From assembly GCA_039096225.1 (NCBI GenBank), contig JBBPEB010000015.1, positions 1,984,001 through 2,048,000 of the forward strand: a stretch of 64,000 nt of DNA. Direction: 5' to 3'. Position 1 is the first letter of the stretch; every line of letters begins with the position of its first letter. The position numbers and the translations under genes were made by a program. This DNA is from Blastocystis sp. Blastoise (taxonomy: Eukaryota; Protista; Bigyra: Opalinata). The notes under the pieces are model-generated. The model worked only from the letters and a program-made list of their open reading frames with translations. It was not told the DNA's origin and did no database searches. Of the stretch, positions 1 through 64,000 are shown piece by piece.

Positions 1-102
1 ATATATATATATATAGTATTATTATTATTATTATTTATATAGTATTCTTTTGTTTTAATTATATTAGTTTATTTTTATATTTCTATTTTTCTATATATAT
101 AG

Positions 103-4345
<4,243 letters not shown>

Positions 4346-4904
4346 ATCTCATAAAAATTAATAATTCAATGTATGTCATTTATTTTTTATTTTGTTTTTG
4401 GTTCTATTTCATGTATTATAATCTATAAATATTCATATATTATTTGTTTCTAATAGTGTTTTCTTTTTTTATATATAAATGATGTGTCTTTCTTATTTTT
4501 ATGAACATTTTTTTGAATTAGCAAATATATATCTTTTTATTGATATTATTCTAGCTTATTCAGTGACTTTTTTAATACAACCACAAAGTCGATCATCATT
4601 TTATTTCTTTTTTATTGCATTATTTTATACTTTATTTTACCAAATGAATTGTTTTGTTTTGTTTATAACAGTGACTGTATTATAAACTTTGTTCTTATTC
4701 TCACATGTTTTAATATTTTTATAAAAAAATTATATACTATGTTCGACATGTTAATAGAAAATTTTTAAAAAAGCAAAACAATTCTTTAATCTACTTAGAA
4801 TGATAGAGACAACTGTAAGGATAAAAGAAAACATGAAAGCAAAACTAATACAAACAAGACAAAAATAAAAATAAACAGCAATATTTCTCAAAGAATCAAA
4901 ATAT

Positions 4905-5969
4905 TTAGAAAATAGTACAACAGGTCTTGACTTCTTTGGGTTCTTCAACTTGAGGTTCTTCAGTCTTAACTTCTTCTACTTTAGGTTCTTCAGTCTTAGG
5001 TTCTTCAATCTTAGGTTCTTCTACTTTTACTTCTTCTACTTTAACTTCTTCAACCTTAACTTCTTCAACCTTAGGTTCTTCTACTTTAGGTTCTTCAATC
5101 TTAACTTCTTCTACTTTAGGTTCTTCTACTTTAGGTTCTTCTTCTACTTTAACTTCTTCTACTTTAGGTTCTTCTTCTACTTTAGGTTCTTCTACTTTAG
5201 GTTCTTCTTCTACTTTAACTTCTTCTACTTTAGGTTCTTCTTCTACTTTAGGTTCTTCTACTTTAGGTTCTTCTACTACTTTAACTTCTTCTACTTTAAC
5301 TTCTTCTACTTTAGGTTCTTCTACTTTAGGTTCTTCTACTTTAGGTTCTTCTTCAACTTTAACTTCTTCAACTTTAGGTTCTTCTACTTTAGGTTCTTCT
5401 TCAACTTTAACTTCTTCAACTTTAGGTTCTTCTACTTTAGGTTCTTCTACTTTAACTTCTTCTTCTACTTTAGGTTCTTCTACTTTAGGTTCTTCTACTT
5501 TAACTTCTTCTTCTACTTTAGGTTCTTCTACTTTAGGTTCTTCTACTTTAGGTTCTTCTACTTTAGGTTCTTCTACTTTAGGTTCTTCTACTTTAACTTC
5601 TTCTTCTACTTTAACTTCTTCTTCTACTTTAGGTTCTTCTTCCTTTACTTCTTCTTCTACTTTAACTTCTTCTTCTACTTTAACTTCTTCTTCTACTTTA
5701 ACTTCTTCTTTAGGAGCTTCGGTCTCAGCAGGGCTTTCAGAAGGAGTATCTTCAGTAGGAGTAATACAAGTATTGTCTAATTCACCAGAAGCTTTCATTA
5801 ATTTAAGCATAGGAGTAAGGCGTTTTTCACTAAGTTCCCAATCATTATTCTTTTCTTTAAGAATAGCTCTAAGTTTTTTAGCAGCCATTTTAGAAACAGC
5901 ACCAGATTGTTCAGCATTAACAGCAAAGATAGCTTGTTTGACTTCTTCATCGGTAGGTTTATAAGGCAT
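4905..5969 (-). CDS. Intronless 354-aa protein: small N-terminal helical domain, long VEEPK/VEEVK repeat region, C-terminal CC-aaX (KTCCTIF)
   Basis: Clean ORF with ATG and stop; 15/18-nt coding repeats at about 4940-5710; C-terminal prenylation/palmitoylation-type motif. Confidence 0.85.
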   Translation of the reverse strand: MPYKPTDEEVKQAIFAVNAEQSGAVSKMAAKKLRAILKEKNNDWELSEKRLTPMLKLMKASGELDNTCITPTEDTPSESPAETEAPKEEVKVEEEVKVEEEVKVEEEVKEEEPKVEEEVKVEEEVKVEEPKVEEPKVEEPKVEEPKVEEPKVEEEVKVEEPKVEEPKVEEEVKVEEPKVEEPKVEEVKVEEEPKVEEPKVEEVKVEEEPKVEEPKVEEPKVEEVKVEEVKVVEEPKVEEPKVEEEPKVEEVKVEEEPKVEEPKVEEEPKVEEVKVEEEPKVEEPKVEEVKIEEPKVEEPKVEEVKVEEVKVEEVKVEEPKIEEPKTEEPKVEEVKTEEPQVEEPKEVKTCCTIF

Positions 5970-6170
5970 ATTGACTAATTAAGCAAAAATAAGTAATTAA
6001 AAAAAGGATTATAGATATAATCGCAAAATAAATAACATGATCATCAAGACATTTAGATTACATGACATCTAGCATAATAATCGATAACCGCGAATATATC
6101 TCAAATTAACTGCGGAAAAAGGATTAATTCAATATTATGAAACTTTCAAAACAAATTGTGAAAGTGCTTT

Positions 6171-6186
6171 ATGATTGGCTATTTAT
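6171..6186 (-). promoter_or_regulatory. CCAAT (NF-Y-type) box upstream of the EEPKV gene
   Basis: TGATTGGCT (AGCCAATCA on the - strand) about 200 bp upstream of ATG 5969. Confidence 0.4.
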
Positions 6187-6233
6187 TTGACATGGTTGGA
6201 CCTCCTCATGTTGTTAAAAAATTTGTTTGATGT

Positions 6234-6246
6234 CACTATCAGCGAT
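6234..6246 (+). repeat. Left terminal inverted repeat CACTATCAGCGAT (preceded by TSD TGT)
   Basis: Exact reverse complement of 19839-19851. Confidence 0.93.
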
Positions 6247-7709
6247 ATTTTAATTATTAAATGTATCTGATTGGTTGATTTTGGTTCAAAACTTGTTCCA
6301 CCAATGGAATGAGATTTACTTCAGCGACTTAGGCAAAAATCGTGAATTTTGACAAAATTTTGACACTTTTTTTCAGTTTAGTTTTTCTTAGGTATAAAAA
6401 ACCATATTAGACATATTTTATTAAAAAATTGACATTATTTTCTCGTCTTAGAATGTCACATAATATCAAAAACGTTTTTAGTTTGTTTTAAGTCGAAATT
6501 TGGTTAATTCATCGGGTCCATATTATAAAGTTTTTTATAGTTGTGTTTGGAGTAAAAGATTTTTAAGAGTCATATATACGAATAAAAATTAATAAAATGG
6601 CCGCTATGGCTCAAAACCAAATTTCAGCCAAAAATTCAAATTTTGTTATTTTTTTTTCAGTGAAAAAAAATAACCGAGCCTATTTGTTTGATGGACAGTC
6701 AGACCAGAGTCTTAAATTTTTGAAATACTTACGGGAATGTTTTTCCCATTCAAAACTTGGTCTATTTCTATTTTTGAATTAAAACATGTCTAAATATAAT
6801 TGAAAATTGTTTTAAGACTCATTTCATATCAGATATGAGTATATGAGCCACAAGACACCCTTAATGATGCGTCAATAGAATATTTTGCATCAGATTCAAA
6901 TATTTGTTTGTGTGTTGATTTCACAATTGTATCATAGCATAATCACCCTAAATTATATGCTATAAACATTATAGTTGCCCAAATTATTTCATATCGATTT
7001 TGAGTAAATCAATATAATTTGTTAGTTTTTATTTAAAAGTAAGAAGACACAACTAATTTTTATTCTATATGACGAACAGCTTGTAACATTTGAATTAGGT
7101 CAATGAATGATTAAAAAACGAAGAAAAATTTTTTTGTAAAAAACAGCGAGTTTTCTTCGTTTTTTTTAAACGAAGAATTTTTATTATAATTATTGTTAAC
7201 AAAATGTCATAATTTATTTTAAATTGATAAATGTGTTTGATTATTATAGATATAATTGCTACACGTATTACTTTATAATCTTATAGATTTTTTTATATGT
7301 TGTTGTTAATCTGTTGTCTTTTTAGTTTTTCCTTTCGATGTTTACAGTTGTTAATGAAGTTATGCCTTTCAATAATGGTTTTGGATATTTATTAGAGTAT
7401 TTAAGAAGTTATGCTGCCACAATTCTTTTGTGAATTAACTACATCGGTTAAGTTTTATGATTGTTACTATTGTCTACGGCTTGTCTAATCATATTAAACA
7501 AGAACAGAATATGTTTTTGTGCAAAAATTAAATTCATGTTTTGTTCTGATTTAGAATTACATACTTTTCTGTATTTATTCATTTATTTAACTTTACTAAA
7601 AATCATTGTATAGTAATTATTATATATATATATTATATAATAGATGTCTATCATTATTATACTTATTATTATACTTATTATTATTGTCATCATTATCTTC
7701 TTTATCTAG

Positions 7710-7997
7710 TTATTACTCCTGCTATCCTCCTACTACAGTCACTTGTTTACATTGTTTATTAATGATGACTTCTATGAGACGTTATCTCTTTGTTAAACCT
7801 GAATCTCGTTTAGAATTCTTAAAATTATTAATTGAAGAGGTTTTTGAACAATTAACTCGTAGTCATGCATTTGATGATAAAGATACTTATCATATGTTCT
7901 GTCAATTATTATGAAAACTTAAAGTATATAGATATATTTATTATTATTATTATTAATGTATTATATGAATTCTATATACGAATATATTATACTATAA

Positions 7998-8042
<45 letters not shown>

Positions 8043-9388
8043 CTATTTCTTTAGGCTAATTTCCAGTTATCAGAACTTTTCAGAACTCCACGATATAGTG
8101 AATTTATTCGTCTTTTAACAAATTTTACTATTGATTCCTTTAAGAATTGGCAATGGTGTAGTAATTCTTTTAGTTATTTACTTACTTTATGGAGTTGACT
8201 GATTTGTGCTGAACGTTATGTTCAGATCGGTTCAGATATTGATAATACAAGTTGTTTTAATGAATCTGTTCATCAATTAATACAAGCATATATTAATGGT
8301 AAAATGGAAAGTGTAGATGATTATGTTGATGATGATATGAATAACCCTCTTAGTGATACAGAAAGCTTAGCCATAGAAATGCAACAATTACCTCAAATAG
8401 TCAGATATTTTTTTAAGTGAATACTACATATATATGTAACTGCTTTGATCCTCTTAATGAAGAATATAATGTATATAGTATTATTATAATAATCTCTTTT
8501 TTTGTTTATATTTGCATTTAAATATACGTTTATATTTATATTCATTATTATATTTATTACTTCTATTCTCGTGTATTTCTAGACCCTTCTTTATCAATTT
8601 TCTAAAGTATGAGTAAATACTACAGATTATCAAGAATTGGCGAATAAAACAATTATTGAGCAATATATATATTCTTAAACAATTATTTATAGGCTGTCTT
8701 TCGTGGTTTTGTAATACTGTTGTTACTGTTTTTATTAATCAAGTATTCAGCAAACACAGGTTCAAAATAACTATCATTAATAGGTACAGAAGTTATTCAA
8801 CTTAAACATAATGCTAGTTATTGACTTAACGTAAATATATATAAACTATATTATAATATGTTATTATATATTATTATATATATTATTATATATTATTACA
8901 TTTGTTTTTGCTTTCGTTTTTACAGTATATATATATATGTATAAATATATATATATAGAATTGATTTAGTAGGATTAATTCCAACATGGAATTATCATTA
9001 AATTTTCTTTGAACAATTCAGAAATATAGATATATATATGAGAATAAGAAGCGTCTTCCTGATGATACCTTTCTTGATATGAATTCCTCTCGAAAAGAGC
9101 AATTATATATATTTATTGGCTATGTATTAATAGATAGAAATTAAATATATATATAAATAATTTATCAATATTGCATTGATGATTTATCTTATTTTTTGTC
9201 TAGATGTAAGAAGAGTAATATATTAAATCACTTAATCGATGTAATTTTGAATAACCTTCGTTATTGGGAAGATAATACAGTGATTATTAAAAATTGCTTA
9301 GATATATTCCTTAATCTCTGTAATGATCATGCCTGCTCTCAATTACTATTAGATATATCAACTACTCAATATCCACTTGAAACATATA

Positions 9389-9424
<36 letters not shown>

Positions 9425-9480
9425 TTATTATTACAAGCGTTACACAGAAATATTTATTTACATTCTATAGATTCTGCTTT
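7710..9480 (+). pseudogene. XPO7: Exportin-7 (RanBP16/17 family) internal fragment, pseudogenised, inside the transposon
   Basis: Spliced translation CLLMMTSMRRYLF...YHMFCQLL*KLK|ANFQLSEL...FTIDSFKNWQWCSNSFSYLLTLWS*L...NPLSD...ILNNLRYW matches XPO7 motifs ([43 protein letters not shown]). In-frame TGA at 7912 and 8196, frameshift near 8410; no N- or C-terminus. Confidence 0.88.
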
Positions 9481-9696
9481 TCATAATTTTATTTCTCACT
9501 TCTAGATTTTATGATATTATAATAAGAATAAAAAGAATCATGTAAAGAAAATAATAAGAATATAAGTATGAGTGCCTTATAGGTACTAATTATAATAATA
9601 ATATATTATCTTATAATAATGATAAGAATTATATTAATGTTATAACTAAGAAGAATAATATGAATGATGAAATTAACTTTTTTGGCGATAATAATA

Positions 9697-12335
9697 GTAT
9701 TATTACTTCCTTATAATACTATTACTTATACTATTATTATTACTACTACTTCCTTATAATATTATTACTTACCTATAAAATTATTACTACTACTTCCTTA
9801 TAATATTATTACTTCCTTATAATATTATTACTTACCTATAATATTATTACTTACCTATAATATTATTACTATTTACCTATAATATTATTACTTACCTATA
9901 ATATTATTACTATTTACCTATAATAATATTACTTACCTATAATATTATTACTTACCTGTAATATTATTACTTACCTGTAATATTATTACTTACCTATAAT
10001 AATATTAATACTACTTCCTTATAATATTATTACTTTCCTATAATACTATTATTACTTACCTATAATAATATTACTTACCTATAATATTATTACAACTTCT
10101 TTATAATAATATTGTAATTGCTTCCTTATTACTACTACTTCCTTATAATATTATTACTTTCCTATAATAATATTACTACTTACTTATAATAATATTATTA
10201 CTACTTACTTATGATAATACTAATTCCTTATAATATTATTACTTCCTTATATTATTACTACTTACTTATGATAATATTAATTCCTCATAATATTATTACT
10301 TCCTCATATTATTATTACTTCTTTATAATATTATTACTTCCTTATAATGTTACTACTTACTTATAATATTATTACTTTCCTATAATAATATTACTTACTT
10401 ATAATAATATAACTTATAATGTTAGTACTTATAGTATTATTACTTCCTTATAATATTATTACTTACTTATAATACTATTACTTCCTTATAATATTATTAC
10501 TTACTTATAATATTATTACTTACTTATAATAATATAACTTATAATGTTAGTACTTATAATACTATTACTTCCTCATAATACTATTACTTCCTCATAATAT
10601 TATTACTTACTTATAATAATATAACTTATAATGTTAGTACTTATAATACTATTACTTCCTTATAATACTATTACTTCCTCATAATACTATTACTTCTTTA
10701 TAATATTATTACTACTTACTTATAATATTATTACTTACTTATAATATTATTACTTCCTTATAATATTATTACTTCTTTATAATATTATAACTTATAATGT
10801 TAGTACTTATAATATTATTACTACTTACTTATAATATTATTACTTCCTTATAATATTATTACTTCCTTATAATACTATTACTTCCTTATAATACTATTAC
10901 TTCTTTATAATACTATTACTTCCTCATAATATTATTATTTCCTTATAATATTATTACTTCTTTATAATATTATTACTACTTACTTATAATATTATTACTT
11001 CATTATAATATTATTACTTCCTCATAATACTATTACTTCCTTATAATACTATTACTTCCTCATAATACTATTACTTCCTCATAATACTATTACTTTCTTA
11101 TAATACTATTACTTTCTTATAATACTATTACTTCCTCATAATACTATTACTTCCTCATAATACTATTACTTCCTTATAATATTATAACTTATAATGTCAG
11201 TACTTATAATATTATTACTACTTACTTATAATATTATTACTTCCTCATAATACTATTATTTCCTTATAATACTATTACTTCCTTATAATATTATTACTTC
11301 TTTATAATATTAATACTTCTTTATAATGTTACTACTTCTTTATAATGTTACTACTTCTTTATAATGTTACTACTTCTTTATAATGTTACTACTTACTTAT
11401 AATATTATTACTTACCTATAATAATATAACTTATAATGTTAGTACTTATGATAATATTATTACTTCCTCATAATATTATTACTTCCTTATAATACTATTA
11501 CTTCCTTATAATACTATTACTTCTTTATAATAAGATTACTTCTTTATAATAATATTACTTCTTTATGATATTATTACTTCATTATAATACTATTACTTCC
11601 TTATAATACTATGACTTCTTTACAATACTATTACTTCCTCATAATATTATTACTTCCTTATAATAATATTATTACTACTTACTTATATTATTATTACTTC
11701 CTTATAATACTATTACTTCCTTATAATATTATTACATCTATATAATACTATTACTTCATTATAATATTATTACTTACTTATAATAATATTATTACTACTT
11801 ACTTATAATAATATTAATTCCTTATAATATTATTACTTCCTTATAATATTATTACTTCATTATAATATGACTTCCTTATAATACTATGACTTCATTATAA
11901 TAATATAACTTATAATGTTACCATTTACTTATAATAATATTATTACTACTTACTTATAATATTACTTCATTACAATATTATTACTTCATTTTAATAATAT
12001 AACTTATAATGTTACTACTTACTTATAATAATAATATTACTACTTCATTATAATATTACTTACTTATAATTTAACTACTTACTTATAATATTATTACTTC
12101 CTTATAATGTAACTACTTCCTTATAATAATATTACTTCTGTACAATACTATTACTTCTTTACAATACTTTTATTTCTTTATGATACTATTACTTCTTTAT
12201 AATACTATTACTTCTTTATAATACTATTACTTCTTTATAATACTATTACTTCTTTATGATACTATTACTTCTTTATGATAATATTACTTCTTTATGATAC
12301 TATTATTACTACATCCTTAAATATTATTACTTCCA
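9697..12335. repeat. ~2.6-kb minisatellite, base unit ~19 bp (TTATAATATTATTACTTCC and variants)
   Basis: Directly visible tandem array of roughly 130 degenerate units; no ORF of 60 aa or more in any frame. Confidence 0.95.
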
Positions 12336-14635
12336 TATATTACTGCTGTATATTACAGTTATTAATAACAAAAACAAAAGTCATATCAAGTGTATTAACA
12401 ATAAGAATAATAATAAAGCATGAAGAAGAATGAATGCTATATTAAGAATCAGTAATTTGGATGCAAATACTAAGATACTAAGATTATAAATAATAGTACA
12501 TATACTAATACTAATAAAGAATCAATAATATTAATAGTCTTCTCTATATAACAATCAGAAGATCATGAAGTATAATAGTATTACTAGTATAAGCCTTTTT
12601 ATTCTAACAACTGATTATATTTTCATCGTAATACAAATATTTCTTCAAAATAATCTTCCTCTTGTTAGAACATACCCATACTGTTATGTCTCCTTGTATT
12701 TTTATATAATAAGCTGATGATGACACTACTACTATTACTAAACTCCTACAATTTTCTTCTTGTTTTCGTTATAATACGCATGCTCATAATAATTATAAGA
12801 ATTCTTAAATATAATAGAAATATTTTGTGCTACTACTACCGTTATTATTATGTCTAGTTGTAATGATATTAAAGATATTTTATATGTGTCATGTCTTTTT
12901 ACATTCTTATTCCAATAATACTATATCTAATACTAATGATATTCTGCTACTTAAACTATTATACACCAAATCCTTTTTCTGTCTATTGCTTCTAATATTG
13001 TTAATACTTATATATTTGGAATATACTACTATGCAATACCTTTTATATTTTTCCTCTTTCTTCTCCTAATACTACGTATAATAGTAGTTATTAATAAGAA
13101 CAATGATAAGATTATAATTATGTTTTCTATTCTTGTTTTCTAATTTCTCTTACATTTTGAATCAATTAAAATATTATGCTATGTCATTAAATGATTGTAC
13201 CTCCTTTACTAACAGTTTTTAAATTAATTTAAATACCAAAAATGTTATGATATCAATATGTAATTCGGTTTTCGTAATCATATCTTTAAAGAAAGAATAC
13301 CATAAGTAATAATACTTGAAGTACTATTACTTTCTTTATAACCTCTACTGATCTTAGATCATAAATAGTTCTATCACAACTATCAATGAATGTCTATTAT
13401 TACTACTAATAATACTATAGATTAATGAGATTATAATATAGTATTGCTATGCAGATTCTCCTTTTAATTATTTTTTTCTTCTATCTCTTTTCTTACTCTC
13501 ATCATATGACTGTTCATACAAAAATCATATATTACTCATTATGGTTTGCCATTAATATTTCATTTATTAGTAACAAAAGATCTACTAATATGGTTATTGA
13601 AAATGGTTTAGTAAAATATATAGAAAACATATATTACTGTAATAATTACTTTATGAATTAATAACAATAAAATAGGATTATATATTAAACATTTAAAAAA
13701 ATATATGAGAATTTAGAAGATTAAATTAAATAAGTCTATGCTCATTCTATTTTGAATAGAACATGTAATAGTTTTTAAATAAGATGCTTTATTATTATGG
13801 ATAGAAAAATACAATGAAATAAGGATATATTCAGTAAATATGAATGAATTTAGTACAAATCAATATAATATATATATTATTCGATATAATATTAGATACT
13901 TGAAAAGTTCGATGATTATTGCTTCATATATATAGATTATTGGTGAAAAAAGTTGTAAATAGATATGAATTTGAACATTTTTTTATGTATTATTTAAAAC
14001 ATTTATTCACTGTAATTTTAACTATTATGAAGTTGAATTAAGTTAGAAAAACCTACTATGATCTGCTTTTATGTTATGAAATTCATTAATAACAAGAACA
14101 ACCAAAAAGTGATTATAAGAGATAATATGTATGAAATTATACATTAAAAATATAAATTATAAAAAAGTCAAAGTTTAAATACGATTATACATATAATTTT
14201 ATAAGTATTTACATGGAAATGTACCCATTCACATGCATGTAGTCTTTTGGTATAAATGTTGTATAAGTATAAACATCTTCTGAAGTTACTGTCAACGTAG
14301 ACCTTTGGATAGTCTTTTCTTTGGTTTGTTTTTCCTATATAAAGAAGAATAAAGTATAGAAACAATAAAAGATATTATTTGACAAAATTTTTTATAGTTA
14401 ATAATATATAAATAATTAGTATTAAGAATATATATATGCATATAAAGATGAAGGTAATCATTCTGATAATTAAATATATATAAAAGTAAAATGAATTCAT
14501 TATAATAATTATTATATTAGTAATTAAAAGATTTATCTACACAATGAAATATAAAAAATGATACTAAATAACTATTACTAATATACATACGATGTATTTA
14601 TTATGATACTAATATGAATATATTATTATTTATTA

Positions 14636-17600
14636 TTAATTAATATAAGTATATACTTCACAAAGAATGTCATCAGGGGTTTTATTTGTATGTATATCCA
14701 TTACTAAAACGTTTGAAGCAAGAAATATGTTAATATTTTGGAATCCTTGAAACCCTTGACTGTCCATAAAGTGATAATATAATCCTGTTGCAGATGATAA
14801 TGCTGGACCATAATCGTAATTCATTACAAATATGGAATCATTCACCTTTATATATTTTAAGGCCTTTACAAGATGTGGCTGATGATTATTTTCTTTTTCA
14901 TAATATATCAAGTATGAATTATCTATTCTATGTACACCATCATCAACTTGGCTGGTTGTATATATAAGTTTGTTATTAACAAGGATTCTATCATAGAAAC
15001 TAACAGATAGTTTATTATAATTATCCTTCAACTGATGAAAATTATTTTCTATAAATAAGTTTAAATTATAATTTCTATTTTCTCCTGTCCAACCAATAAT
15101 ACCATCTATTAGATAATTAATAAGTGTTTGAGATCCTTCTTCAAGAATTATTTTGAGAAACTGGAAAAGTACTTTATCTGGCATCTCTATCGGTTCAGAA
15201 TAATGAGAACAACTAGCAGAATATATATATGTTTTATTGTTTCCAACAGGATTATAGTAAATAGTATTCTTATCATGTTGCATATCTTCACATGGTTGAG
15301 ATATATTACTTATTTCGTTTCTGTTATTGGATCTTCCTTGATGATCATTAGATACTAAAATTGTTTCTTTGGTTATTGATGACATGCAGCAGGAAATATT
15401 AAATTCATTGCGAGAATGAGATGAGTGCTTAATTTTAGAATAATATGATTCTGATTTCCAAGTTGATGTTACTGATAAGCTTCCTGTATTTCTTAAACAT
15501 GAGACCAAGTGCTGGATAGAATGTATTTGAGATGTAATTAATTGCTTTGGCAGTATAAGCTCACAGAGAAATGTGAATGTAAAACATTTCTTTTCAAGCA
15601 TTTCCAAGTCTTCGATATCATTCGCTTTATATATATGGCAATCATGAATAATAGAAGCTAATAATTCGAAAAGAGGTATTATAGGACTGTCTTTTGAATT
15701 AAAATCATATAATATTAATGGTAATATTTTAGAAACGAAAAATATTTTCGTGTGTGTATTTATTTTGTTGAACATTGTTTCATCTAGTATATAACGAAAC
15801 TGGTATTCACAATCCCCATATATACTATTAACTGCTGAGATACGTGTTTCCAAAATGCTTTTATTTGTTGGGTTTAGTTCAAATGGTTTCCTCTGGTTTT
15901 CTTTAGTATTATCATTTTCTTTTTCATTTGAGGATGTCTTTTTATTCGATTGATCTTCCTTCATATTACTTACATTACTATCTTCCTTCATATTACTATC
16001 TTCCTTCATATTACTTTCATTACTATCTTCCTTCATATTACATTTATTACTATCTTTCTTCTTCTTACCTTTATTACTATTTTTCCTCTTCTTACCTTTA
16101 TTACTTTCTTTCTTCTTCTTACTTTTATTACTTTCTTCCTTCTTCTTACTTTTATTTTTATTTTCCTTCTTGAATCCAAATAATAAACTTAATAAAGTAT
16201 TACAAACATTTCCAAAAAGATGCATAGTATCTAATGGAAATGATGTTGAAGGATTAAAGTAGCTAAGTTGTTCAGAAGTACTTCTTACCTTTTTTATTCC
16301 TTTATTGTAGGATGGATTATCATTATTACTACTTCTTATTTCAGTAATTACTTCTTTAGAATATGGATTGTATCTAATATTAGTAAATGAATCTTCATAT
16401 AACTTACAACTCTTCGAAAAGGATTTGTACATGATATATGGTTTACTATTTATATAAGTATTCGTTTTATTAATCCATTTAAGAAGAAACTGATAACATG
16501 GAATATATATATGGACTCCAGTATTCGACTTTTGAACTGATATAGATACATGAGAATAGGAACACTTCATACCTTCATGTAATAGTTCAGCATGCTTATC
16601 GCTTTGCATATCGCAAAATCTACAAGGATATGTAGATGATGGACCTAAAAATTTACCTACATGAGATAATGCTGCAGAATCTCCAAATGTATTAATTAAT
16701 ATGCCAACTACTTTCCTATTCTGTAATCTCCCATCAAGATAAATATCCATGTTTATTCCAGCTTGGAGTAACTTGAATTCAGCCATCAGTATATCAAGGC
16801 ATAAGTCAATAGAAGGCTCATCTACGCAAGTATACATATAGAACTCTCTTTTATCGTACTTTCTAAATTTCTTATAATTTAATAATTGGATCAAAATTGG
16901 GTTTGAAGAACTATTCTGCTTAGTAACAGCCTTATCAAACATCGATATACCGTCTGTAGTAACGTTGAATGATAAAATGATATCACCATTATTGGCACAA
17001 TCTCTAAGATATGATTTATAATTCATTCCTAGCATGTAATTTGGTATATTTTGAATCATTGAATCTAGGTTACTATTATTAAGACTACTATATATTTGTT
17101 CTATCTCATCTTTTCGATAAAATTCAATATCTTGTATATAATATGGAGATGAAAGTATGGCTTGAAGTCGGGGAATTAGTGGAATAATAACTTGTTTGTT
17201 ACCTATATAAGAATTATATAATGTTTTGTGATATATATATATATATATATAACTACTTCTAGAAATATATACATATATTTCCGTTGCATATAGGATTACT
17301 ACATGTTATATCTTTAAATAATGGATATGCTTGTATTGTATTATATGTATGTATTACATGACACTTATTACATGAAAATATATTTATATGAAGAGGCTTA
17401 TATATAGAATTTCTAACATATTTTCTTACAATATTTTGTGAGCATTTGGGTATTGTTAATATAGGAAGATCAATGTCAAATTCGCTTATTAAATTATTTA
17501 TTAATTCATACAAATTTGCTACTTTTTGAAAGCTAATACCTAGTTTTCTCCAACACTCAAAAATTAGGTCATTCATGGCATCCTCTTTTGTACTCACTTT

Positions 17601-17887
17601 CTCATGAATTATCTAGATAAAATGATTAGTAGGTATTGTGTTGAAGAAATATAATAATGGCTTATATTAAAAGAGAGGTATATATTATATATATATTAAT
17701 ATAAACCGTATACTTTTTGTGATAAGATGAGTTGCATGATCTGCCTTATAATATCACCATTTTCTATCTCAATTGGTGTATTCTCATTATTTAAAGAAAT
17801 ATTCACATTGTTGATTTCATCTGCAATCAAGGTAGTTGATCTATGATAAGTGTCATGTCTCTCAGATAATAATGTTGCTATGATCAT
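14636..17887 (-). CDS. CACTA/En-Spm transposase (TnpD/Tnp2-like), ~1026 aa, 3 exons
   Basis: Exons 17887-17714, 17612-17273 and 17202-14636 splice in frame via GT-AG. Motifs: CNKC...CSNPIC zinc finger, PLIPRLQ, VTTDG (D), FGDSAAL (D), YPCRFC, PLDTMH, HSIQHL and KSESY (E). Confidence 0.9.
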
Positions 17888-18085
17888 TAATGTTATTTCT
17901 TATTTTTATATCTTACTATTTATTCCTGATTTCTTCTTATTAGATATCTTATGTCTATAATTATTCATTATAACAAATACTATGAAAAATGTTTATTAAA
18001 AAAAATAAAATTCATTTCTTCTGTAGAATTTTACTGATTATTATCACGGTTTTCATATATATTTTTTTCTTTTACTTTCTTTTTC

Positions 18086-18872
18086 ATGGAATCATCTACT
18101 TTATCTTCATTAGAAAGAAATAAAATTGATAGTCTTCAAGAAGATATCTATAAAGCTATCGAACATTATTTTAACGAATTAAAAGGTGAAGAGACAAATG
18201 GTATTTCAATTTAATTCTTTGGTAATAATTATTTAGAAAAGACTATTCGTTGCTCAGATGTTTTTATAGAATGTGAGGCTATGATAAGAAGACTTTCCAT
18301 TAAAAGAGATATTCCATTTAGAAACAAGAAGTTGAATTCAAATAAATTAAAAGTATTTATTGTATACATATATAATGTTTAATTCAATAGACTATAATAA
18401 AGGTAATTCCTTTTTGCTTACCTGAAGCTATACGAAAAAATGCAAAATCCATGTTTACATTAAAAAAGAATAATATATGTTTAGATCATGAGTCAGAGGT
18501 CTACATATATATTTGTCGTCTTGCTCGTCTTTATTTGCATACATATGAGAAACAAGATAATTATAGTGATGAAATTATAATGGTTTGTGTTCGTGAATGT
18601 ATTACTAATCGTCGTCGAAAAGGCTCGTTTCCTCAATTCTTTGGGTTTCATTTAGATAGAGAAATAGAAATACATGACTCAGGATCCTCTGAGATTGTAT
18701 GCTTTTATACGTTTCTTTTATCATTCTTTTATATAATATTCTTTATTTTTAGTTTGGCAAATGGATTCCAATTAGTCCTTTTCCAAATACAAGTTCTTAT
18801 ACATATATACATTATGAAACAATAATAAACAATTTGCAGAAATGCCAAGAGATTCTACCATTCTCAGGATAA
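18086..18872 (+). CDS. Second transposon gene (218 aa, 4 exons), divergent from the transposase; unknown function
   Basis: Exons 18086-18200, 18237-18352, 18391-18696 and 18753-18872 join in frame with GT-AG introns of 36, 38 and 56 nt; ATG to TAA with no internal stops. Confidence 0.7.
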
Positions 18873-19838
18873 ATCTTTGAATTATTCTATTTTTCTTTAT
18901 TCCTTTATTCTATTTCATAATGATTGGCTATTTATCTTCTACACTATAATTCTTTTGATTTATATTAAAATGATTGGCTAAGTATTTTTAATAGAATATA
19001 TTTTTATGCTGACTTTATTTTTTGTTTTACACCATACATTCATATTTTATTTTATTGCTTTGTTTATCTCACAACAAAAATATCAATGAACATATTCAAT
19101 AACTATACTCTTTGAAAATGTATTTTACTTTTAAACAGTATTAAAGTATTATTGTGTCTAGGTGTCTATCAATTTTCGAATCAATTATCTTGTTAATGTA
19201 TATAATGTTGTAAAATATCATAACATCTTTTTATATAGAATGTCAGGTGTTTGATTATTCAAGGGTAGCAAGTATTTTGTTTCGTATTTCTATAATTCTT
19301 TGTTACTATTATTTAATTAACTATCAATATCCCTTTCTTTAGTTGCTTCATATAAATTGTAACGTGCATTGAAATGACAGCTATCTTTAACGATGTGAAT
19401 TAGGTATGTATAACTATTTATTGATTTGAATAATTCTAACTTATTTTTTTTATATAGAGTATTTATAGACAGAAGTAATTACCACCAGTAGATAGATTTA
19501 AAAAAATGTTTTAATGTTATTTCACAATTAGAATTTATTTACAATTTACTCGTTTTGTTTTCTAATTTTTGTTATAATGGTTAAAGCCATAGTTGCGTAT
19601 AGAGTAGTTTATGAAAATAACAAAGATAAATTTAAATCATTAAATAGTTTTTAAATTAATTATTCAAAGAGCGACCAAAAATAATCATCGTGTATATACT
19701 AAAAATCTTCATTGGGTTTTTTTATGCTTTTTGTTGTTTATTCTGTGGAGGGTATTTTTTTCCTTGTTTAATTGTTCTGAAAAAATCTTAAATCCAAAAA
19801 GCAAAACGTGACAAAGAAGGCCATTTTTATTCATGGAA

Positions 19839-19851
19839 ATCGCTGATAGTG
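19839..19851 (-). repeat. Right terminal inverted repeat (followed by TSD TGT)
   Basis: ATCGCTGATAGTG, reverse complement of 6234-6246. Confidence 0.93.
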
Positions 19852-20173
19852 TGTTGTTTTCTTCTTTTTTAAGGAGTCATCCTGATAAAAGAGATTCAAT
19901 GTTATTTCTTAATGATAGAACTCGTAGGTCTCATCTTATCATAATATTGAAATAAAAATTTGCATTTCGTTTTCTATTAGTTTTTGAAATGACATATAAA
20001 TATATACTAAATATTTATTATTCAACGGGATAGTACTTTGATTATTTGTTTCAACATAAGAACAACAAAGATGGAAAATAGATGGCTCTGAAAGGCATAT
20101 TAAAATAGAAAAAATAATAATTATACTAAAATACGCGAAATGCGAGGAAAAAAGGAAAAATATAAAAAAGGTC

Positions 20174-20977
20174 TCAAAAGGAAGTATTGCATTTTGAAAT
20201 GTATAGATAGAGAAGTGTTTCATTTGCTTTATACTTATCGAGAATAGATTGTTCAACTTGTTCGAATCTGTAGTCAAAGTTCCATTTCTTTATATGTTTT
20301 TTGAGACAGTATAACGAACTATAATGATTTACAAAATAAATTAATATAATAGATACTATAAATAAATATAGTTACATACACCCGTTCTTGGATCACAAAA
20401 AGTGTTTGAAGTTTTGGAAATACAGAAAAATAATAAGATAGTGTACATAAAAGATCATCAAATACTATACATATTTTATTATTTCAATATGATTTTAATA
20501 TAAGAACATACGTTTGCTGTCGTAGAAAATATCAGAACCAATGATCCAATCAAGCGCTGGAATTTGACACATATTTGAAGCGAAATGACCCCAATTTAAT
20601 GAGAACTAAATGAAATAAATAAATAATAAATTGATAAAACATATTTAAATAGATCATACGATTGAACAAGATTCATAGATATTATTTATAATACAATTCA
20701 TTTCACAAGTCTTCAGTAAAGTTTCAGGATTATCCTTATCTGTTAAATACACACGTGCACCAACTTTAGCTGCGACTATTCCAGATAGGCCTGGTCCACA
20801 TCCTAATTCTAGAATATGTTTTCCAGAAAAAAATGTAGACTTTGATGCAATATAATCCGCCATCACTTGGCCTGATGCCCATACACAAGATCCAATGTTC
20901 TCATCATATGTTTGTACAATTGGAATTGTTACGTTCTTTCCATAAATTGAATAGACATAATCTTGTTGAGTCGTCAT
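20174..20977 (-). CDS. METTL23: METTL23-like SAM-dependent protein methyltransferase (Methyltransf_16 family)
   Basis: GSCVWASG, HILELGCGPGLSGIVAAKVGARVYLTD, L-WG and WIIGSDIFYD motifs; three short introns; TGA at 20174-20176. Confidence 0.75.
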
Positions 20978-21547
20978 TTTTTAATATAGATACAAGAAGG
21001 AGACAAACTATTAGACTACAATTAATAATTTTTATGTAATATTATAACAACTAATCAAAACAAAACAAAAAATAATAATTTGCTCGAAAAAATTGGTCAA
21101 ACTATAACCAAAATTCTAAAATCTCGTAAATTAGTTCATTTTAATTACTTTTGTGTATATTTCATTCTATTTTTATGATTTATACATTTTTTTAAATCAG
21201 ACACATAGTTATAATTGTATCTTGCATTCATTATCGCTATTATGTTGCTAAAGAATGGAAATATATGATTTATAAATCACTTTCATTAAAAAATAATATT
21301 TATTAATGATTGCTACCATATAACTATTCATAAAAAAATGATAATTTTAAACTAGAATTAAATCAATTGAGTAACCATTTGTTTTGAATAGAAACAAATT
21401 CAATATTTGAATACAGGCTGCTCTTTATAAGTCGTAAAACATATGATATGAGTCAATTAACACTTTATAAAACATTATTCATAAAACTTCCAGCTTAAGA
21501 ACACATCACTATTATCAAATAGAAGAAATTATTCTTTTAATCAGAGT

Positions 21548-21619
21548 AGCACCTTGGCGCAGGGGAAGCGCGTTGGGCTCATAACCCAAAGGTCCGTCGA
21601 TCGAAACGATGAGGTGCTA
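21548..21619 (+). tRNA. Initiator tRNA-Met (anticodon CAT)
   Basis: AGCACCT/AGGTGCT acceptor stem with A1-U72; TTGGG-CTCATAA-CCCAA anticodon arm with three G-C pairs; GATCGAAA T-loop typical of eukaryotic iMet; T-run terminator follows. Confidence 0.95.
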
Positions 21620-21859
21620 AAATTTTTTCATTTTTTTTATAGTTTTTAATAATTTTTTATTCAATTGTTTTTTTTAACATAATAAGATATAGAACTCTGT
21701 GATTCGATTTGAATTAATGGATATTGTTTGTTAATAAATGATAAAAGTTGCCTTTACGATACTAATTTCCATTTGCTTTGTTTTGACACATGAATAATTG
21801 AGTAATTTGGTTCTTTATGATATTAAAAGAATTAGTAACATTCTCCGAAAGTAGATTTA

Positions 21860-22696
21860 TTATGTATGCTGGATTGTTGATAAAAATGTGTTTCTAACAT
21901 ATATTAGATATCTTTTGAAAAGTGTAAGAAAAGTCTAATTAATAAGGATATTTTATCTTTATATCATATATTACAACGTTTACAACAAATGATAGAAAGA
22001 AAGATAAAAATAACCAAAACTATAAATGAATACAGTGCTAGGACTATACATCAAATAGAGCAAGAATTTGTTTAAAATCTGATTCTGTTTTATTTGTTAA
22101 ATAAGGAGAATAGTTAGCTGTAGTAACATACAGTAACTGTTGATTATAATTAGTAAAAAATATTCTTTCATACATTTCTTGTTTCATCATAGTTTCTTTC
22201 GTTATTTCTTGTTGTAGTGTACTTAAACATTTCAATATATATTCGAAAGAAATCAGAGAATCTTCAGGTATAATTTCATCTTCATCATCCGTATTTGATA
22301 ATAATATCATAAATTCTCGTATTTGCCGAATTAACAACTGATTCTGTTCATTCTTTAAATAGATATAATCATAACTTTGCTTAAATTATGTTCATATTTA
22401 AATACCATCTTTAATATGTGTTTTTGGAGAAATGAGTATTTTGCATGAATCTCTTTGAATATTTTTTCATTAAGATTATTTTTTATTCTTTCGCAATTTT
22501 TGAAAGGACCCCAACAATCAGACTGAGAATATCTGCATATAATATATACAAATGCATGAGAAACAATAATATCTTACGTAGACAAATTCAATTCGCTCAT
22601 TATATCACTTAATGGAGATACAAATGATGCATTAACTTTTTTCCATTCAGAAACTGTTTCTTCGATCTCACTCAGTTTTTCTGTTAGTTCACTCAT
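21860..22696 (-). CDS. Hypothetical helical protein with a C-terminal hydrophobic segment
   Basis: ATG at 22696 (MSELTEKLSEIEE...), short GT-AG introns, coding exon 22337-22050, predicted FWLFLSFFLSFVV segment and TAA at 21860; exon model tentative. Confidence 0.5.
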
Positions 22697-22947
22697 TGCT
22701 GTTATTTATATATAAGATGATTAATTTGTATGTATATGTAAAGGAATAAGAATTATTGTATTTACATAAAAGTATTGGAATTATACTGTGTCTTTCAGAA
22801 AGTTCCGTGATTCTGGTTGTTTCTGGTTTACAAAGGGTAAACAGTCTCTTTTCTAAAATAATATTTTATGCCTTTATAGAACAGTTTGTGCTAAAACAAA
22901 TTGTTTTTTAAGTGTTTAAATAATATAGTTGATACAATCTAATAATA

Positions 22948-25734
22948 ATGAGCCAGTCACAATCAACAGGATTATCATTAGATGCTCTTGTAGGGTCTCT
23001 TAAGAAGACGGACAATTTTGAAGATATTCACAATCAAGTCCAAAATCTGAAGAAAGCTAAAGAAGAAGTTAAAGCTCCATTACCAAAAATCGTAAGAGAA
23101 AAGATTGAAAGAAAAGTTGCTTATGGTGAGACAGCAAAGAATGTTAGTTTATGGACTGGAATAGTTAAAGAAAATCGTGAAGCTACTCAACTCCGTTTTG
23201 CAGATGTTGCTTCTGAACGTCCAACTTTAACTCCTGCAGCCTTAGTATCCAAACACCAATCAAAAACACCACTTGAAAAAGAAGTTGAAGTTATTTTAAA
23301 AACAAGTGGTATGAATGATAAGAATATTCAAAAGAAAGAAGAGGACGAATTAAAAGAACATAAAATTACCCCTAAAGAAGTATATATAATGATTTTGAAT
23401 AGTTATATTCTATTTTATTCTATATATATATATATTATTTATAGATGCAAGAGAGATTAAATGAGTTACGTCAAATGAAACAGTTATTATTTTATAATGA
23501 ACAGAAACAAAGACGTGTAAATAAGATTAAAAGTAAGAAATACAGAAGTATTAAGAAGAAGGAAAGATTAAGAAAAGAAGAAAAAGAAAAAGAAGTATAT
23601 ATATATGCTTATTTTTTAGTATTTTGTTTTGTAAGTATTATTGAATTTATATATATATATATATAGTTACGTCGCGAAGCTGATCCTAGTTATGTTGAAG
23701 AAGAAGAAGAAGAAGAAGAGAAACGACGTGTGGAAGAACGTATCTCTCTTAAACATAAGAATACTTCCAAAGTATATATTATATTATATACTATTCTATT
23801 ATGTTATATACTATTATATTTGTTATATACTATATATTATTATATTATATTATATTATATTATATATTATTATATACTATACTATTATATTATATTATAT
23901 TATATTATATATTATTATATCATATAGTGGATTCGTCATCAACTTCAACATGGTGGTCAACAAAATCAATCTATTAAGGTATATATATATATATTATACT
24001 CTCTTCTATATATGACTCTATTATGATTCTATTTATTATTCTATAATTATTATATATAGGATGCTATTAATGAACAATTGAGAGAGGGTGAACGTCTCAG
24101 CAAAAAGATGGATTCAAGACATGATCATGTATATATTTTTATTATATTTAATATCCTTATTTTATATTATATATATAATATTTATTATATTTATTATACT
24201 TATTATATATATTATATATATTATATTGATTCTATTATTATATATATAGAGTGAAGATAGTGATAGTGATATAAATAGTGATGAGAACTTAGAGGATTAT
24301 ACCAATGACGCGCGTAATATTTTGGATGGAATTGATACTGATACTTCAGATCAAAAGAAAGGCATTTTCAAGTATGTTTATAATAGTAATAGATATTATT
24401 GTATATGTTATTCACGTATTATTGATATATTTTGATTATAATATATTATATATTATATATATATATATATATAGGATGAAGTTTATGCAGAAGGCTCTGG
24501 AGCGTCAGAAGAATGAGGCACGTGAACAGGTTCAATCGTTGCTTCAAGAATTAGATGAAGAGAAGAAAATGGATGAAGAATATGAAGAAGAAGAAGAGAA
24601 AGAAGAAGAAGAGAAAGAAAAAGATAAAGAAAAGAAGGAAGAAGAAGAAGATGAAAAGGAAGATTCTACACTCTCTTCAAAAGTAAATGCTTTCCAAAAT
24701 ACACTTGATACTGAGGGTATAGTTCGTCGTTCTCTGAATCCTAAGAAGAAGGTATTAGCTGTTAATGGATATATTGGTATCAATGGAGAGACAAAAGATA
24801 CTGTAGATGTTCAAGAACAAAAAGATGAGTCTATATTAATTAGTACTCCTGCTATAGAATCGGAAACTACCGATGAAGCTCCTCGTTTTAAGATGATTCC
24901 CGTGGAAAACGAGGAAGGTAAAGGAGCTCGTCTTTGGAATTTTGATATGGAAGAAAGTGATAGTGAAGAAGAAGAAGAAGAAGAAGATAAGAAAGAAGAT
25001 AAGAAAGATGAAGATGAAGATAAGAAAGAAGATGAAAAGAAAGAAGAAGATGAAAAGAAAGAAGAAGATGAAAATGTATTCTATTTTTTGTTTTTGTTTT
25101 TGTTTTTAACAACATTTTGTTATTTATTTCTAGACTTTTCTTTCTTTTCTTTATAACTATTTAATTCATTCTATTCTTTTTTCTTTTTTCTGGATATCTA
25201 TATATTTAAATAATATCTATATACCTAAATAATATCTATATACCTAAATAATATCTATATATTTAAGTAATATCTCTATATATATAGTATAATCCTTGGC
25301 TAGAAGATAGTGGTACTCACAGTTCTGGCTTATATAAAGATGAGAAGAAGAATAAGAAAGGAACAAAATCCACACAGGATAATGAACAAGAGGAAATTAA
25401 TATGATGCAAATACTTAGTACAGTTCAAGTATATATACATATATAGAATAAGATTATATATATGAAAATCAATATATTTTAATTCTAATTATTATTATTA
25501 TGATAATGAGTATTATTGTAATTATTGTATATATAGAAACAGCAGAAGAAGAAACAAGAGAGAGAAGAGAAGAAGAAACAGGCGAAGAAGGAAAATCAAG
25601 AAGAAAAAACTACTACTGATTCTAAAGATAATAAAAAAGAAGAAAAGAAACGTATATATAAATAATAAAGAATTTGTGTTAATATCTTATTTATAGCTGC
25701 TGTTAAAGGTATTTTGGATGAAGATACAGATGAA

Positions 25735-25799
<65 letters not shown>

Positions 25800-26026
25800 C
25801 TGTTATTTATTCTACATATAATAATATTCTATATATAGGATTGGAGTGCCTTATTAAATCGTGCATTTGCTGACGCAGATAATGATGAGGATTTCGCACG
25901 TGCAAAAGAAAAAGAGATTGAAGAAGAAGAGGAAGCGAAGAAACCAAAGGAGAAACCCCTCCAAAGTCAAGATGGATGGGGAAGCTGGACAGGAGAGGTA
26001 TATATATATGATAATATATATATATG

Positions 26027-26092
<66 letters not shown>

Positions 26093-26981
26093 ACAATAAT
26101 GATCCTAATGATCCTAATAATAATAATAACTTTTTAAAATAATGAGTTTATATTATATATATATATTATCTTTATTTATATAAAGGGTTCTACAGTTGTT
26201 GCTAAACCTATTCACAAAAAGAAGAAGTCTAATGCTATGCATAAAAGTATATATATATTATTATTGTTATATATAAACATATCAATATATAATTATTTTT
26301 GTATTGAATTTTTTATAATTATCTATATATAGAAGAGAAAAAGCCATATGTTGATGATTTGAAGTCAAAATTAAATAAATTGAAAGAGAAAGGAAATAAA
26401 GAAAAACAAGAATCTGATGAATCTGAAGGGGATACTAATAATATAGATAAAGAAGAAGATTCTAAAGAAGAATTCACAGAACGTAAAGATAAAAATCTTA
26501 AAAATATTATTATTAATAATAGAGTAGATAAAAAGGTATATATATATATATATTGTATTTATAGTCTATATTATTATTATTATTTCTATAACTAATTCTA
26601 TTTATAGAAGAATTGCTTTTATATAATTGTTATCTATTACTTTATTTATTCTATTATATAGGCTAAGAAATATATCTTAGAAGATGTTCCTTATCCCTTC
26701 GTATCACGTGCTCAATATGAACGTAGTATGCGTATGCCATTAGGTAAAGAATGGAATACCAATAATAGATTCCATGATCTTACACGTCCTGAAGTATATA
26801 TATATATATATACTTTATTGAAATGATACTATACTTTATTTATTATATATATATCTAACATTTATATCTGTAGGTTAAAGTTCGACAAGGTTTTATTATT
26901 GATCCTATTAAAATGACTGAAAACCAAAAGAAACGTGTCATAGAAGATCGTCAAAAGAAAACCAAAAAGACCAAAAAGTAA
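22948..26981 (+). CDS. UTP14: U3 snoRNA-associated protein Utp14 (SSU processome)
   Basis: KIERKVAY, RRVNKIKSKKYR, ERISLKHKNTSKW, MKFMQ, GWGSW and VPYPFVSRAQYERSMRMPLGKEWNT motifs across many exons. Confidence 0.92.
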
Positions 26982-27680
26982 TTCTTGTCTTTTTTTTATG
27001 CGAATCCTATATTATTTTTTGATGAGTTTCATTTATTAATTATTCTTTTCTAACTCAATGATCATGTTCTATTTTTAAAAAATTATATGTTTGTATTTAT
27101 TTGTTACTTTGTTGTTCATAATAAATAAATCTGGTTGCGTTCTTTTCAAATTTAGTTTATTACGAGAAATAAAAAATCATTTAAAAAAATTTTAATGAGA
27201 AAAATGAATTACCATTTTTGTTTTAATATATCACAATAGTTTGCAATTAGAATTCACAATTATAATCATAATGAAAGCATCATATGATTAAAGTGATTGC
27301 CCCGATCATGATTCCATTCAATTTCTCAATGTATGTGAGGATATTGATTCATTTTATTCTATAATTACAGTGAATCCTATTTATAATATAGCTCAAAAGG
27401 AAAGAAAACAAGTAAGAAAAAGGTCAAATATGAAAAAAACAAGAAAATATATAAAAAAGTTGGTGAAAATCGGAAAATGCCACGGTACTCGATTGACCTA
27501 AAAAGTTGTGGTTGTTATATTAATTTTTCTTGTATAAAAAATGAAAAATTGTTGACCACTAATTTATACAAAGAAAATTAATAGGAGAACCACTCGTTTT
27601 TCTTTTCATTTTTGCCTTAAAAACAAATTACTTTTGTCTTAATTATTGGGAGTATATTACATATATTACTAAAGCATAAA

Positions 27681-28530
27681 ATGGAAGGAAAGACTGAACC
27701 TGTTGCTGTTCAAGCTTTTGGACGTAAGGTAAATATTCAAACAGAGTTATCCTCATACCTTTTTATTTACGAATTATACATTACCTTTTTTCTCTATGTA
27801 GAAGACAGCCGTTGCTGTTGCTCACTGTAAGATGGGTAAGGGTATTGTCAGAGTCAATGGTCAACCCATTGATATCATCGAACCCGCTTGCCTCAGATTA
27901 AAAGCCATGGAACCTGTTCTCCTTCTTGGTGCTGATAAGTTCAACAAGGTTGATATCCGTGTAACTGTTCGTGGAGGTGGTCGTGTTGCTCAAATTTATG
28001 CCATATTTTAACAACAAATGTATTTTCTTATTTTTTTATTCATATAGCCATCCGTCAAGCTATTGCTCGTGCTATCGTCGCTTACTATCAAAAGTGTATG
28101 TTCAATTAGTCATATTTTTATAGATTATATAAGTTTTTTATCTTGCATCATTCTTATTATTCCTTGTATTCATTTTCCAACAGAATACATATTATATTCA
28201 ATTTTCAATACGCACAAATTCTACATACTATTTTTTTTCATTATAGATGTTGATGAAGAAAGCAAGCGTGCTATCAAAGAAGTCCTCATCCACTACGATC
28301 GTTTAGTTCTTGTTACTGATATATATTATTATTATACTAATTGTTTTCTATTTTATTTTTGTCACATTCATTTATACTCCTTTATTTAATTTGATTTCCT
28401 ATTTTTTTTTTAATATATATTTGAAATGTTAAAAATTATATTTATTATCTTTACTGATTCTCGTAGACGTGAACCCAAGAAGTACGGTGGTAATTCTGCT
28501 CGTGCTCGTTATCAAAAATCTTACCGTTAA
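27681..28530 (+). CDS. RPS16: 40S ribosomal protein S16 (uS9)
   Basis: VQAFGRK|[10 protein letters not shown]...[25 protein letters not shown]...[17 protein letters not shown]; 4 introns, two with non-canonical ends as assembled. Confidence 0.97.
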
Positions 28531-28731
28531 ACAATTATTGTTTACCTTTATGGTTTGGTGTCCTCTGTACTCCCTCTATGCTCAATTGTTTTTTGTTTTC
28601 TCTTTTTAAAGTATAAAAAATTATTTAATTTATGATTACTACAAAAATAATAACTTTATATGATATTTTGTATATATATGTATATTATCCTTAACAAAAC
28701 TCTTTTATTATTATTCAATTGACATTCATTC

Positions 28732-29312
28732 TTAAACGCCTTTATACTTATATTGCAGTGTTTCAAGATGTCTATAATGAGACCATAAATCATAATTATG
28801 GCTTAAGATAGAATAAATCATAATAGGGAACACGAGGAAGATAATAGGTAATAAAGGATAACCAGGATATCCACTGAAGTATTCAATAATATATGTAAGG
28901 AAAGGTACACAAAGCGCAATAAGAATTGTAACGTTGTAATATTTGAGCCATAGTGATATGAGAGTAAAAATAGAAACGATTAAACAAGTAATAAATGAAT
29001 CATTGAACATATCTGGATCATATTCTTTATATGTTGTGAAATAAACAAGATTGTGCAATGCACCTCCATCCTCTTCATATCTTAATCCAAATATCAAACA
29101 ACCAATAGTAATTAATAACAAGATGGAAAAGATAGTCTAAATAAAATTATGAATATTAACAAAATAATTAAATATAAGTAATCAAATACTCTTAGTGTTT
29201 TTTGTTGTGTTGATAAATCCTCACGAAGGGCAGTTAGTAATTCACTCTGATCAGACTCATCAAGAGCATCTGTATCATCGAGTTTCTTATATATTTGACG
29301 TTGACGACTCAT
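28732..29312 (-). CDS. Small multi-pass membrane protein of unknown function
   Basis: Two exons: N-terminal LDESDQSELL helix, several hydrophobic segments, C-terminal LQYKYKGV. Confidence 0.65.
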
Positions 29313-29731
29313 CTTAAATGATAAATTATTTTTTTAAAATTCGTTTTGTTTTGCTTTTTAAATAACTTGGATATATCTTTTCGGTGCTAACGTTGTTCAA
29401 TGAAAAGGAATATATTCGTAGTACATGCTAAAATAAATAGAATGTATATATATATTTTTTAATATTGACAACATGTTTTTTAAAGTATCATAAATTGTTG
29501 TTTATATTTACGTTTCTTTAGTTCAAATATTTAGAACTCATAAATTATATATAATATTTACAAGAAAATTGTTGGCAAAATGAGGTTAGAAAAAAATGTG
29601 TGAATCCAAATTATTTTTTATAACAAAGATAATATTATATGTATAATAAAATGAGTTGTTAATCAATAACAAAACGAAACCAAGTGAGACTAAATGATGA
29701 TAAAATAATAAAGAATAAAAATGATAAAAAA

Positions 29732-38861
<9,130 letters not shown>

Positions 38862-40139
38862 TGTGATTCAGAAGTAAATAACTATAAAATCGAGTTTGAT
38901 ATGTTATTTATATGTAATGATAGCAATGTTTTCTTTTTGAATAGCAATAAAAAAGAAATAAAAGAGAATTGTTTCTAAAAATTGATTTTTTTGTTTTTAT
39001 AATATTATTAATTAATTTGAAAAATAAAATTATGCAAAAATATTATTTGCTTTCTAGAATCAATACACAATTTGATTTCAACACATATTTTTATATTTTA
39101 AAGCCAATGGTGTCGTTGGATTTATGAAACAGTACTAACAAAATTTCTTATATCCATTTTTGTGTTATCTAGAGGAGTAAGGCACTATACTAAATTGATA
39201 TTAAAGTTCTAATAATGTGAATTTGAGTATTTACTTGCTAATTTCTACTCATTTTGTTCAAAATGATTTATTAATGATAGATAGCATTCATTTCAGTATT
39301 TATAAACTAATGATTATTCAAATTTATGTTTTTTAGATCTTATTTGTCTAAAGTTTTTTCGTTTTTATGAATGACTGATCATCCATATGAATTGTGCTCA
39401 GATAACATCATAGACCGTTATAATATTATTTCTATATTTATATACATGATTTATTTTAGAAAAAAAAAATGTTATAGACATTTACATGCGTTAAATTATT
39501 TACAAGAAAACATTATAAATAAAAAATATCCAATTGAAAAATTGCATCATAATATTAATCATTTTAGAACATACTTGTCTTGTTACAAATAACATATACT
39601 GTTTCAATAAGCATGATAAAGAGCTCCAATAAAATTTTGATTTAGTTTTTCTCATCCTTAAAGCAATATTAAGTAACATATGAATCATTACGATGAGAAT
39701 AAACTTATATATAATAATTTCAATTTCACATATCATTAAATAAAGAGAATAAAGAGAAAAAAAATGAAGAAGCTAGTTTTTGATAATCACCATGATATGA
39801 CGGTAATCATGAATAAATGAGAAAACTCTCCATAATTCCTTGGAGAACCGCAGAATGAAAAATGCAATCGAAAAATAGTGAATAATTTAGAATAATTTCT
39901 TGAAATGAAGGATCACGGCAGAATAATTAATTTATTTCCTAAAGAAACTTATTCAGATAAGTTAATTGTTGTCGCTTCACAAATTCTTTCATATTCGGAT
40001 GTGTCCATTAATATTTGGTTTACCAATTATTTTCTTGTTCTGATCTGGTTCTCCAATGAGATAGAACAACTGTTTTCACCTTCAAAAAATTATTTTTTGT
40101 TTGTTTTTTCACATACAATTATTCATTCATTAAATAGAA

Positions 40140-41293
40140 ATGGTATGTTTATAAGGATATATAATGATGTAATTGTTGTTATTTTGGCTGCTAGACCCGT
40201 TGTTTCCGTTTACTCTATTGCCAGTGAAAAGGTATCTCAATTACCTCTTCCTGAAGTCTTCACTGCTCCTATCCGTACTGATATCATTCACTTCGTTCAC
40301 ACCAACGTTGCTAAGAATCACAGACAACCTTATGCTGTCTTCGCTCGTGCTGGTATGCAACACTCTGCTGAATCTTGGGGTACTGGTAGAGCCGTCGCTC
40401 GTGTTCCTCGTATTTCTGGAGGTGGTACCAACAGAAGCGGACAAGGTGCCTTCGCTAACATGTGTAGAAAGGGTCGTATGTTCGCTCCTACTAAGATCTG
40501 GAGAAGATGGCACAGACATGTCAACGTTAACCAACGTAGATATGCTATTGTTTCTGCTCTTGCTGCTTCTGCCGTTCCTGCTCTTGTTATGGCTCGTGGT
40601 CACAACATCCAAAACGTTCATGAAATTCCTCTTGTCGTTGATTCTGAAGTCACTAAATTCACTAAGACTAAGGAAGCTGCTGCTTTCTTAAAATCTATTG
40701 GTGCTTATGCTGATATTGAAAGAGTTTGCGATACCAAGCACATCCGTGCCGGACAAGGTAAGGCCCGTAATCGTAGATATGTTACCAGAGTCGGTCCTAT
40801 GGTCGTCTATAAAGATGAACACTGTACTAAGGCTTTCCGTAATCTTGCTGGTGTTACTCTCTGTAACGTCAACAGACTTAACATTCTCTCCCTCTGCCCT
40901 GGTGGTCACGTTGGTCGTTTCATCATTTGGACTAAATCTGCTTTTGAAGCTCTTGATTCTCTCTATGGTACTGAATCCAAGAAGGTCGGTTACACTCTTC
41001 CTAAGGGTTTAATGAGCACTGCTGATGTTTCTAGAATCATCAACTCCGTTGAAGTTCAATCTGTTGTTCGTCCCGCTAAGAAGAACGTCAACTATCTTCC
41101 TAAGGTTAATCCTTTAACTAACAAGGAAGCTATGGATAGACTTAATCCTTATGCTGCTGTCTTCAAGGCTGCTGAAACTAAGGCTAATGCTGAAAATAAG
41201 GCTAACAAGAAGGAAAATATGAAGAAGAAGAGAGCTGCTTCTAAGAAACAAGCTGCTGAATCTAGAAAGTATTACAGATCTATGATGGCTTAA
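40140..41293 (+). CDS. RPL4: 60S ribosomal protein L4 (uL4)
   Basis: AARPVVSVY...AESWGTGRAVARVPR...FANMCRKGRMFAPTK. True start is likely ATG 40140 followed by intron 40143-40186. Confidence 0.97.
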
Positions 41294-41527
41294 GTTATTT
41301 AACTTAATCTTAAAGGATTCAATTATAATTTCTTGTTTGAATGAATATATATATTGTTTTGTTTTACTTTATTACATCATAATTATAATTTTTAAAATGC
41401 TATTAAAAAATTATGAACAAAACTTGTTATATTAGAATAGAAAGTAGAAGTAAAAATAACAACAACAAGAATAATACACATAAAAAAATTGTTCAAAATT
41501 AAAAATATATAAAAAAGTATTAATTGT

Positions 41528-42551
41528 TTACTTTCTGCCCTTAGATTTACCACCACCGTTTCTACTTCTTTTTACAGGTTTAAATTCAGGAACATCAGCT
41601 TTAGATCCCTAAAGTTATGAATAGGATAAGATGTAATTAATATAGCAGGTATATATATATATAAATATCTTAATAAATATATAATAATGTTAGTTTAAAA
41701 AAAGAAGAGAACATACCTTTTCTTCAAGAATAGTCTTTAAGTTTTCAGAACCAAGAATATTACTATTAGTAACAGTAGATATTTCATAAGCTCTTTGAAT
41801 TTGTTTACTCTTCTTATTACCGAAAGTATCAACTAACATCTTTCTACGAGTAAAGTGATCAAATGTCTATAGAATAGAGAAGTTAATGAACTATTCATCA
41901 AAGAAAGAAAATATAAATATCTGTGGATAAACAAAATATTAAAAAATACTAATTAATAAATGAAAAATGAAAATCAAAAAGATTAAAAAAAATATATATA
42001 GAGAGTAATATATAGGTATAAAACATAATAATAATATATAATAAAAAAAATATATATATATATACAGATGAAGTATTCTTATCAGGATTAAGTGAAGAAA
42101 CAGTTTGAACAAGCGGAACAATAGCAGAAGCTTTCATACAAGTTATCGAATTCTTCTTCGAATTATAAACTCCAACTAATAATCTAAAAAAAGGATAAGA
42201 AATAAAGAAATAATGACATTATAATCATAAATAAGATTAATAATAGTAAAAGGAAAATGAGAATATGTATATGAATTATGATTTTATGGTATTAACGAAA
42301 ATAATTTTAACATTCTATATAAAAAAAAAATACATTTCATTTGTAGGTTCTTCAGGAGCGACACCATCATATTCCATATTATTTGTTTTAATTTTAATAG
42401 CAACTTGCTTAGGTTCTACATGATTTATGTAAGCAGCACTTTTAGCATCTTCGAATTCTTCAACAGAGGGAATAGAGTTTTGGAATCCAAATAAAAGTGG
42501 TTTCACTGGAGTTTCTGTGTATTTTACTTGTACGTTCATAGCTTTTTCCAT
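41528..42551 (-). CDS. RPA49: RNA polymerase I subunit A49/RPA49 (PAF53)-like, ~188 aa, N-terminal module only
   Basis: Four exons give MEYDG, LLVGVYNSKK and RKMLVDTFGNKKSKQIQ, characteristic of the A49 N-terminal domain and linker; stop at 41528. Confidence 0.65.
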
Positions 42552-43050
42552 TGTAAATGTTTTTCTTATTATACAAGATTGAATAGAAAAAGTATCAAAA
42601 TAGAAATAATCAAAAAGTCCATTATTTTTTTCGGTGATTACCATGAATAAATCGTATTCTACTAGTGTAATTTTAAATTGTTGTTAAGACTGTCTGAAAT
42701 TATTTCAGGCATAATATGAAAAAATTATTATTGATATGAGTGATATGTGTTAATATTACTGTATTACGTATTTTCTTATTATTTTGAATGATTCATGAAA
42801 AAACGATGTGAATACTATTAAAAAAATATGTAATATTTGGTGAATTATAATTATTTTTTTATCAATGTGTGTTTTTACTTATGAATACACAAATAACAAT
42901 GCCCTTAAGATGTTTTAGATCATTTGAAATATATTATAATGTTCATTTATTTTTATATGAGTTAAAAAAATAAAATGGGTTTATGAACAATTAAACAATA
43001 TTTGAATAACAGATAGTACGAACATATTAGTGAAATTCTTTAAGAAATGA

Positions 43051-44855
43051 TTATTCATTATTGTTTGTATCAGAACTTTCATTTTCCTTGTTACGTTTTC
43101 TTGAAGGTAATCCTTTAGAAATGGCTTCATCCCAATCATTTGAAGATTGAAATAAATGTAATATTTCAAACATATTATTAACAGTTAAAACTCTCGCTGT
43201 AGATAATTGTTCAATAGCCTGTAGTGGAAGACTATATATATTAATTTAGAAATTATATTATGTATATTTTATAAAGAAATTGTAATATATTATTTTATAA
43301 AGAAATTGTAATGTATTATTTTATAAAGAAATTGTAATGTATTATTTTATAAAAAAATTATTAGCTATATATATTATAATGTGAGATAAGTATATATATA
43401 TATTATAATGTGAGATAAGTATATATATATATATACCGAACAGTTTCAATTCCCAATTGTTCAGCTTTCTCTAAAGTCAAATGAGGGTATCGATTACGAT
43501 CTACTATTCCTCCTATTATATATACCTATATATAATAATAATAATTAATATTATATACTATATATATAATTAAAATATAATAAATATAAAATAAAAATAA
43601 ATAAAAATTTAATAAAAAAAAAAAAAAATTAAATTATAATAAAATTATAGTAAAAAATATACTTTATCTTTTTCAAAATGATCTAGATCTTTATTGGAAT
43701 CCGCTGTGAAATATACTATTTTTTCTTTTGGATAAATCTCTTCAAAAGGACGTGAATCAAAAGTCATCTATATATATATATATAATACATTATTTAATAT
43801 GATAAAATTAAAAAAAAAAAGAAATATCTTTAAAAAATAAAATACTATTCATACTAATAATATGATATATATAGAGTAATAAATCATTTTAAATGAATAC
43901 TTTCCATGAATCAAACCCGCCAATATGTGTCAATTTATCTTTCAATTTACCATCAAAACTGGATATCATTATTCTATAATGTATTATATATATATATTTC
44001 TAATTAATAATTATAAAAAAAAAAAGCAATAAATAAATAAAAACATTTTTAAATATCTTTGATAAAATAGGTTACACGTTATAATATATATACTGGAATG
44101 GTTGATCTTTTTTACGATTCAATCCATAAGTAAACCTAGATAAATTAATAGACATATATATATATCATTCTCATGAATATATGTATAATAATAATAATGA
44201 CTCTATATATACATGATTTGTTGACATAAGCTTGTGATTTCACCTTCTTCCATTAAATGTTCGAAACTACAATCAATAACGAACTGACGACCTTCTTTCA
44301 ATCGTTCTTCCCATACTTGATGCCATTGCTTTTTATTCATTAATCTATCTTCCTCTTTGAATTCTATATATCATTTAGATAACGAATATAATAATTATAA
44401 TTTATATAATAATTATAATAAATATAATAAATATAATATATATAATAATTATAATTTATATAATAATTATAATATATATAATAAATATAATAAATATAAT
44501 ATATATAATATATATAATAAATATAATAAATATAATAAATATAATAAAAATAGAATAATTAAATATATAATAAATATAATAAATATAAATAAAATAAACA
44601 TATATATATACTTCTTTCTGAAGTTTGAGGATCATTTGACTTTTGTTCAGCTATTCTCAATTTTTTTTGTTCCTTCTTTTGCTTTTTCTTTTCTACCCAA
44701 TGTTCTTTCAGTTTTTCTTGCTTTATCTGCTTCTTATACTGACTTTTTGATATTGGATTACCTTCTTTATCAAAGAATTCAGTCTGTTTGGGTAGTTTCT
44801 GATGCTCAACCTCCTTCTCAGAGTCATCCTTAATGTTCTGTTGGCAATCACTCAT
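43051..44855 (-). CDS. TRMT10: tRNA m1G9 methyltransferase Trm10
   Basis: ISKSQYKK, VIDCSFEHLM, IVYFTADS, YIIGGIVDRNR, RLPL, VLTVN and GLPSRK motifs. Confidence 0.93.
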
Positions 44856-45029
44856 TGTCTTAATTGTTTTTAATAGAATAGACTTCAAAAAAACATTTTG
44901 TTCTTGGGAGGATACAAAATACTTTCTACCTTATACAAAAAGATTCTTTTGCCTCTAAAACAGCTCAAAAATAGCGAGAACAACTGAAAACCATATTATT
45001 AAAGACTTTCTTCCTTATGTACCAAACTA

Positions 45030-46919
45030 ATGGTTTCCCCCTATACAAAACAATTTCTTTTGTTATTATCATATTTGTGTTTGTTTAAAAGTTTTGCCAT
45101 TGCAGATAGAATGGTCGAAAACTTTCCATTAGTCTTCATCTCTTTCTGTCTCGTCATTTATATGATGTATTTTCTGTTTCATCTAGCACCACTTCTAATC
45201 GGTATTGAAAAGTCAAATGAAGTTAATCGTTCTTTGCTTTCAAGATATTACATTCATGAAAGGTCTTCTATCAGAAGAGATTCAATTCTTAAATCTATGT
45301 CCAAACCTGTATTAAAGAAACCAACTCCAGCTCCTGTAGATTATTTTGTTCTGAAAAGAAATTCTACAAATCATTCACATTTATATTATCTATCTCTCCT
45401 ATATAAAAAAATAAATCCTTCTATTGATTTAATGGCAGATGTGGAACAAATGAAAAAAGAAGAAAAAGAAATAATGAAAGATAAGATAGATACAATATTA
45501 GATCCTGATGTTTGCTATGATGATGGACGAACTTTTGTGAATCGAACAAAATTTTTAGGAGCAATTGATTTTAATAAGCCAATGTTGGTCGATGCATTCT
45601 CGAATGAATACAACAATACATTGACTGTAACAATAATGTTTAATTTGAAGTCAATGTTTAATACGACGGATCGTCTTAGTTGGTTTCGATCAAATTGGAC
45701 TTGTCTTTTCAAAAATCCTTATGATGGAAAAGAATATCGTGTTTATGATAGTGAACCAGATAGAAGAGAGATTTTCTTATATAACAAAATAGTAAAGTGT
45801 TCATTTCCTTTTTATAAAGAATGGAATGAATTACCTTTGTCTATATCTATTTCAAATGAACAAAGACACCATGTTTGGAAGGATGTCTCTTTTTGTCGTT
45901 ATCCAGAAAGAAAGCAATATCAGTATTTCTTAGCTTCTTGTACAATGATTCAACATAATGAACTTCATGAAGTATTACGTTGGTTAGCTTATAAGAAATA
46001 TCAAGGATTTGAACATGTTACTATATATGCAAATGATGATCCTCGTCGTTATTATTATATATTACATGCATATATAGAAGAAGGGTATATTGATATTATT
46101 GACTGGAATATTCCTCAAAGAATGGCTTTTAGTTCACAAGAAAGTCAATTAGCAGATTGTGTTCATCGTTATAAGGGAAGATCCAAATATTTATCTTTAG
46201 AAGATATTGATGAATATTTCCAACCTATGATGAAAGACAAGAAAGTTGTCGATATTATAAGGCAATATGATAGAATGGAGAAAAAAATTGCTATTTTTCA
46301 TGTATATATATATTGTTTTTATATACATATATATTATGGTATTTTTATTATTCGTATTTTGAATTATCTTTTTAAAAATAATATTATATATATATATCCT
46401 TTTAATATTTTTTGCCATCTACAATAACATTGATTCTATCTTTTTTTAACGATTTATATATGTTTTTTATATAATAAATTATTATTTTCAATAATCTAGT
46501 ATATTAATAATAATGCATATTCTATAATACACTATTATTGTCTTTACTCAAGTATTCATAATAATAATATTTGTATATTATCATTATAGATTCGAAATTG
46601 GTTCTTTAGACCTCAGGTATGGACAGATTATAGTCGATATACATTCTATAAAGAGAATTGGCCTTTTGATTATTTTACATATAGTGCCATTCAAGAAACT
46701 TCTGTAAATCGTGAAAAAATGATATTAAAACCAGATGAAGTATGGTCTTTAACTCCTCATAAATCTTTATTTAATGTACCTACTCGTGTTTTAAATCCAA
46801 AAAATGAAATGAGAACTGCTCATTATAAATGGTTTTATAATGAACAAAATTTTGAAGAAGATGATTCTATGAGTATGTATAAATCTATTTTAGATGAAGA
46901 ATATCGTCAACATTTATAA
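45030..46919 (+). CDS. Glycosyltransferase family 92 (DUF23)-like membrane protein
   Basis: N-terminal hydrophobic segments; LASCT...WLAYKKYQGFEHVTIY...QLADCVHRYKGRSKYLSLEDIDEYF (DxD); one intron at about 46302-46589. Confidence 0.8.
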
Positions 46920-47308
46920 ACTTTGATAACTATACTGAAAACATAAATAGCATCTCATCACTATTCTTTATCGAAATGTTTCTGTTATTATTATTTAGTT
47001 GTTCGTCTTTTTTTTATATTTCTTTTCAGAAATCTATTTATTTCTCTTTTAGTCATTGAAATTTCATTTTTTTCAATATTTTCTAAAATTCTATTGATGT
47101 ATTCGTTATTTATTACACATATGTTAAGAATTTTAAACCCATTTTCCACCATTTGTTTTTTTTTATTTGAAAAACACATTCAAATGCTCACTCAGTAATT
47201 CTACTATATTCTCTATTAATAAATTATATAATTAATTGCATCAATACAATTATATATATATTTTTAGTATTTTTTTATTACCATTTCATTTTAAATTTAC
47301 GTAGAACC

Positions 47309-50300
47309 ATGCAACAAATTAACGAATCCATTAAGAAATTAGGAGGAGAACTTTTCTTATATAATAATCCAAAGCAAGATGAAGTTACGGAGGATATTCA
47401 AGATTTATGTCCAGTCACTTTGTCATTTAACTATGTTAAGGTATCTGGAGAACTCTTTAGTGCATTGGAGCTCATTCTCAGCAAAATTTCTAAAGAATTT
47501 ATATTCCAAATAGATCTGTCATGTATACGCTATATCTTTATAATAATAATACATTACTTTTTTCAGATACATCATTAAATGACGCCATTGTTAATAAATT
47601 GTGTACTGTCTTATCTCTGGATTGTATGAAAAACTTAGAAGTGTTGAACTTATCAAGTATGAAAAGATTTCTGAATTATATATGTTTATTTTAATAGGTA
47701 ATGATGTTTCTCTTGATTTTGCAAAACAATTATGCTTTCTATTTGAGCAACATAAATTAAAAAACATCAAATATATAAATCTCCAAGGTATATTTGCAGA
47801 TATATATAATATTTAAATATTATTTAATAGATTCTCATCTTTCTGATGATACCGTTATTTATATATTAAATATATTAATGAAGAATACTTGTCCTTATTT
47901 GGAAGTAATAGACTTTGGAAGTATGCTATAGATATATAGTTTAGATTATTGTAAATAATACGATTATATATATATATAGGAAATGAGTTAGGTAAGAATT
48001 GTTGGCCTCGTTATTCCTTGTTTTTAGAAAGTGAGTGTTGTCCTCAATTAAATACTATTGGATTATCATGTATATATATAGTATTATAATTAGGATTATT
48101 ATGTATGCTATAATATGATTATAATAATTATTGTGATGACTATAATTGTTTTAATTATAATAATTATTATGATTTTAAGTATAATAATAATACTTATGAT
48201 AATAATAAAATATATAGTTAATAATTTGGAGGAAGAAGGTATTAAAACGATATGTAATGGTCTGATACATAGAAAGAATAAAACTATACAGAAAATAGAT
48301 TTCAGAAGTATATTATACTATAGTTGATATTCATTTTGAATGAGTAATATTATTATGGCCATTCATATTTGATATCAGGCATATTTTCATATATAAGTTT
48401 TTTATGCATTATTCTTATTTTATTTCTTATGCTAGTTATTGTTACTAATTATCTTTGTGTGTCTATATTTACATTGTTATTAATATTATCATCATTATTA
48501 TTAAGTTATTATTAAATAATTCCTATTTCGATTATTATTATGATTATTATAACAATCACAATTCTTACATTTATGATCTATTCTACTCTCTATTATGTCT
48601 ATACTTATTGCCTAGGCTGTCATATTGGTAAAAATGGGTGTAAAACATTAGCTCATGTGTTTGAAAGTGACTCTATTCCATTATTAAAAGAACTTAATTT
48701 GGCATGTATATACTTATTTATACTCTTTTTAATCTATATTATAATTATATATTATATAAAATTGTTTGTATTTCGTATTCCTCTTATGTTTTATATATTA
48801 TATATTTATATAAAGTTAATAATATGGAAACAGAAGGATGGGAATATATATATAAATGCATTTTTAATCATAAACTACCTCTTTTAGAGAAACTTGATCT
48901 TGGAGGTATATATATTTATATAGATTTTAAATATCAACTTCTATTATAGTTATATTATATAAATCATTATGATATATTAATATTTCTTTTTCATTGTAGA
49001 TAATTCGTTAGGTTTGATTGGGTGCACCTTATTATGTTCAGCCATTAGTCATAATCATTTACCAAGTATCACAAATCTTCATCTTCGACGTATATATATA
49101 TATATATAGTATATGTATATATTATTATTCTTTTCTATTCAGTTATATATATATAAATATATATATATAGTATATGTATATATTATTATGTCTTTTCTAT
49201 TCAGTTATATATATATAAATATATATATAGTATATGTATATATTATTATGTCTTTTCTATTCAGTTATATATATATGTATAGGAAATGATTTTCCTGAAG
49301 ATGCAGGCTTAGAATTTTTTAAAGCATTTATTTCTGGGAATATGCCACTTTTGAAAGTATTAGATCTTGATTGTATATATATATATATATATATATATTA
49401 TTATTATTATTATTATTATATATATTATTTATTCATAATTCAATTATAATATATATATATATATATATATTGAACAATAATAATAGTATATACATGATTA
49501 ATTATATTATTATATATTATATATATAGGGAATCAACTTGGTCCTAAAGGTATTGAATCTCTCTGTGATGCATTTGAAGCAATAAATCCATTACATCTAT
49601 CAACTCTATATTTATCACGTATACTCACTACTATTATATTTTATAATAAATCTTACTGTCAGTTATCATATAGAATTATTACTGTTTTTTATGTAATAAT
49701 AATTATTCTTTCTATTCTATACTATTATTGTCTGATTTGAATGATATATATATGAATAATATATATATATAGATAATAGAATTGAAGATGAAGGGTTTAT
49801 TCGATTATGTGAATGCTATCATAAAAATAATTCATTTTCTGTCTCTAATCTTAATGTTAGCAGTATTCTATATAATTATTATTATATTATTAATATATAA
49901 TTATTATATAATAATATATATGTATTATGACTATTTCTTCTTAATCTATAGATAATAATATTACAGTTAAAGGAATGAAGGCATTCAATGAAATCTGTAT
50001 TTATGAAAATGTTTATAATCTCTCAACATTACTTTTATCAAGTATATATATCTATATATATATTATAACATTACTATATATATATTAATATTTTATAACA
50101 TTACTATATATATATAGATAATTCGATTGAAAAAGATGGATGTTCTTATTTGACTGATGGATTATTTATGGGGAAATTCGATAAATTGTCGTTACTTAAT
50201 ATTTCTAGTAATTATTATACTTATATAAATATTATTATTAATGTATATAATTATATAAAGAAAGTAATTTTCATATTTAAATTATCTATTTATGTATATA

Positions 50301-50537
50301 TAGATAATAAAATAGGAATTGAAGGATGTATGTATTTATGCAAACATCTTGAAGATGGTCTGTGTAAAAACCTCAAATCACTCGTTTTAACAAGTATATA
50401 TAATATATTATTTATCTTTGTTTAAAAAAAAAATCTATATATATATATATTTGTGTTTAGATAATGATACAAAAGAACATCTCAAATCATTTATTGGATA
50501 CTACAAAGACAATTTAAAAACACATATTGCTTTCTAA
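47309..50537 (+). CDS. RNI-like leucine-rich repeat protein, one 30-aa repeat per exon
   Basis: 16 exons, 14 of them exactly 90 nt and phase 1; repeats of the form N-x-I/L-G-x-x-G...L-x-x-L-x-L. Confidence 0.88.
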
Positions 50538-51126
50538 GTGTTTTTTTTAAAATAATATCTCTATTATATTCAATTATTTCTAGCTGTTATTGTTAATCTT
50601 GTTTTTATCCGTATTCTTTTCATTTCAATATTGTAATTTGAGTCTATTCATATTCTTTGGAATCCTAGTTTCGTTTTAATATCGTATTCACTTAAATACT
50701 TGGATAGATTTATTACTTTCACGATATGATCTTATCAAAATAACTCTAAAATACCTTAAGCATGATCTAAATATTATTTAAAACCATTACAACTCAATAA
50801 GAGTTTAATAACAACTTAATATTCTACTATCCTTTTTGAATTAATTATAGAAATAAAATAAAATTCTTTAGTTTACTTTGAATAATTTTTTTCACTTGAT
50901 AACAAACTTGTTTATAATTAATTTTGAACTATATTCAATTCAATACTTGAAAAGATCTTCAAAGATAGCATTTCTCTTTTTTTGTGTTTTCAGCAGGAAA
51001 AAGACCTGTTGAATCAGGGAATGTGTTTTATCAGTCTGTAAATGATTTTTTGTTGTTTTTCTCTGCGTTTAACAACTAGTCAATACATTTTAAAAATTTA
51101 TATATTATATAAAGAAAAGATACAGA

Positions 51127-52240
51127 ATGTCAATGATTTCATTTAAAGGGAAAGTAGTTGTTGTTGGTAATGTATCAGTGGGAAAAACATCTATAGCTGC
51201 AAGATTCTACGAAAATAAGTTCAATAAGAATAGTATACCAAGCGTTGGAGGTATATTTCTGAAAATCTTCTAATTATTAATCAATTTTTTTTTTATTATT
51301 TATAGTCTCTTATTTTTCACAATCTGTAAGTGTTGATGATCGTATCAATGTGAAATATTGTATATGGGATACTGCTGGTCAAGAAAGGTATAGAGCTATC
51401 AATCAGTTATATTATAGAGGATCTGGAGCAGCAATTATAGTTTACGATATCACAGATGCTGTATATTCTTTATTATCATTGTTACACTTTTTATAAATTT
51501 TAATGTTATTATTTTTATAATTTTAAATATAGAATTCATTTTTGGCAGTAAAAGAATATTGGATTAATAGTGTTCGTAAAATAGCTGGAGATGATATCAG
51601 TATTTATATATAAAGTTATTTTTGATTATTAATTGATTATTCAATCAATATGTAGAAATCATATAGTTTATTCATATATATATATATATTATTATTTATT
51701 TATAGTTATTGTTTTAGTTGGAAATAAGTGTGATTCTATTGCAAATAGAGCCGTATTAAAAGAAGTATATGAATTTATATATAAATTGCTTCTATATCTA
51801 TATATCGATTTTTGTTAATAATCTTTCTTATAGGAAGCAGAATCTGTTGCTTCACAATCAGATATATTATTCTTCGAATGTTCGGCGAAGACAGGAGAGG
51901 GAATTCAAGAAATATTTCAAGCCATAGGTATTTATATATAGATTAATATATATAGTGTTTTGACCGTTACTTTATTCATATATATATTTATGTATAACAT
52001 TATATTTATTTCATTTTAATAAAGTTAATTAATTATTATATATATATATATAGCAAAAACAGTATTAACAAGGTTTACAGAACAAAAGAATATTGAAGGA
52101 TTCACATTATGCCAATTAGAAGTTAAACCAAAAACTATGTATATTTATATAATTTTTATTATAAACAATAGTTTTATATATTTCTTATATATATATGTAG
52201 AACAATAGAATCTAATAAAAAAACAAAAAAATGCTGTTAA
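51127..52240 (+). CDS. Rab GTPase (Rab5/21/22-like)
   Basis: [37 protein letters not shown] and ECSAKTG motifs; C-terminal CC. Confidence 0.93.
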
Positions 52241-52888
52241 AAAATCATCTTTTATATTTTTCATATTTTATTTAAATAATTATTAATCCTCTTTTATATG
52301 TTGTGTATTATTTCATTTCATATATATCTCTCTCCATTTCTATCATGGGTTTCATGACTTGCATTATTATCTTTTGTTTCTCGTAAATATCGCATTCACT
52401 TTCATTGTTTTTGTAATCTTTCTATATATTTTATTTTGTATATCTATATGTAATATAACTGTCATATAAATTGTTTTGTTTTGAAAGTAATCAAGGTGAT
52501 TCTATCATTATTTTATGTAATTTAATATATATTTGTGAATTGCCATATATTTGCTATTTTAAAGATTAAATATATTACTACTTGAATGCTCAGTAGAACT
52601 ATTTTCTATACTATTATTAATATACATAATGAACTACATTTTTGTATATAGAACTAAAAGCATAATTATATATATATATTTACATTAAACAACAACAACT
52701 AGAAACATATAATGAGTAAATATCAACTGAAATGAAAGACATAAACTATTTTCAAAGCATGAAATATATATATCATGAAAACAAATAATAATAAAAATGT
52801 ATAGAAGAATACTTTACGAAAAATAATAATATTAAAAGAAGGAAAACATGATATATACAATATATACCCATTATTTATAAATATCAAC

Positions 52889-55931
<3,043 letters not shown>

Positions 55932-57427
55932 CAAAATTCAATTTTTCAGTCTATTTTATCGATTTATATATGAATAAAATATGAATGTTCTTTATTGAAA
56001 ATAATCGTTTTTTTGCCGAAATTTGCCAAAAACTGTATATGGATAAATCTCCCGGTATTTCAGGGTTTGCCATAGAATACCCAGGGTAGAGATACTACCC
56101 TAGAAGGTTTTTGTTATACGCCTTGAGCTTCCAGAAATTCCTTTAAACTGGCTCTTTTTAAAATTTTGAACCTCAACAGAGTCTTTGTGGCTAACGCTGA
56201 TTTTTTTTAAGACAAAACTAAACATACTTTTTAGTTCAATTTTCAGTTTACACTCTACATTTCATTTTTAAAATTGTATATGAGTTTATTTTACTTTTAT
56301 GAACTCAAATATAAATTTTTAAAATTATTTTTTATTGTATTAGTCTCATTTGAGCCTTGTTTATATAGTTAAAGTATTTTTTAGTAAAATATATGAAAAA
56401 TATTTTTGTTTATTGAATTATATAGATAATAAGGAGAAACAGTATTCATTAAGTAACATGATCAGCATACAATAGTTATTTATAGTGAATCTAAATAAAT
56501 TATTAGTAGATTATGCTATATAAATAGTAATCATGTTTTTCCATTTTCATTAAATCGGTCTCTTATTCTTCAATCGTACTCTAATCCATATTTAGAAGAA
56601 AAAAGAAAAGTGATTACAATAGCATTTTTTACGTTTTCTTCTCAATTTGACTTTATAAAGTTTATCCCATAAGATAATATATATTTTCATTTTTTGTGTA
56701 TTCTATTAAATCAGGATTATATTATAGATTCATTTATTATAGAATCAATTATATTTTATTATGTCTCAACTATTAATTATAGCATATTATAAAAGTATGA
56801 AATGCGTATATAGAGAGATGTAAAGTATAAATAATTCATAATAATTGTAAATGATTCGAATAAAAGAGAATTAATGCACAATAAGTGAAAATGTGATCGT
56901 TAGTAGAATCTATGATATATAGTTGCTTATAAAGTTATTTTTCATGATAAACCATGCTAGTCTGAAAGATACTAAAAGTATTTCACAGAATATGATGATT
57001 TTTAAGTATCTACAATTGCTGATTTCATTGTATCATTGAATACTAAAAAACACTTGTAGTTGATCTAAAATAGTATTATTAAAAATAATTTAGATTAAAT
57101 GAGAAATTACCTTTAAATCGGTACTTAAAAAGTAGTTCAACTCTGTTATCTTTTTATTTATATACGTATAATAATAAGCATTATCATAATGTAAAAAACA
57201 ATAAATTTGAAAATATTTTGTTAGTCATGTAATCAAATGAAATTGTTTTTTAAAGTTTTTTTGTATGATTTACATAAATATATATATTTGATAAACAAAA
57301 TGTATTCAATTTTAAAAGAGATATAAGCAAAATAAAAACCTAGTGATATATTCATAACAGTTTTTGGCAAATCTCTAACCCCAATCAACTATCAAAATAT
57401 TTTTTACATAAAAAACAATATATATAT

Positions 57428-58371
57428 TTATTTTTCTATTTGAGAGCATTTATTTGAATAATAATGAATTGGATTTTCAAGAACTTGTTGAATGGAATCA
57501 GTATCAGTCTCTAATATACATTTATTGATTACACGTACTATAAAAACATATATCTTATGATTATTTTACATTAAAATATATAAAAACATATATCTTATAA
57601 TGATTTTACATTAAAATATATATATATATATATACATAATGCTTCATTTTCTAAAGCTGCAGCAACACGTTCTTTGTCATTGAATTGTCTATTTACTAAA
57701 TATAGGATATATATAGTAAATTATCACTTAATAAAGTTAACTAGAGTATAATAGAGTAGCTACAGTATAATGAACAATAATAAAGATATATTTATAATCA
57801 TATATAATAATTATTTAATAAATATAATAATAAGTATAATTATAAATATAATAATGCTATAATAAACAAAATAATGCTATAATATATTAAAAAATAAAAA
57901 AATATACAAGCATCTTCAGATTCATGAGATCCTGGAACAACGAGGACTTTATATTTCATTCGAGGAGGTAAAGATCTCATTAGTTTTGTTCGAATACATA
58001 AACCAATAACAGCAGATTGTCTATATATATATATATATATATTGTAATTAATAAAAAATAAAGTAAAAATATATATATAATTTACGTGCAATTAGGTATC
58101 GTTGGATTGAAAAATATGACAATAGAATTATTTTTATCATCAACTTTAATGTTTTTTAATTGAATAACATATAATTGTTCTAAAGACACAGGATGTTCAG
58201 GATCCTTGATTGTTCTGATTAATTCAAATATTTCTAAAGGATCAATAGGATCTCGTATTCTATCATCATGAAGTTGATTCTTTCTCGAAGTCTAATTTAC
58301 TAGAATGAAAAACGTTATAAAACTACTTGTGACTTCTCATAGACAATAGGTGCTGAATTATCTTTACTCAT
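57428..58371 (-). CDS. CIAO2B: Cytosolic Fe-S assembly component CIA2/MIP18 (FAM96B)
   Basis: EIFELIRTIKDPEHPVSLEQL, PTIPNC, IGLCIR, GSHESE and NRQFNDKERVAAALEN motifs. Confidence 0.93.
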
Positions 58372-58592
58372 CATATAATAATAGATTAAATATAATAAGA
58401 AATGAGTAGAAGAAAAGAATACGAAATTTGCCAGCAAATGTTATATGCAAATAGAAACGGAAACAAAGAGAAACTTCAAAGACAGTTTTCAACACTTTTC
58501 AGAATAATTGATCAATTTTTTTTCATTTTTTTACTTGTGTCAAATTCTTATTGATTAAAGAGTTATATTCATTAATTATTTTTTATATCCAA

Positions 58593-59246
58593 ATGCAACA
58601 TACAGTGCCAACAGAATTAGAATGTCCTATTTGTATGGAAAACATAACAAAAGACAATTATATAGAATATAGAATATCTGAAAGTATTTATTTAAACATA
58701 TTTTATAGTTTATATTTTAAAAAATTCTGTAGATAGTCCGTGGATTCCTTGTCAAGCTTGTGATGATTGTATTGAAATTATACGATCTGGAGCTATGAAG
58801 CGTTATCTTCATGATTTACTTCATGCAGATTGTAGACGTTCCCAACTTCGAGTTCTTCATAAAGGTCCTCCATATTATTTAGATGTATATATATATATAT
58901 ATATATATTTTGGTATTCATTTGAATATATAAAACATATACTATTATTCAAAACTATTATTATTGCTTATATAGATGTCTGAGGTATTTCCTAATTTAGA
59001 ATCATGTCCTATAAAAGAAATATGGCATAGTAAAAATGATACTATCACTTCTGGTAAAGTTGATGTATATATATATATATATATTATATTATATTATTTT
59101 ATTTATTTCTTACATAAATAACAAATATATATTTATAGGATGCATTAGAAGAAAATGAAAGAAAAGAATTTATTGAAAAATATACATTATTAATTGAAAC
59201 ATCCGATGATAATCAAATTGTCAAAGAAACTGATGAAACTAATTAA
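58593..59246 (+). CDS. Small Cys-rich, degenerate RING-like protein
   Basis: Four exons: ECPICMENIT..NYIEYR..W.PCQACDDC...ADCRRSQLRVLHKGPP; TAA at 59244-59246. Confidence 0.7.
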
Positions 59247-61823
59247 AGTTATATATATATATATATGTTTCTTTATATAGTATGTATTTGCTATATAGCT
59301 GTTTCTGTCATAACAGTCTTTTTATTTGTTTGTTCAAAGGTAATGTGAAGTTTTAGTAATTATAAGGACAAGGAGAATAATGGAGGAGGATAATACACAT
59401 ACTAAAATGCCAAGAGTTTGATAGAGAGAATTTTTACTATTCATTTTCATTTTTTTTTAAAGGGTTATTTAATTCATTTGTATCTTAATAAACATTTGTA
59501 TAACAAAACGAAGACACATATATAACATGTAAAAAGTAAGTAATAATAATAATGAATGTTACAATGGGGTGAATCAGTGTTTGTAGCATACTCACTAAGT
59601 ATGATTACCTAGATAAGTTAATTAGAATACTATATAACATAAATTGATATAATAAAAATTTATATAGTTAAAAAAATATATTTATATACATTCTTCTTGT
59701 GAAAATGACGATGAGCAATAATAATATATATATCTTATACCAATAAACCTATATATGTATTAAAATATGATAATTAATGTAATAAGATAGAAAAGAATAT
59801 ACCATTTAAAAAAAATGAATGATGAGAGTTCAACTTTTTTCACCTTCAATGCTCATCTATATATAATGGTGATTAGATCTTTTAATAATAATAAAAGTAG
59901 CAGTAATAATAATAATAAAAATAATAATAATAATATATATATCTAAGACCTATAAAAATATAATTAGGTCTATTTAAAAAAGGGTAAAAATAAGAAATGT
60001 TGATAGATAGATACTATTTTATCTAAATTCTATTAAATCACGAATCATTACAACCTATAAAAAAAAATAGAATATGAAAAAATATATAAGCATACAATGA
60101 GCTAACTTTATATATTTAACTCTAGGATACTGTCAAGTGGATTATTTTTCATAAATATACTATATCATGGTTCATACATTATGTAAATGAACTTTTAAAC
60201 AGAAAAGAGGAGAATGAATTGTTTGTCAAGAATAATAGTTTTCTTAAATAAGATATATGCAATAGTAAGTTATTTACTACATTTTAAATATATATTTTGA
60301 CAAGAAAATATTATAATAAAGAAAGATCATGGGAATCACGAAAATCTTATGTAGAAAACAAATTAAAATTCTTTTCTATTTCGTTATTAATAATTTACGA
60401 GTCCTATGTATACCAGTAAACTGACTATTAAGAAATATATACTAATAAGTAACTATGAATGAAAAATAATTTAATGTTAATGGGACACTTAATGCTCTGT
60501 AATTGTAGATTTAACTCTCTATTGAATGAATACATATAATTAAACTCATTTTTGATAATTCATTAGATTAATGAATTTACTTTAACAATAATTTGGAATA
60601 TTTTGGTAAATGTAAGTCTTTTTAAATTATGTGTAGTGTATACGTTTTTGCATTTATTTTTTTGTGACACTTTAAAAATAAGATAATTTCCAATTTTATT
60701 TTTTTTCCCCATTATCATTATTCATTATGTTCATTATGGTAAGTCACCTTACTTACTTGAATTGATAAAGGTTTCATTACTGATCTACCATCTCTAGGAA
60801 TTAATTTCGTTCTGAATATATAATTTTTGTGGTTATATCATAAATTCTAAACCAAATCAGAAATAACAATTAATATCAAATAATACAGTTAATAAAATTA
60901 AATGAGCAACATAAAAAAATGTCGATTTGTTACAATATTTTAAGTTTATTGTGTAAATAGAGCAATTTAAAATAAATAGCAAACGTATGTAGTAACAACA
61001 AAAAAAGTGAAAAATATATATTTAGAATCCAAGGACTTTTAAAAGTTTGGAAAACTTCTATATTAATTATGAAACAAGAGAGTCTGTGTTGTAATACTAT
61101 TCAAGTATATACATAACTATAAAGAATGATAGATAAATGTTTCTTAAATGAAAGGAAATAAGAAATAAAAGAATATACTGTATAGGATAATAATGAATAA
61201 ACACTTGTAAAGATTATTAAAAAAAAAATGAATAAGAAAAATGGAAAAAAAAAATAGAATAAAAAAATCCAAATAAAATGAGAAATAGAATAAAAATAAA
61301 ATCAATATGAATATTTAAAATAGTATATGGTTAATAATTATATGAAATATATAAGTTTTTGACAATAAAATAAATAAAAAATTAGTGTATAATAAATATA
61401 AACGAAGTGAAAAATAAATGTAAATATATATATGAATATAATAGTATTCATTTTTTAAAGATAATGAAGTTGATAAATAATATAAGTAAATAATATAAGA
61501 ATAGTTTAATAAATATTACTAATAAGAATATCAAAATGATTTATTGATAAGGATAGAAATAATGTATATATGTATAAATATAATTCAGTTAAACAAGAAT
61601 AAAGTGTTGTATTATAAATAAATAAAAATAAAAAATAAAAATAAATTAATAATAAGATTATTTTAAATATCAAATAATTTCTTCTTAAATAAATAATATT
61701 CTATATATAATATACAAATAAAAAAAAGAAATGAAATTAGTTTGTACACACAAAAAAAAGAAGATATATATAAAATATATATTGAAATAATAGAATAATG
61801 AAGAGAAAAATAAGTATAATAAT

Positions 61824-61855
<32 letters not shown>

Positions 61856-61858
61856 TCC

Positions 61859-62970
61859 TTATAAATCTAAATTATTACCATCTAAGCTTAATGGTGGAAT
61901 ATTATCAAAATAATCATCATCATCTGTATTGTTATTTATATTATTATTTATAGTATTACTAATATTACTTCTATAACCATTCATATTATTATTCATATTA
62001 TTATTATTCATATTATAATTATTATATTTGTTATCATTAGTATAATTATTATTAGTATATTGAGGACTAAAAGTAGTACTAGGAGGAGGTGACCATCGTG
62101 ATGAATGTACATATGGTGAATTTCTATTAATAGTAGTATAGTTATTTATATTCATAGTATTATTAGAGGGTTTTTGTTTAGTAGAAGTATTATTTGTATT
62201 TAGAGTAAAAGAGGTATCTGAAGAATGGCTACTATATGCAGATAATGTTGGCGACATTAATTTTGAATAATGATAACTAAATACTGATTTTGAACCATCT
62301 AATGTTTCTTTTACACTATCATTAAATGAATTATATGTATCTTTCTTGGTATGTTGATAATTCTGATTAGGAATAGAATTAATAGAATAATCACGTTTAC
62401 TAGTCATACTATTTGGAGAGAATTGATTTGATAACATAGGTGCCATTTGTTGTTTATATATAGTATTTGGACTACTATTAGTAGAAGAGGAATGATAATA
62501 GGTTTGACTACTTGTATAATTATATGTATTTTTAGTTTTATTATCATAAGAAGATTGAAAATGTTCAGGAGATGAAGAAGAAGCAATAGTATGAGACGAT
62601 AGAACAGGTATATTTCCTTTAGGAGTAATTTTATTCGAAATACTAGATTTTGAGATAAAATGATTCTCTGGAGTAGAATCAGTAGAAGAAGGAACACTTG
62701 AGGGTGTACTAGAAGGAACACTACTTGAACCACTATTATATAAATTATTATTTATAGAATTACGTTTATTAGAATTATTTTTAGAAACAGTATTTGTATT
62801 CATAAATAAAGTAGAAACTACTGTAGCACTTTTTACACTATTCTTAAACATATTTCGTGATGATATATTTCCTTTTTTCGAGTAAAAAGGAGATTGTAAT
62901 GAAGTATTCTTTATGGCAGGAGGTGAATCATATTGGCTTGATGGAGATGAGAAAACACTATTATTAGGTA

Positions 62971-63037
<67 letters not shown>

Positions 63038-63165
63038 TGGAAGCTTATTTCCACTTAAACTCTCTGGACTACAATTAGAAAATGGAGAATCCGAATCTGC
63101 GAGAGAAAGTGGAGGATAGGAAGGGATAGGAAGAGGAGGAGTGAAAGTATTACTATTATTAGCAA

Positions 63166-63264
<99 letters not shown>

Positions 63265-63699
63265 TCTTATTTATAGAATAAACAGAGGTTATACTTTGCA
63301 TAGAATTCTTTCGTGGATTGTGAGAAAAATTAGTAGTAGATTCAGAATCCGAAATAGTTATTTTCCGTGGGAATAAATAGGATGGAGGTTGTACTTCAGG
63401 AAGTGGCCTTAAATGAAGAACATTCTTCTCCCAATCAGGAGTAGTATATTTCTTATCTGATTTCTTAGAATCTGCTGTATAAATAACATTTGGAGATGGC
63501 TTTGAATTCCATCTATTTGGAATAGGAGGATTATATACAGATTGTTCTTTAGGAGATAAAGACTCAATATTTTCTTTATTGATTACCATATTATTATTAT
63601 TATACTCATTATTATTATACTCATTATTATTAAAAATATTATTATTATTATTATACTTATTATTATATTTATTATTACTATTATTACTACCATCATTAC

Positions 63700-63735
<36 letters not shown>

Positions 63736-63878
63736 CATTTTCTTCCTCTTCCTCTTCCTCTTCTTCTTCTTCTTCACTATCAGTAGAAGGAGTAGATAAT
63801 TCTGGATTTAAATATTCAGAGAGTTCTAATTGTAACGCAGGATCTGCCACAATCTGAGGATATGCTTTTGTTGTTGGT
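61859..63878 (-). CDS. Terminal exon of an Asn/Ser-rich protein (gene continues beyond the window)
   Basis: About 670-codon open exon after an AG acceptor at about 63879; poly-N and poly-E tracts. Confidence 0.7.
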
Positions 63879-64000
63879 CTATATAAATATGATATAAATA
63901 TAAATATAAATATAAATAAAAATAAAAATAAAAATAAAAATAAAAATAAAAATAAAAATAACAATAACAATAACAATAAAAATAGAAATAAAAAAATAAA

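Follow-up and report, generated by a model that had tools for sequence, protein, structure and literature searches.

The locus raises the question of whether two short inverted repeats in the genome of a gut protist delimit a complete mobile element and, if so, to which superfamily it belongs and whether it can move itself. The genome (33.3 Mb, 23% GC) is that of a Blastocystis from the gut of a Russian tortoise, deposited as 'Blastocystis sp. Blastoise'. The window is the whole 64,000-nt stretch that was analysed. Positions 6234-19851 very likely represent one copy of an autonomous cut-and-paste CMC transposon of the EnSpm/CACTA type.

Element ends and target-site duplications

Perfect inverted 13-bp termini beginning with CACTA are separated by almost the entire length of the element, and TGT abuts each of them on the outer side. 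In the window, the terminal sequence is found only at these two positions, in opposite orientations. The terminal features are the following:

6231-6233, no strand: left copy of the target-site duplication (TSD), TGT
6234-6246, + strand: left 13-bp TIR, CACTATCAGCGAT
6234-6774, + strand: left subterminal module, 541 bp, 74-80% identical at 30 or more other genomic loci
19839-19851, - strand: right 13-bp TIR
19852-19854, no strand: right copy of the TSD, TGT

A single pair of such 13-mers is not rare by chance, since 17 of 100 shuffles contained at least two matches with two mismatches or fewer. The reality of the CACTA ends is therefore settled by the pairs found genome-wide, and not by the single pair in the window. 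The whole genome holds 21 perfect copies of the 13-mer, which form 11 inverted pairs with unrelated flanking DNA. The 3-bp TSD is matched within the pair in all 11 cases (in element orientation AAC, AAC, AAT, TGT, AAT, AAT, GAT, CAA, ATG, TTA and AAA). An earlier note on this DNA had proposed a complete CACTA element with 13-bp TIRs and TGT flanks, and had suggested a search for end pairs with different 3-bp TSDs as a check; the outcome of that search, in which each pair has its own TSD, bears the proposal out. Both the termini, 5'-CAC(TA)...(TA)GTG-3', and the 3-bp TSD are those of EnSpm/CACTA elements. The 541-bp left module is probably a cis-acting end region. A plant-type array of short subterminal repeats was not evident; the short repeats seen in this AT-rich DNA were at chance level.

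Copy number and recent activity

The genome contains nine full-length copies of 13,613-13,621 bp each. They are 99.9-100% identical in every part tested, this identity having been pieced together from partial loci and DNA searches. Divergence among the nine amounts to about 5 substitutions in roughly 68 kb compared. The element thus moved very recently, and this count supports a recent insertion better than the perfect ends from which it had originally been deduced. Two shorter relatives (7 kb) lack the transposase, and their 13-bp ends are identical to those of the full-length element. Judging from the nine identical intact copies and these matched non-autonomous partners, the family is very probably still active.

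Transposase and accessory gene

Two genes are carried by the element, and the following features were assigned to them:

17714-17887, - strand: transposase exon 1, beginning with the ATG and 58 codons long; this exon is the most uncertain of the model, with fitting frame and GT..AG but no homology support
17273-17612, - strand: transposase exon 2, N-terminal, Cys-rich and zinc-finger-like, homologous to annotated N-termini of paralogues
14636-17202, - strand: transposase exon 3 including the stop, with the DDE core, C(2)C, DxMH and H(3)H motifs, a K/N-rich low-complexity insert and the C-terminal beta domain
18086-18870, + strand: second (accessory) gene, divergent from the transposase, with its core exon at 18391-18702

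The spliced transposase has 3078 nt, or 1026 codons, and is stop-free; its introns measure 101 nt (GTATAC..AG) and 70 nt (GTATAT..AG). The exons were searched one by one, and the total length is the sum of their codon counts. With residues numbered along positions 14639-17179 of the minus strand, the conserved positions are D76, D167, C186-x2-C189, D317-x-M-H320, H553-x3-H557 and E577. In an alignment of 38 sequences, including canonical PF02992 proteins, D167 is conserved in at least 90%, and D76, C186, C189, D317, H320, H553, H557 and E577 are invariant. The claim of a stop-free spliced transposase with D-D-E, CxxC and DxMH motifs consequently stands. The triad D76, D167 and E577 lies on a predicted RNase H-like core, and the C(2)C and H(3)H motifs belong to the type C(2)C and H(3-4)H that are hallmarks of CMC transposases (PMC12730594). 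Exon 2 has a weak RYYR-CCHC match (19 bits, under the cut-off).

The core exon of the accessory gene recurs near about 30 paralogous transposase loci, with 20-52% amino acid identity, and in every pair checked the accessory gene lies upstream of the transposase on the opposite strand. Within the subset of loci fetched, no paralogue of the accessory exon was found. The element thereby encodes a second protein, as EnSpm/CACTA elements do. The exon has no Pfam match and no database homologue, and the single-sequence AF2 model of the protein (pLDDT 38) is unusable.

Homology and predicted fold of the transposase

Searching Pfam with the 807-aa ORF returned no family, even at E values up to 10; neither Transpos_assoc (TAD) nor DUF4216 gave a match. 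The HMM check proposed in the earlier note, with PF02992 and DUF4218, was likewise negative for the protein itself. In a six-frame scan of the genome, PF02992 exceeded its threshold solely in one more remote family of paralogues; DUF4218 (PF13960) reached 20-26 bits on paralogues, under the cut-off. A direct match to PF02992 or PF13960 at the gathering score, which the protein lacks, is an operational detector and not a definition of the group. Because these HMMs do not match the protein directly, CMC membership rests on profile, motif and fold. A profile built from seven paralogues was run against 1.84 billion proteins. Among its 78 matches outside the Blastocystis clade, 51 carry PF02992, 23 DUF4218, 22 DUF1258 and two Plavaka, with no other family, and the best PF02992-bearing matches reach an E value of 7e-14. 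Single-sequence BLASTP also finds PF02992 proteins, and homology to tnp2-type transposases is in this way established. A word-based protein search was dominated by the K/N-rich insert and recovered only one paralogue. The relatives outside the Blastocystis clade are metagenome proteins, and around two of them no CACTA ends were found on their contigs.

The AF2 model of the transposase (pLDDT 79, pTM 0.81) allows a comparison at the level of fold. Predicted residues 1-618 match the RAG1 core with Z 11-13 over about 375 residues, BbRAGL with Z 10.4 and HzTransib with Z 9.9. No CMC transposase is among the solved-structure matches, so RAG1 and Transib are the nearest solved relatives by default. 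The whole model matches ESM Atlas clusters of fungal Transposase_21, plant Transposase_21+DUF4218+DUF4216 and fungal Plavaka proteins with TM 0.60-0.65 (by query). The C-terminal beta-rich domain (residues about 650-840) corresponds, in the full-length structural alignment, to the DUF4216 region of plant CACTA proteins and the DUF6830 region of fungal Plavaka proteins. It is a speculative and rather unlikely reading that this domain is a true BAH-type chromatin-reader fold. If it were, CMC transposases as a group would recognise histone marks and thereby favour or shun certain insertion sites, in a manner comparable to the chromodomains of some integrases.

Cargo, minisatellite and spacer

The earlier note described a fragment of a host gene, a minisatellite and a divergent accessory gene, and all three are present. 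Apart from the genes, the interior contains:

7606-9431, + strand: piece of an exportin-7-like host gene that was captured with introns and is now a pseudogene
9694-12339, + strand: minisatellite with the 19-bp unit ATAATATTATTACTTCCTT, about 138 copies, 2.6 kb; the + strand is G-poor
12340-14635, no strand: spacer located downstream of the stop codon of the transposase, AT-rich and specific to the family, with no coding signal in an ORF scan

The fragment is collinear with a single host locus (C4:1305008-1306793) at about 80% nucleotide identity, its exons being 87-95% and its introns 60-86% identical. It carries a nonsense codon (CGA>TGA) at 8196-8198, and one of its exons has been rearranged. 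A PDB sequence search, the ESM Atlas and a genome scan for IBN_N gave no name for the cargo; PF25795 (TPR_XPO7) then settled its identity, matching the element exon at 9157-9372 (32.5 bits) as well as exons of the host locus. An intron-bearing piece of a host gene thus lies between the transposon ends, and its parental locus is traceable. The spacer is about 100% identical among the nine full copies and present only in them. Neither ARAGORN nor Rfam found a tRNA-like structure in 6000-20100, a relaxed ARAGORN run gave noise, and nothing tRNA-like was seen by eye just after the minisatellite.

Proposed mechanism and alternative explanations

In the proposed mechanism, the transposase would bind the termini and the conserved subterminal DNA, the Cys-rich region at its N-terminus being the probable contact. 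It would then excise the element and reinsert it through a staggered cut of 3 bp, mildly favouring (G)A-AAY-T. The accessory protein would assist, in a role like that of TnpA in maize En/Spm. The minisatellite and the decayed piece of exportin-7 would be passive cargo, presumably acquired before the recent burst, since all nine copies carry it unchanged. The two 7-kb elements are probably mobilised in trans by the same or a related transposase.

Segmental duplication and assembly error, the latter through collapsed repeats, can both produce near-identical 13.6-kb repeats, but as an explanation of the nine copies in place of transposition they are effectively refuted. In all copies the similarity ends exactly at the CACTA termini and the flanking DNA is unrelated. 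Every copy has a TSD of its own, the copies are spread over six contigs, and one of them has a private nested insertion of 16.2 kb. It is more conceivable, though still unlikely, that the element is real and no longer autonomous, its own transposase or accessory gene being non-functional or silent and its copies having been spread in trans by a paralogous CACTA transposase. At least 40 further transposase loci with 30-50% identity to that of the element exist in the genome, and the 541-bp left module is common to many elements. However, the 807-aa transposase ORF and the accessory exon are stop-free and 100% identical in all nine copies, and the exact 13-bp end is almost confined to the family of the full-length element and two close non-autonomous families. 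The nearest paralogue is only 46-51% identical, a distance over which cross-mobilisation is uncommon. The element is probably autonomous.

Assignment to another superfamily is very improbable. PIF/Harbinger elements share the 3-bp TSD and Transib elements have CAC termini and a fold like that of RAG1; among solved structures, RAG1, BbRAGL and Transib are indeed the best matches, and Pfam Transposase_21 has no direct match. Against this, the best full-length matches among predicted structures are Transposase_21/DUF4218/DUF4216 and Plavaka proteins, the profile search returns the tnp2 clan only, and neither a Harbinger-type gene (DDE_Tnp_4) nor a Myb-like one was found. The TSD of Transib is 5 bp, whereas that of the Blastocystis element is 3 bp, and Transib-type sequence homology is missing, so that the likeness to Transib and RAG1 is one of fold only. 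CMCT lineages as a group have TSDs of 2-5 bp (PMC12730594). The preferred reading is a CMC element; its placement within CMC as EnSpm, and not Mirage or Chapaev, is suggested by the termini and the TSD length.

Comparison with known systems

In En/Spm, the two proteins are alternative splice products of one transcript, whereas the two genes of the Blastocystis element are divergent. With maize En/Spm and plant CACTA elements (e.g., Jozin of Chenopodium, PMC8978399) it shares the 13-bp TIR starting with CACTA, the 3-bp TSD and the content of two genes, a tnp2-type DDE transposase and a second protein. Subterminal regions of several hundred bp, captured gene fragments and internal tandem arrays are also common to it and plant CACTA elements, and the predicted full-length fold resembles that of plant Transposase_21+DUF4218+DUF4216 proteins (TM 0.64/0.67). 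In contrast to plant CACTA elements, it resides in a stramenopile gut protist with 23% GC, its transposase is too divergent for a direct Pfam match, it has no evident array of short subterminal repeats, and the Cys-rich exon with its weak RYYR-CCHC match takes the place of Transpos_assoc (TAD).

Termini of the form CAC..GTG, TSDs of 3 bp, the C(2)C and H(3-4)H motifs and a large size with additional genes are likewise features of the EnSpm and Plavaka elements of fungi (Kojima 2025, PMC12730594); the fold match to the Plavaka/DUF6830 cluster has TM 0.60. Unlike them, the Blastocystis element carries no TET/JBP cargo but a dead exportin-7 fragment and a minisatellite. The element shares its predicted catalytic core and the zinc-binding motifs C(2)C/H(3)H with RAG1, ProtoRAG and Transib, but lacks a RAG2-like partner; its transposase also differs from theirs in the N-terminal region and in an extra BAH-like C-terminal domain. 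Plant Pack-MULE and Pack-CACTA elements (PMC8903248) also hold an intron-containing genomic piece of a host gene between their ends and copy it with the element. In Blastocystis, the carrier is the autonomous element itself and not a transposase-less derivative, and the fragment has decayed.

Implications

The element is of a known kind and ordinary as such. As far as the literature searched goes, no such family has been described in Blastocystis: no paper linking Blastocystis with CACTA elements was found, and the genome paper for the tortoise isolate gives transposable elements as total percentages only. The earlier note's suggestion of an undescribed family in this lineage is upheld to that extent. 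The layout itself is not unusual: a captured gene fragment, a tandem array, a transposase and a second ORF are what plant CACTA elements commonly contain (PMC8978399).

The mobile DNA of Blastocystis has barely been described. In the human gut, no eukaryote is more common than Blastocystis. Since the family is very probably active, it could explain structural variation between Blastocystis isolates. The native transposase and its pair of ends are a candidate insertional or transgenesis tool. The capture of intron-containing host-gene pieces by CACTA elements at the DNA level, best known in plants, occurs in a stramenopile too.

Ends, target duplications and genomic copies

The 13-mer CACTATCAGCGAT is located at positions 6234-6246 (+) and 19839-19851 (-) of the window, and TGT abuts each end externally, which confirms the perfect CACTA ends and TGT flanks reported in the earlier note. 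Past base 13, the two ends differ (ATATTT versus TTTCC), and the inverted repeat is therefore exactly 13 bp long. Judged within the window alone, a 13-mer pair of this kind is not rare by chance. Consequently, it was tested against the whole Blastoise assembly (33.3 Mb, 34 contigs), in which the window occupies C4:1984001-2048000. The 21 perfect matches found genome-wide make up 11 inverted pairs, with spacings of 13,613-13,621 bp in eight cases, 29.8 kb in one, and 7.1 and 6.9 kb in the remaining two. Searching for such pairs with different 3-bp duplications had been proposed as a check; all 11 pairs show a matching duplication and lie in unrelated flanking DNA. Read in the orientation of the element, these duplications are AAC, AAC, AAT, TGT, AAT, AAT, GAT, CAA, ATG, TTA, and AAA. 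A G stands two bases ahead of the duplication at 5/11 sites, and AAY is the most frequent duplication, which points to a mild target preference.

An 807-aa reading frame (14636-17059, minus strand) occurs nine times in the genome, always with 100% amino-acid identity. Identity among the nine long copies is 99.9-100% in all parts compared, with about five substitutions counted across approximately 68 kb of pairwise comparison. The copies end at exact boundaries, have private duplications, and are distributed across six contigs, which rules out segmental duplication and mis-assembly as their source. The copies differ in length by at most 8 bp despite a 2.6-kb minisatellite in each, and the burst must therefore be very recent. 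The recent insertion proposed earlier is borne out by this near-identity and narrow length spread.

In two copies, C3:1151383-1164999 and C4:337890-351502 (contigs of the assembly), the transposase-side end starts with A rather than C (AACTATC...). Although they lie in unrelated surroundings, these two copies also share the duplication AAC, in one and the same orientation. Transposition may still have occurred from a copy whose terminal base was mutated; otherwise, there is another link between the two copies. The shared AAC is less odd because of the preference for AAY targets.

Next to the element (region 4905-6233) is a minus-strand gene whose ATG is at 5969. The element lies 264 bp upstream of this ATG and is therefore situated in the presumed promoter region of the gene, which consists mostly of 15-bp repeats, with a tandem array from 5000 to ~5709.

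Transposase gene

Transposase searches were run exon by exon, and the gene model was predicted from the genomic sequence. The large exon is open over 889 codons and aligns with paralogues from a conserved 'IIPLIPR' stretch onward, while a second exon at ~17271-17606 is matched by the annotated N-termini of paralogues.

Transposase exons and the family-specific regions beside them (window coordinates)
17887-17714, minus strand: transposase exon 1, from frame and splice signals only
Between exons 1 and 2, minus strand: intron 1, 101 nt, GTATAC..AG, read from sequence
17612-17273, minus strand: transposase exon 2, from paralogue N-termini and splice sites
Between exons 2 and 3, minus strand: intron 2, 70 nt, GTATAT..AG, read from sequence
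17202-14636, minus strand: transposase exon 3, large open exon, from alignment to paralogues
12340-14635: spacer, family-specific
9694-12339: minisatellite with a 19-bp unit, family-specific

The three exons sum to 3078 nt, or 1026 codons, and each is individually free of stops, in agreement with the stop-free spliced product of 1026 aa described before. The nine-copy family's own transposase is absent among the matches of both public protein searches, which returned only paralogues of at most ~51% identity; the gene (14636-17887) may have been masked or overlooked in public annotation.

Classification of the element

High-scoring database homologues are exclusively 'hypothetical proteins' of Blastocystis sp. 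Blastoise, and a Pfam scan of the large exon returned no family, even at an E value of 10. In six-frame genome scans, PF02992 exceeded the threshold only on one more distant paralogue family, and DUF4218 scored 20-26 bits, below its cut-off, on 35 paralogous loci, at the place in the protein where it would be expected. A profile built from the window protein and six paralogues (36-51% identity) was searched against 1.84 billion representative proteins. Of the top 25 matches, 23 were looked up, and 23/23 came from the same Blastocystis. Among the next 78, Transposase_21 was found in 51, DUF4218 in 23, DUF1258 in 22, and Plavaka in 2, with no unrelated families. Thus, the suggested PF02992/DUF4218 comparison gave no direct match to the product, but the profile search does retrieve Transposase_21/DUF4218 proteins. 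The outside relatives are metagenome proteins, for example from Tara Oceans.

In a 38-sequence alignment with outside proteins, D76, C186, C189, D317, H320, H553, H557, and E577 are invariant and D167 almost so (numbering by the frame 14639-17179, minus strand). The D-D-E triad, CxxC, and DxMH motifs noticed earlier are therefore conserved. A DDE triad with C(2)C and H(3-4)H motifs is defining for the CMC group, and CAC..GTG termini with 3-bp duplications are taken as grounds for the EnSpm label (PMC12730594).

The AlphaFold2 model based on this alignment (pLDDT 79, pTM 0.81) matches, with residues 1-618, the RAG1 core (Z 11-13 over ~375 residues), amphioxus RAG1-like (Z 10.4), and Transib (Z 9.9). 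Compared with predicted structures, the whole model reaches TM 0.60-0.65 (by query) to clusters of fungal Transposase_21, plant Transposase_21+DUF4218+DUF4216, and fungal Plavaka proteins. On the basis of motifs, termini and duplication, and profile and predicted-fold matches, the element is filed under CMC, EnSpm/CACTA type.

The C-terminal domain (window 14639-15260, residues ~650-840) is beta-rich in the model, with pLDDT mostly 80-93. Its structural alignments to BAH domains span 101-119 residues (DNMT1 BAH1 Z 10.1-10.5, MET1 Z 9.5, ORC1 Z 9.4, TNRC18 Z 9.0), and no BAH match was obtained at the sequence level. When the whole fold is matched to CMC transposases of plants and fungi, the alignment runs on through this domain, at the position of their DUF4216 or DUF6830. 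A literature search found no paper tying BAH domains to CACTA transposases. The predicted BAH-like domain is one of the two main leads of this analysis, the other being the accessory protein.

Accessory gene

A spliced gene is suggested by plus-strand open segments 200 bp from the transposase ATG (18086-18211, 18215-18379, 18391-18822, and 18753-18869). Its core exon (18391-18702) does not vary among the nine copies and is conserved at approximately 40 further loci with 20-52% amino-acid identity, about 30 of them no more than a few kb from a paralogous transposase locus. In all pairs checked, it is placed upstream of the transposase on the opposite strand. Such synteny across very divergent elements indicates that the accessory gene is real and under selection. 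Its presumed role corresponds to that of the second protein in CACTA elements of plants.

Captured gene fragment and architecture

For positions 7606-9431, one host locus alone (C4:1305008-1306793) is collinear, with ~80% identity. The open exons of this exportin-7-like host gene extend beyond the captured part on both sides. PF25795 (exportin-7-like TPR repeats) scores 34 and 51 bits on host exons and 32.5 bits (cut-off 27) on the element exon 9157-9372. Codon 8196-8198 is TGA in the element versus CGA in the host, and another exon carries a frameshift and has lost part of its sequence to AT-rich repeats; the fragment is therefore a pseudogene. Exons are 87-95% identical to the host and introns 60-86%. 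Over 244 codons (window 7777-9390 versus host gene C4:1303909-1307266), differences are mostly synonymous (pS 0.169, pN 0.050; a crude estimate, uncorrected for transition or AT bias). This pN/pS is lower than would be expected if the element copy had decayed neutrally after being taken from the resident gene. With little weight, it hints that, before the recent burst, the fragment was captured from a functional copy that had already diverged, perhaps in another Blastocystis lineage.

Gene fragments and tandem arrays within CACTA elements are well known from plants (PMC8978399; PMC8903248). In the earlier note, the layout looked like that of an undescribed family in this lineage. Fragment, minisatellite, transposase, and divergent gene are all present, and the family is undescribed in this lineage as far as the literature searched shows, but the arrangement itself is the usual CACTA layout.

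Related elements

The left 541 bp (6234-6774) are 74-80% identical at no fewer than 30 other loci, in otherwise different CACTA elements. This module probably holds cis-acting sites; binding sites, a promoter, or a small RNA are candidates for the conserved feature, and no array of short repeats of the plant type was seen in it. Two 7-kb elements (C4:1815729-1822806 and C25:298834-305686) carry the identical 13-bp ends, and each has a duplication of its own (TTA and AAA, respectively, in element orientation). Compared with one another, the two show 99.8-100% identity at their ends. With the full element they share 79% of the left module and ~75 bp of the right end, and they contain no transposase match. 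They are likely non-autonomous partners, probably served by the transposase of the full-length family. The 29.8-kb pair (C13:747090-776936) is an ordinary copy split at window-equivalent 18937-18944 by a 16.2-kb insertion, whose 8-bp target duplication and terminus beginning CAGGGGT resemble those of hAT elements.

Significance

The observation in the earlier note holds, and nearly all of its interpretation stands. For Blastocystis isolates from tortoises, transposable elements are reported to make up 5.6-7.5% of the genomes, the only figure given for such elements (Lind et al., Genome Res 2025, PMC12129017), and a literature search found no paper linking Blastocystis and CACTA elements. Judged from its sequence, the element is a genuine, very recently active CACTA/EnSpm transposon and probably an autonomous one. 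As far as the literature searched shows, it represents the first CACTA/EnSpm family characterised in Blastocystis.
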